In this document: positions 1-64,000 of the stretch, piece after piece
How the letters are laid out: each line of letters starts with the position of its first letter
Numbering within the stretch: position 1 is the first letter of the stretch
Assembly: GCA_041697335.1 (NCBI GenBank)
Contig: JBGUGD010000023.1
Coordinates: 118,515-182,514, forward strand
DNA: 64,000 nt
Direction of reading: 5' to 3'
Source of the DNA: Vampirovibrionaceae bacterium NZW_1234
Lineage (GTDB): Bacteria; Cyanobacteriota; Vampirovibrionia; Vampirovibrionales; JAGQHJ01
The notes under the pieces: model-generated
Databases searched by the model: none
The model's input: only the letters and a program-made list of their open reading frames with translations
What the model was told of the DNA's origin: nothing
Program-made: the position numbers and the translations under genes

Positions 1-297
1 CAAGCAACTTGTCTGGTGGTCTTGTGAAACTGGCATAGTCGTTGTCGGATCAAACTCGTTGGGGCGTGCATAGACGCTTTATTAAATCCTGGCTCTCCTG
101 GTAGACGTCTATCAATTTCCTATCGGATTGGTGCCTGCGAGTTCAGACTTCTTGAACTAAAGGTCAGTCAAATCATAAATAGCTGAGAATGATGACAAAA
201 TCACGCGTTCCTATTTTGTGAGGTTCGTACTCGTGCAATGAAGTGCTAGACTAGAGCTATTGCAAACTCTAGTGAACTGGTATTGTTTGTGAATATA

Positions 298-1533
298 ATG
301 CCCAAGCCCATTGCTGAACAGGTTGATCATGCGCCCCATATATCCAAGACGGCGGCGTTGTGTTGGTTTGGGTGGGTGTTTGATTTTTATGACTTGATCC
401 TGATTGCCTTTCTCATTCCGGCCATTGAGGAGTCGCTGCATTTGGATGTCAAGGCTGGGGCATGGCTTTTAGGTGTGGGCTTGGGGGCTTCGGGACTGGG
501 CGGTATTTTGTTTGGGTGGTTGGCGGATTTGTATGGGCGTAAAAAGATTCTGACGGTGACTGTGTTGCTGTTTTCGCTGGGGATGCTGGCCACCGGGTTC
601 ACCCAGACAGCATGGCAGTTTTTAATTGCCCGTTTTATTACCGGCCTTGGCCTGGGCGGGGAGTGGGCTGTTGGGCATGCGCTGATTGCCGAGTCTGTTC
701 CGGCGGCAAAGCGGGCCCGATGGAGCGCTTTTTTACAAAGCGGGGAACCGGTCGGGGTTGCCATTGCTGCCGTGATGGGGTTTATGGTTGCTCCGGTGAT
801 TGGCTGGCGAAATGTCTTGATTTTATCGTCATTGACCGGGCTATTGGCGCTGCTGTTTCGGCGTCACCTGACGGAGTCGCCGTTGTGGCTGGCTTCTCCC
901 GCCTTGCGCTCTCGCGAGCGCCTGGAAGCCTTGAAGCCCTTTTTGCGGAATTACAAAGGCCTGATGCTGATTGCCTTTATTTTGGCCGTATTTAAGCTGG
1001 GCACCTATTGGACCTGCTACACGTGGTTGCCCCGGTTTATCAAGGCTTCGTTTGGGCTGGAGCTTCATAAGTCGGCCCTGTGGATTTTGTGCGGGCAGTT
1101 GGGGCAGTTTATCGGGATGTATGCCTTTGGCCTGGTTGCCGATAAGATTGGCCGCCGCTGGGCCTTTACCGGATTTTCCCTGTTGACTGCCATGGCGTTG
1201 TTGCCTCTGGCCGTGTTCTGGCATGAGCTCTTTGCCGATTGGCCGACCTTGTTTTGGGCGTTGATTTTTCTGCTGGGCTTTGGCTCCGGCTGTACTGCCG
1301 GGTTTGGGGCCTTGCTGTCGGAATTGTTCCCCACGGTGCAGCGGACCTTTGCCATGGGTACCGTATATAGTCTTGCCAGAGGGGTGCAGATTTTTGCACC
1401 CGTTATTGTGGCTTCCGCTGTCAGTGAGGCGGGCTTGATGGGAGGATTGCTGGTACCGACTACGCTGGCGGTTTTAACGGCGCTGTGGGTTTGGACATTG
1501 CCGGAGCGGAAAGGGACTTCGCTGGCGGCTTAA
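298..1533 (+). CDS. MFS transporter
   Basis: About 12 hydrophobic segments; MFS motif A GWLADLYGRK and its repeat GLVADKIGRR; GLGLGGEW...AESVP. Start set at ATG 298. Confidence 0.9.
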   Translation: MPKPIAEQVDHAPHISKTAALCWFGWVFDFYDLILIAFLIPAIEESLHLDVKAGAWLLGVGLGASGLGGILFGWLADLYGRKKILTVTVLLFSLGMLATGFTQTAWQFLIARFITGLGLGGEWAVGHALIAESVPAAKRARWSAFLQSGEPVGVAIAAVMGFMVAPVIGWRNVLILSSLTGLLALLFRRHLTESPLWLASPALRSRERLEALKPFLRNYKGLMLIAFILAVFKLGTYWTCYTWLPRFIKASFGLELHKSALWILCGQLGQFIGMYAFGLVADKIGRRWAFTGFSLLTAMALLPLAVFWHELFADWPTLFWALIFLLGFGSGCTAGFGALLSELFPTVQRTFAMGTVYSLARGVQIFAPVIVASAVSEAGLMGGLLVPTTLAVLTALWVWTLPERKGTSLAA

Positions 1534-1695
1534 GGCTCCGCGGACTGAATGCTCTGTAAATATTTCGTAATACACGTCGGGCTTTTGGCAATTCAGCATC
1601 TTGAGCGAGTATCTTTAAACTAACCCCACCCTGAAGCAAATTGGCTCTGTGTGCTTCTGGAACGGGGTGTGATGTCCTATAGGAGTTTCCACCCG

Positions 1696-2586
1696 ATGAA
1701 CGTAATTTCTTTTCAACCCGCGTTTCAAGCCGTCCAGTCCAAGGCATCCGGCTTGATGCGCCAGCAATTGAAACAAGGTTTACTGCCGTTGGCATCGACC
1801 CAGGCCAAGGATACCGTCACGTTCCGGGGGCGCGGGGATGATTATGATGCGCCTCGCAACCTGTCTCCAAGCGAGAAGAAATATGGGGAAGCCCTGGCTC
1901 TGGCAGAGCGGGTGACCCAGCAAGACACCCCCAAGCTGACGCTGTCGAAGCGGGCCGGGCAAATTGAGAAGCTCTTTGCCGAGGCCGTCGAATTGGGTGT
2001 CAAGGAAGGCAACGCCAACCTGGTCTACAGCGTTGGCCTCGTGAACCATCATGGGGTTGAGCGCTTTTATGAGAACGGCTTGGGTGGTGTGCACCGGTAT
2101 CATCAACTGCCCAAAACCGCAGACAAAGGGCAAGCAGAACCATTGGATAAATGGATTGTGGTGCCCAATTACGAGTTGGGTATGGACTATTTCCGCAAGG
2201 CGGCCCAAGTGGCGCAAAAGACCGGCGATAGCTGGACCATGATGAATGTGGCCCGCAAGTTTAGCGATGGCCTGCGTCGGCATTCGGCGGATCGTCCCAG
2301 CTTGCCCATCACCCCGGAGATGTGCCACAACGAAGCCAAGGATTATCTGGGTCAGGCGGTGTCGCTGGCTCGTAGAACCCTGGCCGATGTTCCCAAACCG
2401 GAGAACTTCCGGGTTGCGGATAACGTGAAGTATGCCGTCGGTGTGCTCCGCAAGGTGGATGACATCTACCGCAACGGTGCTGAGATGGATCGCTATGATG
2501 ACGCTCGCAAGACCTTTCCGCCGATGCCTGAAAAGGCCGAGGAGCTGGCACCCTTGCTGGCTAAGTTTGCCAAAGTGGTTGTCTAG
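1696..2586 (+). CDS. Hypothetical helical protein, possibly Sel1/TPR-like repeats
   Basis: AGGAG at 1681-1685 before ATG 1696; segment LGMDYFRKAAQ...GDSWTMMNVARKFSDG resembles a Sel1 repeat; N-terminal DTVTFRG motif. Confidence 0.6.
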   Translation: MNVISFQPAFQAVQSKASGLMRQQLKQGLLPLASTQAKDTVTFRGRGDDYDAPRNLSPSEKKYGEALALAERVTQQDTPKLTLSKRAGQIEKLFAEAVELGVKEGNANLVYSVGLVNHHGVERFYENGLGGVHRYHQLPKTADKGQAEPLDKWIVVPNYELGMDYFRKAAQVAQKTGDSWTMMNVARKFSDGLRRHSADRPSLPITPEMCHNEAKDYLGQAVSLARRTLADVPKPENFRVADNVKYAVGVLRKVDDIYRNGAEMDRYDDARKTFPPMPEKAEELAPLLAKFAKVVV

Positions 2587-2649
2587 CCGGATTGAACTGG
2601 CAAGTATGATGCAGCCGAGCCGTATCCTTCGTGGTGTGGCTCGGTTTGC

Positions 2650-3579
2650 TTAGTAAGCTCGCGGGGGAATGCCGTGGACCAGGAGATCGATGATGCGGTC
2701 GCTGATGGGGTAGCCGGAGAGCTGCTCATCCAGGATGAACACGGGTGTGGGGTTGCCTTCGAAGAAGACGTATTCGCCCTCCGGGGTGCGGCGCAGGTCG
2801 ATGCCGGTGAAGACCAGTTTAAGGACATCGGCCAGGCGTTTGCAGTCGGTCAGAACCTCGTCGGGGAGGGTGATGGGCACCCGCTTGGCTTCGTCGTCCT
2901 CTCGAAAGTCCAGGGTGGTGCTGTGGATCTCCATGGCAAACATCTCGTTGCCCACCAGGTAGGCTCGGATGTCCGTGCCGGGGATGAACTCCTGGAGCTT
3001 CACGGGTGAGTTGGCCAGGGTTTTGAGGCGCTCGGAGGTCAGGTCCTCGTCTTTTAAGAGGGTGGTGTGGGCCCAGCCTCGGACGGGTTTGAAGATGACC
3101 TGCTTGTTCAGGCGTTCGTAGAAGGCGATTAATTCGTCCGGGTCGTTGGTGATGAGGGTTTCGGGGACGCGGATGCCCGCCTGGTTGAGGAGTTGGAGCT
3201 GATAGCCCTTGTACTTGTGCATTTCCACCGACTCCCAGGGGTTGACCCAGGGGCAATCGAGGACCCGGCAGAAGCTGCCGATGGCCGATTCGATGTTCCA
3301 GTAGACGATTTCGTTGAGCATGGGGTCGTCTTCGTGGGGGGCGTTGACCCCTTTGGACCAGCGGCGGTAGACGCCCTGAATATCGGAGAAGGCCACCTTG
3401 GGTTCGGAGGGGGAGGCCTGGAAGAAGCCTTCGCATGGGCTTTCGGGTTTGTAGGATATCAAGGTCACCGTGGGATACTGGGTGGTATCGAACATGGTGG
3501 TCTTGAGCCCCCGTTGATGCATTTTGGATTGCATGTAGACGGAGGGGTAATCATCCGGGGTGCCGACAATGAGAATCAT
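2650..3579 (-). CDS. ATP-grasp ligase (RimK-like/graspetide synthetase family), paralog of 12092..13000
   Basis: WVNP, K.YQL, VPETLITND, IFKP, LQEFIPG.DIR, GIDLRRTPEGEYVFFEGNP motifs; colinear with the ligase beside the precursors. Confidence 0.9.
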   Translation of the reverse strand: MILIVGTPDDYPSVYMQSKMHQRGLKTTMFDTTQYPTVTLISYKPESPCEGFFQASPSEPKVAFSDIQGVYRRWSKGVNAPHEDDPMLNEIVYWNIESAIGSFCRVLDCPWVNPWESVEMHKYKGYQLQLLNQAGIRVPETLITNDPDELIAFYERLNKQVIFKPVRGWAHTTLLKDEDLTSERLKTLANSPVKLQEFIPGTDIRAYLVGNEMFAMEIHSTTLDFREDDEAKRVPITLPDEVLTDCKRLADVLKLVFTGIDLRRTPEGEYVFFEGNPTPVFILDEQLSGYPISDRIIDLLVHGIPPRAY

Positions 3580-3665
3580 AGGTCCACTATAGCACGAGGG
3601 GGGCTTTTGCGGGTATGGGGGAGGGAGCGGTTGTCTGAGGTGAAGGAAACGGGATTTTCAACTCG

Positions 3666-4008
3666 TTTTTGCTCATTTTTGCTCAGGGTGACTTTGTTTT
3701 TGGTTTTTTGCCTCGTTTTTACTCAAAAATTACTCAGGGATTGAGTTGTTTTTTACCCAAAATTACTCAGGGCTTGAGTTATTTTTGTTGTTTTTTACTC
3801 AAAATTACTCAGGGCTTGAGGTATTTTTGTTGTTTTTTACTCAGAATTACTCAGGAATTGAGGTTTTTTGTTGTTTTTACTCGAAATTACTCAGGGAGGT
3901 GGGGTTTTTGGTTTGTTTTTTACTCAAATTGACTCAGGATGTTGATTTTTTTACTCAGTTTTACTCAGGTTGTTGTTTTGGTTCAGGGTTACTCACCGAT
4001 ACTCACCC
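3666..4008. repeat. Array of about 8-9 imperfect units T5-7ACTCA-N3-4-TTACTCAGG
   Basis: Units begin near 3666, 3716, 3750, 3791, 3833, 3874, 3916, 3946 and (degenerate) 3988; the central units are about 42 bp apart and nearly identical. Confidence 0.85.
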
Positions 4009-4372
4009 AGGTGGGGTGGGAGGGACTCGGGGGTAGGGTGTTGTGAATTTTGAAGGGTGTGATTAATTCAGGTGGTCTTGTTTGTTTTCCGGGTGTGTCA
4101 TTCGGTAAAATGGCTTGAGGTAGGTAAATAGGGGTGTGTTATGGGTATTATTCCTGATTTGGGCTTGGTTTAAACCTGGTTTCTGTTTTTTGTGCCGTTG
4201 ATGCCCAGAGGGCGATTGCGGCGGTCGTCTTTCGATGGGGCGTATTAAGCAGATTCGGAATGATTTTTGCGTCGCTTCCCATGGCGTTTCAAGAATACCG
4301 CTATTTGTCCAATGGCGGGTTTTTATCAGATTGGGGTAACCTGAAGTATCGAATTGGGAACCAGGATGAGCG

Positions 4373-7240
4373 ATGACTGCAGAAATGTCTCTTGGGCCAA
4401 GCGGCGAGGAGGCCCAAAAATTTCAGAAAATGGCATTTTGGTTTGCCTGTGCCATCGGGGGCATTGGCCTATTGGCGCTAACAGGGTTTATTCTTGATAT
4501 TCATTTGCTGCGGTCGTTTCTGCCCCATTTCGCGCCGCTGATTTCCCTGCCATCTACGGTCAACATCCTTTGTGTCAGCATAGCAATGTTCCTGTATGCG
4601 TTATTTGACTCAAAACCATGGTCTCGCAGGGCGATCATCTGTCTTTTGCTGGTTCCCTTGTCCGTTGCCGGGTATTTCATTGTGCGTTCGTTATGGGCGG
4701 CACAGTTTGACGTGATTTCCTTGCTAATTCAGGATTATGGCATTGTCATGCCCTTCTTGTCTGCCATGAGTATGGGGCTTGGAGCATTGTCCTTCATGTC
4801 TTTTATTCTCTGGAAGGAGAATCGTTGGGGGACTTTGCTCTCCGGACTATTGGCCATGCTGATGGTTCAGATGAACCTGTATGCCTTGCTGGGGTATTTG
4901 CTGAAACTGCCGGTCCTTTACGATGATCGAATGTCGCTGCCGTCGTCCTTGTCTTATGTTCTGATTGGGACGGCGTTACTGATTATGACGACCCCCTTCG
5001 AGGGCTTTCTGGTACCGCTCTTTTCCAAAAACACCCGTGTTCGTCTTCTCACCATGTTCGCCCTCACCGTTGGCATTTTGATTTTGGTCGAGGGGATGAC
5101 GGACGTGTCGCGTTTTCATCATACGGTTGAACAGGGGATGATGGCGGATGTGCTTCGATTTAATTATTTCTATGTGATGACCTCGTTTTCCAACATCGGA
5201 TTATCTATTTTAATGCTGGTGGGGGCTTTGGAGGCGATTTACTATTTCGAGGCGTCCACGATCTATCAACGAGAAAAGCAGGTGGCCCAGCGCGAAACGC
5301 AACGGGCGGAGGAGGCTTTAGAAGCTTCATATCGGCAGTTGGAAGACTTTAAAAAGGCATTGGATGCATCCGATATTGTGGCCATTACGGATACGCACGG
5401 GGTGATTACCTATGTGAACGACGCTTTTTGTCGTATTTCAGGGTATACCCGTGACGAGCTGATCGGTCAAACCCACCGGCTGATCAATTCGGGCTATCAT
5501 CCCAAGTCGTTTTTTAAATCCATGTGGTCAGCCATTGGCCATGGCCATGTGTGGCATGCGGAAATAAAAAACAAGGCTAAGGATGGGAGCTATTACTGGG
5601 TTGATACGACGATTGTTCCGTTTTTGCGAGACGATGGCAGGCCGTACCAATACATTGCCGTCCGGCATGATATTACCGAGCGAAAACGTGTTGAAGAGCA
5701 ACTTCGGATGGCCTTTGACGACGTCAAGGAGAGTGAAGCCCGATTTCGGACCATTGCGGATGAGTCGCCCATGTTTATTGTCATGGTCGATCTGGCGATG
5801 CGCACCACGTTTCTCAATAAAACCTGGATTGACTTTACAGGGCAATCGTTCAGGGAGAGTCCTGTTCGTCCGTTTCTGGCCGAGGTGCTTCATCCGGATG
5901 ACGTGGACAGAACCGTTGACATGTATCAGCAGGCGGCACTATCGCCTCACACGTTTTCGCTGGAGAACCGACTGCGGTCCAGGGAGGGGGAGTATTTTTG
6001 GGTTCTATGGCATGGGACGCCGCGGTTTTTGCCCAACGGTGAATTTCTGGGCTTTATGAGCAGCGGGGTGGATATAACGGTTCGCAAACACATGGAGGAA
6101 GCCCTTCGAAACAGTGAATCCCAATGGCGAACGCTGGCCAACTCCATTCCGCAACTTGCATGGATGGCCGATCAGACCGGCTGGATCTTCTGGTATAACC
6201 AGCGCTGGTATGAGTACACGGGGCTCCCCATTGAATCTGTTGAAGGGTGGGGATGGCAGCAGGCGCATCATCCGGACCATGTGGATCGGGTGACCGAATC
6301 GATTCAATATGCCTTTATCCACGGAACCCCTTGGGAGGATACTTTTCCGCTCAGAAGCAAGGAGGGCCAATGGCGTTGGTTCTTGTCCCGTGCACTGCCG
6401 ATTCGAAACGATGCAGGCGAGGTGATTCGCTGGTTTGGATCCAATACCGATATTACCGATGAGCTGACAACGAAAGCGGCGCTGGAACAACTGACCCGGG
6501 AATTGGAACACCGGGTTGCCGAACGGACGGCAGCACTGGAGGAGAGCAATAAAGAATTGGAATCGTTTTCCTACTCCATTTCACATGATTTAAGGGCCCC
6601 GCTACGAAGTATTGATGGGTTTAGCCGACTGGTGTTAGCCGAACAGGCTGATAAGCTGGATGACGAAGGCCGACGTTACCTGCGGTTTATTCGGGAAAAT
6701 ACCCAGCGTATGGGAGAACTGATCGATGACTTGTTGCAGTTGTCCCGGGTGGGTCGGGCCGAGGTAAAACAGGAACCGGTGGATTTGAGTCAACTGGCAA
6801 CCCAGGTGCTGGAGGAATTGCAACTGCAAGAGCCGCATCGGCACCTGATGATTCATGTACAGGACGGCTGTCTGGCCACCGGGGATCGGATCCTGTTGAG
6901 AACGGTGTTGCAGAATTTATTGGCCAATGCCTGGAAATTTACATCGAAAACCGAGCAGGCCCGAATTGACTTTGGGTGTGATCAAGATGATACTGGAAAG
7001 CCGGTTTATTATGTGAAAGACAATGGCGCCGGATTTGATCCGGCCTATGCCGGAAAGTTGTTTGGTGCGTTTCAACGCCTGCATGATGCCCGTGATTTTC
7101 CGGGCACAGGCATCGGCCTTGCGACGGTGAAACGCATTATCAATCGTCATGGGGGAGAGATTTGGGCGGAAGGACAAACTAACCAGGGGGCTAACTTTTA
7201 TTTCACCCTGGGTTCTCGCAAAATAAAGCTGGGAACATAG
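4373..7240 (+). CDS. Membrane-bound multi-PAS sensor histidine kinase
   Basis: Multi-TM N-terminus, three PAS/PAC domains, H-box SYSISHDLRAPLR, N-box NLLANAWKF, G-boxes DNGAGF and GTGIGLA. Confidence 0.95.
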   Translation: MTAEMSLGPSGEEAQKFQKMAFWFACAIGGIGLLALTGFILDIHLLRSFLPHFAPLISLPSTVNILCVSIAMFLYALFDSKPWSRRAIICLLLVPLSVAGYFIVRSLWAAQFDVISLLIQDYGIVMPFLSAMSMGLGALSFMSFILWKENRWGTLLSGLLAMLMVQMNLYALLGYLLKLPVLYDDRMSLPSSLSYVLIGTALLIMTTPFEGFLVPLFSKNTRVRLLTMFALTVGILILVEGMTDVSRFHHTVEQGMMADVLRFNYFYVMTSFSNIGLSILMLVGALEAIYYFEASTIYQREKQVAQRETQRAEEALEASYRQLEDFKKALDASDIVAITDTHGVITYVNDAFCRISGYTRDELIGQTHRLINSGYHPKSFFKSMWSAIGHGHVWHAEIKNKAKDGSYYWVDTTIVPFLRDDGRPYQYIAVRHDITERKRVEEQLRMAFDDVKESEARFRTIADESPMFIVMVDLAMRTTFLNKTWIDFTGQSFRESPVRPFLAEVLHPDDVDRTVDMYQQAALSPHTFSLENRLRSREGEYFWVLWHGTPRFLPNGEFLGFMSSGVDITVRKHMEEALRNSESQWRTLANSIPQLAWMADQTGWIFWYNQRWYEYTGLPIESVEGWGWQQAHHPDHVDRVTESIQYAFIHGTPWEDTFPLRSKEGQWRWFLSRALPIRNDAGEVIRWFGSNTDITDELTTKAALEQLTRELEHRVAERTAALEESNKELESFSYSISHDLRAPLRSIDGFSRLVLAEQADKLDDEGRRYLRFIRENTQRMGELIDDLLQLSRVGRAEVKQEPVDLSQLATQVLEELQLQEPHRHLMIHVQDGCLATGDRILLRTVLQNLLANAWKFTSKTEQARIDFGCDQDDTGKPVYYVKDNGAGFDPAYAGKLFGAFQRLHDARDFPGTGIGLATVKRIINRHGGEIWAEGQTNQGANFYFTLGSRKIKLGT

Positions 7241-7262
7241 TGTCTTGTTACACTGAGGCGAT

Positions 7263-7703
7263 ATGAAAAATTGCGTTATCTTGTTGGTTGAAGACAACGA
7301 ATACGATCAGGAACTGACCATGAAAGCGCTTAAAATGGTGGGGCTTCAGGCAAAAATTGTGGTTGCCTGTGATGGGGTAGAGGCCTTGGATTATTTGATG
7401 GGGTCGTTAGAGACCGGTCAGTGCGATTTGAATGAGCACCCGCAGTTGGTTTTATTGGACTTGAAACTGCCGAAATTGGATGGGCACGAAGTCTTGAAAC
7501 AGATTCGCTCTAATGCCCGAACCCGGTTGCTTCCGGTGGTGGTTCTAACGTCGTCGCGTGAAGAAGAGGACGTGGTGAAGAGTTATGCCAACGGCGCGTA
7601 CAGCTATATTCGGAAACCTGTGGATTTTGACGACTTCCTGGATGTGGCTCAGAAAATCGGGGATTATTGGTTGAAAGTGAACGAAAATCCTCCGGTGGGT
7701 TAG
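7263..7703 (+). CDS. Single-domain response regulator (Rcp1-like)
   Basis: ILLVEDN, LVLLDLKLPKLDG, VLTSSREEED, YIRKPVDF. Confidence 0.93.
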   Translation: MKNCVILLVEDNEYDQELTMKALKMVGLQAKIVVACDGVEALDYLMGSLETGQCDLNEHPQLVLLDLKLPKLDGHEVLKQIRSNARTRLLPVVVLTSSREEEDVVKSYANGAYSYIRKPVDFDDFLDVAQKIGDYWLKVNENPPVG

Positions 7704-7707
7704 GAGG

Positions 7708-9258
7708 ATGGCCGTGAACTCGTCCAACTTGACGCCTATTCGGGTTCTTCTGGTTGAGGATTCTGAGTATGATGCTGAACTGATCATTAAAGAGCTGAAA
7801 GCCAGTTGGGATGTTTTTTATGAACGGGTATGCACCCCGGAAGAGATGACTCAAAAACTGTATGCGCATGACTGGGATATTATCCTGGCCGATTACCAGA
7901 TGCCCCGCTTTAGCGGCCCTGCGGCCCTGGAGTTGCTGAAGAAGACCGGCTTGGACATTCCCTTGATCATCGTGTCAGGGACAGTGGGGGAAGAAATTGC
8001 CGTGGATGCCCTTCGGGCCGGTGCCCAGGATTTTATTGTCAAAGGACACTTCATCCGGTTGATTCCGGCTGTCAAACGAGAACTCAGCGAGCGGGTGGCC
8101 CGTCAGGAGCTGCGTCAGGTCGAGCGTCAGTTTCGCCAGAGCGAAGAACGCTATCGGACCTTGATTGAAGGATTAACCCAATTTGCCATTCTGATCATTG
8201 ATGCGACGGGCTATATTCAGACTTGGAACGAAGGGGCGCAAAAAATATTGGGGTATCCCCCGGAAGAAGCCATCGGAATGCATTGTTCTTTCCTCTACTG
8301 CCCTGAAGACCGGGACCGTAGTATCCATGATCAAAGTTTGGCGATTGCCGTAAAGATGGGACAATATCATGAAGAAGGGTGGCGCTTAAAAAAGCATGGG
8401 GAACGCTTTTGGGCCGAAATTACCATTACGCCGATGTTTGATGACAAGGCGCAATTGATAGGTTATTCCAAGATTGCCATCGATCGTACCCAGGAAAGGG
8501 AAGCCCAAAAAGCGTTAGAAGAGTCGAAAGATCAGGCCGAACTTGCGAATCAGAAAAAAAGCCAGTTCCTGGCCAATATGTCCCACGAACTCAGAACACC
8601 ACTGAACTCCATTATCGGGTACTCGGAGATGATTCTGAACAATATGGTCAAATCTTCGGAAGATCTGGAACGCTACGCCAGGAATATTTCCGTTAGCGGG
8701 CGTCACCTGCTGGACATTGTGAACGATATGCTGGATGTGTCCAAAATTGAAGCCGGAAAGCTGGAGATTCATGCCCAGCCTGTTGATCTGCAGAAGTTGG
8801 TGCAGGAATTGCATGATGTGCTGGTGATGTTGGCCAATCAAAAAGAAATCAAGATTTTCTGGGATGTGGCTCCGGAGGTGAAGACCGTCGAAGCGGATCC
8901 CCAGCGGTTACGGCAGATTCTGTTTAACCTGATGAGTAATGCCATTAAATTCAACCGACCCGGGGGCAAGGTGATGCTGAACCTGTGCCGAAGCCAGGAT
9001 GAACGCTGGTTTCAAGGTGAAGTCACGGATACCGGCATTGGGATCCCGCGGGATAAGATTGATCAGCTGTTTTCCGATTTTTACCAGGTGGACAGTTCTT
9101 CGTCCAAGTCCTACGACGGGACGGGGTTGGGGCTGGCCCTGACCAAGCGCCTGCTGGCTGTGCAAGGCGGTGATATTTCCGTTGATAGCGAAGAAGGCAA
9201 AGGATCGACGTTTCTCTTCCGTCTGCCGATTCGACGGGCCAACCCGGAGTCGGCCTAA
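7708..9258 (+). CDS. Hybrid REC-PAS-HisKA-HATPase histidine kinase
   Basis: N-terminal receiver (LLVEDS, LADYQMP), PAS domain, [31 protein letters not shown]. Confidence 0.95.
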
Positions 9259-9301
9259 GGCCCCGGCATCATTGAGACCCAGGCGCATGATTGTTGCCTC
9301 A

Positions 9302-10369
9302 TTATTTTTGCATCATTCCCTGCAGATGGGCGATAAACTGGCTGATATTGCCATTGTCCAGGTGTTGGTACATGGTATTGGATTCCGAGTAGGTGTTCAG
9401 ATCGGTCCAATTCATCTGACCCGCATAACCGCCGGGATTATGGTTACTCATATAGGTCGGGGTGCCTCCCAAGGCAATCTGGACGGTATTGATTAGTTGG
9501 CCAAAGGGACCCACGGAATCGAGGACGGCGGGTTGTACAATTTCGTGACCAAAGTTGGCCAATCCGGGCAGGGTTCCTGCGGCTTGCTCTTGCCAGGTTT
9601 GATGTGGGCCTGCTAATGCTGGCGCCAGAATATGATAGAGGTTTCCATTGGGATGGTGCTGTCCATCTGCAAATTGTGCCAAAATGCCAATGTCGGCAGG
9701 GTCAAAGTGTTGCTGCATATGCCCGAACAAGATAGGGGCTGCAATGCCGGAAAACACCTGGCCATTGCCCGGGCCATCGGGAATGATATTGTGGAGTTCT
9801 TGCAGTACCATCAGAACATCCTGCCAGGTGTAGGGTCTGGGCTCATGACCCAGGACGTTGACGGCTAGAAACTGAAGCAGATAAGCCTGGATTTCCTGGG
9901 ATGTGGCTGTTGCCGGTGGTCTGCTTGGGGTGACGTCTGATACATCGGCTTCTGGGCCGTTTTCTCCCAGCATTTGAGGAATGTTTTGAGGCGGTGGCGG
10001 GGGCGCTGGCGGGGGTTGTAAAACCGGTATCTTGATGGGAATCCCCGTTTGCTGCGAAATCAGACCCAATGTTCCCATGTTACTTAAGCCGGGTGTGATT
10101 CCATACTGAGGCAGCGGGTTCATGACGGTGGTATTGTTCAGATAAACCAGGGAGGTGAGGACGTCACTGGCCGTGTTCTGGGCAAAGTTGGTGACCGATT
10201 CAAAGGTGTCGACAGCGGCATTGTATGCCCCTGAGCCCACCTGGTAGATGGTGTTGACCGTTCCCAGGACCGTGCCTGCCGCCTGCTGAATGTTATTGAG
10301 GGTGTTCACGGCAGAGTCGATTGGGTTGGGAAAGTTACTGGGAATGGAAAAGAAATTGCCGAGTTCCAT
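9302..10369 (-). CDS. Hypothetical N/Q/P/G-rich protein
   Basis: 355-aa ORF with GGAG before ATG; Cys-free, poly-Pro stretch; no recognised domain. Confidence 0.65.
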   Translation of the reverse strand: MELGNFFSIPSNFPNPIDSAVNTLNNIQQAAGTVLGTVNTIYQVGSGAYNAAVDTFESVTNFAQNTASDVLTSLVYLNNTTVMNPLPQYGITPGLSNMGTLGLISQQTGIPIKIPVLQPPPAPPPPPQNIPQMLGENGPEADVSDVTPSRPPATATSQEIQAYLLQFLAVNVLGHEPRPYTWQDVLMVLQELHNIIPDGPGNGQVFSGIAAPILFGHMQQHFDPADIGILAQFADGQHHPNGNLYHILAPALAGPHQTWQEQAAGTLPGLANFGHEIVQPAVLDSVGPFGQLINTVQIALGGTPTYMSNHNPGGYAGQMNWTDLNTYSESNTMYQHLDNGNISQFIAHLQGMMQK

Positions 10370-10681
10370 AGCTCATCTCCGCTCTTTGCCTGATGTCATA
10401 CATAACCAGGGTTCGCCTATAATCCCGGTATCAGCGCGTGAATTCACGTCGTCGCTGTGCCCTGGGAGGCCCATCGCCATTAGTTAGGGTGATAGGCTTT
10501 CTTATTTATATAAAGTAAATATCCTTATCAAGATTGCGGTTTACGTATTTAAAATTTAAATAAATTTACGTTAGAAATGGTTGCCCCCATCGGTTTCCAG
10601 TCAACAACAGCGTGGGGTCGTTTTTAAACGAAAACGCCGCCTTCTGAGTTGAAAGCGGCGTTTGTACGAAACAATCCTGGT

Positions 10682-11116
10682 TTAGGAAAAGGTTCTGTTG
10701 CCCTTGAGCAGGTTGAGCAGGACTTGAAGGCGTTGGAGTATCTGGGTGATGTCCATATTGCCTCCGGGCGGGCGGAAGCCGCCTTCCTGATCGCTGGGGA
10801 ATTTTTCGGTCCCAACACCGCAGAACATGGGCGGACGTGTGCCGCCTTCCTGGTCGCTGGGGAACTTGAGCGTTTGGATGTCGCCACCGATGGGGGGACG
10901 CGTGCCGCCTTCCTGATCGCTGGGGAATTTTAAGGTTTGAATGTCGCCACCGATGGGAGGACGTGTGCCGCCTTCCTGATCGCTGGGGAATTTGCGGGTT
11001 TGAACATCGCCACCGATGGGGGGACGCGTGCCGCCTTCCTGATCACTGGGGAATTTCATCGTGGTCGCAATGTTGCGACTTCCGAGGCTTGCATAATCTA
11101 AAAAATATCCCGACAT
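10682..11116 (-). CDS. Multicore graspetide (microviridin/marinostatin-type) precursor A, 5 cores TxKFPSDQE
   Basis: AGGA before ATG 11116; five cores at exact 21-aa spacing matching the TxKxPSD motif; synonymous codon differences between repeats; downstream of an ATP-grasp ligase. Confidence 0.9.
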   Translation of the reverse strand: MSGYFLDYASLGSRNIATTMKFPSDQEGGTRPPIGGDVQTRKFPSDQEGGTRPPIGGDIQTLKFPSDQEGGTRPPIGGDIQTLKFPSDQEGGTRPPMFCGVGTEKFPSDQEGGFRPPGGNMDITQILQRLQVLLNLLKGNRTFS

Positions 11117-11358
11117 GAAAACCGTCCTATCTGAACACCACAAAAATATCTATATATATATAAACAATTTATTTCAGGATTAATTGCCACGAAACGCCCA
11201 AAGGTAACGTTTTGTAACACCATTAGGCATCATGGTCAGTCCTCACGATTCGGTGTGTTCACCTTGGGGTATCTCCATCTGAGGGTGTGATCGCCGGTGT
11301 CTGGCAAGCTCTGGACGCGGTTAGCCAGAATACATACTGAGTGTGACCCGTAACAAGC

Positions 11359-11892
11359 TTACGAATTGGCTCTGAAATTCTGCAAAAGCAGCATCAGAAC
11401 AAGAATTCGCTGGAAGGATAGGCCCGAGGAATTGTTGTTTCCCGGTGGGCGTATGCCGCTTTCATCGTCACTGGGAGCTTTCATGGTGAGGCTTATCTTG
11501 TCGATGGGTGGGTGCATCCCTCCTGGCGGACGGATGCCGCTTTCATCATCGCTGGGAGCCTTCATGGTGAAGCTAATCTTGTCGATGGGTGGGTGCATCC
11601 CTCCTGGCGGGCGATAGCCGCTTTCATCATCGCTGGGGGCCTTCATGGTGAGATTGATATAGTCAAAGGGAGGGCGATAGCCGCTTTCATCATCACTGGG
11701 GGCTTTCATGGTGTATGCCAAAGCATCGTTAGGAGGACGATAGCCACTTTCATCATCACTGGGGGCTTTCATGGTATAGGCCAAAGCATCGTTGGGGGGA
11801 CGATAGCCGCTTTCATCATCGCTGGGGGCTTTCATGGTGTACCCGATATTTCGGGGAGCCGACTGGGCATAGTCAAAGAAATATTGAGACAC
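11359..11892 (-). CDS. Multicore graspetide precursor B, 6 cores TMKAPSDDE
   Basis: AGGAG before GTG 11892; six cores at 21/21/21/27/27-aa spacing; leader homologous to precursor A. Confidence 0.9.
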   Translation of the reverse strand: MSQYFFDYAQSAPRNIGYTMKAPSDDESGYRPPNDALAYTMKAPSDDESGYRPPNDALAYTMKAPSDDESGYRPPFDYINLTMKAPSDDESGYRPPGGMHPPIDKISFTMKAPSDDESGIRPPGGMHPPIDKISLTMKAPSDDESGIRPPGNNNSSGLSFQRILVLMLLLQNFRANS

Positions 11893-12091
11893 TAACTCTC
11901 TCCTAACATGGATGTGGTTATTTAATCATATTTATATAAAAAAATAATATTTCTACCAATTGCCTGAAGTCGTCCTCATGTAAACTTTTGTGTAAAAGAG
12001 CGCAGTGCCTGAGAAACCTGGAGCTGCTGTGCTTTATGCCCAGGAAATCGGTGAGATTATTTAAGCTCTGAAGCCTGCAGAGACAAAGGGT

Positions 12092-13000
12092 CTATGAACC
12101 GCCTCTGACCAAGGTGTCCGCCAGGCAATCGCTGATTTTAAGGCCGCTGCGGTCTTCGTAGATCATGAACAAGGGGCTGGGGTTGGCCTCGAAGAAAACG
12201 TACTCGTCGTCCGGGGTACGACGCAGGTCGATTCCGGTGAGCCTGAGACCCAGGGTCCTGGCCAGGCGGCGGCACTGGTCTTCTACGGAAGCGGGAAGGG
12301 CTGCCGGAAGAATCCGCATGGCTTGATCGGTTTTGTAATGCTCGGTGTCCGTATGGACTTCCGTGATGAACAACTCGTCCTCGATAACATGGACCCGGAT
12401 ATCCACGCCGGGAATAAATTCCTGGCACTGGACCGGCAAGGCGGAGAGTCGACTGAGGGCGTCGGGGGCCATATCCTGGTCCGTAAGCTTATGGGCAATG
12501 GCACTCCCGGCCAGGGGTTTGACGATGGCATGTCGTTGGTGGGCTTCGTAAAAGGCAACCAGCTTTTCCGGATCGTTGGTGATCAGGGTCTCAGGGACGC
12601 GAAAACCAGCAGACTTCAGTATCGAGAGCTGATGTGGCTTGAACCGGTGCAGTTCGATGGCGGTGGCGGGGTTGACCCAGTAGGTGTCCAGATTGCGCCA
12701 CAGGCTGCCGAGGGCGGCTTCCAGCTCCTGCTGAACAAAGAATCGATAAGCGACATCCTGGTGAGAGGGGAGAGACAGCCCTTCATAGCAATACCAATAC
12801 ACGGCGTCGATATCTGAAAAGGGGATGCGGTTGGGCAATTCTGGTGTTTGAATCCATCCCTCCCCGGCTTCGGTAAAGCTGATTCGGGTCTGGGTCGGGA
12901 ACGTGCGGGTATCGAAGCAGACAACCTGCTTCCCTCGGGCTTCGATTTTCTGTCGAACCCGATCGGAATGAATATCTGAGGAGCCAAGAATGAGTATCAC
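12092..13000 (-). CDS. ATP-grasp ligase, probable graspetide macrocyclase
   Basis: WVNP, KPHQL, VPETLITND, IVKP, QEFIPGVDIR, GIDLRRTPDDEYVFFEANP; co-oriented directly upstream of two TxKxPSD precursors. Confidence 0.92.
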   Translation of the reverse strand: MILILGSSDIHSDRVRQKIEARGKQVVCFDTRTFPTQTRISFTEAGEGWIQTPELPNRIPFSDIDAVYWYCYEGLSLPSHQDVAYRFFVQQELEAALGSLWRNLDTYWVNPATAIELHRFKPHQLSILKSAGFRVPETLITNDPEKLVAFYEAHQRHAIVKPLAGSAIAHKLTDQDMAPDALSRLSALPVQCQEFIPGVDIRVHVIEDELFITEVHTDTEHYKTDQAMRILPAALPASVEDQCRRLARTLGLRLTGIDLRRTPDDEYVFFEANPSPLFMIYEDRSGLKISDCLADTLVRGGS

Positions 13001-13022
13001 ATCCCCATTATACGGCGTGATG

Positions 13023-13065
13023 AAAAAAATGCTTGGGGAGGCTCAGATGAGACGCCCCAAGCATA
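13023..13065 (-). terminator. Probable intrinsic terminator after the glycine-zipper gene
   Basis: Stem ATGCTTGGGG/CCCCAAGCAT followed by a T-run on the minus strand; the loop is long. Confidence 0.55.
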
Positions 13066-13087
13066 TATGACTAGCCAATAACTGCCG

Positions 13088-13570
13088 TTAATCGGGTTGC
13101 TCTAAAATATGCTTGCGGGTGTAGTGGACCCCCGCCCCTACGCCGGTGCCAATGGCTGCCGCAGGAAGGATACCTGTACCTGCGGTAATGGCCGCACCGG
13201 CACCAATGGCTGTTCCTTTAAGGGCACGTCGGGCCAGGGGCTTGTCTCTCAGTAATTCACTTTTGTCCATCAGGCCAACCCCCGCTCCGGTGGCTGCACC
13301 GACCAGCCCTCCTTTAAGCAAGGATTTGCCGGTCAGAGCACCGACACCAACGCCGGCAGCGGTGCCAATGGCGGAGCTTCGGACAACCGGATTGCGCCAG
13401 GCATTTTGAATGCGGTCTTTGGCGGTTGGTTTTTGGACGTAAACGTAGCGCCGGGCACTGGCATCATACACCCGTTCGTAACTGGGATTGGCCCAGGCCG
13501 GGGCAGCGGAGGCCATCACCAAGACCATGGCCATGGATGCAGCCCAAAAACGTGCAAGATTCGATTTCAT
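13088..13570 (-). CDS. Exported glycine-zipper protein
   Basis: GGAGG before ATG 13570; signal peptide ending AWA; repeated GxAxGxGVG motifs. Confidence 0.75.
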   Translation of the reverse strand: MKSNLARFWAASMAMVLVMASAAPAWANPSYERVYDASARRYVYVQKPTAKDRIQNAWRNPVVRSSAIGTAAGVGVGALTGKSLLKGGLVGAATGAGVGLMDKSELLRDKPLARRALKGTAIGAGAAITAGTGILPAAAIGTGVGAGVHYTRKHILEQPD

Positions 13571-13727
13571 CAGGGAACCCTCCATTGCAGGAACCTAATC
13601 GGCTTATACCAACAGCATTTATCCTAGCAGTTGACCCTGTCAGCACACACTAGTCTCTGGTCTTACTACCGGTACTATTTTTGAGAGACGATGGCTGAGC
13701 CTGGATGTTCCCGGGAGGTGTATGGGG

Positions 13728-15812
13728 TCAGGCCGGTTTTTGTGTGTCCGCTTTTCTGCTGGCCAGCGTCTTTTCCCACAGGGCACGCCAGTCGGCGACG
13801 CCTGAGGTTTGGAACATCTCCCGAATGGCCACGGGATCGTTCATGGTTTCTTCCTGTTCGATACGGGCGATGATTTTTTCCCGGGCTTCGGGGGGAATGG
13901 CCTTGATGAAGGCCACAGTGGTTTCATACAGTTGGCTTAACAGGTCGTTGCGGACGGACTCGCCTTTTTCCTTCAATGCCGGAGAGACATCGCTGTGGGC
14001 AAAAGGATTGTCCGAGGGAGGGATGATGACCTGGCCGAAGCGCTCCGGGTAGAGGGCCGAGGTTTCGATAGCCTCTTTCATCAACTGGTTCACCTTGGCC
14101 CAGTCGTTGGAGGCCCCGGAGGAGACGTTGTCCTTACCATAGAGGGCTTCTTCGGCGGCGCGGCCTCCCATGATCATGCAGGCCATCTTCTCCACAAACT
14201 GACGGGTCTGGTGGTACTTGGGCATGCCTTCGGGATCGGTGCCCATAATGCCCAGGGCCGTGCCACCACCTTCCATGTTTCGGGGGACTACGGTCAGGAA
14301 CTGGACGGGTAAGCCCAGGGCCCACGCCACGGCCGCATGGCCCAGGGTTTCATGGACCGCGACCCGGCGTTTGTCCTCCGGGGTAAAGGCTACGTCCTTT
14401 TTGGGCAGGCCCAGGTAGATTCGCTCGATAGCATCCAGAAAATCCTGGCGCTCGATAGCGGTCTTGTCCCGGCGCCGTGCCAGGAGAGCGGCCTCGTTGG
14501 CGATTTTTTCGATTTCGGCCCCGCTGGTTCCCGGCCACATGCGTCGGGCAATGAAAAGGGAATCCACATCGTCGGCGACTTTCTTGTTGCGCAAGTGGAC
14601 GTTGAGAATATCCCGGCGTCCTTCCGGGGTCATCGGCGGTGTGACGGTGTATTTCTTATCGAAGCGCCCGGGACGGACCAGGGCCTTGTCCAGGGTCTCG
14701 GCCCGGTTGGTGGCGGCGATGACCAGGACGTCATCGGTGGCGTTAAAGCCGTCCATCTCCGAGAGGATGGCGTTGAGGGTCTGCTCGCGCTCGTCGTGTC
14801 CGCCCACGCCGGGACCGGCACCGCCGCGCTTTTTCCCAATGGCGTCGATTTCGTCGATAAAGATGACCGAGGGGGCATGTTTTCGGGCCGTGGCAAACAG
14901 ATCCCGGACACGGCGAGCGCCCATCCCGACGAAGAGTTCCACGAAGTCGGATCCGCTAAGGCTAAAGAAGGGTCGATTTAACTCACCGGCGATGGCCTTT
15001 GCCAACAGGGTCTTACCGGTTCCGGGCGGGCCTTCCAAGAGGATGCCACTGGGTAAGCGCTCTCCAACTCGGCTTTCGCGATCGTTAAAGAGATTGAGGA
15101 TGTCGGCCCGGATTTCATGCACGACTTCAGGGATGCCTGCGACATGATCCAGGGTGACCTTGGGGGCGTTGGCGTTGGTAGTATGGCTTTGGAGGGCGCT
15201 AAAGCCACCCCGGCCAGCCATGCCGCTCATCATGCGATAGGCCAGGTACCCGATCAGGGCCAGCGGGAGAAGTTGTATGGCCAGCATCAGGAAAATCGCA
15301 CCCACCTGGCTTTCGTCTTTAACCTGCGGGTGAAGTCCTTTTTCCCGCATGGATTGAACCAGTTCGGTATAGCCGGGTTGTTGTGGGTTGGGCACAAAAT
15401 GCTGGACGTTCTTGTTGTCGAGAATTACCCGCCATTCGATGGCGGTTTTACCGGCCTGGATTTCGATGGCCTTCACCCGCCCGGCCTGGATCTGCTGCAT
15501 GAGCTCCTGGGGTGTGGCGATGAGGAGGCCGTTCGCATCGGGGATGGTTTCGCCGGGTTGGACCGGGGCGGTTAGCTGCGGGTTTGGCTTTTGAGGGGCC
15601 AGGGCGGAATAGCCCATGTATGCGGCAAGGCCCAGGGTGAGATACAGGAGCAGTTTGTTTCGTCGGGGGGGCTGTTTCTGCGGGGATGCGGTTCCGAAAC
15701 GAAGCAAATCGTCAGTCCGATGATGGTGTGCGTTGGCCAACGGTCGCTCGGGAACGTGTCCGATAGACAGCGCCGTCCGATGGGCAGGCACCCCCAGAAG
15801 TGGTGTCACCAT
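13728..15812 (-). CDS. ftsH: FtsH-family AAA+ metalloprotease (atypical HETLGH zinc motif)
   Basis: Two TM segments, Walker A GPPGTGKT, pore FVG, Walker B IFIDEID, SRH ALVRPGRFD, M41 motifs GGRAAEE and GASND. Confidence 0.9.
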   Translation of the reverse strand: MVTPLLGVPAHRTALSIGHVPERPLANAHHHRTDDLLRFGTASPQKQPPRRNKLLLYLTLGLAAYMGYSALAPQKPNPQLTAPVQPGETIPDANGLLIATPQELMQQIQAGRVKAIEIQAGKTAIEWRVILDNKNVQHFVPNPQQPGYTELVQSMREKGLHPQVKDESQVGAIFLMLAIQLLPLALIGYLAYRMMSGMAGRGGFSALQSHTTNANAPKVTLDHVAGIPEVVHEIRADILNLFNDRESRVGERLPSGILLEGPPGTGKTLLAKAIAGELNRPFFSLSGSDFVELFVGMGARRVRDLFATARKHAPSVIFIDEIDAIGKKRGGAGPGVGGHDEREQTLNAILSEMDGFNATDDVLVIAATNRAETLDKALVRPGRFDKKYTVTPPMTPEGRRDILNVHLRNKKVADDVDSLFIARRMWPGTSGAEIEKIANEAALLARRRDKTAIERQDFLDAIERIYLGLPKKDVAFTPEDKRRVAVHETLGHAAVAWALGLPVQFLTVVPRNMEGGGTALGIMGTDPEGMPKYHQTRQFVEKMACMIMGGRAAEEALYGKDNVSSGASNDWAKVNQLMKEAIETSALYPERFGQVIIPPSDNPFAHSDVSPALKEKGESVRNDLLSQLYETTVAFIKAIPPEAREKIIARIEQEETMNDPVAIREMFQTSGVADWRALWEKTLASRKADTQKPA

Positions 15813-15966
15813 GGTCTGTTTCTCCCTTTACCCTAAAATGCACATCCTTCATGGATGTGTTTGATGATGGATGAAGGTATTTTTATACAATTGTTTTTCT
15901 ATTGCAATGGGTTATCGGGTATTCTTGGGGGGATGAGTTTACCCCGGGCCATATGACATGCAGTCC

Positions 15967-17262
15967 TTAATACCCGTAGTTGTAATCAATGGGCTGCTCT
16001 TCATGGAGGCGAAGCAGGACGGTTTTCTGCTTGAGTCCGGCCAGGGCAGGGACGGTGCTGGTATCCCAGGCCAGAAGATTGTCGCCATAGATGAGGTTAT
16101 TGGGGCCAAAGTGCTGATATCCGGCCTGAGTCAATTCCGTGGATTTGCTCTGGGCCGGGTGGATGCCGGGAACCTTTGACAGGGCTTGCTGTAAGTCCGC
16201 CAGTGGCGGGCAGTTTTCGTTGTAATGCAGAACCAGGTGCTTGGGGTAGCGTTTGGCTCTGGGGAAAGGAGTATCCTGGCTGACAGCAGGGGTGGGCAAG
16301 CCAGCCGTTTTCAGCTGCTGGATGAATTCGTGGTGGATCTGCTGATCTTCGGGCGTGAATATAGGACGATTCGAAGTATTTACAATGGGAACCAGCATAT
16401 AGCGCGAAAACTGCGGCTGATGGGTCAGTCCCGGGAGTTTCGTCAGATCCAGGGCGTAGTAGTTCTTGGGGTACTTGCCCTTGCGCTTGTAATCGGCGTA
16501 GCCGGGGACCTTATCCAGATCGGCGGCGACGGTATTGGCTGATACAAGCTCCGGGAGTCGTCGTAGGGCTTTTTTGATGTCCTTGGGGGTGGCGTGGCCG
16601 TATTCCGTGGGGTAGGCGTAGGAAATGAGCATGTCCCACAATAAGGGATGAGGGGCTTTTGGCGAGTTGTGCCCGCTAAGACTGACGGCAGCTATGCCGT
16701 TTTTAATGCCGGTGGCTTTCATAAATCGACGACGCAGGATTTTTTCCGCCTGCTGATGGTATTCCAGTTCGCTGTAATCCACATAGTGCAGTTTTACCAG
16801 GACGGTTTTCTGAGACGTCCCGGGGAAATAGCTGTGCGGGAGTTTCGTTATGTCCAGCGCGTATTCGTTGGGGCCGAATTTTCCTGTCTGGGGATCGCCG
16901 GGGTATCCTGCGGCATGGAGCTGGGCTTCGGCTGCGGAGGCCGGTTGCAGTTGGGGAAGATGCTGTTGGATGTGTTGTGCCGCTTGTTGATGGAACTGCG
17001 GTACGGACTTGCCGAAGTTGGAGACCACCAGAATGGCGCGTCCCGGAGACAGGTTCTGGGGGTATTGGATGCATGCCTGGAGATGGAGCGGGTTCTTAGG
17101 CGCCTGGGCCAGAAGGCGATTTAACCCGTCCATGGCGGATCCGATTTGGCCTGCCGTGAGCGGTGGCGGTGGCGTCTGAGGGGCGTGTGAACCGAAGCGC
17201 GTCGAGGCGGTCACTGTCGTTGTACGGGGACGTGTGGGGGACATGGAGCCATTAATGCGCAT
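15967..17262 (-). CDS. Hypothetical protein with three internal domain repeats
   Basis: GGGAGG before ATG; recurring motif GY...(Y/L)A(L/W)D.(T/S)..P...(KT/RY)(V/M)L three times. Confidence 0.7.
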   Translation of the reverse strand: MRINGSMSPTRPRTTTVTASTRFGSHAPQTPPPPLTAGQIGSAMDGLNRLLAQAPKNPLHLQACIQYPQNLSPGRAILVVSNFGKSVPQFHQQAAQHIQQHLPQLQPASAAEAQLHAAGYPGDPQTGKFGPNEYALDITKLPHSYFPGTSQKTVLVKLHYVDYSELEYHQQAEKILRRRFMKATGIKNGIAAVSLSGHNSPKAPHPLLWDMLISYAYPTEYGHATPKDIKKALRRLPELVSANTVAADLDKVPGYADYKRKGKYPKNYYALDLTKLPGLTHQPQFSRYMLVPIVNTSNRPIFTPEDQQIHHEFIQQLKTAGLPTPAVSQDTPFPRAKRYPKHLVLHYNENCPPLADLQQALSKVPGIHPAQSKSTELTQAGYQHFGPNNLIYGDNLLAWDTSTVPALAGLKQKTVLLRLHEEQPIDYNYGY

Positions 17263-17510
17263 TTGAATTTTCCTCCCTCAGATGAGACCTTGCCGCACAT
17301 CCTAGCATAAAAAAGTTTGTTTTATTCAATTTCGATGCCGTTTTTCTCACCGACAAGAGAATCTAAATTGTTCCTTAAATCCGCTGCAAATTTGTCACAA
17401 GAGATTCAAGAGTTGTTTTTATATCTTTAAGAAATGGGCTTAGGCAATGTTCTCAGTAAAGACGATTGTCTTCGTTTTCGGGCTTGGGTAATGAAGGAGT
17501 TTGTAGCGGT

Positions 17511-17939
17511 ATGACATATGCGGTTCAACCTCGGGGTAGCGTTCTCTGTGGTGCTTACACGGCTTCGAATCTGGCAAAGGAACTGGGCAAGAATATTTCG
17601 CCCGAGCAGGCACGAATGTCAGGCTTTGAACCGGATCGGCCTGCCGGTATTGGTCCGAATGCGGTTGAACCTGGATTGGAACGCATGGGGCTGGATGCTG
17701 AACGCCAGCCTTCGGCACAAAGTTCGTATAACAATCTGAAAAACGGGGGCAAGGAATTCTTCGCCGTCATGCAACGGGATCCGCAAACGGGGCAGGTCTT
17801 TGGCCATGCGGTTGCCGGGAAAGGTGTCGACAGCCAAGGAAATGTCGTCTACGTGGATCCGATCGACGGGCAAGAACATCGGGAACGTCCTGAAGAATTT
17901 TATGGCCGGACGATGGGCGCTTGGAGCGTCACGGCATAA
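17511..17939 (+). CDS. Stand-alone papain-fold cysteine peptidase, C39-like
   Basis: AAGGAG at 17494-17499; Q...CG (VQPRGSVLCG), GHAV and YVDP give a Gln/Cys/His/Asp order as in C39 peptidases. Confidence 0.65.
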   Translation: MTYAVQPRGSVLCGAYTASNLAKELGKNISPEQARMSGFEPDRPAGIGPNAVEPGLERMGLDAERQPSAQSSYNNLKNGGKEFFAVMQRDPQTGQVFGHAVAGKGVDSQGNVVYVDPIDGQEHRERPEEFYGRTMGAWSVTA

Positions 17940-17952
17940 TCTCGATTTCGCG

Positions 17953-18990
17953 TTATAGAATTCCCCGAGGCAGGTGGCGAACTTGTCGTTGTTGAAGCGG
18001 CAAGGGTGTCGCTGTTTTGGTTGATGACGCCTCTTTTCGCGGCAGGGTGAGCATGGCCTCGATGTCATTGATGTGCGTGACAACTTGGGCACCCAGTTTC
18101 CCCGGATTGACGAGTGGGGAGCCATGACGGATTGCCGCTAAAAAGGCATGGGTCTGAACTTCCAGAAGATTGTCGGCGATACGAGCCTCGACTGGCAAGT
18201 GGTTCAAGACGGGTACCTCCTGACGTTGCTGCCCTTCCAGGATCATAAGCGCTTTTTCCGCAGGCTGGTGGAAATCGAGGACGGCGATTTTCGATGCGCC
18301 GGTGACGACGATTTCATGCGTTCGTGATGCTGCCCGGCCATTAACCTCAATACTGGCATGGCGTCCGGACCAGCTTTTAAAGGCGGTAAAATAGGTGGCC
18401 GTGGGATCCATAGACGTGTGATGGCCGGAACAAATGGCGCCTGTTGTCTCAACAGGCTCGTTCAGGAGAAATCGGAGCAAGGCAATATTGGTGTGCCCCC
18501 ACTGTTCCCACACATGCCCAACGGGCCTGTCTTCAGAATGGGCATGCTGGTAAATCCGAAGGGTTGAAATGGGTCCCAGAACATCGTTGTGAATCATCTG
18601 ATACAGGGTTTGGACAGCACGGTGAAAGAGGAGCGGGTATCCTACTGCCAGACATAAAGCTCGTTTATTGGCGTGATGCACCAGTCGTTCTGCATCGTCA
18701 GCAGAAGGTGTCAACAAGGATTCAACCAGGACGGGTTTATTTTGGGCCAGGCATTGATGTGCAATGTCGTTGTGGGTTTGCGTGGGCGTGGCGATGATCG
18801 CGGCTTCCGCGCCGGATGACAGCAGAGCCTGGGAAAGGTTGTCGAAACACGCCACGTTGGGATAGCGGGTTTGCAGCTTGGCCAGTCGTTGCGGATCGCG
18901 ATCGCAAATTGCGGCTAGCTCACCCATGTGTGCCAGTGTCGCTGCCCAGGCATTGCCCCATTGTCCGCACCCAATCAGTAAAATGCCCAT
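17953..18990 (-). CDS. Gfo/Idh/MocA family oxidoreductase (divergent)
   Basis: IGCGQWG Rossmann motif, IATPTQTH, KPVLVES (canonical EKP altered). Confidence 0.8.
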   Translation of the reverse strand: MGILLIGCGQWGNAWAATLAHMGELAAICDRDPQRLAKLQTRYPNVACFDNLSQALLSSGAEAAIIATPTQTHNDIAHQCLAQNKPVLVESLLTPSADDAERLVHHANKRALCLAVGYPLLFHRAVQTLYQMIHNDVLGPISTLRIYQHAHSEDRPVGHVWEQWGHTNIALLRFLLNEPVETTGAICSGHHTSMDPTATYFTAFKSWSGRHASIEVNGRAASRTHEIVVTGASKIAVLDFHQPAEKALMILEGQQRQEVPVLNHLPVEARIADNLLEVQTHAFLAAIRHGSPLVNPGKLGAQVVTHINDIEAMLTLPRKEASSTKTATPLPLQQRQVRHLPRGIL

Positions 18991-19058
18991 CGTCTAAACT
19001 CTCGTGACGCCCCGCTGCTTATTTTACCGGCCCAGACCAGCCTACCCACTAGATTACT

Positions 19059-20648
19059 TTAAATTGGCTCTGCCGACAAGGAAGGTCCCGCTTCAGGCGC
19101 CGGGGAGAGCGTACTGGAGAGGACGTGATAATACTGTTCAACTTCAGCCCGATCGTCAAAGGCGATGGTTCTGTCGGCCAGAATCTGATATGTTTCGTGG
19201 CCTTTTCCGGCAATCAGGACCAGGTCATCCGGATGAGCCAGGTTCAGGGCGTGATGAATCGCCTGTCGGCGATCGGGTTCAACGATCATCCGTTCCGGGC
19301 GAAACCGCTCGATGCCGGTGAGAATGTCGGTGATGATTTGCTGCGGATCTTCCGAGCGGGGGTTATCCGAGGTAATGACCAGAATATCGGCGTCTTTTTC
19401 TGCAATCATCCCCATCTGGTGCCGTTTGGCAATGTCTCGTTCGCCGCCGCAGCCAAACACGAGAATCAGGCGACCCGTCGGGGTAAGTAGGTTACGAGCC
19501 GCACACAGAACGTTTTCCAGACCGGAAGGTGTGTGTGCATAATCCACAATGACGGTTGGACGTTGGTGGACACGTTCAAAACGGCCTCGAATTTCCGTAA
19601 TTTCAGACAAGGCCTCTTGAATGACCGGAATCGGGACCTTCAACGCCAGAGCGGCAGAAATGGCTGCCAGAGCGTTATAAATGCCAAACTGGCCAATAAG
19701 ATTGAGTTTTACTGGAAAGGCTTCCGCAGGCAAGACACACGTAAACGTGGTGTGCTGCAATTCGTTACGAATGTCTGTCGCAACGACATCGGCTTTGGGC
19801 TTGGGATTATTGGCCGACGCCACGGCATAGTAAACCCGGCGAACATGGGGGGGGCAATGCGACTCGAAGTGAGACACATAGGGATCATCCGCATTCAGCA
19901 CCGCGATTTTAGTCTTGTTTTCTTCGGGTTCAAGGGATTGGAATAGCAGTGTTTTTGCTTGGACATAGCGTGTTGTTGATTTATGAAAATCCAAGTGCTC
20001 AGGCCAAATGTTGGTCAATACGGCCATATCGAAATGGCACCCTGCAACTCGGCCTTGTGCCAGGGCATGGGAGCTGACTTCCATGACCACGGTATCGATC
20101 TCAGATTGGGCCAGTTTGGCCAATAAGGCTTGCAACTCATCGGCTTTGGGTGTTGAGGGTTTTGCCTGAATGGGATCACATAAGCGCTCGGATTCCAATC
20201 CCAGCGTGCCAATGACTGTGGTGTTGCGATGATGTTTTTTCAGAATGTGATCCAGAATATGTGCGACCGTGGTTTTTCCATTGGTTCCGGTAATTCCGAT
20301 CATGGTGAACGTTCGGCTGGGATCCTGAAAAAAACGGCTGGCTAAGGTGCCCAGAATTTGATGGGTACTGTGGACCGAAAGAATGGCACACTGATTTAAA
20401 ATTGCGGGCGGGATGCTTTTCGGATTTTCAACGATCAGCGCAATCGCACCCTGGACAACGGCATGTTCTGCAAACTCGTGCCCATCAGTAATATGGCCCG
20501 GCATGCAAACAAATACGGCATCGGGTTTGACTTGGCGAGAATCCGAGAACACGCCTGAAATTTCCCGGTGTCTCACTTGGTCATAGAACTCGGGATTGAT
20601 AAGGGTGACCTGATCCCCAAAGTCGGAAAATAACGCTTGCAATTGCAT
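19059..20648 (-). CDS. murE: UDP-MurNAc-Ala-Glu:meso-DAP ligase
   Basis: DSRQV, GITGTNGKTT, MEVSSH, HLDFH, DYAHTP, GCGGERD, DNPR (DAP-type), GKGHE. Confidence 0.96.
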   Translation of the reverse strand: MQLQALFSDFGDQVTLINPEFYDQVRHREISGVFSDSRQVKPDAVFVCMPGHITDGHEFAEHAVVQGAIALIVENPKSIPPAILNQCAILSVHSTHQILGTLASRFFQDPSRTFTMIGITGTNGKTTVAHILDHILKKHHRNTTVIGTLGLESERLCDPIQAKPSTPKADELQALLAKLAQSEIDTVVMEVSSHALAQGRVAGCHFDMAVLTNIWPEHLDFHKSTTRYVQAKTLLFQSLEPEENKTKIAVLNADDPYVSHFESHCPPHVRRVYYAVASANNPKPKADVVATDIRNELQHTTFTCVLPAEAFPVKLNLIGQFGIYNALAAISAALALKVPIPVIQEALSEITEIRGRFERVHQRPTVIVDYAHTPSGLENVLCAARNLLTPTGRLILVFGCGGERDIAKRHQMGMIAEKDADILVITSDNPRSEDPQQIITDILTGIERFRPERMIVEPDRRQAIHHALNLAHPDDLVLIAGKGHETYQILADRTIAFDDRAEVEQYYHVLSSTLSPAPEAGPSLSAEPI

Positions 20649-20729
20649 AATAGGCTCTGATCCCCAGATGACTCTGCCTTATTCTAGCATCCTTCCGCGT
20701 GGGGATGTTGGTGCCAATGGCAATAGAGC

Positions 20730-21188
20730 CTAAGCCAAGCCTAAATCCTGGGCAATAGCCAGTGCACCCGCGTCATCCAGTAATTCGCCGGGACGCCGGA
20801 ACTTTTTTGCAATCTTCATCATCTTGGACAATTCATCGAAGGATTGATCAAACATCTCTTCGTAGAATTCCTTAAATTCAGGATGCTCCTTTTTATTGGC
20901 GAGTGCCAGATTCCATTGCTGTTTAAAGAAATGTGTTTTTTTGATTTTTGCAGCTAATACGGGGTTCCATTTGGCTTTCATCATATCCCGATACGCTTCT
21001 TGTTGATTTAACCATTCCAATAGCGGAGTGCGCCGCCTCCCAGTCAGCGGATCACAGTTCTCCTGTCGTTTTGGCCCTGAAAATTTTGAGATGGGCGAGC
21101 CATCGTACCCAAGCCTGAAAGGTGTTCCAGAAGGTGAACATCCGCAGGATTTTGTCTGTTTTTTCGAAAACCAGTCCAAACTGAACAC
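20730..21188 (-). CDS. Hypothetical protein
   Basis: Open frame with a helical, Lys/Glu-rich C-terminal half; start uncertain (GTG 21188 or 21302). Confidence 0.5.
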   Translation of the reverse strand: MFSLDWFSKKQTKSCGCSPSGTPFRLGYDGSPISKFSGPKRQENCDPLTGRRRTPLLEWLNQQEAYRDMMKAKWNPVLAAKIKKTHFFKQQWNLALANKKEHPEFKEFYEEMFDQSFDELSKMMKIAKKFRRPGELLDDAGALAIAQDLGLA

Positions 21189-21452
21189 AGTCCGTTTCCC
21201 CCGACTTACTCCCAATGCACTCTGAATTGATGTGACTTTACAAATTATAGCAAGTATCGGTAGTTCTGTCTTCGATGTTAAAGATTTTTTAAGGGTATCC
21301 ACTCTAAAAGATACCGTCTTGTAGATTTTATATATTCAATTTAATGATAGAGAAACGAGAGGGATACCTTTCTTTATCTCGGGTTTTTCAGTCAGAGAAA
21401 TGCTAGGATAGAAAATAGAAACAGGTTAGTCATTCAGCGTGGAAGTTACTAC

Positions 21453-22262
21453 ATGATGAACGTCCTCGGTTCGGGTTTACGTCTCCATCGCATTGCTGTC
21501 TCACAGGTATTGCTTTCGGCCCTGTTATTCTCGGGCAGTTTCTCCTCTGTGGATCTGCCGGCTCATGCGGCTTCGGAAAAAGTTGAATCTCACGCAGATG
21601 ATGCTCACGCGGTTGCGTCGAAACGTCAGTATATTCAGTGGCAACAATTGCCTCCAGGCAAAACCCGTCAGGCTTTCGATGCTTATGGTTCCAAGCTCAT
21701 AAACAATCTCAATCTGGTAGCGCTGGAAAACGGTAAGCCCACGTTGATTCGGGGCGGCGGGTTTACCAAGGCCGGGTTGAACTGGTTGGTAAATGACATG
21801 GGGGTGAGGACCATCATTGATCTACGCGGCCGCTTTGCTGATGACAAAACAAACCAGATCATCGTGCATTCCCCGGAACTCTTGGCGAAACATAAAAAGG
21901 CAGGAACCTTGGATCAACTGGAAAACTTATCTCCTGCCGAGGTAAAAGCCTATGTTGCCGAATTGAGTCGGCAGAAAAAAGTGCCCATTCAGTATTACAA
22001 CATCAAGGCAGAAGATCCGGCTACGATGACTTATTTGTCAGCTTCTTCTCCAGAAAATCCTGTGGCGATGTTCTGCCAATATGGGGTCAATCGGAGTGGT
22101 ACGGCCTGGGGTGCTTTCGTTGCGCAGCAGGGCTGGCCGATCGAGCAGGCTTACCAGCACTTTGGAATTCGCAACGACCAGGGTGAGATCCGCAATAAGC
22201 GTGACATTCTGTACGGGTATAATGTCCATCGCTATCGGTCGAAACAGGCGCCTTTAAAATAA
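21453..22262 (+). CDS. Exported tyrosine/dual-specificity phosphatase-like protein
   Basis: Signal-like N-terminus ending AHA; LIRGG, GVRTIIDLR and Cx5R loop FCQYGVNRSG. Confidence 0.8.
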   Translation: MMNVLGSGLRLHRIAVSQVLLSALLFSGSFSSVDLPAHAASEKVESHADDAHAVASKRQYIQWQQLPPGKTRQAFDAYGSKLINNLNLVALENGKPTLIRGGGFTKAGLNWLVNDMGVRTIIDLRGRFADDKTNQIIVHSPELLAKHKKAGTLDQLENLSPAEVKAYVAELSRQKKVPIQYYNIKAEDPATMTYLSASSPENPVAMFCQYGVNRSGTAWGAFVAQQGWPIEQAYQHFGIRNDQGEIRNKRDILYGYNVHRYRSKQAPLK

Positions 22263-22271
22263 CGAGGGGAT

Positions 22272-23672
22272 TTAAGCCGTCGTTGTCATGGGCCTTGGTT
22301 TACCAGGTTTTGCCTGGGTTACCGTATAGTGTTCGATGATTTTGCCCAGCCAGTCATTCACGTGGACAACCGATTGCCAGTCTACTCGTTCTCGAACGGT
22401 ATGGGCCTCCTCGATATGAGGCCCGATCAGAATGGCATCAAACTGCTCGCCATAGGCATTTTTCTTATTGGCCAAAATACTGGCCTGGGCTGCTGCATGT
22501 ATGGGCCCCACCTGGACCTCGGGGCCGTTCATGGCTTTGGAGGCGTCTTGGCATACGCCTGGTAGTACCGATTTCGGATCGCCCTGCCAGGCTGGATAGT
22601 GTTCCTGCCAGTCCATTTTGATTTTTAAATTGGGCTGGGTCTGACGGTGACGTCGCTCGTAATTGCGAAATAGTTGGTCCATCCGGGTGAGTTCTTTGCT
22701 TTGTGCATCTTTATCGAAGCTGCGCATCATAATGGTCATGTTGGCAGACTCCGGGATGGCGTTTGATGCTGTTCCGCCCTGCATCATGCCAATGTTCTTG
22801 GAAATCAGGGGCATGTTCGGGTAATGCGGATGCATGGTCACCGGACCGGTTCCGATTTTTGGAACCATGCGCGACATTAGATCAATGGCATTCAACCGAT
22901 TCGGGCGGGTAATATCAACGCCGGAATGGCCGCCATTGGTCCCGGTGACCTTGACGTTGATCTCCACAGCACTTGCCAGACCGTTGACGACTTTGAAGGC
23001 GTTAAACTCATCCACCACAATGACATGTCTGGCTTTGAATTTTGAGGTGTCCAGCTTTCGCAAGGAGTCACACGAGCTTTCTTCATCGGGGGACAATACG
23101 ATCTCAATGGGGACATGGGGTTTGTTTTTAAGGTTGGCGACGTTTTCAATAATGATGGATAAGCCCCCTTTGTCGTCGGCCCCCAGGGTGGTGGTACCAT
23201 CCGTTCCGATAAATTCTCGTCCCTCGTGCTGGAAAAGACGCCGTTGGACCGGCCGGGTCGGATCCAGGGGATTGCCCGCCACAATGTCCATATGGGCCGT
23301 CAGCATCAAAGGGCGTGCTTTTTCATAGCCTGGAGAACCGGGGACCCGAATGATCAGCGATCCCCATTCATTTTCTTCAATCTGCAAGTTGGGAATTTTT
23401 AAATCCTGAAAACTTTTGATCACCAGGGCTTTCATTCGTGCCATTTGCTCCGTAACAGGCTGGTGGTGCCTGGGATCGGCTTGAGGCGTTGCGCTGGGAA
23501 TATCAATCATCTCAAACATGCGTCGAATAACAGGATATTGTTGGGCAAGTGCTGACATACGCTCCTGTCCTTGACTGTTTTCGGCTCCAAAGCGATTGTT
23601 TCCTGCGTGCTTTTGGGGCAGGGGCGTCTGCAATGCCATGGGTTTGAATTGTACACAACGAACCATCATCAC
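22272..23672 (-). CDS. M20-family metallopeptidase (PepT/PepD-like)
   Basis: AHMD, LGADDKGG, PDEE, GGHSG, NAIP, AHT..E motifs. Confidence 0.88.
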   Translation of the reverse strand: MMMVRCVQFKPMALQTPLPQKHAGNNRFGAENSQGQERMSALAQQYPVIRRMFEMIDIPSATPQADPRHHQPVTEQMARMKALVIKSFQDLKIPNLQIEENEWGSLIIRVPGSPGYEKARPLMLTAHMDIVAGNPLDPTRPVQRRLFQHEGREFIGTDGTTTLGADDKGGLSIIIENVANLKNKPHVPIEIVLSPDEESSCDSLRKLDTSKFKARHVIVVDEFNAFKVVNGLASAVEINVKVTGTNGGHSGVDITRPNRLNAIDLMSRMVPKIGTGPVTMHPHYPNMPLISKNIGMMQGGTASNAIPESANMTIMMRSFDKDAQSKELTRMDQLFRNYERRHRQTQPNLKIKMDWQEHYPAWQGDPKSVLPGVCQDASKAMNGPEVQVGPIHAAAQASILANKKNAYGEQFDAILIGPHIEEAHTVRERVDWQSVVHVNDWLGKIIEHYTVTQAKPGKPRPMTTTA

Positions 23673-24056
23673 CTAAAACTCCCAACACATGACTCATTAA
23701 TCATTCTTTGTAATATAAAAATAAAGTTTTTGCATGAACAACTTTGTCGGGCTATTAGGCCATAGAGCAATAGGTGAAAAATATATTGGGACGCTCTAAC
23801 AAGATGTCGTCGTTTGAAGGCCTTCAGGAGTGGCCACGTGTCTTCTCCCAGGATTTTTTATCGCTGATTTGCGTGCGCAATGATCTCTTTCCAGAGGCGT
23901 TCCGGAACGCTTCTCCATGATGTTTCGTGACACGTGTAATCGTGAAGGTTATTAATAAAGTCGAGAGAAAAAATTGGATGCTGACATATACGTCCATGCT
24001 CAGAACAAAATCATTCGGGCCGGAACGCAAAAGTCGAATATTCAATTGTTGATGGG

Positions 24057-25373
24057 TTACTCCCCTCGAGCCGGGCCAGGATTGGCAATGGTGTCCGGGA
24101 GGATCTCCGTTCTGAGGGAGACGGCATCCAGCTGGCCGTTACGAAGGATTTGAAAATTAATGGTGGCATTAACCGGTTGGGAGCGGATAAAGTCCTGGAT
24201 TTCCTTGGGACTTCTCACGGCCTTGCCGTTCATACGCTGAATGACATCGCCCTGCTGAAACCCGGCACGAAAAGACGGGCTGTCGGGCATGACCTGGGCT
24301 ACAACAACCCCGTTGGTCGTTTCAGGTAGGCCAAGACTCTTGGCCAAGTCCGGTTTCAGCTCGGCCATGCTGATCCCAATCCAGGGCCGAGTGATTTTGC
24401 CTTGGGTGATCAATTCATTGGTGATCTTCTTGACCGAGTCAATGGGAATGGCAAAGCCAATGTTTTGGCCTGTTCCGGCAATGGCGGTGTTGATCCCAAT
24501 GATTTCGCCTTTGAGGTTCACCAACGGGCCGCCGGAATTGCCCGGGTTAATGGCGGCATCGGTCTGGATGAAATCGACGTTTGCATTAATGTCGGGAACC
24601 TGACGAGACAGCGCACTGACAATCCCCAGGGTGACGGTATGATCAAAGCCCAAGGGTGAGCCGACTGCGATGACCCAGTCTCCGGGGCGAAGGATTGAAC
24701 TGTTTCCCATAACTGCCGGACGCAGGCCGCTTGCACCATCCATCTTCAACACGGCAATATCCGTCATCGGATCGCGGCCAACGACTTTGGCGTTGAACTT
24801 TCGTCCATCATTGAGTGTAATGATGATCTCATTGGCCCCTTGGACCACGTGGTTATTGGTCAGCACATAGCCATCGGGACTGATGATGACCCCGGAACCG
24901 TTTCCACGAAGTACGGGCATCCGCTGCGGAACGCCTTGAAAAGGAACCATGTTACCCCCGAAGAAGCGTTCAAAAAATTCCGGACCAAAGGGCGTTACTG
25001 CAGCAGCCGGGTTTGCCGTTTTTTTAATGTCAATATTCACGACACTGGGAGCAATGTCCTGAGCCACATCGGCGATAATGCTGGAAGAACTGGAAAAGAG
25101 TGAATGCTCAGCGGAGCGGTTGACCAATTGAATGGGAGAACGCTCAGGCGCAGAACCTAAAAGTTGTACAGAATGAGTTTGCTGGGAAGGCACGCCGAGA
25201 GAACCCAACGTAAGGACTAATGCGGTAGAAGCCACCAAGAAGGCACTTGCCGAGAGCAAAACCGGGGCGGATAACTTGGATTTTGCTTTGACAGTCGGTA
25301 GCATGGGCTCCTCAGCGTTTGGAGATTGCTCAAGACCAGTACTCGTATGCGGATCCATCGTGTGCTTATCCAT
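24057..25373 (-). CDS. HtrA/DegP-family serine protease with PDZ domain
   Basis: GSGVII, TNNHVV, DIAVLK, QTDAAINPGNSGGPL, C-terminal PDZ, N-terminal TM. Start set at the ATG after GAAGGAG. Confidence 0.95.
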   Translation of the reverse strand: MDKHTMDPHTSTGLEQSPNAEEPMLPTVKAKSKLSAPVLLSASAFLVASTALVLTLGSLGVPSQQTHSVQLLGSAPERSPIQLVNRSAEHSLFSSSSSIIADVAQDIAPSVVNIDIKKTANPAAAVTPFGPEFFERFFGGNMVPFQGVPQRMPVLRGNGSGVIISPDGYVLTNNHVVQGANEIIITLNDGRKFNAKVVGRDPMTDIAVLKMDGASGLRPAVMGNSSILRPGDWVIAVGSPLGFDHTVTLGIVSALSRQVPDINANVDFIQTDAAINPGNSGGPLVNLKGEIIGINTAIAGTGQNIGFAIPIDSVKKITNELITQGKITRPWIGISMAELKPDLAKSLGLPETTNGVVVAQVMPDSPSFRAGFQQGDVIQRMNGKAVRSPKEIQDFIRSQPVNATINFQILRNGQLDAVSLRTEILPDTIANPGPARGE

Positions 25374-25528
25374 AGGGTGCAGTGCTCCTTCAACAAACAG
25401 CGTTTTCATTTTTCACATTCAGTGTAATGCAAAGAGGAAAAGGGTCAAGCCGAGTTCTCAGATGTCTTGAGATTCCGACAGACTTACGGTATAAAGATGA
25501 CTATCATCAAAGGAAGAAGTTCCCATTC

Positions 25529-26938
25529 GTGGATTTAACACTTAAAGATACGTTACAAGAGTTTTTGCTTCACCATGACCTTATTGGTCGCGACAGAGAA
25601 GCGCATTTTATAGTGGCCTTCTCCGGCGGGCGTGACTCTACTGCATTACTGCACTGCCTCGCTGAACTCAAGACTTCTTCCGATGTCGGGATTAATATTA
25701 CGGCGGCATATTATTGGCATCCTTGGCGTCCCTTGCAGCAAGATTTGCAGGTTGTCCATCAAAGTTGCAAAGCGCTGAATATTCCCTGGGTGATGTTAAC
25801 GCCGAATTTAACCTTGCCGAAAACGGAAACGGCGGCCCGGGAAGATCGCTACCGGCAGTTAACCAAACTGGCGCTGGATTTGGATGCGGCGGCAATTTTA
25901 ACCGCACATCATCAGGACGATCAGATTGAGACCATTCTGTTTCGCTTGTTCCGGGGAACAGGGCTGGATGGCATCACCGGGATTCCTTCCCTTCGTCTGT
26001 TATCCGACGATACCTCCAAGCCGGTATGGCTGGCCAGGCCCTTTATTGATACCCCGAGAAACCGGGTTGACGACTATGTTCAGGCTCGAGGCTTGCGCTA
26101 TGTGGATGACCCCACGAATACCAATACTCAACTCAAGCGTAATGCCATTCGCCATGAGCTGCTGCCTCAAATTGAACAGGCGTTTCCCCATGTCAGACAA
26201 TCCATCATTCGTCTGGCATCCCTGGTTGAGGGTGAAATCGACATTATTGAGAATAAAATTGATGAGATCTGGCAGGATGTCTTCGATTCGGAAGAACAAA
26301 GCCTGGATGAGATCCGTTTTAATCAGCTCTCGCCACCGTTTCAGCGCCGAATTATGCGCTGTTTCCTGAATCGGGCGGGGCAAGAAGCCGGTTTTCAAAA
26401 AATTGAGGATATTATTGGCTTTTTGGCTGGGAAGAATCGCAATATCCAGATGCCTTCGTTGCATTCTCTGGATGCCAAGCACTTTCTGCATGTCTATCGC
26501 AACCGGATTACGATTGAGTCTCCTCAACAGTCCAGCATTGCTCCTGTGCCTGTTCAGATTCCAGGCCAGGTGACCCATCTGGATTTGAAGACCACGGTTT
26601 CGATTATTCCCTTGACCGCCGAGCAAAAGCTGAGAAATATCGATTTTTCACGGCTGCCGGACAACGAAGTTTACGTGGATCTGTCCAAATTCACCGGCAG
26701 TGAGCTGATTCTGCGGTCCCGTCAGAAAGGGGACCGGATTAAGCCTTTAGGGATGTCGTCACCGATGAAGCTCAAACGGTTTTTCATTAACCGGTGTATT
26801 CCACGCTTTAAACGTGACAGTATCCCCCTGCTTGCCGCAGACTCGGAAGTCTTGTGGGCGGTTGGGGTTGAAATCAGTGAACAAATTCGGGTCAAGGATC
26901 GGCCCACCCATTTGATAACCGTAAAAAAGGAAGTGTAA
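25529..26938 (+). CDS. tilS: tRNA(Ile)-lysidine synthase
   Basis: SGGRDS PP-loop, TAHHQDDQIET, RGTG, RPF, RNAIRH, C-terminal TilS domain; followed by hpt. Confidence 0.95.
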   Translation: MDLTLKDTLQEFLLHHDLIGRDREAHFIVAFSGGRDSTALLHCLAELKTSSDVGINITAAYYWHPWRPLQQDLQVVHQSCKALNIPWVMLTPNLTLPKTETAAREDRYRQLTKLALDLDAAAILTAHHQDDQIETILFRLFRGTGLDGITGIPSLRLLSDDTSKPVWLARPFIDTPRNRVDDYVQARGLRYVDDPTNTNTQLKRNAIRHELLPQIEQAFPHVRQSIIRLASLVEGEIDIIENKIDEIWQDVFDSEEQSLDEIRFNQLSPPFQRRIMRCFLNRAGQEAGFQKIEDIIGFLAGKNRNIQMPSLHSLDAKHFLHVYRNRITIESPQQSSIAPVPVQIPGQVTHLDLKTTVSIIPLTAEQKLRNIDFSRLPDNEVYVDLSKFTGSELILRSRQKGDRIKPLGMSSPMKLKRFFINRCIPRFKRDSIPLLAADSEVLWAVGVEISEQIRVKDRPTHLITVKKEV

Positions 26939-26939
26939 C

Positions 26940-27506
26940 GTGCCGACTATGACTCAAACGTCCTCCATTCCTGACACACTGCAGGTCCTGATCTCGGAAG
27001 AACAGATTGATACCCGGCTGCAAGAAATGGCCGATGAGATTAATGTCCTCTACAAGGATACGGAAGCCTTGATCCTGGTGTGTATCCTTAAGGGTGGGTT
27101 TATGTTCGCCTCGGATTTGGCTAAAAAACTAACGGTTCCTTGCCAGATTGAATTTGTGCGCTTATCCAGCTACGGGAATTCTCAAAAAACGTCAGGGGTT
27201 GTCAAGCCTGTGGATCTGACCCTTCCCCCCCTGAGCGGCAAAGATGTGCTCCTGGTAGAAGACATTGTCGATACCGGGCTGACCTTGAGCTTCTTTATGG
27301 AGTATCTGGAGTCGTTGCATACGCCCAAGTCGCTCCGGCTTGCCGTGTTGCTGGACAAGAAAGAGGCTCGCCAAAAGCCTGTTAAAACCGATTTTGTGGG
27401 CTTTGAAGTCGGAAATCAGTATGTGGTGGGTTACGGCTTAGACGATAAAGGGTTCTATCGGAATTTACCCTATATTGGCTATTTCCCCATGCCGGATTCC
27501 GATTAA
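26940..27506 (+). CDS. hpt: Hypoxanthine phosphoribosyltransferase
   Basis: ILKGG, SSYG, VEDIVDTGLT, LLDK, VVGYGLD, RNLPYI. Confidence 0.96.
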   Translation: MPTMTQTSSIPDTLQVLISEEQIDTRLQEMADEINVLYKDTEALILVCILKGGFMFASDLAKKLTVPCQIEFVRLSSYGNSQKTSGVVKPVDLTLPPLSGKDVLLVEDIVDTGLTLSFFMEYLESLHTPKSLRLAVLLDKKEARQKPVKTDFVGFEVGNQYVVGYGLDDKGFYRNLPYIGYFPMPDSD

Positions 27507-27519
27507 GAGAGTCTCTCGG

Positions 27520-28617
27520 ATGATGCGCCCCGGCTTTACCGTTGCCGTGATGATTCCGACTGGCATTGGGGCCAGCATCGGAGGATTTGGCGGTGATGGT
27601 ATGGTGTTGCTGCCCATGCTGTCCTCCATCTGCGATACGGTGATTACTCATCCCAATGTTGCCAATGCTGCCTGTTTCCAGACGCTGCCGTCAAACACCC
27701 TGTATGTGGAAGGCTATGGGCTGGATCAGGTTTTTCGAGGCCATTGGGGTCTTAAGCCGGTTATTAAGAACCGGATTGGCATTATCTGGGATTCCGGGAT
27801 TTGCGAGGCCATGGAAACCCTGCATCGCAATACCATTGCCGGTGTTGAAACGGTTTATGGCGTTGATGTGGTTGGCGTTCAAGAAACATCGAGCCCTGTG
27901 GGGCTTGAAATCTGTGTGGGCGAATCGGGTCGCTCCACGGGGAAAATTACCAATCCCGATGTGTTGATCGAGGCGGGGCAGGCGCTTTTGGAACAAGGGG
28001 CAACGGCCCTTGCGGTATGCTGTTTAATGCCCAAGATTGATACGCCTGAAGATGAGCAGGCCTATAAACAGGGTCAAGGGGTTGATCCCATTGCCGGTTT
28101 GGAGGCGATGATTTCCCATTTACTGGTCTCTCATTTCCGTTGTCCTGTGGCTCATGCACCAGTCTTCGATTATGAAGACGCCCTCCCGGTGGTGGAGTAT
28201 CTCGTGGATCCCAGGGCGGCTTCGGAATTTATTGTGTCGACGTTTCTCCCGTGTGTGCTGACGGGATTGGCCAAAGCCCCCCAGTTTTATGAGCTGCCCA
28301 CACTCACACCGGGCATACAATGGGATGATATTCGTGCGGTTGTGGTTCCAGCCGATGCGTTGGGGTCTCCAGGCGTGCTTCGGGCTTTGGAAAAAAAGAT
28401 TCCGGTCCTGGCTGTCGAGAATAATGCAACTGTGATGACCTGTGATGCCACAGCACTGAATGCCGACGAGCATGTTATCCGCTGCCGCACCTATCTGGAG
28501 GCGATGGGGCACCTGGTGGCATTGAAAGCCGGAATAAAGTTGCCTGCTCATATTGTGTCGCCTTCTGCGGTGCATCATCTGCATCCTCATGGAGTGGCTT
28601 CCTGTTGCGATTGCTAG
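27520..28617 (+). CDS. DUF3326-family protein
   Basis: IPTGIGASIGGFGGD, ITHPNVAN, LYVEGY, GVDPIAGLEA motifs, recalled as typical of this family. Confidence 0.8.
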   Translation: MMRPGFTVAVMIPTGIGASIGGFGGDGMVLLPMLSSICDTVITHPNVANAACFQTLPSNTLYVEGYGLDQVFRGHWGLKPVIKNRIGIIWDSGICEAMETLHRNTIAGVETVYGVDVVGVQETSSPVGLEICVGESGRSTGKITNPDVLIEAGQALLEQGATALAVCCLMPKIDTPEDEQAYKQGQGVDPIAGLEAMISHLLVSHFRCPVAHAPVFDYEDALPVVEYLVDPRAASEFIVSTFLPCVLTGLAKAPQFYELPTLTPGIQWDDIRAVVVPADALGSPGVLRALEKKIPVLAVENNATVMTCDATALNADEHVIRCRTYLEAMGHLVALKAGIKLPAHIVSPSAVHHLHPHGVASCCDC

Positions 28618-28722
28618 CAGCCGTTTTTTGCAGGGCGGGAACATCAGCCTTGGTCAGGAAGGGGCGGTATGGATCGATGGTGATTTACGAGTTGAATGAA
28701 ACGTATAGGTAGAGCCAGAGCG

Positions 28723-29673
28723 ATGCGAATGTTGTTTCCCCCAATCGAGCCCTATAAAAGCTATTACTTTCCTGTGTCCGATGGGCACCAGCTGTATGTG
28801 GAAGAGGTGGGAAATCCTGACGGAATTCCGGTGGTGTTTCTTCATGGCGGTCCAGGGGGCGGCTTCAGTCCGGATCATCGCCGTTTGTTTGATCCCGGTG
28901 CCTACCGCATTGTGCTTTTTGATCAACGAGGGGCGGGGAAGAGCAAGCCCCATGCCAGCCTGGAGGCCAATACGACGTGGCATCTGGTGGCCGATCTGGA
29001 GGCGTTGCGTCAATCGCTCAATATTTCGAAGTGGCTTGTCTTTGGCGGTTCATGGGGGAGTACTTTGGCACTGGCCTATGCCGAAACTCATCCCGAGGCG
29101 GTATCCGGCTTGATTCTTCGGGGCATCTTTCTCTGTCGTCCTGAAGAGATTCGCTGGTTTTATCAGGAAGGGTGCAGCTGGATTTACCCCGATTTATGGG
29201 AGGCCTATATTGCGCCGGTCCCCTCTTCCGAGCGGCATGACATGATACAGGCGTATTACCGGCTCCTGACGCATCCGGATGAAGCCATTCGGCTGCAGGC
29301 GGCCAAAGCATGGAGTGTCTGGGAAGGCTCAACCTGCAAGCTGATCCCGAATGAGTCGGTGATTGCCAACTTTGAGGCCGATGCCCATGCCTTGGCCATG
29401 GCTCGGATTGAGTGCCATTACTTTGTCAACAATGCCTTCTTTACGAAAGAGAATCAGTTACTGGCCGATGTGGATCGAATCCGCCATATCCCGACCTGGA
29501 TTGTCCATGGGCGTTACGATGTGGTCTGCCCGGCCAAAAATGCGTGGGATCTGCATCAGGTCTTTCCCGAAGCCCAGCTCCGGATTATTTCGGATGCCGG
29601 CCATGCCTACAACGAACCGGGTATTCTAGAAGCCCTGCTAGAGGCGACTGAAACCTTCAGAACGTTAACTTAA
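28723..29673 (+). CDS. pip: Proline iminopeptidase (S33)
   Basis: LHGGPGGG, FDQRGAGKS, GGSWGS nucleophile, LRGIF, GRYD, AGH. Confidence 0.96.
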   Translation: MRMLFPPIEPYKSYYFPVSDGHQLYVEEVGNPDGIPVVFLHGGPGGGFSPDHRRLFDPGAYRIVLFDQRGAGKSKPHASLEANTTWHLVADLEALRQSLNISKWLVFGGSWGSTLALAYAETHPEAVSGLILRGIFLCRPEEIRWFYQEGCSWIYPDLWEAYIAPVPSSERHDMIQAYYRLLTHPDEAIRLQAAKAWSVWEGSTCKLIPNESVIANFEADAHALAMARIECHYFVNNAFFTKENQLLADVDRIRHIPTWIVHGRYDVVCPAKNAWDLHQVFPEAQLRIISDAGHAYNEPGILEALLEATETFRTLT

Positions 29674-29685
29674 CAAGACATCCAT

Positions 29686-30405
29686 TTAAGGCATCCCTGT
29701 AAGCGTATTTGGCCAGTCGGACGGCTTTTGGCCAATAGGAGCTGGCTTTGATGGTAGTGTCTGTCTTTTTTCCCAAATGTCATTGCCATCATTTAACGCT
29801 TTTTGAGCCGCTTGATATTCCGGGTGGTCTGGTTGGATTTTAAGATGATCTCCCAGAGGACTTAAACCGGGACGTACATAAGTGGCATAGCGCCCATACA
29901 AGCTCCTTGGTGTGTTATTTTCCAGCGCATCAATTGCATTTGAATAGGTTAATCCACTAGGTGAAGAAGGTGCATTGAGGACTAGATCAAACCCTGATTT
30001 TGCCATCGCCAGTCCAGCGCCACTTCGTCCCAGCATTCCGACACCTGTCCACCCAACATTCATGAGGTTTCCTGCTAAATCATTGTTAGGGATATCTGCT
30101 AATGTAGTGGCCAGACCAAGTGTCGTTCCTCGTTTTCCGGGAATAAAGTTTGCTACTGAACCCGCCAACGATATCAGTGATGGGCTAGAAGGTTCATCAA
30201 GTCGGGGTGGTTTTTCTGGGGCTTTCGAATCATTGGATACAGCGCTCGAGCGCGTTAATGCATCGGGATATAAGTTTGGCGGTTTGCCCATGGGCTTGTA
30301 CAGAGGAGGCTGACTGAATGCTTCCCCGGGGATATTCGAATGTTTGCTTTTAAATACCGACGCACGACTGGGCGTGCAAATGGGGTCGGATAGGAATTCT
30401 GGCAT
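29686..30405 (-). CDS. Hypothetical protein
   Basis: GGAGG before ATG; 239-aa P/S-rich ORF with a central Gly/Ala-rich segment. Confidence 0.55.
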   Translation of the reverse strand: MPEFLSDPICTPSRASVFKSKHSNIPGEAFSQPPLYKPMGKPPNLYPDALTRSSAVSNDSKAPEKPPRLDEPSSPSLISLAGSVANFIPGKRGTTLGLATTLADIPNNDLAGNLMNVGWTGVGMLGRSGAGLAMAKSGFDLVLNAPSSPSGLTYSNAIDALENNTPRSLYGRYATYVRPGLSPLGDHLKIQPDHPEYQAAQKALNDGNDIWEKRQTLPSKPAPIGQKPSDWPNTLTGMP

Positions 30406-30707
30406 GGATCAGAAAGCCTCCCATACGTAAAAGTGCCTATGTGTGCCAATGAACGACAATTTTAAAGATGATTTTAAAATCAACCGAGCGATAGTGATAT
30501 AAAAAAATATTTTTCATTGTTTGTGCTGAATTCTACTTTAATATTTTATTAAAGCTTGATTCTGGAATTGGAAAATGCCCCCAACCTGACTGGTATTACC
30601 AGATTGGCGTGGGTTTATAAGATTCGTAATCACTTTTCTTCAGTGACATCTGTGATTCTGAAAGTCCACACCGAGGCAACCGAGGCTGTCAAACTGCGAA
30701 AGCCTGT

Positions 30708-31745
30708 TTAGTCGTCGATGAGCGGGTGGGTGCCGTACAGGTCCTGGTACTGGAAGTAGCCTTCCTTGGTGTAGAAGTTGGCAAAAGAGAGGCTCATACT
30801 GACCCCGATGGAGCGGACAAAGTGCCACCAGCCAATGGGGAGAAACAGGATTTCGCCAGGTTCCAGAATAAAGTCATAGACTTTGGCCCGAGCAAAGAGC
30901 GGGAATTTCTCCAAATCCACACCATGTTCCAGATCGACTTTGCTCAGAAAGTTTCGATACGGATAGACATTGGGCAGATAAATCGGTGAAACCATCTGGA
31001 AATGCTTTCGCCCATGAACCTGGCAATAAATGGCGTTGGCCAGGTCAAAATGCAGGTCGGTAATCGTTCCGGAAGGGCCGAATAGAAGATACCCATGAGG
31101 GTGATCGCCCTCGGGATCCAATAACTCGGGTAAAAACTCCACCTCCTGGTACAAATCCAGAATCGTGGTTTCGTTAAAATCCGTATTGCTGTTGGTCATG
31201 TACCAGGAGTTGCTTTCGCCAGCGGAAATGGTGTCGACATACTCGGCCATGGTCATGTGGACATGGGATTTTTTAAAGTGTTCATCCATATGCACCACTT
31301 GGACTTCGCGCTCGCCATACTTGGATTTAAAGTATTCCGGCGACCAGTCCTGGAGGATTTTCCAGTGGGCGTTCATTTTCGTGAGAATAATGGGGCGGTT
31401 GGTGCAGTGGTAATGTTTGTAAAACTCTTCTCGGGTAATCGTTTCCCGGCGTTCAATTTCTTCGAACTGGCCGGAATTCTCCGAAAGCATCTGGTAAAGA
31501 CGCAGGAGCCAGTCCCGACGTTTCATCTGTCGGGCAAGCTTGGTGCCGGCAATGATATACGGATGCGTTGCAGCTTGTTCCACTTCTTTGGCAACGACGT
31601 CCTCATCAAAGCCCTGGGCAGTCATAAATTTAACAATGTCGGCGTCACTCACCTGCATCATCAGGCAATCGGCCATCCATTCCTTCCAATCGTCAGGGAT
31701 GGATTTGAACGCGTCCGTCATTGGGGGGTCCCATCGTTGAGGCAC
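30708..31745 (-). CDS. JmjC/cupin-like Fe(II)/2OG dioxygenase
   Basis: RPIIL..M..HW...W, FGPSGTITDLHFD (HxD), QVHGRK, LEPGEILFLPIGWWHFV (distal His). Confidence 0.9.
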   Translation of the reverse strand: MPQRWDPPMTDAFKSIPDDWKEWMADCLMMQVSDADIVKFMTAQGFDEDVVAKEVEQAATHPYIIAGTKLARQMKRRDWLLRLYQMLSENSGQFEEIERRETITREEFYKHYHCTNRPIILTKMNAHWKILQDWSPEYFKSKYGEREVQVVHMDEHFKKSHVHMTMAEYVDTISAGESNSWYMTNSNTDFNETTILDLYQEVEFLPELLDPEGDHPHGYLLFGPSGTITDLHFDLANAIYCQVHGRKHFQMVSPIYLPNVYPYRNFLSKVDLEHGVDLEKFPLFARAKVYDFILEPGEILFLPIGWWHFVRSIGVSMSLSFANFYTKEGYFQYQDLYGTHPLIDD

Positions 31746-31811
31746 TCTAGGACCTATCCTAGGGAAATTCCCTCGAAAATGGCACCTTTAAATGAAGGAT
31801 CTGCGGCCTGA

Positions 31812-32234
31812 TTATCGCCGCGTATTGAATTGGCCGAGTAATTTTGTCAGCATCTGAATCAAGTCCATCAATTGCTTGACCAGGTCATTGGGTACCGGGT
31901 TCGGAGCCGGTGCGGGAGATGGTGTTGGGGCCGGGGTCGGTACGGGCGCCGGGGTTGGTACTGGAGCAGGGGTAGGTGCCGGTACGGGTGCTGGTGTAGG
32001 AACAGGAGCTGGAGAGGGCACCGGAACATCGATGGGCAGAATACCCATGGGGTGAATTTCCGGGGTCGGGTCTCTATCAACTGGTAGGATACCTAGCGGG
32101 CGTACGTCCGGATTTCTATCAATGGGAAGAATACCCATGGGGACAGCATACCCGGGTCCTGGTGTTCCCGTGGTTCCGTCAGGACGAAACCCAAGGGGGG
32201 CAGCTGGAATTTGTTTTGAATTCTGAACAGACAT
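31812..32234 (-). CDS. Small repeat protein, candidate RiPP-like precursor (3x P[ML]GILP[IV]D, Pro-rich linker, C-terminal helix)
   Basis: GGAG before ATG; co-oriented 66 bp upstream of the JmjC gene. Confidence 0.7.
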   Translation of the reverse strand: MSVQNSKQIPAAPLGFRPDGTTGTPGPGYAVPMGILPIDRNPDVRPLGILPVDRDPTPEIHPMGILPIDVPVPSPAPVPTPAPVPAPTPAPVPTPAPVPTPAPTPSPAPAPNPVPNDLVKQLMDLIQMLTKLLGQFNTRR

Positions 32235-32324
32235 AACACTTCTCCATAGACTCTCACTCTATGGAGGCATGAAAACTTAAGTTTATATAAATATGATAGT
32301 TTGTTAAATTATGTTTATGGCTTT

Positions 32325-35090
32325 TTAATGAGATGATTTTTGTTTCTCCGCCAGTAAGGTCAAGCTTTTCTCTACGATTTCCTGAACGTTGTTGGAGGTC
32401 ACATGGTCTCGGATACGCTCAAGCTGAGCTTTCATCACGGCTTGGCGATGTGGATCGAATTTATGGGGGGCGGCTAGTCGCTTGGCCAGTCCAGCCGCCA
32501 GCATGGGGTTGAATTTATCGATATCAATAATTTGATCCGCCAGGAAGGTGTATCCAGAGCCGTCTTTCTGATGGAAATGAACCGTATTGGCGCAAAATCC
32601 GCCAATTAAACTCCGAACACTATTGGGGTTCTTCGGATTATAAGCCGGATGATTCAGCAGCGCGTTGACTTCCGCTAACACATCATGGCGATCGGCCATG
32701 GCCTGATCCGAGAACCATTGATCAATCGCCAGCTTATTGTTCTGATGTTTCTGGTAAAAAGCCGTAAGCCTTGTCGAACGGGTTTCCGTATCTCCATGAT
32801 TCAGGATATGGCCCAAAGCAGAACGAGTGTCTGTCATATTATGATTTCGATCAAACTGTGCAATGGCGAGGGGAAGGTGTTTTGCCGGGTTACCTGCGAT
32901 GAGGTAGGCCAGGGTCGCATTTTTAATCGCCCGTTCGCCCACATCCTTGACATTCCAATCATAAGGACGGGTTTCTGTAGACCGATTCTCCTCAAAGCGT
33001 TGTAAGAGTAAGGGCTCCAGGGCTTGACCAATTGCCCTTTGGGTATGTTTGCGAGCGGCATAGAGGGCATCGATATCAACCTGACCGTCCGGGTAGAGTT
33101 CCGAGAGGTAGCTGATACTGGGTAATGCGAGGGCGCGAGCGGCCAGTGCCGGGTCCAGTGTCCTATCCTCGAGGACGCCCTGAAATGCCTGAATTAAGCG
33201 GGAGTCCATTTGAAGGGACTGGCCTGACTGGTGAGCCTGAACCAACTCCTTTAAAACCTCGACAGCCAATGTCTGTCCGGCTTCCCATCGATTAAAGCCG
33301 TCATTATCATGGGCCATCAAGAACATGAGTTGGTCTCGGCTATAGGGGTAGTCCAATTTCACTGGGGCTGACCAGTTTCGCAATAACGAGGGTGTTGGCT
33401 TTTCAGGGACATTATGAAAGATGAATGTCTGTTCGTTCTCTTTTAAATTCAAGACATCGCCATTGGTCAGCAGATGGGCCTGGGAGGCATCGAGCTGGAG
33501 GGGGATATCGTCACCTTTGGCATTCAACAAGCCCACTCGAACCGGAATATGAAAGGGGGCTTTGGTGGGTTGCCCAGGTGTTGGCGGTGTCGATTGCCTG
33601 AGGGTTAAACGGTATTCTTTTTTATTCGGATCGTAGGCGTCGGTGACGAATAAGGTTGGGGTTCCCGCCTGGTTGTACCAGGTTTGCTGAAATTGACTCA
33701 GATCCACGCCGGAAGCATCTTCCATGGCGTTCACAAAATCTTCGCAGCTGACCGCCTGACCGTCATGACGCTCGAAGTAAAGGTCTGAACCTTTGCGGAA
33801 GGCCTTTTCCCCGATTAAAGTATGAATCATGCGGATGACTTCTGCCCCTTTTTCATACACGGTGGGGGTGTAGAAGTTTTCGATGGACCCTACCGACGCA
33901 GGTCGAATGGGATGGGCCATAGCACCGGCATCTTCCGGGAATTGGACGGTCCGCATCCCGGTGACATCATCAATCCGTTTTACCGCACGGGAGTTGAGAT
34001 CCGAGGTGAACTCTGAGTCCCGAAATACGGTAAATCCTTCTTTCAAGGTCAAATCAAACCATTTTTGAAGCGTTACCCGGTTACCGGACCAATTGTGGAA
34101 GTACTCATGAGCAACGACCGCCTGAACGTATTCATATCGGGCATCAGTTGCCGTGTCGGGATCGGCCAATACGGCAGAGGAATTGAAAATATTCAGCCCC
34201 TTGTTTTCCATGGCTCCGAAATTGAAATCGCTGACCGCAACGATTTGAAAGAGGTCCAGGTCGTATTCACGGCCAAAACGCGCTTCATCCCATTTCATGG
34301 CTTGCTTTGCCGCGGTCATGGCATGGGATAACTTGCTTTCATCGCCGTGATCGGAATAGATGCGAATGGTGACATCGCGACCGGACATTGTTTTAAACCG
34401 GTCCTCTTTCACGGCTAAATCGCCGGCGACAAACGCGAAAAGATAGGATGGCTTTTTGAACGGATCATGCCAGGTCATCGACTCGCGTCCATCCGGTAGG
34501 ATGGTTCTGGGACCTGGATTGCCGTTGGACAAGAGATGGGGGTATTTGCCTTTGGGGGCAATTAGCGTTGTTGTATATTCACTCATCACGTCGGGGCGAT
34601 CCAAATAGAAGGTAATGTTGCGGAACCCTTCCGATTCACATTGGGTCGTAAACTTTCCCCCGGAGGTATACAGGCCGTTTAACGAGCGGTTTGCCTGAGG
34701 GTTGATGCGGGTTTTGATTTCCAGTTGAAAGGGCTTATCGGGCAGTTGCGTCAGCGTCAATGTCTCTTGGTCTCTGGAGTATCTCTCTGGTGAGAGTTCC
34801 TGGCCATTGAGCTTGATGCCCAATAACTCCATGGTTGGTGTTTCGGTCCCTTCCGGGGCTGTCTCAGGAGCGCCAACCAGCTGCAATGTCTCAGAAGACG
34901 CCTTGGACTTGGGGTTGGGTTGAATGCTCAGTTTTGATGTGACCTCCACATGGTCTTCCGAATGAAGTTCAAAGACTAAATCCGTTTTGCTGATGAGGTG
35001 TGAAGGGGGGGTGTAGTCGTTAATATTGAGCTCTTTAAGCGGCTGTGCGCCGAAGAGGAGGGGGGCCTGTGTTGTGTTTTGGCTCGTCAT
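32325..35090 (-). CDS. pepN: Aminopeptidase N (M1)
   Basis: TQCESEGFR, GAMENKGLN, HEYFHNWSGNRVT, LKEG, YEKGAEVIRM. Start set at ATG 35090. Confidence 0.96.
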   Translation of the reverse strand: MTSQNTTQAPLLFGAQPLKELNINDYTPPSHLISKTDLVFELHSEDHVEVTSKLSIQPNPKSKASSETLQLVGAPETAPEGTETPTMELLGIKLNGQELSPERYSRDQETLTLTQLPDKPFQLEIKTRINPQANRSLNGLYTSGGKFTTQCESEGFRNITFYLDRPDVMSEYTTTLIAPKGKYPHLLSNGNPGPRTILPDGRESMTWHDPFKKPSYLFAFVAGDLAVKEDRFKTMSGRDVTIRIYSDHGDESKLSHAMTAAKQAMKWDEARFGREYDLDLFQIVAVSDFNFGAMENKGLNIFNSSAVLADPDTATDARYEYVQAVVAHEYFHNWSGNRVTLQKWFDLTLKEGFTVFRDSEFTSDLNSRAVKRIDDVTGMRTVQFPEDAGAMAHPIRPASVGSIENFYTPTVYEKGAEVIRMIHTLIGEKAFRKGSDLYFERHDGQAVSCEDFVNAMEDASGVDLSQFQQTWYNQAGTPTLFVTDAYDPNKKEYRLTLRQSTPPTPGQPTKAPFHIPVRVGLLNAKGDDIPLQLDASQAHLLTNGDVLNLKENEQTFIFHNVPEKPTPSLLRNWSAPVKLDYPYSRDQLMFLMAHDNDGFNRWEAGQTLAVEVLKELVQAHQSGQSLQMDSRLIQAFQGVLEDRTLDPALAARALALPSISYLSELYPDGQVDIDALYAARKHTQRAIGQALEPLLLQRFEENRSTETRPYDWNVKDVGERAIKNATLAYLIAGNPAKHLPLAIAQFDRNHNMTDTRSALGHILNHGDTETRSTRLTAFYQKHQNNKLAIDQWFSDQAMADRHDVLAEVNALLNHPAYNPKNPNSVRSLIGGFCANTVHFHQKDGSGYTFLADQIIDIDKFNPMLAAGLAKRLAAPHKFDPHRQAVMKAQLERIRDHVTSNNVQEIVEKSLTLLAEKQKSSH

Positions 35091-35648
35091 CTTCTTGGAA
35101 ATCCTTCTTTGAAACTGAGGCAACAGGGTAAATATGTCGGCTGCTGGTGGGCCTGGTGTCAGAGGTTTATCGGGGAGCGATGATTCACCTAAGTGATTTG
35201 CGCCCTCTGACTTCCTATTAGTATAGCCTGATCTGAACCGGCCGAGGTTGGATCCTGTTATCTGAATCATGCGACGCATTCCCCCGTAATATGGCTTTGT
35301 TGGTCTCCCCTGGGACTGGGATATACGATACGGCGTCAACAATGTTTGTCAAATTAAATTAAAAAAACCTCTAATGTAGCCCCTGATGGGCAATGAAATT
35401 CAGGCGATATCTTCCGTCGGTTTCCAGCCCTCAACCGAATTTATGTGCTCCTCAACTTTGGGTGACCGGATGGCCTCTTTGGAATTTCTTAATCATTGTA
35501 ACTGTTTGTTAATAAATTAAATGAAATTATAAACAAGTTAGCATCAAAGATTAATTTTTTGTTTTTATACTTATGTGACATATACAGTGTGTTCTCAAAC
35601 TAAGGTCGAAACGGTGTGAACCTAACGGTTTCTGGAGGTTAAACAAAA

Positions 35649-35870
35649 ATGGGCTTCTTTGATTCAGCAATTAACAACGCAGCAGTCAACAGCGGATTCG
35701 TTGCGCCTAAGTTTAACAACACGGTTAAAAAAGACAAGGAAGACAGCCCCAGCTTTGCCAAAAACATTCTGGGTGGCGCCTTAAGTAAATTTGATGCCAG
35801 CGCAGCTGTTTCTGACAGCCAACGGGTGAATGGCTTCAACTTCGGTTCCGGCAACAGCTTTATTGGCTAG
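35649..35870 (+). CDS. Small hypothetical protein (73 aa)
   Basis: Strong GGAGGT SD, AT-rich upstream region; N/S/F/G-rich. Confidence 0.6.
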   Translation: MGFFDSAINNAAVNSGFVAPKFNNTVKKDKEDSPSFAKNILGGALSKFDASAAVSDSQRVNGFNFGSGNSFIG

Positions 35871-35987
35871 TTTTTGGGTTGGATAAAACTAACTGCGTTG
35901 AATATGTAGGTTTCTAGGTTGAAATTATAACTGCGACAAATACACAGTTAAGCGTTTCTTTCGATGAAGTTTGTTGTTTCCTGAGCC

Positions 35988-36368
35988 TTAGTGGACAGAA
36001 ACAGCTTCTTCCAATTGTGGTGCACTGACGGACTCTGGATGTGCTTTTTCAGTTTTAGCTGCTTTCGGCGAGCCATTTTGGTTTGCCGAAACTGCCACAT
36101 GAAATTCTACGTGCAAGATAGAGCCCTTGGATGAGTGCTTTTGAACTTGTTTGGCTTCGGCTTGCAGGCTTTGACCAAGACCGTCCAGGTTGAACTTGCG
36201 AATTCCCCGAGCTAAGGCCAGGTCCAGTTCGTGTGTTTTCAATTGAATGGACAAGGGGGCGAAGTTCTTACCGTAAATGGTGGCCGGAACATAGCCGATG
36301 GCTCTGAGTTTGCGGGGAGTAATGGTGTTGTCACGCTCAAAGATTTTCAATGTTTCGAGGTTGGTCAT
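35988..36368 (-). CDS. rplY: 50S ribosomal protein L25
   Basis: RKLR..GYVPATIYG, KQVQKH, ILHVEF. Confidence 0.88.
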   Translation of the reverse strand: MTNLETLKIFERDNTITPRKLRAIGYVPATIYGKNFAPLSIQLKTHELDLALARGIRKFNLDGLGQSLQAEAKQVQKHSSKGSILHVEFHVAVSANQNGSPKAAKTEKAHPESVSAPQLEEAVSVH

Positions 36369-36555
36369 GGTTGAAATACTCCAGGGCTTGAATTATCGCG
36401 ATAAGTAACCTGTATGGTGCCATAAACCCATGAAGGGCGTCAAGATTGTCTTCGAGTTCTGTCGTAGTCAAACCAAAGCGAAACAAAACCTGCCACCAAG
36501 GTTCATGCCGACGGCGAGTCTTGTTCCGCTTGTTACAGTGATTCAAATTAGCCGG

Positions 36556-37656
36556 TTAGAGAGCTGAAACCAGTTTTTTGGTCGACTCAGCCTCTTTCAC
36601 GGGCTTTTTTCTGGCAGCGTCAATCCTCCTCAATGCAAGCCGGTAAGCGGCTTCTTGAGTGGTGACGTTTTCCTCCCTCGCAACTTTGAATACTTCGAGC
36701 GCCTGTGAATAAATTCCCTCGGTCAATTCTCGGGCTTCATCAAAGGATTTGCCCTCGATTTCACAGGCGACCATGATTACCCCACCCGAATTAATGACAT
36801 AATCCGGGGCATACAATATATCCCGCTCCTTTAATACTTGTCCGGCCTGGTCATCGACCAAAATATTGTTGGCCCCGCCTGCCACGATATTGACGGGGAT
36901 TTGCTCAGCCATACTCTGGCTGATAACGCCCCCGACGGCATTGGGCGAGAAGACCTCGGCCTCGATTTTAAACAGCTCGTCCAAATTGGCCACCAGATTA
37001 ATCTGCGGGTAATTGGCCTTGATTCGGAACATGGCCTCTTCGCTCACATCGGTGACCCACAGCTGGCAACCGGCTTTGTAGAGGTGATCGATGAGCTTGG
37101 AGCCGACTTTACCGGCGCCTTGCATGGTAATTCTAAGGCCCGACAGATCGTCGGTGCCTAACCGCTCTTTTACGGCCGCCTTAAGACCCATGAACACGCC
37201 CAGGGACGTTAAGATTGCCGAATCTCCCAATCCGCCATCGTCTTTGGCGAGGCCCGTAATCCACGGTGTAACCTCTCTCATCAGTTTCAGGTCCCGTGTA
37301 TCCGAGCCGATATCCCCCGCTCCAATATAGGTTCCGTTTAATGCATTGATGCGTTGTGCCAGGGCACGGAGCAATTCCGGTGTTTTTTGAGCTGGGTCGT
37401 CCAGCATTACGACGGTTTTTCCGCCGCCCAGGTTCAGCCCGGCCATAGACGACTTGAAGGTCATGGCACGGCTCAGGCGCAAGACGTCGTCCAATGCTTC
37501 GCTTTCGGATGCGTACTGTTTCATGCGGCAGCCACCCAGGGCCGGGCCTAACGTGGTGTCATGAATCCCAATAATTGCACGCAAACCGGATTCTTTGTCC
37601 GAGCAAAAGACAACCTGCTCATGATCAAATTCCTGAATAAGGTCAAAATACCCCAT
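36556..37656 (-). CDS. ldh: Leucine dehydrogenase (Glu/Leu/Phe/Val dehydrogenase family)
   Basis: IHDTTLGPALGGCRM, LRLSRAMTFK, GGGK, QGAGKVG, GGANN, APDYVINSGG. Confidence 0.92.
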   Translation of the reverse strand: MGYFDLIQEFDHEQVVFCSDKESGLRAIIGIHDTTLGPALGGCRMKQYASESEALDDVLRLSRAMTFKSSMAGLNLGGGKTVVMLDDPAQKTPELLRALAQRINALNGTYIGAGDIGSDTRDLKLMREVTPWITGLAKDDGGLGDSAILTSLGVFMGLKAAVKERLGTDDLSGLRITMQGAGKVGSKLIDHLYKAGCQLWVTDVSEEAMFRIKANYPQINLVANLDELFKIEAEVFSPNAVGGVISQSMAEQIPVNIVAGGANNILVDDQAGQVLKERDILYAPDYVINSGGVIMVACEIEGKSFDEARELTEGIYSQALEVFKVAREENVTTQEAAYRLALRRIDAARKKPVKEAESTKKLVSAL

Positions 37657-37698
37657 GCCTTCATCCTCAATATGTTGTTGATTCGTGAAATGTCCTAA

Positions 37699-38313
37699 TT
37701 AATAGAGGGTCGATGTAAGTGGTGAAGCGATATAGGTCGGTGTCAAGAGCAACACCAGACTTAAGTTATACAAATTATCTTCAGGCCATGGCAAGGCGTC
37801 AATCTTAGTGTACATGGTACCCCCCTGATTGGAGGCGAGTTCATCCCTGAGGGCCTTCAACTCTTCCAGTTCGTCTTTCATCCGGTTGAATTTTTCTTTC
37901 ACTGCCTTGGCCCAGGGCTCAAAGGCACATCCCGGAGCAAATACAACATAGGGCGTATCCGGGTAGGCCCGGCAAAGTTCGGGTCTATCTTCCCAAATCT
38001 GGCACTTGTTGTCCTCGCCGATGTAGCGACAGTGGTAAAACACAACGTCGTCCGGCGATTCAAATTCGTCCTGCTTTTCAGCGGCTTTTAATGTCTTGTC
38101 CACCAGGCCGGGAACCACGGCTCGGGCTTCATCGTGGGATGCGTAGGGGATAAAAATATTGAAAAAGTCTCTTGCAAACACATCCCCGTTGGCGGCTTTT
38201 TCCATCAATTTGGGAAACGGCGTACTGGGCGATGCGCCGCGACAGCAGCATCCCTGCATTTTGCAGGTCGGCAACGGAACTCCGGTGGCTTCTACCCATG
38301 ATTCAGCGCTCAT
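37699..38313 (-). CDS. YkgJ-family cysteine-cluster protein
   Basis: CKMQGCCC ... C.Y......C.IWEDRPELCRAYP. Confidence 0.85.
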   Translation of the reverse strand: MSAESWVEATGVPLPTCKMQGCCCRGASPSTPFPKLMEKAANGDVFARDFFNIFIPYASHDEARAVVPGLVDKTLKAAEKQDEFESPDDVVFYHCRYIGEDNKCQIWEDRPELCRAYPDTPYVVFAPGCAFEPWAKAVKEKFNRMKDELEELKALRDELASNQGGTMYTKIDALPWPEDNLYNLSLVLLLTPTYIASPLTSTLY

Positions 38314-38614
38314 AGTTTAAGCGTACTTCGTTTTTGGAAAAGGCAAACCCTCTAAAGAGTCGAGTATCGTTTCGGTATTTTGTCCGCCACAGGTGCCAGT
38401 GCAGGGGGTGACCCTGGATTCGCGAATTCAACGCTATAATTTTTTAAAGCGCACGCTGCGTCATGGATCCGATCAATTTTCACACGTCATTGTTTTCTCA
38501 TGTCCTAATTCGGTCTTGGTTATTCTCCTTCTCTTCAATTTTTTCCTTGCTTGAGACGTCATTGTATTGTTCCTGATTGTTCCCCCATTCAGGTCTGAAA
38601 GGATAGTCCCCTCT

Positions 38615-39262
38615 ATGAAGGTTCCACCACCCTCTGTTTTGCCGTTTCGTCCAACTGAACCGGTCGATTGTCGCGCCCTCCAGGCGGTATTTGATACCTA
38701 TGGCCTTGATCTGACCGATGTTCTGATAGGGGCCTATGATCGTGAAAATCCGGTTAAAGTGGTTGCTGCCGAGTGTCTTCTCTCTCGCATGGCCATTTGC
38801 AGTGATGAACGCCTGCATGCCTACCGGAATGATGGGGATAATGCCACCCGTTATCGGCGTCATCCGTTGTCGGTGATGCAGAAAATCCAGAAGGCCTTTA
38901 TGCAAAAGGTCCGAGACATTAAGGTTCTGGCCCATGATGATTCGTCCCAAGCCAGTTTGGACCCCTCATCACAGTCCCCGTCCGTTATGCTTATTCCCGC
39001 AGAGCATCCTGTAATGGTTCGTGCGGCCCAGTTTTTAAACACCTCGTTCCAGAAGCTGCTCCTGTTCCAGAGAACCATGTCCTTGCCCTATCTGAAGCAA
39101 TCGTCGCCAAAGAAACCGCCGCCGCAAGATCCGATTGCCGCCCTGATTCGTTCGGCACCCAAACCCACGATGGATGAGGGCTTTCGAATCGGTGACAGTG
39201 TTTATCAGGGCTATGTAGTGCAAGATTGGATTGAAGGTTTTCACCAACCCAAAGAATCCTGA
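38615..39262 (+). CDS. Hypothetical protein
   Basis: Open frame with AAGGA before ATG 38615; no recognised domain. Confidence 0.5.
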   Translation: MKVPPPSVLPFRPTEPVDCRALQAVFDTYGLDLTDVLIGAYDRENPVKVVAAECLLSRMAICSDERLHAYRNDGDNATRYRRHPLSVMQKIQKAFMQKVRDIKVLAHDDSSQASLDPSSQSPSVMLIPAEHPVMVRAAQFLNTSFQKLLLFQRTMSLPYLKQSSPKKPPPQDPIAALIRSAPKPTMDEGFRIGDSVYQGYVVQDWIEGFHQPKES

Positions 39263-39638
39263 ACACCGTCTCATTTACCGAACGTGATTTGCCAGCCGTG
39301 TTTTCAATACCGTCCTGAATTTATGAGGGGCGGAGCCCTCATGGGCCTCTTTTTTAATTACATCTGTAACAAATTGTAAATTCTTTGCGGCAGTACGCAA
39401 TTTTACATCTTCACGACGCTTTATATCGGTGCAAGGTAAACCACACACTGATACGAAATGACAGTGATGTGCTTGCATACTGCCTCTCTCTATCCGTTAT
39501 CTCTTGCTACTCCCCCCTCAGCAAGAGATTTTTTTTTGTGCACTTTTCAAAAGACCTCCCTCAGGCAAATTTGGGTCCCGACATGTTTTCGTTGGAACAG
39601 AAAATAAGCGCCTCTTAACCGATGGATGATCGCAACCT

Positions 39639-40445
39639 ATGACCATGGCTTTTGCAGTTTCTCCCCGTTTTGGCTGGCACCGAACGAAGCCGCCTTCGGC
39701 CGAAATCCGATTCTCGCCAGCCGATATCCGAAATCTCCAAACCCTGGAGCCCACCGACAGTTTTACCGAAAAAGTGGCCGAAAAGCTGGTCGGCGACTCG
39801 GACGAGTCCCCCCGCTTTGCGGTCATTCCGGGCCTCTTGTCCACCCTGGGTTCTGCCGTTAAAGCACGGATATTTCAATGGCAAGTGTCCCGGGCGGTTT
39901 TTGAGAAACTCAGCCGACGCGATCCGGATCGCTTTGGCGTGTGGCCCGGGTTTTACCCCGCCCTGCATGCCCAGTACCGAAGCCACTCCGAGCCTCTAAC
40001 CGAGTTGCACCAGGATGGCGGGGGTGTTCTGGTCTCCCTGACCTATGGCCAGAACAAGGGGTTGGAAGGGGGCGCACCGCGTCTGGCCGATGTCCGCCAA
40101 TTCTGTCGGGATGCCAAAACCACATTGATGTCTGTCCGCGGCAAACCCCGAGACAATTACCTCAGGCCGGATGTGGATGCCCGGGTGCTGAAGGACTATG
40201 CCATCGACATCGATGATCTGGAGATGAGCCGGGACATGGGCATGGTCATCCTGAACAATACCGATGACGGCGTGTTTCATGCCGGTGCTCCGGCTCGTAA
40301 GACAGCCGGTACCCTTCGGCCCACGCGCCCGTTGGGGGTCATTCGCATTTCCAACAACGAATCCGAACCTGCGAGCGTGGCCGTAAACGGTTTTCTACAG
40401 GCTTTTTTCGACGGCCAGGTGGACCCTACGTTCCGTAAATCCTAG
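39639..40445 (+). CDS. Putative TauD/CAS-like Fe(II)/2OG oxygenase (divergent)
   Basis: LHQD (HxD), EGGAPRLAD, MVILNN....VFHAG (distal His). Confidence 0.55.
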   Translation: MTMAFAVSPRFGWHRTKPPSAEIRFSPADIRNLQTLEPTDSFTEKVAEKLVGDSDESPRFAVIPGLLSTLGSAVKARIFQWQVSRAVFEKLSRRDPDRFGVWPGFYPALHAQYRSHSEPLTELHQDGGGVLVSLTYGQNKGLEGGAPRLADVRQFCRDAKTTLMSVRGKPRDNYLRPDVDARVLKDYAIDIDDLEMSRDMGMVILNNTDDGVFHAGAPARKTAGTLRPTRPLGVIRISNNESEPASVAVNGFLQAFFDGQVDPTFRKS

Positions 40446-40477
40446 TCGCTTCACATGCCTCTGGTTTCTGTGACTCG

Positions 40478-41170
40478 TCAGGCAGGCTGCTGTTTTTTGC
40501 TGACAGTGATATTGGGCAGTTGGAGGTAAAGGGGCTTCAAGGTCTCCCAGCTCACTGCAAAGCGAGTGGCCTGATGCTGCATCAGAAACTGCATGGCCTC
40601 AGGGGAAAACCAGTCGGTTTTTTCCAGGATGAGGGGCGATTGAGGCGCCGTCGATGTCCACTGCAATTTGTTTTCAAGAAAGGCTTCCAGAATCACGATG
40701 TCACTGTGGATTTCAGGCGGGGCCTCATTGGGGCAAACAAACGGCGCCGTCGTCCAGTGGGTTTCGCCGGATTCGGAGACCGTCAGGACGGCATGATAAT
40801 GCTGTTGCCGGGAGGCATTGAGGAGAACCGTGACGGATTTTTCCCGAAACATCGGGTGGGCCGCAATCAGCTCAAAGGTGTTCATGGCAAACACCTTTAC
40901 TGGCAGGAATTGCCCCAGAATCCGGGCAACAGTCATCCCGGTCCGAATCCCGGTAAAGCTGCCGGGCCCCATGTTCAGGACAATGTGGCTTAAATCCGTG
41001 GCAGTCTTGTGGTGTTGGGTCAACAGACCGGAAAGCACCGGTAACAGAATCGTCGAGTGATAGCGGTAGGAGGTATGGGCTTCCGTATGCCGGGCCAATA
41101 CCCCGGTGTCATCGGTCAGCATCAGCATCAGTGTGGCCTGGGTGGTATCCAGAAAAAGGTTAAGGCTCAT
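40478..41170 (-). CDS. tsaB: t6A biosynthesis protein TsaB
   Basis: LFLDT, HS..LLP, GPGSFTGIR, PLYL; overlaps the tsaE stop. Confidence 0.92.
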   Translation of the reverse strand: MSLNLFLDTTQATLMLMLTDDTGVLARHTEAHTSYRYHSTILLPVLSGLLTQHHKTATDLSHIVLNMGPGSFTGIRTGMTVARILGQFLPVKVFAMNTFELIAAHPMFREKSVTVLLNASRQQHYHAVLTVSESGETHWTTAPFVCPNEAPPEIHSDIVILEAFLENKLQWTSTAPQSPLILEKTDWFSPEAMQFLMQHQATRFAVSWETLKPLYLQLPNITVSKKQQPA

Positions 41171-41675
41171 GGGAAAAACCCTCCATCAACTGCGTCAGGG
41201 CGTTGGCGTGTTGCGTTTCAATCTGCAGCCGACGTCCCTCGGGACCGCCCGATGTATCGTAGGCAAAGTCCAGATGCCATGTCCATCGATAGTCCAAATC
41301 CGGAGCCAGATCCGCCCATTCCATTAAGACAAGACCCTGGGTGGCGGATTCGTCCAGGTAGGCTTCCAGCTCCGGCAGGTTCGCCGCCAGTTCCTCCGGC
41401 GTCAGACGATAGAAGTCCCCGTGAAACACCGTCAGGTGATCGCCGTGATACTCGTTCAGCAACGTAAACGTGGGGCTGGTAATGGCTTCTTCGACCCCCA
41501 GTTTTTCACATAAAAGCCGTGTAAACGTGGTCTTGCCGGTGCCCAAGGTCCCTGTCAACGCAACAAAGTCTCCCGCAGCCACTAAATTCGCCATGAGAGC
41601 GGCTATTTGCTCCAGTTGTAGTAGGCTAGGGATGAAAATTGACTGGTTGCCACGCATTGGTTTTCGTATCATCAT
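41160..41675 (-). CDS. tsaE: t6A biosynthesis ATPase TsaE
   Basis: [27 protein letters not shown]. Confidence 0.94.
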
Positions 41676-41741
41676 TACAATATTTACTTATCCTATCTCT
41701 TGTTAGCCGTCATTGTTAACCAAACTGGGTACGAATATCTT

Positions 41742-42302
41742 ATGATCACCAGCAATGATTTTAAAACCGGGATGACCATTATTATGGATGGCAACATCTT
41801 TCAGGTTGTCGAGTTCTTGCACGTCAAGCCGGGGAAAGGGTCTGCCTTTGTTCGGACCAAGTTGAAAAACATCTCCACAGGCAATACCGTTGAAAAAACC
41901 TTCCGTGCCGGGGAAAAAGTGGAACAAGCCATTTTGGATCGCCGCGATATGCAATACCTGTATAACGACGGCAGCGAGTACACCTTTATGGACAACCAGA
42001 ACTTTGAGCAACTGGCCCTAAGCAAGGAGCAAGTGGGCGACAACAACATCCAGTACCTCAAAGAGAACATGAATGTCAGCATTCTGCTTCATGGATCCAA
42101 GCTGCTGGGCGTTGATATTCCGGCTCACGTGGAGTTGGAAGTGGTGGATACACCGCCTTCGGAAAAAGGCAACACCGCCAGCGGCGGCACCAAGCCCGCG
42201 ACCCTGGAAACCGGTGCCGTGGTTCAAGTGCCCTTCTTCGTGGAAGTCGGCACACGTATCCGGGTGGACACCCGAACCAATTCGTATCTGGATCGGGCGT
42301 AA
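41742..42302 (+). CDS. efp: Elongation factor P
   Basis: [31 protein letters not shown]. Confidence 0.97.
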
Positions 42303-42307
42303 CGACT

Positions 42308-42772
42308 ATGGATTTTAAACTGAATTTAGACACCATCAAGGACCTGGTCGCCCTGGCAACGGAAAACAAGCTCTCCGAGCTGACCGTGGAACGGGACGAT
42401 CAGAAAGTCGTAATTAAGACCGCCAATGCGGTCGCTGTCGCTGCTGCCCCCGTGGTCGCAGCTTCAGTCCCGGCGGCCGCTCAAGCCGCACCCCAGAAAA
42501 ATGCTGCCGTCAAGGAAGAGCCGGCATCCAACTATTACAAAGTTACCTCTCCCATGGTCGGGACCTTTTACCGTGCCCCTTCCCCCGATTCGCCTCCCTT
42601 TGTTGACGTGGGCGCCTCGGTTGGCAAAGGGCAAACCCTGTGCATTATTGAAGCCATGAAACTCATGAACGAGCTGGAGTCGGAAGTGTCCGGCGTTGTT
42701 CGCAAGATTCTGGTGGAAAACGGCACCCCGGTCGAATTCGGCCAACCATTGATGGAAATCGAGGTTCAATAA
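42308..42772 (+). CDS. accB: Acetyl-CoA carboxylase biotin carboxyl carrier protein
   Basis: [16 protein letters not shown], Ala-rich linker. Confidence 0.97.
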
Positions 42773-42778
42773 TCTTCT

Positions 42779-44122
42779 ATGTTTAACAAAGTTCTCATTG
42801 CGAACCGTGGCGAAATTGCGCTGCGCATTTTACGTGCCTGCCAGGAATTGGGCATCAAAACCGTCGCCGTTCACTCCCAGGCGGATGAAGAAAGCCTTCA
42901 CGTCCAGCTGGCCGATGAAGCCTACTGTGTCGGCCCGGCTCCCTCGGGGAAAAGCTATCTGAATATCCCGAACATCATGAGCGTGGCCTTGATGTCGGGT
43001 GCCGATGCCATTCACCCGGGCTATGGTTTTCTGGCCGAAAATGCAGGGTTTGCCGAGATCTGCAAGGAACATCACATCAAATTTATCGGCCCCTCGGCGG
43101 AAATGATTCGCCTGATGGGTGATAAAGCCACCGCCAAGAAGACCATGATCGACATCGGCGTTCCCGTGGTTCCGGGCACCGACGGCGTGGCGTCGGATGT
43201 GGACTTAATCAAAGCCTGGGCCAAGCATGCGGGCTATCCGGTCATTATCAAGGCCACAGCCGGGGGGGGCGGCAAGGGTATGCGCATTGTGAATGCCGAG
43301 GATGAACTGGAAAGCCAGTTGACCGTGGCCCGCAATGAAGCCAAGGCGGCTTTTGGCAACGATGAAGTGTACCTGGAAAAATACATTCTCAATCCCCGCC
43401 ATATCGAGTTTCAGGTTCTGGCCGACCAGTACGGCAACGTGGTGCACCTGGGTGAGCGGGATTGCTCCATCCAGCGCCGCCACCAGAAGCTCCTGGAAGA
43501 AGCCCCGTCGCCGTCGGTGACCGACGAAATGCGGGAAAAAGTCGGGCAGATTGTTCTGAAAGCCCTGCGCAAAGTGGGATATGAAGGGGTGGGAACCATC
43601 GAGTTCCTCGCCGATCAGGACATGAACTTCTACTTCATCGAAATGAACACCCGGATTCAGGTGGAACACCCGGTCACCGAAATGATTACCGGCATCGACC
43701 TGGTGAAGGAACAGATCAAAGTCGCCGCCGGTGAGCCCTTGAGCTTCACCCAGGACGACATTCGCTTCCGCGGCCATGCCATTGAATGCCGCATTAACGC
43801 CGAGAACCCCGAAAAAGGCTTCATGCCATGTCCGGGTTTAATCGACGGCTATGTGGCTCCCGGTGGTCCCGGGGTGCGGGTAGACAGCCATGCCTACCCC
43901 AACTACAGCATTCCGCCGTACTATGACTCCCTGGTGTCCAAGCTCATTGTTTGGGGCGAAACCCGTGAAGAAGCCATTTTGCGGATGAAGCGAGCCCTCA
44001 ACGAATATGGCATTACCGGGATTCAAACCACCATTCCCTTTCACCTGAAGCTTCTGGACAACCCCGAGTTTCGCAAAGGGGAAGTGTATACGGACTTTAT
44101 CGTACGCCACGCCCTGGCCTAA
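42779..44122 (+). CDS. accC: Acetyl-CoA carboxylase biotin carboxylase
   Basis: [46 protein letters not shown]. Confidence 0.97.
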
Positions 44123-44143
44123 TCCGGATTGGAATTCAATTTT

Positions 44144-44178
44144 AAAACCCCCTTGGCCTTTGTAGCCAAGGGGGTTTT
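44144..44178. terminator. Bidirectional intrinsic terminator
   Basis: AAAACCCCCTTGGC/GCCAAGGGGGTTTT between convergent genes. Confidence 0.85.
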
Positions 44179-44196
44179 GTCTGGCGCTTTTCCGAC

Positions 44197-45318
44197 TTAT
44201 TGCTGTGCAATCAGTGCATCAAAATCCTTCTTGGTGATATTAATGACGGTTTGTGATTCGGGACCTTCGGTGTTGTCCGTCTGATCCAGATTGGCCAGGG
44301 CCCGGAGATCCGCCTCACTGACTTTGTCGCTTGTATTTTCGCCGTCATCCACCAAAGCGGTCAGTTTGGCAAAGAGATCGGTGGAGACGCTGCCCAGATA
44401 TTTAAACAGGTTCGGGAGTGCCGGATAATCCGGTCCCATGTTGTGTGGGGTGGTTTCAATGGTGGTTGCCAGCGCGGTCATGTCGGCCTGGCTCAACATG
44501 GGATTGTCGACCTGATTTTCTTCGGCAACGCCAAACTGCATGGCCCCTGCTGCCGTGTCCACGTTGATGGTATCCAGATACTCACTGGGCGGTGCTGGCG
44601 GCAAGGGATTTGGCTCAGGCTTGATGAGGCTTTCCAGAATGAGCGGGGTCAGTTTATCTTTGCCCATCCGAATGTGTTCGACCGACGGGTCAATGATAAT
44701 GGTACTTCCATTGGGACGCATATCCTGGATCTGATAGCGCCCTTCCGGGGTTTTGGTCACTTTGAATTTCGCATGGCTAATGTCGCCGTTACTGTCCCTG
44801 AAGTCGCTCAGGCGCATACTGTTCAGGGTTACGGTGTCTTCACCGGCGCCGCCTATGAGGGTTAGACTCTTGTTATTCCCTTTAAAGAAACTCCGGGTGT
44901 TGATGGTAAACGTATCGTTTCCGGCACCGCCATCGAGAATGCCCGAAAACGTGTGATTGGTGGTGAAGTTGTCTTTGTTGGCGCCGCCGGTGATATTGGC
45001 CCAATTGGTTCCTTTGCGGATATGAATATTATTGGTCTTGCCGGGGCCCTCGAACCGAATGGCATGATAATCGCTTTTGACAAAGCTATGGGAGATCCCT
45101 TTGTCTCGGGTGTTGACTGTCACATCCTTGGACTCTCCGTTGGATCCCGCTCCATTATTGAAGTTGATGGTTGTATTTCGCTTCGTCAGGTTAATGGCGA
45201 CCTGAAGCAGTGCTATTGCGACCATGATTGTCTCCTTGTCTAACAACGTGGGTACGTCTTCTTCGCAAATGAAGAAGAAGTTTGGTTGTATGGATTTCTC
45301 TTTGCCGTTCAAGCGCAT
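44197..45318 (-). CDS. RTX-like calcium-binding secreted protein
   Basis: Nonapeptide-like GGANKDNF, LDGGAGNDTFTI, LIGGAGEDTVTL; acidic C-terminal domain; start uncertain. Confidence 0.65.
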   Translation of the reverse strand: MRLNGKEKSIQPNFFFICEEDVPTLLDKETIMVAIALLQVAINLTKRNTTINFNNGAGSNGESKDVTVNTRDKGISHSFVKSDYHAIRFEGPGKTNNIHIRKGTNWANITGGANKDNFTTNHTFSGILDGGAGNDTFTINTRSFFKGNNKSLTLIGGAGEDTVTLNSMRLSDFRDSNGDISHAKFKVTKTPEGRYQIQDMRPNGSTIIIDPSVEHIRMGKDKLTPLILESLIKPEPNPLPPAPPSEYLDTINVDTAAGAMQFGVAEENQVDNPMLSQADMTALATTIETTPHNMGPDYPALPNLFKYLGSVSTDLFAKLTALVDDGENTSDKVSEADLRALANLDQTDNTEGPESQTVINITKKDFDALIAQQ

Positions 45319-45486
45319 GGCAACGAGGACACGATCAACACCGTTGATCGCTGGACGTACTTAAATAAACTCTTTTGGATATCTAAAAATGCCTAATATA
45401 TATAATATATTGCAAGAAATTTACAATTCAAAGTTCAATCGCCCCATGGCACGGACGCGATTCTCGGGGATCTGCCGATGCGGGGC

Positions 45487-45523
45487 AAAGAAAATCCAGG
45501 CTTGATGGGAGTGTCAAGCCTGG
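45487..45523 (-). terminator. Intrinsic terminator
   Basis: CCAGGCTTGA/TCAAGCCTGG stem with a T-rich tail on the minus strand, after 45556..46113. Confidence 0.65.
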
Positions 45524-45555
45524 GTGTCGTCATGATTTAGGGTTGTAACGGCCGT

Positions 45556-46113
45556 CTAGGCTTGGGTCATCCAGCCCTTGAAGCCATTGATGGTATTGAT
45601 ATTTCCTTCGGTGTATTTCGCTTTGAGTTGAGCGGTTTCCAGTTGGCGCTGGGCGGACTCAACGCCTTCTTGCTGACGGGTCAGGGCACTGGGAAGTGCT
45701 TCGGCCAGTTTGCCAAAGAAGCCTTTTACCTGTGCTTTGGTTGCAGCCAGAACATTGGGCCCCTCGGTGGCCTTTTGGGCCAGTTTCAGAATAAAGCCCA
45801 ATTGGCTGGTGCTCACGGTCTCGTTGAAGGGAGGATTTTCTCTGAAGATGGAGTAGTCGGACCAGGGGTGCGGATTCTCTTCATAGGGAATTTCTTCACC
45901 CAGGCGTTCCCGGACCAGTTCGGCATTGGGGGTAAAACTGTCTTTCTGCAAGGCCAACTTCAAGAAGGTATTGCTTCCGGAGGTGGGCAAATCGGGCAAG
46001 ATTTCCTGGGCGGCCTTGGCATCGTTGTCGGTGAGGACCAGGGTCAGCTCATTGGGCTTGCTCAGCTGCGGCTGAAGAACGCTAACACCTGCAAATTTTA
46101 CGGAATTCAACAT
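45556..46113 (-). CDS. Hypothetical protein with C-terminal coiled coil
   Basis: AAGGAG before ATG; begins MLNSVKFAG. Confidence 0.65.
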   Translation of the reverse strand: MLNSVKFAGVSVLQPQLSKPNELTLVLTDNDAKAAQEILPDLPTSGSNTFLKLALQKDSFTPNAELVRERLGEEIPYEENPHPWSDYSIFRENPPFNETVSTSQLGFILKLAQKATEGPNVLAATKAQVKGFFGKLAEALPSALTRQQEGVESAQRQLETAQLKAKYTEGNINTINGFKGWMTQA

Positions 46114-46373
46114 GAGGGGGTCTCCTTATCTTTTTAACTGTGCCAGTGTGGGTGGCGTGTGCTTGATTTCGTTATTACTTTACGGTGGACAGATCCGCCA
46201 AGGTGTCGGCTGCCTGACATTTTCAGGCGAATCTCATAATTTTTTTTAGAATAATAGAGGGGTCTCCCTGTACGCCGAAAAAAATAATTGTCGGCTTGCG
46301 ATGACTTGGCATCCCCATGGGTCTTCCGTATGATGAAGGCATTACAATTGGGCTTTGGAAGGAGACGCCGACA

Positions 46374-47414
46374 ATGGAGTTTCGGCCGCTTGGGAACACG
46401 GATGTCAAGGTCAGTGCCATTTGCTTGGGGACCATGACCTGGGGTGAGCAGAATACGGAAGCGGACGCCCACCAGCAACTGGACATGGCGCTTGACCATG
46501 GGGTGAACTTCATTGATACGGCCGAGATGTATCCGGTGCCTCCGATGGCGGCCACCGTTGGGCGGACGGAGGAGTATATCGGAACCTGGCTTGCCGCTCG
46601 AAGCAATCGGGAAAAGGTTATCCTGGCCACCAAAGTCGCGGGTCCGGCCCCCAGTATGACCTGGATTCGACACGGTGAAGGCCGACTGGATCGCGCCAAC
46701 ATCATAGCCGCCCTGGAAGGCAGTTTGAAACGCCTGCAGACCGATTACATCGATCTCTACCAATTGCACTGGCCCGATCGCAACACCAACTTTTTTGGGC
46801 AACTGGGCTATCGCCACGAGGCTGACGAAGCCATGACCCCCATTGAAGACACCCTGGCCGTGCTGGCCGACTGTGTGGCCGCTGGAAAAATCCGGTATAT
46901 CGGCCTGTCCAACGAAACCCCGTGGGGAACCATGCGCTTTCTGGAATTGGCCCGGACCCACGGCTACCCGCGGGTGGTGAGCGTTCAAAACCCGTACAGC
47001 CTTTTAAACCGGACCTACGAAGTGGGCATGGCCGAGGTGTCCCTGCGGGAGCAGTGCGGGTTGCTGGCCTATTCGCCCATGGCCTTCGGCCTGTTGAGCG
47101 GCAAATACGAAAACGGCGCTCGTCCGCCGGAAGGGCGAATCACCAAGTTTGCCCGCTTTGATCGCTATTCCAATCCCCAAGCCCTGTCGGCAACCACGGC
47201 CTATGTGAACCTTGCCCGCCAACATGGCTTGAGCCCGGCCCAGATGGCCCTGGCCTTTGTCACCCAACAGCCCTTTGTCACCAGCAACATCATCGGGGCG
47301 ACCACCCTGGACCAATTGAAAGAAAACCTGGACAGTGCCTCTTTGCGACTTTCGTCGGCGGTTCTGACCGAAATTGAGGCCATCCACACCCGCATTCCGA
47401 ACCCGGCTCCCTAG
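46374..47414 (+). CDS. tas: NADP(H)-dependent aldo-keto reductase (Tas-like)
   Basis: LGTMTWGEQN, DTAEMYPVP, LYQLHWPDR, SNETPWG, QNPYSLLNR; AAGGAG before ATG 46374. Confidence 0.93.
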   Translation: MEFRPLGNTDVKVSAICLGTMTWGEQNTEADAHQQLDMALDHGVNFIDTAEMYPVPPMAATVGRTEEYIGTWLAARSNREKVILATKVAGPAPSMTWIRHGEGRLDRANIIAALEGSLKRLQTDYIDLYQLHWPDRNTNFFGQLGYRHEADEAMTPIEDTLAVLADCVAAGKIRYIGLSNETPWGTMRFLELARTHGYPRVVSVQNPYSLLNRTYEVGMAEVSLREQCGLLAYSPMAFGLLSGKYENGARPPEGRITKFARFDRYSNPQALSATTAYVNLARQHGLSPAQMALAFVTQQPFVTSNIIGATTLDQLKENLDSASLRLSSAVLTEIEAIHTRIPNPAP

Positions 47415-47735
47415 CCCCTGTCTCTGTCCTTACACAGTGTCTTGAATCCGTGTCGTTACAGGCCACCCCAGCGGTGCGCACCTGACGGCAACAAGTCCAA
47501 CGCATCATTCTTTGAAAGAGGCGTTTATCCATATCCTGTGAGGAATATTAATCATAAAGCGGCGAAAAGCCACTTATAAAAGTAAAATATAAAAATATTT
47601 ATTGAAAAAAGGTTTAAAATAAGGTGTTATTGGGTATATAAGAAATAAAAACCCTGTTGTAACGAGGTCTTATGTTACTCCACCTTGAAAAAGCCATTCA
47701 AAAATGCGTTTCCTCTGTTTTTAGAGGTGTTTTTC

Positions 47736-47910
47736 ACCGTGTGGCCAATTTGGCCACACGGTCAACTGGTCTTATTAGGGCTTTCTCACCGTTCGGCCAA
47801 TTTGGCCGAACGGTCAAAATCCTCGGATTTACCCCAAAATACCCGTACGGACAATTTGTCCGCACGGGAAACGAAGCGATTTGACCGTGTGAATAATTTG
47901 GCCACACGGG
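47736..47910. repeat. Four 27-bp palindromic repeats, consensus (A/C)CCGTnnGGCCAA-T-TTGGCCnnACGG(T/G)
   Basis: Copies at 47736-47762, 47788-47814, 47842-47868, 47884-47910; spacers of 25, 27 and 15 nt. Confidence 0.85.
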
Positions 47911-48104
47911 GAGCTATCTTGATTCGACGCCTTCTTACGCCGGTTTTGCTGCCTTAAAAGGCTCGAAATGTAACGAAATGTAACGAAAAACCCGGATTTT
48001 TCGGGGTTAAGGAAATCTTTCAGATTTTCATATTTTATATAAAGTATATCTTATTAGGTGATGCACCCATGGCATGGGTTATCCTGCCGGGTGTTTGAGG
48101 TCGT

Positions 48105-50087
48105 ATGGTTTTTAACGATTATTTTCAGCAGATTCCGGGTGCCCAGCAACCGCGGCTTCCCCAGCAGCAGGGCGGTCAGCAGAACCCTGCTTCTTTGGAC
48201 TGGCAGCAGGTGGATTCGCCCTTTCGTCAGTTGCCCAGCCAATACGGCGGGCAGGGCTATCGGATTGATGATCGTTTTCAGGGACAGCAACAGCAGCGTC
48301 CCCAACAAGGTCAGCGGCCACCCCAGGGGGCTCCGAATGCCCAAGGCCAACGTGGCCTGCAACAGCCCAGACAGGCCAATGCCCCGCAAAGACCTCCCAA
48401 CGGACCCAGGCCAAACGATGGCCCCAATGGAGCCGCACGTCCTGGCAGTCGGCCTCCGGCAAAGCCGACCCAATCCAAACCGCCGTTTAATCCCATGAGT
48501 CTTATTATGCTGCTCTTCTATTTCATGAAGGCCGAGAAAAAAGAAACCACCACCCCCACAGAAACCCAAACCGACACAGTACCGACAGGTACGAATCCCG
48601 AGGAAACACCGGGAACGACACCTCCTAGCGGAACCACGCCCACGGGTACCGGTCAGGATATGAATATTGTCCCCGATGGCGGTGTCACACCGCCCACCGG
48701 CACAGGAACGACGACCGAAACCGGAACCACTCCCGGTTCGGGTACCACACCCGCCCCACCCGTCAACCCGTTGGCCGGTATTGGCGCGACACCACGGGAA
48801 ACGGGACCGCAAACCCCGCCCACCACGACCGGCCAGTTTGATACCCTCTTCCGGACCACCATTGATTATGGAACCGGCTTCCGAGGCTACAGGGCCACGA
48901 CGACCATTCGCAATACCATTGTCCAGGCGATCCTTCCTGCGACGAAACCCTCGGGTATTGCCCTTTCGGCCACCAACAGCGTGTTTGATTTCACAAGCCA
49001 GAATCAGGCCCAAGGCCGGATTGAACTCTCGAATTTCAGTAACAACCAGTTCAGCTACACCGGCAGCTTCCACTACCAGGAGCGTGCCGGAGTCAACAAT
49101 AATGTCATCACGCTGAAGACCGGTGCCACCGGCGGCCATGTGTATACGGAAGGGCGTCATAACATTTATAACTTCGACGGCAGCGATATGAGCCCCGGGG
49201 CCACCAGCACGTCTCTCGTTCAAGTCAATGCCGGGGCCTCCAACAATACGTATAACATCACCTTCAAACAGCAGGCCGGAGGCACCATGGGCAATAGCCT
49301 GTTCTCCGACGTGTATCTGACCAATCTGCCGCCGGGAACCACCGCTCCGGCCAATAACCTGGTTAACGTCATGCAATCCTCCGCAGGCGACCGCTTCCAG
49401 ATTTCCACCCCCACCGCCATCAACCTTGATGAGACGGGCCATGTGGTCATTCGCTACGGCAATGGCTCTGCCATTCGATTTGCCCCCGGTTCGGATGGCT
49501 ATATCCAGACCTATTCTGATCCGGCGGCCAATGCCGGATTGCCCGATGCCGTCTTTCGTGTCTCGGATTTACGGGCGCAACTTCAGGCGAGACAAACCGT
49601 GTCTCTCCAGCCCAATCGCCTGGGCGGATCGGGTCAATTGCCGTTGAATAACACCAGCGTCTCCATGGATGGGACGTATGTCTGGTTTAAAACGGCCACA
49701 GGCCAAATGGCCGTCACCGAATTGAATACCATCAATAATACCGGCATTGCCTTGCAAGGGGCTACTACGAATACCACCGCCAGAATCGTCCGGCGTCCCC
49801 AAGCTGCGGCCAATGGTCCCGCCGACCCCTATGCCGGTCAAGTGGTCTTGCAGCTGCCCCAATCGGCGCAGTTTATTAAGAATCAAAACGGCAGTGTTTC
49901 CCAGAATCTGGACGGCAACACCCTGACACTGGATATGGCCGCCTTGCGCAATCTTCCCCTGGCCTTCGAATCCCAGGGCCAGGTTCAGGTGGTTGACAGC
50001 CAATCGCTTCTCAGCCAGATCGCTCAGTTCGATGTGCCGTATCGACTTTCCGAAACAGGACAACTCGTTCCGGTTAACCCGGGATAA
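48105..50087 (+). CDS. Large Q/P/T/G/N-rich hypothetical protein, probably extracellular
   Basis: GAGG before ATG; Q/P-rich N-terminus, short hydrophobic helix, T/P/G linker, beta-rich C-terminal region; Cys-free. Confidence 0.75.
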   Translation: MVFNDYFQQIPGAQQPRLPQQQGGQQNPASLDWQQVDSPFRQLPSQYGGQGYRIDDRFQGQQQQRPQQGQRPPQGAPNAQGQRGLQQPRQANAPQRPPNGPRPNDGPNGAARPGSRPPAKPTQSKPPFNPMSLIMLLFYFMKAEKKETTTPTETQTDTVPTGTNPEETPGTTPPSGTTPTGTGQDMNIVPDGGVTPPTGTGTTTETGTTPGSGTTPAPPVNPLAGIGATPRETGPQTPPTTTGQFDTLFRTTIDYGTGFRGYRATTTIRNTIVQAILPATKPSGIALSATNSVFDFTSQNQAQGRIELSNFSNNQFSYTGSFHYQERAGVNNNVITLKTGATGGHVYTEGRHNIYNFDGSDMSPGATSTSLVQVNAGASNNTYNITFKQQAGGTMGNSLFSDVYLTNLPPGTTAPANNLVNVMQSSAGDRFQISTPTAINLDETGHVVIRYGNGSAIRFAPGSDGYIQTYSDPAANAGLPDAVFRVSDLRAQLQARQTVSLQPNRLGGSGQLPLNNTSVSMDGTYVWFKTATGQMAVTELNTINNTGIALQGATTNTTARIVRRPQAAANGPADPYAGQVVLQLPQSAQFIKNQNGSVSQNLDGNTLTLDMAALRNLPLAFESQGQVQVVDSQSLLSQIAQFDVPYRLSETGQLVPVNPG

Positions 50088-50475
50088 CACGCATGCGGCG
50101 TGTCTCTCCTCGGGAGGACATGAATTGTAGAACGATCCTGTTTATTGTTTCCGATGAGGTATTGAGCTGTAAAAAGCGCCTTTGACCTGCATTGCCGATA
50201 CTCGGTGTCTTATAGTTTTCAATTTTTTATCGGCATTGATCACCTTCAGAGCCACATTTGTTGTGTTGCCAAGAGCATCATATCGTTTTATAAGAATCGA
50301 CGCTAAACTTTGCAATAAGTGGATTTCGCGCCATTTTCGCGACTTCCCCAAGGGCTTTTCGGGATGAGGTTGTAACAAAAATGTAATACTATATCACAGG
50401 TTTTCTTTAAGATTGTTTTTATGCAGACAAGTAATATTCACTAAGAGAGATTATGAGAAGACCCGGAGAAGAAGT

Positions 50476-50622
50476 ATGTTGTCTAGCATTTTCAATTTAA
50501 TGGGTATGCCGTCTGACTCGATGTTGATGTTGGTGGTTTGCACCTGGTATCTCATCGTATTGGTTCTCGGCGCCGTGCTGGTCGGCTATTTTCTGCTCCA
50601 TCCCCTGGCATCTTTTATGTAG
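50476..50622 (+). CDS. Small membrane protein
   Basis: GGAG before ATG; single hydrophobic segment, 48 aa. Confidence 0.45.
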   Translation: MLSSIFNLMGMPSDSMLMLVVCTWYLIVLVLGAVLVGYFLLHPLASFM

Positions 50623-50711
50623 TAACGAGTCGCTCATTTCGTCACTGTATCGTTTATCAGACATCGGGTTCATATAGAGAGAATTAAGAAGGAAGAAGGA
50701 GTCATTCCATC

Positions 50712-52103
50712 ATGACCGGTTTATCGTCCTTATCGTCATCGATATTCCCCAGCTTTGGGATTTCGAATGGTGCACTTGGCCTTGGCCAAAATGTGACCGG
50801 TTCATTTGGTGATCCTGTTGCTGGATTATTTACCTTTGGCAATTTTAATTCACAACCCTCGGTGGATGTGTTCTCCCTGGCTTTTGGGACCAATTCACCC
50901 AGCTCAAGCAGCAATCTGTTTTCCCAAGTCTTTAATTCGTCCGGAGGAGCGTCGACAGCAAACTCCGGTATCGATATTACTAAAATTTTGATGACCTTGA
51001 TCGATCGTCTTGACAGCTCGTCCACCCCAGCGGCGAAACCGGCAGCATCTGCATCTCAGCCTGCGGCTGCCGAAACCAAGCCGAAGGCCCCGGACGCAAA
51101 ACCGGCTGACTCTGCATTGTCCAAGCCGCAGGAGTTTACCATCCGCAAGAAAACGGTGACGCAATTGCCCGAGTCCTCTATCGCCAAGAGCGAGCCCAAG
51201 ACCGTCCAAAATTATGCAGCCGGCAAAGATGCCGACATGAAAAAGACATTGGATAATCTGGCCAAGCCTTATAAACAAATGGGATTAAATGATGAAAAGG
51301 CGCAAAATGCTGCCAGAACACTTTTTATCGAAAACCGTGCCCGTGAGATTGCCACCGGAAAACCCATCCGCAATACGGACGCCGATATTAAAGCCAATTC
51401 CGAGCTGACGTTGGATGTGAAAAAACCCGGTGATATGTTTGCCATTGTTTCGGCCTCCTATCTGAGTGCCGGTGGCAAGTTCAACCTGGAAAAACTGAAA
51501 AACCTGCTCAACAACAGCGGCAACCAGCGCCTCGTCAAAGAGGGCGTGGGAACGGATGAAACCGCCACCTTGGCTGCCGTACAACAGGCCATCGAAGATG
51601 AAACCTTGAAGCTGACGCAGGTCTACAGTGGCCCCAATGACAAGACCTATCTCCAAGGCGATGATGCCGCCGATCTGTTTGACAAGTCCATCAAGTATGT
51701 CAACGATCGTCACTTTGGGAATGATGTTCACAAGCTGCAAAAAGGCACCAAGGACAATGACTTGACCTTGTTGGCCTCAATCAGTGAAGGTCCTAAGGAC
51801 ACCAGCTTCCCGCCCGTTCGGCCTATCGAGATTACCATTGAAGAGCGGGTCCCTGTGGCTCCTCCCAAGCCGGTCGATCCGCCTCCGCCGCCCCCAGCTC
51901 CCGAGCCGGAGGAGGAAGAGGAAGATGATCTGCTGAGCATGATTTTACCCTTCCTTTTGATGAGCCAGTTCTTTGGCGGTGGTCAGACCGGCAGTGCCGA
52001 TCTCTTCGGAGGTGGTGGCGCTGGTATGGCTGGACTCGCTGGACTATTTGGCCAGCAACAGCAGGATGACCCCTTAGCCAGCCTGATGTCGCTACTCGGA
52101 TAA
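50712..52103 (+). CDS. Hypothetical S/G/P-rich protein
   Basis: AAGGAG SD; Cys-free; poly-Pro/poly-Glu segment and Leu/Met amphipathic helices. Confidence 0.75.
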   Translation: MTGLSSLSSSIFPSFGISNGALGLGQNVTGSFGDPVAGLFTFGNFNSQPSVDVFSLAFGTNSPSSSSNLFSQVFNSSGGASTANSGIDITKILMTLIDRLDSSSTPAAKPAASASQPAAAETKPKAPDAKPADSALSKPQEFTIRKKTVTQLPESSIAKSEPKTVQNYAAGKDADMKKTLDNLAKPYKQMGLNDEKAQNAARTLFIENRAREIATGKPIRNTDADIKANSELTLDVKKPGDMFAIVSASYLSAGGKFNLEKLKNLLNNSGNQRLVKEGVGTDETATLAAVQQAIEDETLKLTQVYSGPNDKTYLQGDDAADLFDKSIKYVNDRHFGNDVHKLQKGTKDNDLTLLASISEGPKDTSFPPVRPIEITIEERVPVAPPKPVDPPPPPPAPEPEEEEEDDLLSMILPFLLMSQFFGGGQTGSADLFGGGGAGMAGLAGLFGQQQQDDPLASLMSLLG

Positions 52104-52139
52104 AACGATTTTCAATAGCATTCGTGTGTTGTTAGTGAG

Positions 52140-52170
52140 ACACCTCTGCCGTGGTTGCAGAGGTGTTTTT
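52140..52170 (+). terminator. Intrinsic terminator
   Basis: ACACCTCTGC/GCAGAGGTGT stem followed by a T-run. Confidence 0.8.
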
Positions 52171-52171
52171 G

Positions 52172-52981
52172 TTACCGCCGAAAGACAAACAGGTGATCGC
52201 CCAGGGTATTGAGCTTGGTCTGGAATTCAACGGCGAACCCGGCATCAATCCATAAATCCATCATCTGGCCGGTGGTAATGGGGTATTCATCCAGACGCTG
52301 TGCTGTTGTTTGGCCCAGGGTCCGTTCGATGTCCGCCGTGTAGCTGGCCGCAATGTCGGCTTGCTCCTGGGCCTGCTCAGAGCTGAGACCCTGATTCAGC
52401 AGCTCGAGATAGCGATTGAGAAAGACGGAGCGGTAGGCTTCCTGGGCAATGGCGTTCCATTGCTGAAGGGTTGCCTCGGCATAGCCGGGATCGTCCGATG
52501 GCACGGGCACCACTTCGTCCATGATCACCACCCGGAGTGAATCGGTATTCAGGGCGGCGACTTCCTGGGCGAAGGCATACTTGTTGGCGATGGGATCCGG
52601 GATGTGGTGGAAGCTGTATAACGAGCACAACACCTGCGGATAGTTTCCCTGCCAGGGAAGGTAGGCGGCAAGGTCCGTCATATTGGCCGAGAGAAACCGG
52701 GTGTTTGTGACGCCGAGGTCTTGGCTAAGGCGTTGGGCTTCCTGAATCATTTCCTCACGGAAATCGACTCCGAGGACCTGGGCTCCGGGGTAGCGTCGGG
52801 CAATGGCTCGGGTGGTGTCCCCGATGGCACAACCCAGTTCGATGATTAAATCCCCTGGTTTTGCCTGAATCAGCTCTACCAGCGCCTGCTGTCCTGCACG
52901 GTAGTAAGAGGTATAGGCATGAAAATCCGTGAATGCCTGAGCATCCAGGTAAAAACTGAAATTGCCGGGGTTCATCTCCAT
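52172..52981 (-). CDS. Class I SAM-dependent methyltransferase
   Basis: IIELGCAIG, VLGVDF...M, SLYSFHHIPD. Confidence 0.85.
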   Translation of the reverse strand: MEMNPGNFSFYLDAQAFTDFHAYTSYYRAGQQALVELIQAKPGDLIIELGCAIGDTTRAIARRYPGAQVLGVDFREEMIQEAQRLSQDLGVTNTRFLSANMTDLAAYLPWQGNYPQVLCSLYSFHHIPDPIANKYAFAQEVAALNTDSLRVVIMDEVVPVPSDDPGYAEATLQQWNAIAQEAYRSVFLNRYLELLNQGLSSEQAQEQADIAASYTADIERTLGQTTAQRLDEYPITTGQMMDLWIDAGFAVEFQTKLNTLGDHLFVFRR

Positions 52982-53334
52982 CGGTTTGCCCTCCGTGTCT
53001 TGTCAGCATCCCGGTATCCTAACATAAGTCTTTAAGGATTGGGCGTTGAATTTTGACTCCCGAAAATCTGGGCGGTACCGGTAGCGGCAATTCCATTAAA
53101 TAGGGGGTCAACTTCTTTGCTGGCATCGCTATGATGGGCTGTGTATGGAGGAGCGACTTTTCAGGTTGCCTTCTGTCGTTCATTTGATTGTCATCGCTGG
53201 TATGTTCTGGAGGCTTTTGTTTTTGCCTTACTTAACTTGGATAAAGCTTCCAGGAGTTCGATTTTCGGAATTATTCAAGATATTGTTTCTCATTCCGATA
53301 CATGAGAACCGAGATTTCATTTGAGGAGTTCTAG

Positions 53335-54273
53335 TTGGTGAATCGTAAGCAAGCCCCATTTGGAAACACATCGTCTTACTCCCAGGACCCGTCCACCAAG
53401 CTAATCGAATTTCCACTGAAGTGGCCCAAGATTAGTGTGATTGTGCCCTCGTTCAATCAAGGGCAGTTTCTGGAGAGAACCCTTCGCAGCATTGTTCAAC
53501 AGCAGTATCCGAACCTGGAACTGATTGTTATTGATGGCGGATCGACGGACAACAGTGTCGAGATTATTCGCAAGTACGAAAACTTTATTGATTATTGGGT
53601 CAGTGAAGTCGATGGCAGCCAGACCCAGGGCCTGATTAAAGGGTTTAACCAGGCTACCGGAGATATTCTGTGCTGGCTAAACAGTGATGACCTCTATGAG
53701 AAGGACACCTTGTTCGAGGTGGGCAGCTATTTTCGCAGCCATCCCGATGCCGATGCCCTTTATGGCGGTACAACCTACATTGATGAAAATGATCGGGTCA
53801 TGTTTGTTCGCAAGGAGTTCTCCTTTAACGATTACATGTTGTTTTACAGCGGGAATTTCATCCCCAGCCCGTCGATGTTCTGGCGGCGCAACATCTATGA
53901 TCACGTGGGCGGTTTGGATACGGACTTTGATCTGGCCATGGACGCCGACCTGTGGATTCGGTTTCACAAGGCCGGTGGCAAGATAGGCTATATCCCCAAG
54001 CTCGTCTCACGGACCCGGTTTTATCCGGCGTGCAAGACGGCCCGTATGCGGCGTCAGACCAAGACCGAGTTTCACAGCATCTTTCGTCGCTACAATCATC
54101 ATATCTCCACCTTGCCGTTTCTCTGCAATACGGTGTATGCCAAGATGCTCCGCTTGATGCGGCTGATTCTGGCCAACCCGAATCCGGTTCATTGCTTTAA
54201 TCTCATGATGTTTATCCTGAAAGACACCATGCTGTTTTCAAAACTGTTTCTGGGTCGGTTTGTCCGCTCATAG
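53335..54273 (+). CDS. Family 2 glycosyltransferase
   Basis: ISVIVPSFNQ, IDGGSTD, WLNSDD, MDADLW; start uncertain. Confidence 0.93.
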   Translation: MVNRKQAPFGNTSSYSQDPSTKLIEFPLKWPKISVIVPSFNQGQFLERTLRSIVQQQYPNLELIVIDGGSTDNSVEIIRKYENFIDYWVSEVDGSQTQGLIKGFNQATGDILCWLNSDDLYEKDTLFEVGSYFRSHPDADALYGGTTYIDENDRVMFVRKEFSFNDYMLFYSGNFIPSPSMFWRRNIYDHVGGLDTDFDLAMDADLWIRFHKAGGKIGYIPKLVSRTRFYPACKTARMRRQTKTEFHSIFRRYNHHISTLPFLCNTVYAKMLRLMRLILANPNPVHCFNLMMFILKDTMLFSKLFLGRFVRS

Positions 54274-54723
54274 GACGTATACCCGGTATAGATACCCAAA
54301 AGGGTTTCTGGTAGAGAGCTCCAGAAACCCTTTAATTGCCTATGCCACCTTGTGTTTGCCACACCCAGAAATAAACCTTTATCTCGCCATAATCCTCTTG
54401 AATGCTGTTTTCTCTGTTTTCTCGAATCCGTTATTAATATAAAAACAGTCATTTAGATCATGATGACACTCCGGTGGGAAGTTTAATGATCCTTTTAGAA
54501 TTTCCTTGGGGGTATTTTTTTGTGAGCACCTAAGCCCGTTAATAGTAAGCGTTTTTAATTAAGAGCATTGTTATACGGTGTTCCTACCTGGCTGTTCATC
54601 ATTAAAGAAACACGCAATAAGCAACCAAAGCGTTATTTAAGTCTAGTCATCTGGTGGATTAGAAAGCCACCCAGATACTTTATATATAGAGACGCTGACG
54701 AATTAAGTGGGAAGGAATGGAAA

Positions 54724-55362
54724 ATGAGAGGCTTGCTTCTATTAGCCGCCGGCATACTAGGGGTGGCGCTGTATCGGAATTCGATTCGAATACCGGAGAG
54801 AAATCCTAAGAATATGCTGATAAAGCGTGGCGACTCTCCGATAAGTCCTAATGATATCAGCAACTTCAGGCTAATAAGTCCTGCTTTTGAACCCGGGCAA
54901 GTCATCCCGGCACGTTACTCTGGGGAAGCCGATGATAAAAGCCCTCCACTCCGAATTGAAGGTGTCCCGGTAGGTACCCAGTCTTTTGCCATCATTATGG
55001 AAGACATTGATCACCCCCTCCCCCCGGTATTTGACCATTGGATCGTCTGGAACATTCCGGCGGAGACCCGTGAAATTCCGGAAGGACGACTCCCTCGAGG
55101 CTCGGTTCAAGGCCGGAATTCCCTGAAAAACAACTGGTATAACGGGCCCTGTCCTCCCAACGGGACACACCATTACCATTTTAACTTGTTTGCCTTGGAT
55201 ACCATGATTGATCTGCCTGTAGGCTCCCCGAAGCCATTATTAAAAGCAGCCATGAAAGGGCATATTTTGGCGCAATGCGATCTGATTGGCCTTTATTCGG
55301 CCAACCGAACCACCCGAGGCAATCTGATGTCCAACGCTTTAGAGGCAGCCAGTAAAGCCTGA
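54724..55362 (+). CDS. YbhB/YbcL (PEBP/Raf kinase inhibitor-like) protein
   Basis: SPPL, MEDID.P, FDHWIVWNIP, YNGPCPP, HHYHF.LFALD. Confidence 0.92.
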   Translation: MRGLLLLAAGILGVALYRNSIRIPERNPKNMLIKRGDSPISPNDISNFRLISPAFEPGQVIPARYSGEADDKSPPLRIEGVPVGTQSFAIIMEDIDHPLPPVFDHWIVWNIPAETREIPEGRLPRGSVQGRNSLKNNWYNGPCPPNGTHHYHFNLFALDTMIDLPVGSPKPLLKAAMKGHILAQCDLIGLYSANRTTRGNLMSNALEAASKA

Positions 55363-55461
55363 TTGAATATCAGCGTATTGAAAGGATACAAGGCGGCGAA
55401 ATGATGTCTGATTAGGGGCTGCCTCCTCAATGGATTGATACAAGGTAAGGAGGAATGGATT

Positions 55462-56694
55462 ATGGCGGCAAACAGAGCACTTGTTTACAAAGCTCCATGT
55501 CAAATGGCGGTGGAAGATATTGGATACCCCAAGATGATTGCCAAAGGGAGACCCATAGGCCATGGGGTTATTCTTAAAATTCTGGTAACCAATATTTGTG
55601 GCAGCGACCTTCACATGTACCGTGGTCGTACGGATATGCAACCCAATACGCCATTTGGGCATGAAATTACCGGGATGGTGATTGAAAAGGGGGCTGATGT
55701 GGAAATGCTCGATATCGGCGACATCGTATCTGCTCCCTTTAACGTCGCTTGCGGACGCTGCAGGAATTGTAAAGAGCAAAATACCAATATCTGTTTAACT
55801 GTAAATGACATGAAACCTGGTGGTGCTTATGGCTATGCAGAAATGGGCCCATGGCAAGGGGGACAAGCCGAATATGTAATGGTCCCATATGCAGATTTTA
55901 ATCTGCTCAAATTTCCGGATCGGGAGCAGGCCATGGAAAAAATCCTGGATCTATCCATGGTTAGCGATATCTTTCCGACCGGTTTTCACGGTGCTGTCAC
56001 AGCAGGAGTCGGTCCGGGCAAAACGGTTTATATTGCCGGGTGCGGCCCAGTTGGTTTGTGTGCCGCAGTATCCAGCTATCTGCTTGGTGCTTCTTGCGTC
56101 ATCATTGGGGATTACAACCAGGCTAGGCTGGATCATGCCCGGGAAGCACTTGGCTGTGAAGTTATCAATATTGCCGAGCATGAATTTATCCGGGATCAGA
56201 TTGCTGAGATTCTGGGGGTTCCCGAAGTGGACTGTGCCATTGATGCCATCGGCTATGAAGCTCATGGTCACGGCCGCAACTTTAAGCCCGATGTCAGTTC
56301 GGATGCCTTAGATACGATTATTGATGTCACCCGTTATGGCGGGCAATTGAGCATCCCGGGCGTATATTTGCCAATGGATCCCCATGGGCAAACCTTGCAT
56401 GACAAAGCCGGCAGACCGGCTTTTAAATGGGGCCGCGCCTGGGATAAAGGGCTCTCCTTCTTTACGGGGCAAGTACCTGTGGCTCGGTATAACAGATACT
56501 TGATGAATAGCATTTTGTTTGATCGAGTCCGGCTCACCCGGGTGTTGAACACAACGGTAATTTCCTTGGATGACGGACCCAGAGCCTATGAGCAGTTTGA
56601 AGACGGGGCGCCACAGAAGTTTGTGATCGACCCACACCAAGTGCTTGCCCGTCCGGAATCCGTCCTCGAACTGGTCTCATCCGGCAAAGTATAA
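55462..56694 (+). CDS. fdhA: Glutathione-independent formaldehyde dehydrogenase-like Zn alcohol dehydrogenase
   Basis: TNICGSDLH, GHEITG, CGRCRNC...C, GGQAEY, SDIFPTGFHG, GCGPVG, IPGVY; AAGGAGG SD. Confidence 0.88.
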   Translation: MAANRALVYKAPCQMAVEDIGYPKMIAKGRPIGHGVILKILVTNICGSDLHMYRGRTDMQPNTPFGHEITGMVIEKGADVEMLDIGDIVSAPFNVACGRCRNCKEQNTNICLTVNDMKPGGAYGYAEMGPWQGGQAEYVMVPYADFNLLKFPDREQAMEKILDLSMVSDIFPTGFHGAVTAGVGPGKTVYIAGCGPVGLCAAVSSYLLGASCVIIGDYNQARLDHAREALGCEVINIAEHEFIRDQIAEILGVPEVDCAIDAIGYEAHGHGRNFKPDVSSDALDTIIDVTRYGGQLSIPGVYLPMDPHGQTLHDKAGRPAFKWGRAWDKGLSFFTGQVPVARYNRYLMNSILFDRVRLTRVLNTTVISLDDGPRAYEQFEDGAPQKFVIDPHQVLARPESVLELVSSGKV

Positions 56695-56709
56695 AGGAGG
56701 AATGACCCT

Positions 56710-57066
56710 ATGGCGATACAACCTCAACCCAATATGGGAATAACAGATCGTATGGTACGTGGCACCTTGGGCTCAGCCCTCTTGCTTAACGGCTTGCGAC
56801 ATATCGGGGACTCTCGGGTTCGGCAAATGGAAGCGCTTATTGGAGGTGCATTTCTGGCTTATGGTGTTACGGGGTTTGACCCGCTACTGGCAGCTCTGAG
56901 GGTGAATACCATTGCCGGGACAGAAACCAATGTCTTTAATATGATTCGTCACTCAATGCCTGGACAAGGCATCCGGCCCATACTAACCCAATATGTCTCA
57001 CCTAAAAAACCACTTCGGCCATTTGATGAATCCATCCCGCTTGCCCAAGCACTGTCTATCGGTTAA
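56710..57066 (+). CDS. DUF2892/YgaP-like membrane protein
   Basis: NMG.TDR.VR..LG and TGFDP motifs; AAGGAGG SD. Confidence 0.7.
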   Translation: MAIQPQPNMGITDRMVRGTLGSALLLNGLRHIGDSRVRQMEALIGGAFLAYGVTGFDPLLAALRVNTIAGTETNVFNMIRHSMPGQGIRPILTQYVSPKKPLRPFDESIPLAQALSIG

Positions 57067-57607
57067 ATTATCTCAAAGCCTTGGCCAGACTATCTTTATT
57101 GGGGCCAAGGCTTGATTATTCCAATCTTCTGAAGTTTCATCCGCTATAAGATTTGGAGGAGAATCTTATCAACACGGGTGCTGCCCATGAGCAGAGAATC
57201 TATAATCGTTATGGGCATGTATCGGTCTCCGGTTTTCAGGACGACACCGATTTACCTTAGGATAGGGACGATTGGAACTGCACGGGGATTCTCTCTTCGA
57301 TTTATTTATCCTTGCAAATTGAAACGTCTACTTTCAATTTGCAAGGATGACACCCAGACTTGCTATTCATTCTTGTGAACATCCCGAATTCCGCATGGGA
57401 TGTTGATCCGTATGTCATATTTCATCATCCCCAAGGGATTCATTTATGAAAATATGCTTTATATCCTGATATAGAAAGGGTTTTAAGGATACGAATACAA
57501 ATTGCACTTCGGCCGCGACGATTTATGGGCCGGGGCTGGGAGATACTCATAAAACTCCACTGTTTGTTTGGCGTGGTCAGTAACCGAACCTCGGTATACT
57601 GGGGGAA

Positions 57608-59776
57608 ATGGACCCAAGACAACCGCCCGCAAAAACGAGTAGACCGATGCCCCAGAGTTCCAATCTGGATACCCCGGAATTGCGCACCCGATGTATTCGG
57701 GCCGTGCTGATCCTGGGCGGTCTGGTCTCGTTGGTGGGTTTTTTGGGAATTGTCGGCTATGCGTTCGGGCTCCGGGCATTATTGACCTTTGGCATGCCCA
57801 GTGGGACCCCGATGCTGTTGCCAGGGGCCTTGGGGATGTTGTTCCTGGGATTTGCCCTTCAGGCGGTACTGGCCGGCTCGATGCTGGATGAAAAACCCCG
57901 TTGGCTGGCACCGGTACAGCATGGGGCCTTGCTGGTTACCTCCATGATGGGGGTGTTTGTTTTCGTGCTCTATCTGGATCGGGCTGATTACAACCTGATG
58001 GCCATTCTGACCCAGGATGTGGCGACGATTATTCCGGCTTTTTTGGAAAATCTGATTCTGCTGATGGCTTCGGCAGCCCTGTTTGCGTTTATGCTGTTTC
58101 GCCACAAGGAAGTCGTGGTGGTGTATGTGGTCAACGTGCTGGCCTTGCTGATTCTGTCGTTGGACTGCTTTATTTTTGTCGGGTTTCGGATGAATATTCC
58201 GGTTCTGTTCAGCTTCAAGTTGTCGCTGCCCATTGCCATGGCGTATTTCCTGACGGCCATTGCCATCCTGGTAGGAACGATCCCGTTTCGTGGGATTCTG
58301 GCACCCCTGGTTAGCGATTCCCGAATGTCCCGACTGATCCTATGGTCGGGGCTGATTACAGGGCTGAGCGTGCTGCTTGTTGGGGCCTACGATATCTCGC
58401 AGTTTGAACGCTATATCAGCCACATGACCCTGACCGGCACCCATCCGGATCCGTCGTTTATGTATCTGCGCTCCGAGTTGGTGACCATTATACTGGCTCT
58501 GGTCATTACGGTGCTGTCCTTGCGAACGATTCATTATTTCAACCGCTCGGCCTTCTTTGCCCGAGAGCAAGCCCTGGCGAAAGAAGAGGCGGAAACCGTG
58601 CGGGAGAATTACCGTATCCTGGTGGAGGGCGTTACCGATTACGCGATTTTCATGGTGGATCCCATGGGCCATGTGGTGACCTGGAATACCGGGGCGGAGC
58701 GAATTATCGGCTATGCCTCGGACGAGATTCTGGGGCGGCATTTTTCGTGTTTCTATGTGCAGGATGACTTGAACCAGGGGCGCCCGGACTATGAAATTCG
58801 GATGGCCATTGAAAACGGACGCTTCGAGCAGGAAAACTGGTGTAAGCGCCATGATGGGTCCGTCTTCTGGGCCAATATCGTCATTACCGCCCACGTTGAT
58901 GAGTCAGGCCAATTGATCGGCCTGTCGCGGATTACCCGGGATATTACCGAACGAAAGCGCGCAGCGGAACTCTTGCAGCGTTCTTACGACGAGCTGGAGC
59001 ATCGGGTGGCCGAACGTACCGAGGAATTATCTCGGGCCAATGCCCAGTTGCAGGAAACCGAACGGTTGCGATGGACCTTTATCTCCACCTTGACCCACGA
59101 TTTGCGGACGCCGTTGATCGCCCAGAAACGGGTGTTGGAGGTGTTGCTTCGGAAAATGGCCCACGACCCTGAATCGGCGGAGCTGGTGGGAGGATTTCTG
59201 AAGAATAATGACCACCTGGTGAAGATGGTCAATATGCTGCTTGAAACCTATCAATACGAAGACGGGTGTATTCAGCTGAACATCGAGCCGTTTCGATTGC
59301 ATCAACTGGTGTCGGATTGTTTTGACGAGGTTCATAGCCTGGCCCTGGTTCAGGAAATTCGACTTCGAAATGCGGTACCGGCGTCGGATTCTGAAATTTT
59401 AGGAGATTTCTATCAGCTGAAGCGGGTGTTTTTAAACCTGTTGGGCAATGCCATCGAGAACATTCCTCCGGGAAGCGTTATTGAGGTCAGCGTGGTGAAT
59501 CTTGACGCGGATCGCATCCGAATTTGCGTCAGCGATACCGGCCAGGGGATTAGTCCCGACATGCTGCCCCACTTGTTTGATCGCTACTTTACGGGGCACT
59601 CCACGCGGCAAAAAATCGGATCGGGATTGGGGCTCTTTATCTGCAAGATGATCGTCGACCTGCATGGGGGTATAATAGAAGCCAAAAGTGAACTAGGGCA
59701 AGGAACCACATTTGAAATCACACTTCCGCGCCGGGGGCCGGAAGCGCCTGTTGAAAGGACGATTGAGGCTGTATGA
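57608..59776 (+). CDS. Membrane PAS sensor histidine kinase
   Basis: Multi-TM N-terminus similar to 4373..7240, one PAS/PAC, LTHDLRTPL, NLLGNA, DTGQGI, GSGLGL. Confidence 0.95.
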   Translation: MDPRQPPAKTSRPMPQSSNLDTPELRTRCIRAVLILGGLVSLVGFLGIVGYAFGLRALLTFGMPSGTPMLLPGALGMLFLGFALQAVLAGSMLDEKPRWLAPVQHGALLVTSMMGVFVFVLYLDRADYNLMAILTQDVATIIPAFLENLILLMASAALFAFMLFRHKEVVVVYVVNVLALLILSLDCFIFVGFRMNIPVLFSFKLSLPIAMAYFLTAIAILVGTIPFRGILAPLVSDSRMSRLILWSGLITGLSVLLVGAYDISQFERYISHMTLTGTHPDPSFMYLRSELVTIILALVITVLSLRTIHYFNRSAFFAREQALAKEEAETVRENYRILVEGVTDYAIFMVDPMGHVVTWNTGAERIIGYASDEILGRHFSCFYVQDDLNQGRPDYEIRMAIENGRFEQENWCKRHDGSVFWANIVITAHVDESGQLIGLSRITRDITERKRAAELLQRSYDELEHRVAERTEELSRANAQLQETERLRWTFISTLTHDLRTPLIAQKRVLEVLLRKMAHDPESAELVGGFLKNNDHLVKMVNMLLETYQYEDGCIQLNIEPFRLHQLVSDCFDEVHSLALVQEIRLRNAVPASDSEILGDFYQLKRVFLNLLGNAIENIPPGSVIEVSVVNLDADRIRICVSDTGQGISPDMLPHLFDRYFTGHSTRQKIGSGLGLFICKMIVDLHGGIIEAKSELGQGTTFEITLPRRGPEAPVERTIEAV

Positions 59777-60462
59777 CTGTTTTGAATCTGTTGATCGCGG
59801 ATGATCACGAGTTTACACGTATCGGTTTAAAGTATGCCCTGCAGGAAAACCCCCGATTTCATATTCTGGACTCGGTGGATAACGGGGAGAAAGCCGTTGC
59901 TACAGCAGCGGCGTTAAACCCGGATGTCATTCTCATGGACATCAGTATGCCCTTGATGGATGGGATCACCGCGACCCAGAAGATCAAGGCGGCGAACCCC
60001 GACATTAAAATCGTGATGTTGACCTCCCGGCAAGTTGGCGAAGAGATCTTTGCCTCTCTGGCGGCTAAGGCTGATGCCTATTGTCTGAAGGACATCAACA
60101 CCGATCGGCTGATGCAGGTTATCGACATGGTGGCCGAAGGTGGGATTTGGCTGGATCCGCCTATTGCGGCCATTGTGATGGGAAACCTGGCGGGCGAAAC
60201 GCCAGGGCGATCCATGTTCGGCGCGGAGTCCAAACCGGCTAAGACAGCGGTGAACCGACAGGCTTACAATACGGAACTGACCGATCGTGAAATGGACGTA
60301 CTGGCGCTGATTGTGGCCGGGAAAAGCAATAAGGAAATCGCCGACGAATTGACCATCACCATCAATACGGTGAAGGTTCACGTGGGTAATATTATCCAGA
60401 AGCTCGCTGTCGATGATCGCACCCAGGTTGCCGTGAAGGCATTGCAGGAAGGGCTTGTCTAG
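59773..60462 (+). CDS. NarL/LuxR-family response regulator
   Basis: IADDH, LMDISMP.MDG, LTDRE...GKSNKEIA, TVKVHV; ATGA overlap with the kinase. Confidence 0.95.
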   Translation: MTVLNLLIADDHEFTRIGLKYALQENPRFHILDSVDNGEKAVATAAALNPDVILMDISMPLMDGITATQKIKAANPDIKIVMLTSRQVGEEIFASLAAKADAYCLKDINTDRLMQVIDMVAEGGIWLDPPIAAIVMGNLAGETPGRSMFGAESKPAKTAVNRQAYNTELTDREMDVLALIVAGKSNKEIADELTITINTVKVHVGNIIQKLAVDDRTQVAVKALQEGLV

Positions 60463-60698
60463 GGGTTCTTCGGCATCGTCGTTACCGACAGGGTGTGCCT
60501 TGGGATTGTTGCGAAGTGTGACAGTTCTCATCTCACTCCATCAACTTTGGGACTAAGTCGTCGAAACTACTCTTAGTTAAACCCTCACTTTTAACCCCAC
60601 TTGAATAGAGAAGCTGATGAAGCGAGAGGGGATCTTTCCTCGGGGAGGCCTATCACCTAGTCGAGATCCCGTAAATAGATTGAATTTGAGCGAAAATG

Positions 60699-60724
60699 AC
60701 CAACCCGCGCCGGGTTGGTTTTTT
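60699..60724 (+). terminator. Intrinsic terminator
   Basis: ACCAACCCG/CGGGTTGGT stem followed by a T-run. Confidence 0.75.
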
Positions 60725-61037
60725 ATTTTTTCTCTCGGTCTTTTTTGATGCTCTCAGGCGAATCCTCTTGGCTAGGCCCTGGGTTTAAGTCCGTATTTTA
60801 TGGGTACGGGTTTGTACGGATAATTATATTTATAATATATGTTGTTTAGGTTCCTAAAGATGAGGTTTTCATAGCGCTTTCTTCCCAAAGGACGCTGAGC
60901 ATACGGACCCAAGTGGCCGCCACTGAATTGTTACATTGATTAATAACAATTATATCCTTTGGATTGTTTTTATTCGGGTATGGGTCGACTCGTTTTTTGA
61001 GTGTTTGTGGGTCGAAGAAATTTTGGAGTGACATCGC

Positions 61038-61505
61038 ATGATGAGAGCATTACCACAGTACGGGCCAATGGCTGGGGGGCCGATGGGAGCCTATGGATCA
61101 GGGATGTACGGCATGGGCCCGCTGGATTGCTTTCCGGCAGAGCCAATGCCGATGCCGCACTGCGGTACACCGTATTCGCCTTATCCTGGGGATATGGTCG
61201 ATTGTTTCACCTGTTGTGATTTTGGCTACCCGGGGGCCATGTATGGTGATATGCCCTATGGGCATCCAGGTCCCGGATACGGCTCGCCCTATGGGCATCC
61301 CGGCATGATGCGAGGGAATATGGATCCGTATCAGGCCATTGCCGGTTATCCTCCGATGGGCTCTATGGCTGGCATGCCCCGCATGATGAACCTTTCACCC
61401 TATGGCGATCGCTCCGGTGATCCGACCAGCTGGAATTTTCGAAATGATTTAGGCAACCCGGCATCCGGCATTTTTGCCAATCCGGAGATGATGGGTTTGG
61501 TTTAA
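61038..61505 (+). CDS. Low-complexity G/M/P/Y-rich hypothetical protein
   Basis: GGAG before ATG; repeated PYG/YPG/GHPG motifs. Confidence 0.6.
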   Translation: MMRALPQYGPMAGGPMGAYGSGMYGMGPLDCFPAEPMPMPHCGTPYSPYPGDMVDCFTCCDFGYPGAMYGDMPYGHPGPGYGSPYGHPGMMRGNMDPYQAIAGYPPMGSMAGMPRMMNLSPYGDRSGDPTSWNFRNDLGNPASGIFANPEMMGLV

Positions 61506-61514
61506 AGGCAGCGC

Positions 61515-62127
61515 TTATATTGAGGCACTGAAGTCCAGGCTTTCATAAATAGCGTGGATGGCCGCACTGATGACCAGCAGCGGATGAATATCGGTGATAG
61601 GAATCGTGTCATAGTCAATATCTGTGCCATGCTTCACCGTAATCGCTTTCCCCGGGGACAGGGTGGCTTCGTAATGGCCTTGGAGCCATGATCTGAGCCC
61701 GCGTCGTTTACGGTATTCGCCAATGGGGGGTTAGATTGCCATCCCGCAATTGAAATTCCGGCTTAGGGGTTCGCGCCCAGCTCAAGAGCGGATCCAGTCT
61801 TCCCAGGCGTTCACCCGTGGCCCAGACAATGTCGTAGGCCGCCGAATAGGGTTTTACCAATTGAAGTTCATAGAGGGGCGTTTCGGTTTGTTTGAAGAGG
61901 TAGCCTTTAAAAGGCGGGTTACCTGGATGGTAGTGCACTTCCAAAATCTGATTGCCTTTTTCCCCGGCAGAAACCAGGAAACGTGCGTAGTGGACAGGCC
62001 ATAAATGGTGCTCAATCCAGTAGTGCGTGTGCTGAAAAAGAGATTCCGTTTCAGCAAGGTCGCTCAGAGATACCTGTTTATGGTCGTCCATCATAGGTTC
62101 CATTATACGCCCTAAGTGAGCACTCAA
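61515..62127 (-). pseudogene. Frameshifted gene, possibly LURP-one/scramblase-like fold
   Basis: ORF 61708..62127 continues for 69 stop-free codons in another frame if one C is removed from the C6 run at 61725-61730. Confidence 0.6.
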
Positions 62128-62422
62128 TAGCGCCGCCGTTTTCGATGCCGGGCGTGTTGTTTAGAATGACCATAACTCTCGGGTTTAATCCCGAGACAGT
62201 CACCCCGTAAACAAAAGGCTTCAACGGACATCATCCGGCTTTATAACCAGTTTGGTAGGGCATGGGTTGAGAAACGTTAATAAAGAGGAGCACCTCAATT
62301 TCAATCTCCTGGGCCTATTCTTGTCAGAAATGTAAAGACATTCAACGTATTTCTAAAGCGCCAGGTTCTGATAACGATACTTGAACCAATAAAAATTATA
62401 TCGACGAGATGGAGAGTGATGT

Positions 62423-62707
62423 ATGAGTTCGGACTATATGAACATGTATTTTCAAATGATGATGGCACAAGCTGCCGCTACGGCTGGAAGTGGATCTTCC
62501 ACGACAAGTTCGTCCCCTCCCCCAACAACCACTCCTTCATCCTCGCTCTCCACGACGATGAGTGGGGATACGTATCAATTTAACACCTCCCTGAACATGG
62601 CGGCATCAGTCCCGTCTTATCCCACTATGCCGCATTTTCAATTTATTTCTACAAATCAATCCATACCGAATGTCACGCTCAATAGCGGGTATACTGCTCC
62701 CCATTAG
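62423..62707 (+). pseudogene. S/T-rich ORF interrupted by the IS element
   Basis: GGAG SD; the last five codons and the stop (YTAPH*) lie inside the IS left end from 62690. Confidence 0.55.
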
Positions 62708-62824
62708 GTGAGCCTCAGAAATAAGAGAGTGATATCCTGTAGAAGAAGGATGGTGTGGAAAAGGTGAGGAGCTTGCGACGAGGCTTTTTCACACCATCAG
62801 CGAATGACAAAAGGAGTATCGCCG

Positions 62825-63091
62825 ATGAAACGACGGAGCTGGACATCCCAGCAAAAAGCAGCCATCGTCCTGGAAGGACTTCAGGGCAAGTCTGTGGCAG
62901 ACATTTGCCTGGAATACCAGATTACACAGAGCCAGTATTACCAGTGGCGAGACCAGGTGCTGAGCAATCTTCCTCGCCTGTTTGAGCTAAATCAGACCGG
63001 TAAAGTCGAAGAGCGTCTCAAGCGAGAGAATGCCAGGCTCAAGACCTGTGTTGCCGAGTTGACCCTGGAGGTAAAAAAAAGCGAATGGTAA
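62825..63091 (+). CDS. IS3-family transposase OrfA (HTH)
   Basis: RRSWTSQQKAAIVLE...YYQWR, C-terminal LKRENARLK zipper; AAGGAG SD. Confidence 0.9.
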   Translation: MKRRSWTSQQKAAIVLEGLQGKSVADICLEYQITQSQYYQWRDQVLSNLPRLFELNQTGKVEERLKRENARLKTCVAELTLEVKKSEW

Positions 63092-63855
63092 GCCCAAGAA
63101 ACCCCTCTTTGAAAATTGTCCAGCGCAATCAGGAGCTGGTAGAACGAATCAGACACCTCAAGGCGGAACACCCCTTCTGGGGATACCGGCGTATCTGGGC
63201 GTACTTGTATTACGCTGAGCATCGTCTGGTCAACAAAAAGCGGGTCTATCGCCTGATGAAGGAGCACGGGTTGCTGGTGAACAAAAACACCCGCCTGAGA
63301 GCAGGTCGTACGAATCACAAGCCCAAGCCTCGACCCAATCAACCGAATCAATGGTGGGGTATTGATATGACCAAAGTACTGACCCAGACGGGATGGGTGT
63401 ACATCACGATTGTGCTGGACTGGTTTACCAAGAAGGTCGTTGGTCACCATGTGGGCTCACAAAGCAAGGCCTGTCACTGGTTGGAAGCCTTGGAGCAAGG
63501 TGTTCAGTGTCAATTCCCTAAGGGTGTGCAAGGGCAAGGGCTCAAGTTGATGTCAGACAACGGGTGTCAGCCAACGTCCGGGCTGTTTATCAAAACCTGC
63601 GCTACGCTGGGTATTGAACAGGCTTTTACGGCCTACAACAACCCCAAAGGGAATGCCGATACCGAAAGATTCATGCGGACGATGAAGGAAGAATCCCTGT
63701 GGCTACAAGAATGGCGTGGTCTGGAACATGTGAAAACGGAGGTGACAAAGTGGATTAACGTCTACAATACCCAATATTTACACTCATCACTGGGCTACAA
63801 GACCCCAGCCCATTTTGAACAAATCCATCAAGACACTCTCTTATTTTGCGCTTGA
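63085..63855 (+). CDS. IS3-family transposase OrfB (DDE integrase core)
   Basis: WGYRRI, KRVYRLM, WGIDMT, SDNG, DTERF, HSSLGYKTP. Confidence 0.93.
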   Translation: MVSPRNPSLKIVQRNQELVERIRHLKAEHPFWGYRRIWAYLYYAEHRLVNKKRVYRLMKEHGLLVNKNTRLRAGRTNHKPKPRPNQPNQWWGIDMTKVLTQTGWVYITIVLDWFTKKVVGHHVGSQSKACHWLEALEQGVQCQFPKGVQGQGLKLMSDNGCQPTSGLFIKTCATLGIEQAFTAYNNPKGNADTERFMRTMKEESLWLQEWRGLEHVKTEVTKWINVYNTQYLHSSLGYKTPAHFEQIHQDTLLFCA

Positions 63856-64000
63856 TTTTTGGGGAGCATTACAGGGGCAAGAGGTGGGTATCAAGTTACT
63901 CTCTGGGAAACGTTGTAAACAACTTTGGCATTCATACAACCACTCTCCAGGCGATGGATTAATACTGGGAGTAAGTGGAGTAGTAATAGGCTTAAGAACT

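Follow-up and report, generated by a model that had tools for sequence, protein, structure and literature searches.

A probable two-ligase graspetide pathway pairing microviridin-like cores with plesiocin-clade ATP-grasp ligases in Vampirovibrionia

The 64,000-nt stretch of DNA analyzed here, hereafter called the window, probably encodes a two-ligase graspetide pathway of Vampirovibrionia that would yield arrays of bicyclic protease inhibitors. An ATP-grasp ligase of the MvdC/MvdD/PsnB kind lies beside precursors with donor and acceptor residues, as expected of a graspetide locus. By sequence, both ligases, named here beta and gamma, belong to the plesiocin (group 2) clade and are not microviridin ligases. 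Also, ligase number tracks the ring-forming residues read from the cores in 12 genomes of this lineage.

Organization of the Locus

The gamma ligase, a divergent ATP-grasp enzyme of the plesiocin clade (302 aa; 12092-13000, minus strand), was recognized by its ORF, profile and predicted fold. Precursor B (177 aa, six cores, leader YFFDYA; 11359-11892) and precursor A (144 aa from its ATG, five cores, leader YFLDYA; 10682-11116) were recognized as ORFs with core repeats and lie on the same minus strand, in agreement with a sequence-only reading of this DNA that had described an ATP-grasp gene and two small co-oriented ORFs. For precursor A, the ORF finder gave an alternative TTG start at 11143, which adds 9 residues. 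The same reading had described one ligase, and on this point it has to be corrected: there are two such ligases in the genome, and the window contains both. The second, beta (309 aa; 2650-3579, minus strand), was detected by profile search about 7 kb downstream of the gamma/precursor locus, and profile search of the genome found no third ligase of this kind.

Between precursor A and beta lies a block (4373-10369) made of three two-component genes on the plus strand and a 355-aa orphan on the minus strand (9302-10369), directly downstream of precursor A, which had no match to any family, in the Atlas or in the fetched loci. This block is probably an insertion. No orthologous neighbor of it was found in the fetched loci, and in loci L004 and L005 only some 55 bp separate the end of the precursor from beta. 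The neighbor genes of the window likewise gave no orthologous match in the fetched loci, and none was counted as part of the pathway. As the sequence-only reading had remarked, neither a GNAT acetyltransferase nor an ABC transporter was present among the neighboring ORFs scanned (sets of 12, 10, and 32 proteins, limited beyond position 20000 to ORFs of at least 180 aa). A 157-aa orphan ORF at 17466-17939 showed weak similarity to Peptidase_C39_2 (E 0.002) and had no homologue in the genome or in the fetched loci; seven C39-domain genes are located on other contigs of the genome, and a Walker A motif is present in none of them (frame checked).

Upstream of beta, the window contains non-coding direct repeats of 31-42 bp (3716-3979). 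The 42-bp repeats were considered as a candidate precursor and rejected, as stops occur in all three minus frames; they are possibly binding sites of a regulator. Scans for promoters and terminators gave no site resembling a sigma-70 promoter, and the single terminator-like site was at chance level. Elsewhere in the window, an FtsH-like gene (13728-15812) scores below its family cut-off and reads HETLGH, one residue longer than usual, where the zinc-binding motif is expected, and an insertion-sequence integrase (63085-63855) lies at the end of the window. The host does group with Vampirovibrionales and gave no reaction-centre match (genome 94.75% complete), so that its description as a non-photosynthetic relative of cyanobacteria holds.

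Precursors and Cores

The repeats noted by the sequence-only reading, six TMKAPSDDESG in precursor B and five TxKFPSDQEGG in precursor A, are all present, and start at 11838, 11775, 11712, 11649, 11568, and 11487 in precursor B and at 11062, 10999, 10936, 10873, and 10810 in precursor A. The cores of precursor A read T[MRLLE]KFPSDQEGG, position 5 being M, R, L, L, and E in order; GG follows each core and also stands three residues before Thr4 in cores 2-4. Synonymous differences among the copies, which had also been pointed out, were found at AGC/AGT, GAT/GAC, AAA/AAG, and GCC/GCT. The pattern T.K.PSD occurs 11 times in the region and 11 times in the whole window, against 0 in 300 base shuffles of the region. 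The precursors score 50.9 and 70.9 bits with the NCBIfam microviridin-precursor model NF033738, for a cut-off of 26, these scores being sums over the repeats. The cores, this model and the ligase fold thus bear out the description of a multicore graspetide locus with microviridin-like cores. In microviridin numbering, an acid at position 13 occurs in 0 of the 11 window cores.

The leader was rightly called non-canonical, as it reads YFLDYA or YFFDYA and not PFFARFL. The motif Y[FM][LFI][DNQ][YF]A stands at the start of exactly three ORFs of the genome, all of them precursors of this type. The third (L001:7077-8372, contig C28 of the source genome G000) has about 431 aa, 12 PSD cores and the same leader, with no ligase on contig C28; its first two cores lack Lys6, as do beta-only cores (see below). 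Downstream of it, at about 1.3 kb and on the same strand, there is a radical SAM gene. A search for a TTxxxxEE array in the genome gave only 2 isolated, chance-like matches.

Precursor B ends in a hydrophobic tail and precursor A in an amphipathic Q/L tail. Order-wide, precursors of the PSD and TTxxxxEE types end in, or contain, a Gln/Leu/Met-rich helix, seen at 10682-10760 and 11359-11430 and in L004, L010, L017, L163, L169, L261, and L262. This helix could be a lineage-specific follower or a secretion signal, and it may resemble harpin helices.

Three features that had been thought unusual turned out to be common. Ala at core position 7 is one of them, as KAPSD occurs at least 134 times in a published graspetide table (Carter 2026, PMC13097080); long multicore group 1 precursors appear in the same table (PMC13097080), and tandem precursor duplication, seen here as two paralogous precursors, is called frequent in the literature consulted.

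Phylogeny of the Ligases

In a careful tree of 36 rows, both window ligases fell in a clade (100/99) with TTxxxxEE-associated ligases, and MvdC/MvdD formed a separate one (100/99). Quick trees of 125 and 61 rows agreed with this placement, with rows subsampled so that the largest tree held 22 non-melainabacterial TTxxxxEE rows. The phylogeny proposed as a check by the sequence-only reading thus came out in part: the ligases are placed in the plesiocin-type clade, apart from MvdC/MvdD, but PsnB itself is no row of the tree, and its clade was identified through TTxxxxEE neighbors and the published branch label. Related ligases of Singulisphaera and of Fischerella PCC 7521 and PCC 7702 are labelled Branch_Plesiocin, group 2, in the supplements searched (Makarova 2022, PMC8939145). 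AU tests rejected the groupings gamma+beta+Mvd (p 1.7e-5), gamma+Mvd (p 2.8e-7), and beta+Mvd (p 5.9e-42), and did not reject gamma+beta as a single clade (p 0.21). The gamma clade (98/94) branches outside alpha+beta (95/95). The beta clade (100/100), internally a polytomy, contains ligases that adjoin PSD or PENGG cores.

Other comparisons point the same way. The best solved-structure sequence match of gamma is PsnB (E 1.8e-37; MdnC, 4.6e-23), and PsnB is also the best such match for the profiles of both subtypes. The MvdC/MvdD-type ligase models gave 115 and 112 bits for cut-offs of 475 and 425. Loci for these comparisons were gathered by ligase profile search, a single-protein search of genome contigs having given none. 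Among 144 distinct ligases from two locus scans, 97 lie by TTxxxxEE cores, 12 by PSD cores and 1 by PENGG cores, with none detected for 34.

Beta is 43% identical to gamma and keeps all standard motifs, including the equivalent of Arg72 and DFR of PsnB, with Trp where PsnB has Arg101. In the window it has no adjoining precursor, and it is the orthologue of the ligase found beside PSD-type precursors in relatives. A subclade inside the beta ligases, delta (L069, L188-L190, L280, L326), lies beside long TTxA(F/I)PENGG arrays with a KPWLN leader. These arrays are possibly another undescribed core type; PENGGG has 0 occurrences among the rows listed in the table of Carter 2026. In locus L256 (G152:C8), a beta-type ligase is split over two frames, and 12 kb of sequence gave no precursor; this locus is likely decayed.

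Ligase Number and Core Residues

The 12 Vampirovibrionia genomes of the core comparison were read in microviridin numbering. With beta only (G029, G122, L011, L013, L015; 24 cores), Lys6 is present in 0 cores, an acid at position 11 in 24, and an acid at position 12 or 13 in 0. With beta and gamma (G182, G185, G191, and the source genome; 38 cores), Lys6 is found in 36, acid 12 in 37, and acid 13 in 0. With beta and two gammas (G149, G078, G164; 37 cores), the counts are 33 for Lys6, 35 for acid 12, and 33 for acid 13, and the two gammas of these loci are sisters (99/94). For G182, G185, G191, and G164, the link between ligase and precursor was drawn from ORFs cut at contig ends, with exact contig-end overlap in 0 of 4; G149, G078, and the window locus are contiguous. 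Locus L084, cut by its contig, was kept apart from this comparison, and its two cores read TMRYPSDD beside beta. Since the genomes are kin, the covariation amounts to two or three events: all three-ligase loci belong to a single clade, and two of the Gastranaerophilales rows hardly differ.

A search for gamma in the five beta-only genomes found none. Gamma is present in 7 of the 49 genomes of the order, five of which had contributed to its search profile, and all 7 have beta and Lys6/Glu12 cores. Between beta and gamma of G182 lies an ORF with long AGN/AGT tripeptide repeats (L248 / L006:3423-4196).

Divergence of the Gamma Ligase

The predicted fold of gamma is that of an ATP-grasp macrocyclase (pLDDT 96), with a TM-score of about 0.85 to MdnC and to PsnB alike, and the graspetide pre-ATP-grasp domain is present. 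With PsnB residue numbering transferred through sequence alignment, gamma has Tyr70 at the position of PsnB Arg72 and HYK (221-223) in place of DFR. By alignment, the Arg72 equivalent is present in 0 of 13 gammas against 229 of 229 other graspetide ligases, and the Asp and Arg of DFR in 1 of 13 gammas each, again against 229 of 229. By contrast, the ATP/Mg residues K121, K161, Q193, D258, E271, and N273, as well as the acceptor-binding R202 (PsnB Arg213), are kept and invariant in 13 of 13 gammas, and His204 is both gamma-specific and invariant. According to the preprint on PsnB (bioRxiv 10.1101/2021.03.09.434688), Ala mutants of DFR are inactive, tight binding of the core depends on Arg72, and the carboxylate that forms the ring is held by Arg213. 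As loss of DFR abolishes PsnB activity, gamma may be non-catalytic. It is not simply decaying, since a dN/dS of 0.17 (0.09 for beta), from one genome pair, indicates purifying selection.

These data also bear on the view that the ligase adjacent to the precursors serves them alone. Gamma lacks two motifs that are invariant among the other aligned ligases, and a second ligase type is present in each of the 7 genomes, out of 49 of the order, in which gamma was detected, so that this one-ligase view is probably wrong.

Proposed Pathway and Alternatives

We propose that the YF(L/F)DYA leader would recruit the plesiocin-clade ATP-grasp enzymes, and that beta would close a Thr4-Asp10 ester in each core, as inferred from microviridin chemistry. 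Closure of a second ring, onto Glu12, would require gamma, which might act within a beta-gamma heterodimer. Precursor A has only Asp10 and Glu12 as acceptors, and hence at most two rings can form per core. For the second ring, we lean to a Lys6-Glu12 lactam, tentatively, because Lys6 comes and goes with gamma and because the locus L236, which is without an amide ligase, has lost Lys6. A Ser9-Glu12 ester is the next candidate, with a probability hardly lower, and any other linkage seems unlikely. The loss of Lys6 in L236, a canonical single-MvdD locus, fits the idea that Lys6 is kept only where it is used. Retention of Lys6 here also speaks mildly, as a sequence trait, against two esters of the marinostatin type with no amide. 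Alternatively, protease binding could account for the retention of Lys6 as a basic residue. The gamma profile is slightly closer to amide-forming MvdC (124.0 bits) than to MvdD (120.1), and the beta profile gives 105.3 bits for MvdC and 129.9 for MvdD; the lack of a preference for ester-forming MvdD, unlike in alpha and beta, is a weak hint toward the amide.

A model of the beta-gamma complex had a score of 0.89, and none of the three controls exceeded 0.00, the mark for this score being reached by 116 of 157 solved and by 2 of 215 mismatched pairs. Contacts agreed at 97% or more between runs, with a partner pLDDT of at least 88. The interface is symmetric, like that of solved ligase homodimers, so the model speaks for the feasibility of a heterodimer, by likeness, and not for its formation.

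A different division of labor, in which catalysis falls to beta and gamma, either inactive or active only under some conditions, is a partner subunit that remodels the specificity of beta, appears rather unlikely, though several points are in its favor. The missing Arg72 equivalent and DFR speak for it, and the heterodimer model passes, through its likeness to solved homodimers. Dependence and binding between two ligases are reported for MyxD1/MyxD2 (PMC12848669), as is dependence on a partner protein for rosaritide (PMC13097080). Yet six ATP/catalytic residues are invariant in all 13 gammas, together with the gamma-specific His204, and the three-ligase loci keep two distinct gammas along with a third acceptor. 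It is improbable that the adjacent gamma makes two esters per core on its own, in a marinostatin-like manner, with beta serving something else. This reading takes its strength from the position of gamma, co-oriented and directly upstream of both precursors with beta 7 kb away, and from the existence of single-ligase bicyclic loci of the marinostatin type (L236; PMC7823629). But gamma was detected only in genomes that have beta and Lys6/Glu12 cores (7 of 49), beta has no other candidate substrate in a genome that yielded no TTxxxxEE array, and beta-only PSD loci exist when no gamma-only locus was seen. Finally, the Pro/Gly-rich spacers and long tails could suggest that the repeat ORFs are unmodified low-complexity proteins, unrelated to the ligases. 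We regard this as very improbable, in view of precursor scores above the curated cut-off, B cores that vary only synonymously, adjacency in many genomes and a core type that covaries with ligase type.

Under the two-ligase pathway that we prefer, the two window precursors would give arrays with 11 bicyclic cores in all, and the C28 precursor, modified in trans, would add 12. By analogy, the products are most likely inhibitors of serine proteases, and the residue at position 5 (M, L, R, K, E, Q, D) would change the target, as this position is described to set protease specificity in microviridins (PMC7823629). There are weak grounds to suppose that the cores are released at GG by an unlinked protease.

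Comparison with Known Graspetides

On its sequence features, the system does not belong to group 1, from which its leader, its position 13 and its ligase clade set it apart, nor to group 2, from which it differs in the core. With plesiocin (group 2; PsnA2, PsnB) it shares the ligase clade, a ligase size of about 300 aa, multicore precursors, a short Phe-centred leader and GG after the cores. It differs by a TxKxPSDxE core instead of TTxxxxEE, by two or three ligases (relatives included) instead of one, and, relative to PsnB, by the Trp of beta at the Arg101 position and by the absence of the Arg72 equivalent and of DFR from gamma. With class II multicore microviridins (AMdnA/AMdnB/AMdnC) it shares the T4, K6, P8, S9, D10, E12 register, tandem cores, a variable position 5, two ligases and a pass with NF033738. 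However, microviridins (group 1) have a PFFARFL leader and ligases of the MvdC/MvdD clade, to which the window ligases, far under the cut-offs and rejected by the AU test, do not belong; the microviridin core TxKxPSDx(D/E)(D/E) is not found, with acid 13 in 0 of the 23 cores of the genome, and the linked C39-ABC transporter and HlyD of class II microviridins are both missing from this locus. By analogy, it is nonetheless fairly probable that the pathway works like the microviridin pathway.

Marinostatin also has a PSD core and, like the predicted products, is bicyclic with no lactam at position 13, but it combines a PFFARFL leader with an MvdD-type ligase and has Arg at position 6; the window has neither this leader nor such a ligase, its enzymes are of group 2, and Lys6 is kept. 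Marinostatin, with its PFFARFL leader retained, is considered a derivative of microviridins through loss of MdnB (PMC7823629). In myxomiditide biosynthesis, several ATP-grasp ligases share ring formation, one depending on the others (PMC12848669); the myx ligases belong inside or close to the MvdC/MvdD branches, and their cluster has a PFFxRFx leader and additional KxxE rings, unlike the window locus. The closest entry in the part of the Carter 2026 table consulted is MBM3271360.1 (Ca. Tanganyikabacteria, ungrouped), which by its table row has TLRYPSDDA repeats and one listed ligase, like beta-only loci, and lacks the Lys6/Glu12 of the window cores.

Origin of the Core

Two histories compete closely, as published group 1 precursors carry units near-identical to those of the three-ligase loci, which makes capture followed by loss a close rival to stepwise evolution. 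In the former, a multicore array taken from a canonical group 1 precursor was joined to a leader of group 2; the number of ligases then rose to three, and loci with two ligases or one derive from this state by reduction. We hold this to be a real possibility that falls short of probable. It would explain why group 1 multicore precursors in the published table nearly match the three-ligase units (MEW6280085.1 compared with L010), and it accords with the polytomy of the beta clade and the position of gamma outside alpha+beta. Against it stand cores that grade into each other beside sister ligases (TTQAFPENGG and TMRYPENGG, with the delta clade inside beta; TTLAYPSDD), a single precursor, L286, that holds both PSD and GEEGG cores, and the AU test, in which a gamma+beta clade is not rejected, so that gamma may have arisen as a copy of beta and evolved quickly.

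The graded series, which includes TTLALGEEGG, fits stepwise evolution from the plesiocin core TTxxxxEE. It is conceivable, though doubtful, that the microviridin cage arose twice, the second time in this non-photosynthetic sister group of cyanobacteria, through duplication of plesiocin-type enzymes, one enzyme per ring, with living one-, two-, and three-ring stages. The locus described here would then be the two-ring stage, with an undescribed combination of Thr4-Asp10 ester and Lys6-Glu12 lactam, closed by a ligase active in the absence of the otherwise universal Arg and DFR.

Novelty and Distribution

The suggestion of an undescribed graspetide subfamily is apparently correct, as our search of papers and tables met with no description of it. 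Our literature search found no paper on graspetides in this lineage. The supplements of Makarova 2022 that were searched (PMC8939145) gave no Melainabacteria, Vampirovibrio, or Gastranaerophilales entry, and among the matches listed from Carter 2026 (PMC13097080), Vampirovibrio and Gastranaerophilales appear only in group 2 or ungrouped, with none of these cores or leaders. Graspetide grouping has a core motif pair with a ligase clade, and here cores like those of group 1 occur together with ligases of group 2. Loci with one, two, and three ligases and matching acceptors offer a set for studying the evolution of ring topology and of the choice between ester and amide, and gamma allows one to ask if the Arg72 and DFR motifs are truly indispensable or if a partner subunit can provide them. 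Macrocyclases specific for single rings, and a new scaffold for bicyclic protease inhibitors, may result. These loci also draw attention to the peptide chemistry of a lineage of which few members are cultured and which includes an algal predator (L004).

As for distribution, the genome search with NF033738 was insensitive (3 of 401 genomes), and a tandem DNA pattern search matched 10 of 401, including two single matches in family f5. In the gut-type family f7, TTxxxxEE arrays are embedded in proteins of 250-560 aa. Ligase matches are common in the order, with 33 of the 44 genomes of families f2 and f3.

Follow-up and report, generated by a model that had tools for sequence, protein, structure and literature searches.

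Two genes on the reverse strand of the window (the whole 64,000-nucleotide stretch analysed, from the Vampirovibrionales genome G000) make up the locus: a repeat peptide and, co-oriented downstream of it, a predicted oxygenase of the JmjC/Cupin_8 family (Table 1). The gap between them is 66 bp to the GTG start of the enzyme or 90 bp to the ATG; the ATG start agrees with the 337-residue database protein P0001. The original prediction had described a 140-residue ORF with three P-[ML]-G-I-L-P-[IV]-D motifs, 66 bp from a co-oriented JmjC gene with an intact iron triad and an N-terminal helical domain, and all of this is borne out.

Table 1 Features of the peptide–JmjC locus, in positions of the window
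Feature	Position	Strand	Remarks
Repeat-peptide gene, 140 aa, putative substrate	31812..32234	-	ATG start, GGAG 7 nt before start codon
A-P-L-G-F-R-P, N-terminal conserved motif, aa 12–18	32181..32201	-	candidate recognition/leader element (putative role)
Core 1, PMGILPID, aa 32–39	32118..32141	-	
Core 2, PLGILPVD, aa 46–53	32076..32099	-	
Core 3, PMGILPID, aa 62–69	32028..32051	-	
(X-Pro)23 linker, aa 70–115	31890..32027	-	rival substrate
Leu/Gln-rich helix-like C-terminal tail, aa 116–140	31815..31889	-	common to unrelated proteins of genome G000
9-bp hairpin over GGAG ribosome-binding site of peptide gene	32242..32266	-	not beyond chance, z -1.33
JmjC/Cupin_8 Fe(II)/2-oxoglutarate oxygenase (predicted), JMJD5-like	30708..31745	-	345 aa from GTG; 337 aa from ATG 31721
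Four-helix N-terminal domain, aa 12–95	31461..31712	-	subfamily-wide; also on co-located prolyl-4-hydroxylase-type enzymes
Span holding iron triad H232, D234, H308 and 2-oxoglutarate lysine K247	30822..31052	-	

GILP[IV]D is found in 2 of the 71,044 six-frame ORFs of G000, with three copies only in the window peptide, and any 4-mer occurs three times in 302 of 200,000 shuffles of peptide residues 1–69. Codons of the three cores differ mostly at synonymous positions. The peptide has no match of note in Pfam or NCBIfam (no NCBIfam graspetide match). Hairpins over the ribosome-binding sites of the peptide and JmjC genes show no excess over shuffles; promoter and terminator scans of the locus returned 4 sites (2.7 expected) and 2 sites (2.1 expected), respectively.

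The enzyme matches Cupin_8 over aa 106–321 (E 3e-38), with human JMJD5 as its best solved relative (sequence E 5e-30, 32% identity; Foldseek E 4e-21, TM 0.84 by target, from a model of pLDDT 87.8). It has the JmjC double-stranded β-helix fold and carries no chromatin domains. The triad is invariant in 16 of 16 aligned proteins, and on a larger alignment the triad and K247 are kept in 184 or 183 of 184 other homologues and in all six orthologues. Residues H232, D234, H308, K247, Y182 and T229 align with JMJD5 H321, D323, H400, K336, Y272 and S318, such that the HxD...H, Lys, Tyr and Ser/Thr of the 2-oxoglutarate site are those of JMJD5 (PMC5862942, accessible text) and FIH. Other residues differ: the JMJD5 arginine anchor E238 is replaced by V151, W310 by L221, N327 by A238 and L329 by Y240, and the Glu238/Trp310 arginine pocket is therefore absent. 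The accessible part of PMC5862942, from which these JMJD5 residue roles are taken, gives W310 as required for activity. Because the iron and 2-oxoglutarate ligands match JMJD5 and the arginine-site residues E238 and W310 are changed, the window enzyme is likely, as judged from its sequence, to be catalytically active as an oxygenase, though on something other than arginine.

Unlike JMJD5, the window enzyme has an extra N-terminal domain, modelled as four helices (residues 12–95, pLDDT 93.7). It has no Pfam match and no Foldseek match at E 0.001 (best ESM Atlas value 0.81); a lasso-peptide RRE at Foldseek rank 14 has E 5.5 and was discarded as noise. An RRE is built of three strands followed by three helices and is present in many, not all, RiPP classes (PMC12710340, accessible text); this all-helical domain is of a different fold. 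The window enzyme has no match to PF13640, the P4H catalytic domain. Complex prediction with Fe, peptide aa 8–72 and the enzyme (from alignment A2) gave a score of 0.09 against a mark of 0.32, which speaks neither way.

A search of 61 related genomes gave 14 matches to the window enzyme, in ten of them. One (locus L002) lies in G001, a member of another genus, and is a 58% identical orthologue with a co-oriented peptide 204 bp upstream. This peptide has the N-terminal motif, as many as three cores and a helix, but its linker is shorter; the G001 contig is only 4.2 kb long. Profile searches found four further peptides (P0046, P0048, P0051 and P0052). P0049, apparently a frameshifted version of the L002-type peptide, is left out of all counts; P0047 and P0050 were rejected as repeat noise from eukaryote-like proteins. 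The peptide P0046 and the enzyme P0002 (61% identity) are both recorded on an ENA contig 26,151 bp long, so that a third pair, on the same contig and in a third genus, is probable; the pairs seen as DNA number two (window and L002). A search of 400 genomes of the phylum added nothing to the orthologue clade; its matches were homologues at E 1e-76 to 1e-90 (L205–L232). Contig scanning with the single window protein gave 14 stretches and no relative, and none of 17 candidates from a word-index search with the core region scored.

The six peptides, 29–47% identical outside the conserved motif, all bear A-P-L-G-[FYWH]-x-P at the N-terminus. The PLGFRPD of the window peptide (aa 13–19), previously taken for a degenerate core, is instead part of this separately conserved motif. 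Between them the peptides hold 18 cores (1–5 each) of the form P-[ML]-G-[IV]-[LM]-P-[IV]-[DNE], whose P1, G3 and P6 are invariant by construction, having been fixed in the search pattern. At the positions left free, changes are confined to M/L, V/I, M/L and I/V (positions 2, 4, 5 and 7, the last being I in 16 of 18), and position 8 is D (13), N (3) or E (2). The long linker, an element of the original prediction, is real in the window, with 23 X-Pro dipeptides, but is not conserved: runs in the six peptides are 23, 9, 0, 4, 4 and 4 units, and P0046 has four cores with no linker and no evident tail helix. Because cores recur in all six peptides while linker and helix vary, it is the core that the orthologue clade keeps. 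Among 401 genomes, three copies of the core codon pattern are confined to G000 and G001, which are the genomes with the orthologue; 29 others have one match. In a tree of 33 rows that we chose from 195, the orthologous enzymes, six in all, group together at 100/100 on a long stem. The peptide–JmjC pair is real and conserved and, within the literature searched, undescribed.

The tail helix had been likened to graspetide tails and read as a RiPP-style recognition element. A helix is indeed present, but two unrelated G000 proteins that are not RiPPs (C21:16779 and C30:67545) end in the same (XP)n and helix; hence it would appear to be a lineage feature shared with the graspetide precursors and no proof of RiPP design. 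A profile search with the helix (seven seeds, one a wrong frame) was uninformative. In all, 13 ORFs of G000 contain at least 12 X-Pro units, and no obvious oxygenase adjoins the other 12 (neighbours judged by eye). PepN and a prolyl aminopeptidase flank the window pair and were considered as dedicated proteases, but this linkage was not seen in G001, whose prolyl aminopeptidase gene lies on a different contig from the pair. Neither a protease nor an exporter was seen to be conserved by the pair in the window and on the 4.2-kb contig of G001, which leaves the cleaved RiPP product of the original prediction unproven.

Repeat peptides are not confined to the orthologues. Directly upstream of five of the 14 matches (window, L002, L010, L011 and L014) lies a co-oriented repeat peptide, and four different core types are represented. 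The peptide at L011, in G000 itself (C15), has DDKFVYNPPPPMP-like units, that at L010 has YPPMIAGFPEIAVGEPS units and a terminal helix, and that at L014 has NPYGGGG units. Paralogues with unrelated cores also have differing flanking genes. All four core types of the order contain proline; proline and tyrosine-containing repeats are the sole features common to the L010, L011 and L014 cores, and the window cores lack tyrosine. The peptide-paired enzymes group with L012 and L013 at moderate support (85/93) on long branches, whose joins are unsure. The expectation that homologues sit beside repeat peptides thus holds for these close relatives and not for the other nine matches (L012, L013 and seven 37–39% identical homologues, L003–L009), which have no repeat peptide upstream. 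The original prediction had named a lack of such neighbours as fatal to it; for the orthologue clade they are there, because the pair recurs and paralogues follow repeat peptides.

Proline also marks the surroundings of the wider subfamily (30–39% identity). Long X-Pro runs adjoin the enzyme in metagenome loci (best 80 of 378), from which the link to proline repeats was framed before loci from named genomes were taken. In the latter (best 80 of 479), (Thr-Pro)n runs recur in chitinase operons of Oxalobacteraceae and lie beside large proteins in Planctomycetota, Myxococcota, Burkholderiaceae and Acidobacteriota. For genome-wide counts the 80 were reduced to 50 by removing a duplicate of L002, a set made up mostly of near-kin within the Oxalobacteraceae and filamentous cyanobacteria, and three more. 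Any (Thr-Pro)8 occurs in 36 of these 50, and within about 5 kb of the enzyme in 14, against at most 4.9 expected, an upper figure that counts every overlapping match as a separate site. In six genomes of 6.6–10 Mb (Thr-Pro)8 is confined to the enzyme locus. Six of the 14 in-locus cases are Oxalobacteraceae, so the 14 are not all independent. In a survey of 175 loci, a co-oriented upstream ORF rich in proline (at least 12 prolines in 30 residues) precedes the enzyme in 49 of the 148 loci with room for one; for the other genes in these loci the figure is 29 of 504. One Oxalobacteraceae-rich cluster supplies 32 of the 49; by 60%-identity enzyme clusters the count is 13 of 37, and 20 of 39 clusters have neither kind of proline-rich neighbour.

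Other genes recur here too. Across 177 loci (seed loci included), PF13640-type oxygenases are fused to or near the enzyme in 28, with weaker matches in the cyanobacterial and L057-type cases; DUF6065 is found in 14, sulfotransferases in 8 and PF11397 GlcNAc transferases in 2, alongside glycosyltransferases. We take PF11397 to be the family of the Skp1 hydroxyproline transferase. Because several PF13640 partners bear the N-terminal domain of the JmjC enzyme, a common substrate or complex is suggested by their sequences.

Hydroxylation of the repeat motif is likely, probably at proline, because the pair is conserved and relatives of the enzyme adjoin proline-rich repeats. That the motif is the substrate, as first proposed, gains from the conserved pair, from its retention in the peptide homologues and from the paralogues behind repeat peptides, and is still a prediction from gene content. 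We regard hydroxylation of the cores by the JmjC enzyme as probable, and proline as a slightly favoured target, whether in the cores or the linker. Cutting of the product into small peptides, rather than its use as a whole hydroxylated protein, falls a little short of an even chance; modification of the cores at proline, at one of the two prolines in each, is put forward somewhat more tentatively. The two genes would be co-transcribed and the enzyme would act in the cytoplasm (no signal peptide was seen by eye) with Fe(II), 2-oxoglutarate and O2, binding the peptide through its N-terminal helical domain and the A-P-L-G-x-x-P motif. Each core would gain one hydroxylation (+16 Da), with a core proline as the presumed target.

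The ancestor may have been a widespread enzyme acting on (Thr-Pro)n-type linkers, with the Vampirovibrionales paralogues re-tuned, each to its own repeat peptide. In its broadest form this reading makes the window enzyme one of a widespread, undescribed set of JmjC prolyl hydroxylases that decorate (Thr-Pro)n linkers together with PF13640-type enzymes carrying the same new four-helix N-terminal domain, sulfotransferases, glycosyltransferases and DUF6065, with a radiation in Vampirovibrionales of single enzymes on multi-copy proline peptides; we hold it about as tentatively as core-proline hydroxylation. The linker proteins so decorated would be secreted bacterial proteins, for example chitinases and adhesins, in a likeness to plant extensin-type modification. 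At loci with both enzymes, action on proline may fall to the PF13640 partner. The proline reading is weakened further because characterised prolyl hydroxylases belong to a structural subfamily other than JmjC (PMC4543633, accessible text), and because the orthologue pocket is remodelled, so that the target could equally have moved off proline: it departs from that of the (Thr-Pro)n-linked majority at 221, 230, 233, 236, 240 and 262, and set against 184 other homologues it has L/F221 (W in 182 of 184), D230 and F/Y233.

The same pocket favours the strongest alternative, in which the enzyme does modify the cores but not at proline, by Asp/Asn β-hydroxylation at position 8 in the manner of FIH, by Ile/Leu/Met hydroxylation, or by desaturation or cross-linking. 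The D/N interchange at position 8 would suit the first and the near-constant I at position 7 (16 of 18) also fits; in the accessible texts, known JmjC peptide hydroxylases target Orn (PMC12707348) and Phe (PMC11575548), and in laxaphycins hydroxylation of Leu/Asn is suspected to be due to Cupin_8 enzymes (PMC8471579). We nonetheless find it unlikely: in the wider family, the (Thr-Pro)n runs beside the enzyme contain no Asp, Asn or Ile, and what the L010, L011 and L014 cores have in common is proline and tyrosine-containing repeats, of which only proline extends to the tyrosine-free window cores. FIH-like Asn/Asp chemistry, hinted at in the original prediction, is not supported as the default, the family context pointing to proline.

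Rather less likely, the enzyme could be a general (X-Pro)n linker hydroxylase of plant extensin type, acting on aa 70–115 and in trans on other linker proteins of G000, with GILPID serving in binding or assembly. The family-wide (Thr-Pro)n link, the 23 X-Pro units of the window peptide, the dozen linker ORFs of G000 that have no obvious oxygenase of their own, and the glycosyltransferases, sulfotransferases (8 loci) and DUF6065 (14 loci) near homologues would all fit. Against it, P0046 has no linker and those of P0048, P0051 and P0052 are short, yet all retain cores; the orthologue clade has pocket residues of its own; and for its linkers G000 could draw on two further paralogues or on its three PF13640 enzymes. 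That the peptide is no substrate, its linkage reflecting co-regulation or a shared insertion and the enzyme acting on another protein or RNA, clipping peptides or binding without catalysis, is the least likely reading. In its favour are the DNA-level pairs numbering only two, the altered JMJD5 W310 and N327 equivalents and the many homologues with no repeat neighbour. Against it, the four repeat cores are unrelated and yet each immediately precedes its own paralogue, with differing flanking genes; the core motif is kept across otherwise divergent peptides; and the triad and K247 are intact almost throughout.

Returning to core hydroxylation by a lone enzyme, the sequences suggest that the pair operates as a peptide modification system with one enzyme and several cores, a cleaved RiPP being a candidate reading only. 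As in RiPPs, a short precursor gene and a tailoring enzyme are conserved as a unit (window and L002, with the third pair inferred). The N-terminal A-P-L-G-x-x-P of all six peptides is a candidate leader; the tail helix is not specific to RiPP precursors. Bacterial JmjC enzymes in RiPP-like contexts have been noted (PMC12710340), and two are close comparisons in the accessible texts. BipG, from biphenomycin biosynthesis (PMC12707348), is likewise a JmjC Fe/2-oxoglutarate enzyme and hydroxylates ornithine in a ribosomal peptide, adding +16 Da to a precursor from the same operon (the activity of the window enzyme being a prediction). Unlike the window enzyme, BipG is an accessory enzyme among eight genes that include a protease and a transporter; the window has a lone enzyme without a conserved protease or transporter, and a multi-copy core whose conserved positions include no basic residue. 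CzlI, which hydroxylates Phe to Tyr in curacozole (PMC11575548), is a JmjC-subfamily enzyme whose gene adjoins that of its pre-peptide, and it depends on core-flanking sequence; unlike the window enzyme, it is dispensable, lies in an azole cluster, is modelled on YxbC rather than JMJD5 and has a single core. The accessible literature searched holds no account of this core or peptide or of any JmjC prolyl hydroxylase, of the (Thr-Pro)n link, or of DUF6065 or PF13621 with peptides.

In algae and plants, extensin-like (X-Pro)n repeats are substrates of prolyl 4-hydroxylases; the hydroxyproline of Skp1 is glycosylated. The systems proposed here resemble them (PMC4543633, accessible text) in their proline-rich repeat substrates and in the PF13640 enzymes and PF11397 (2 loci) that adjoin homologues; the window enzyme differs in being a JmjC protein, of another oxygenase subfamily, with no adjoining PF13640 or PF11397 partner. 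In the accessible part of Iyer et al. 2010 (PMC2938197), dioxygenase–sulfotransferase operons are predicted to hydroxylate collagen-like or tail-collar proteins; these share with our loci the idea of a bacterial oxygenase acting on a co-encoded low-complexity extracellular protein, followed by sulfation (here, sulfotransferases beside 8 of 177 loci), although the predictions concern other dioxygenase families. A proline target, if true, would give the JmjC fold a reaction assigned to another oxygenase subfamily (PMC4543633, accessible text) and would predict an overlooked modification on the (Thr-Pro)n linkers that are common in secreted enzymes of bacteria, with roles proposed for DUF6065 and the unnamed N-terminal domain. 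Were Asp/Asn or an aliphatic residue the target, this would still be a new lone-enzyme, multi-core peptide system from an uncultured lineage. The two-gene design, with four cores on four paralogues, is a small natural set in which substrate specificity can be compared, and it offers possible tools for site-specific peptide hydroxylation.

The window also holds a graspetide locus (10682–13000). Its ATP-grasp chemistry and known microviridin-type core set it apart from the pair, whose enzyme is a JmjC protein rather than an ATP-grasp ligase, whose peptide has no T/S/K to D/E cross-link core, and whose cores are without sequence likeness to it; no precursor-like ORF was seen by eye upstream of the window's second ATP-grasp gene. 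The two loci nonetheless share an arrangement of repeat cores, a C-terminal helix and one co-oriented downstream enzyme.

The GILPID-type repeat peptide and JmjC oxygenase of the window are not the only such pair in their genome: on contig C15, a long Pro/Met-rich repeat ORF lies immediately 5' of a 38% JmjC paralogue (L011/L199). Related genomes hold paralogues beside other repeat peptides, the L010 enzyme missing the first three N-terminal helices and L014 being followed by a GT9 gene, and a 39% homologue is broken into two frames in G003 (L005). At the orthologous G001 locus (L002), a second repeat gene of Gly/Pro/Tyr type lies upstream of the GILPID-type peptide, with a near-identical helix.

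Locations of features in the window, its genome (G000) and loci with JmjC homologues (L numbers)
Feature	Location	Strand or source
Prolyl aminopeptidase; aminopeptidase N (on either side of the pair)	window 28696-29673; 32325-35342	+; -
239-aa low-complexity ORF, downstream of JmjC	window 29686-30405	-
Second ATP-grasp maturase, 7 kb from graspetide precursors	window 2650-3579	-
Short hairpins over likely ribosome-binding sites of both pair genes	window 32242-32266; about 31745-31760
X-Pro linker proteins, among others	C14:79310, C9:140335, C9:142099, C21:16779, C23:21600, C12:32404, C30:67545, C29:80325	G000
Pro/Met-rich repeat ORF + JmjC paralogue	C15:2698-4773	G000
PF13640 genes of prolyl-4-hydroxylase type: three, including a tandem pair	C8:46868-48221; C34:238536-239222	G000
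Paralogue + AGFPE-repeat peptide	L010:910-2331	G006
Paralogue + NPYGGGG-repeat peptide	L014:568-2511	G001
Gly/Pro/Tyr repeat gene	L002:3-578	G001
Broken homologue	L005:1495-2652	G003
PF11397 GlcNAc transferase + DEPPDGGTPEPG-repeat protein + PF13640-JmjC fusion, one co-oriented block	L147:852-5822; L183:1825-5801	Acidobacteriaceae
JmjC/PF13640-like block	L116, L117, L126, L130, L132, L137, L143, L187	filamentous cyanobacteria

Prolyl-4-hydroxylase-type PF13640 enzymes are fused to JmjC (L027-L030, L147, L183) or adjoin it (L043, L103, L106, L111, L180, L191), several of the neighbours sharing its four-helix N-terminal domain. The block of L147 and L183 is a candidate hydroxyproline glycosylation system. 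The window genome's own PF13640 genes have neither the four-helix domain nor a repeat neighbour. Filamentous cyanobacteria carry two JmjC genes, then two PF13640-like genes, as a conserved block after purH; a proline-rich neighbour is absent from all eight loci. DUF6065 and sulfotransferases recur in Planctomycetota, next to or fused with JmjC (L121, L127, L139, L161, L178, L118); no paper naming DUF6065 was found in a literature search of the main text of mostly open-access articles.

Linkage of the aminopeptidases to the pair is not seen in G001, where the contig spans only 4.2 kb. The 239-aa ORF has no family match, no precursor-like ORF was seen directly upstream of the second ATP-grasp maturase, and the hairpins do not exceed those of shuffles.

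Long X-Pro linkers occur in twelve further proteins of the genome, many adjoined by a Leu/Met-rich helix; these proteins are possibly trans substrates, or linker and helix may form a lineage-specific sorting module.

JmjC homologues also lie within GH18/GH19 chitinase operons of Oxalobacteraceae and metagenome loci (L079, L088, L096, L128, L134, L172, L175); in all seven, (Thr-Pro)15-31 linkers connect the CBM5/12 modules of the chitinases. The Oxalobacteraceae operons offer a test case directly accessible in cultured strains.
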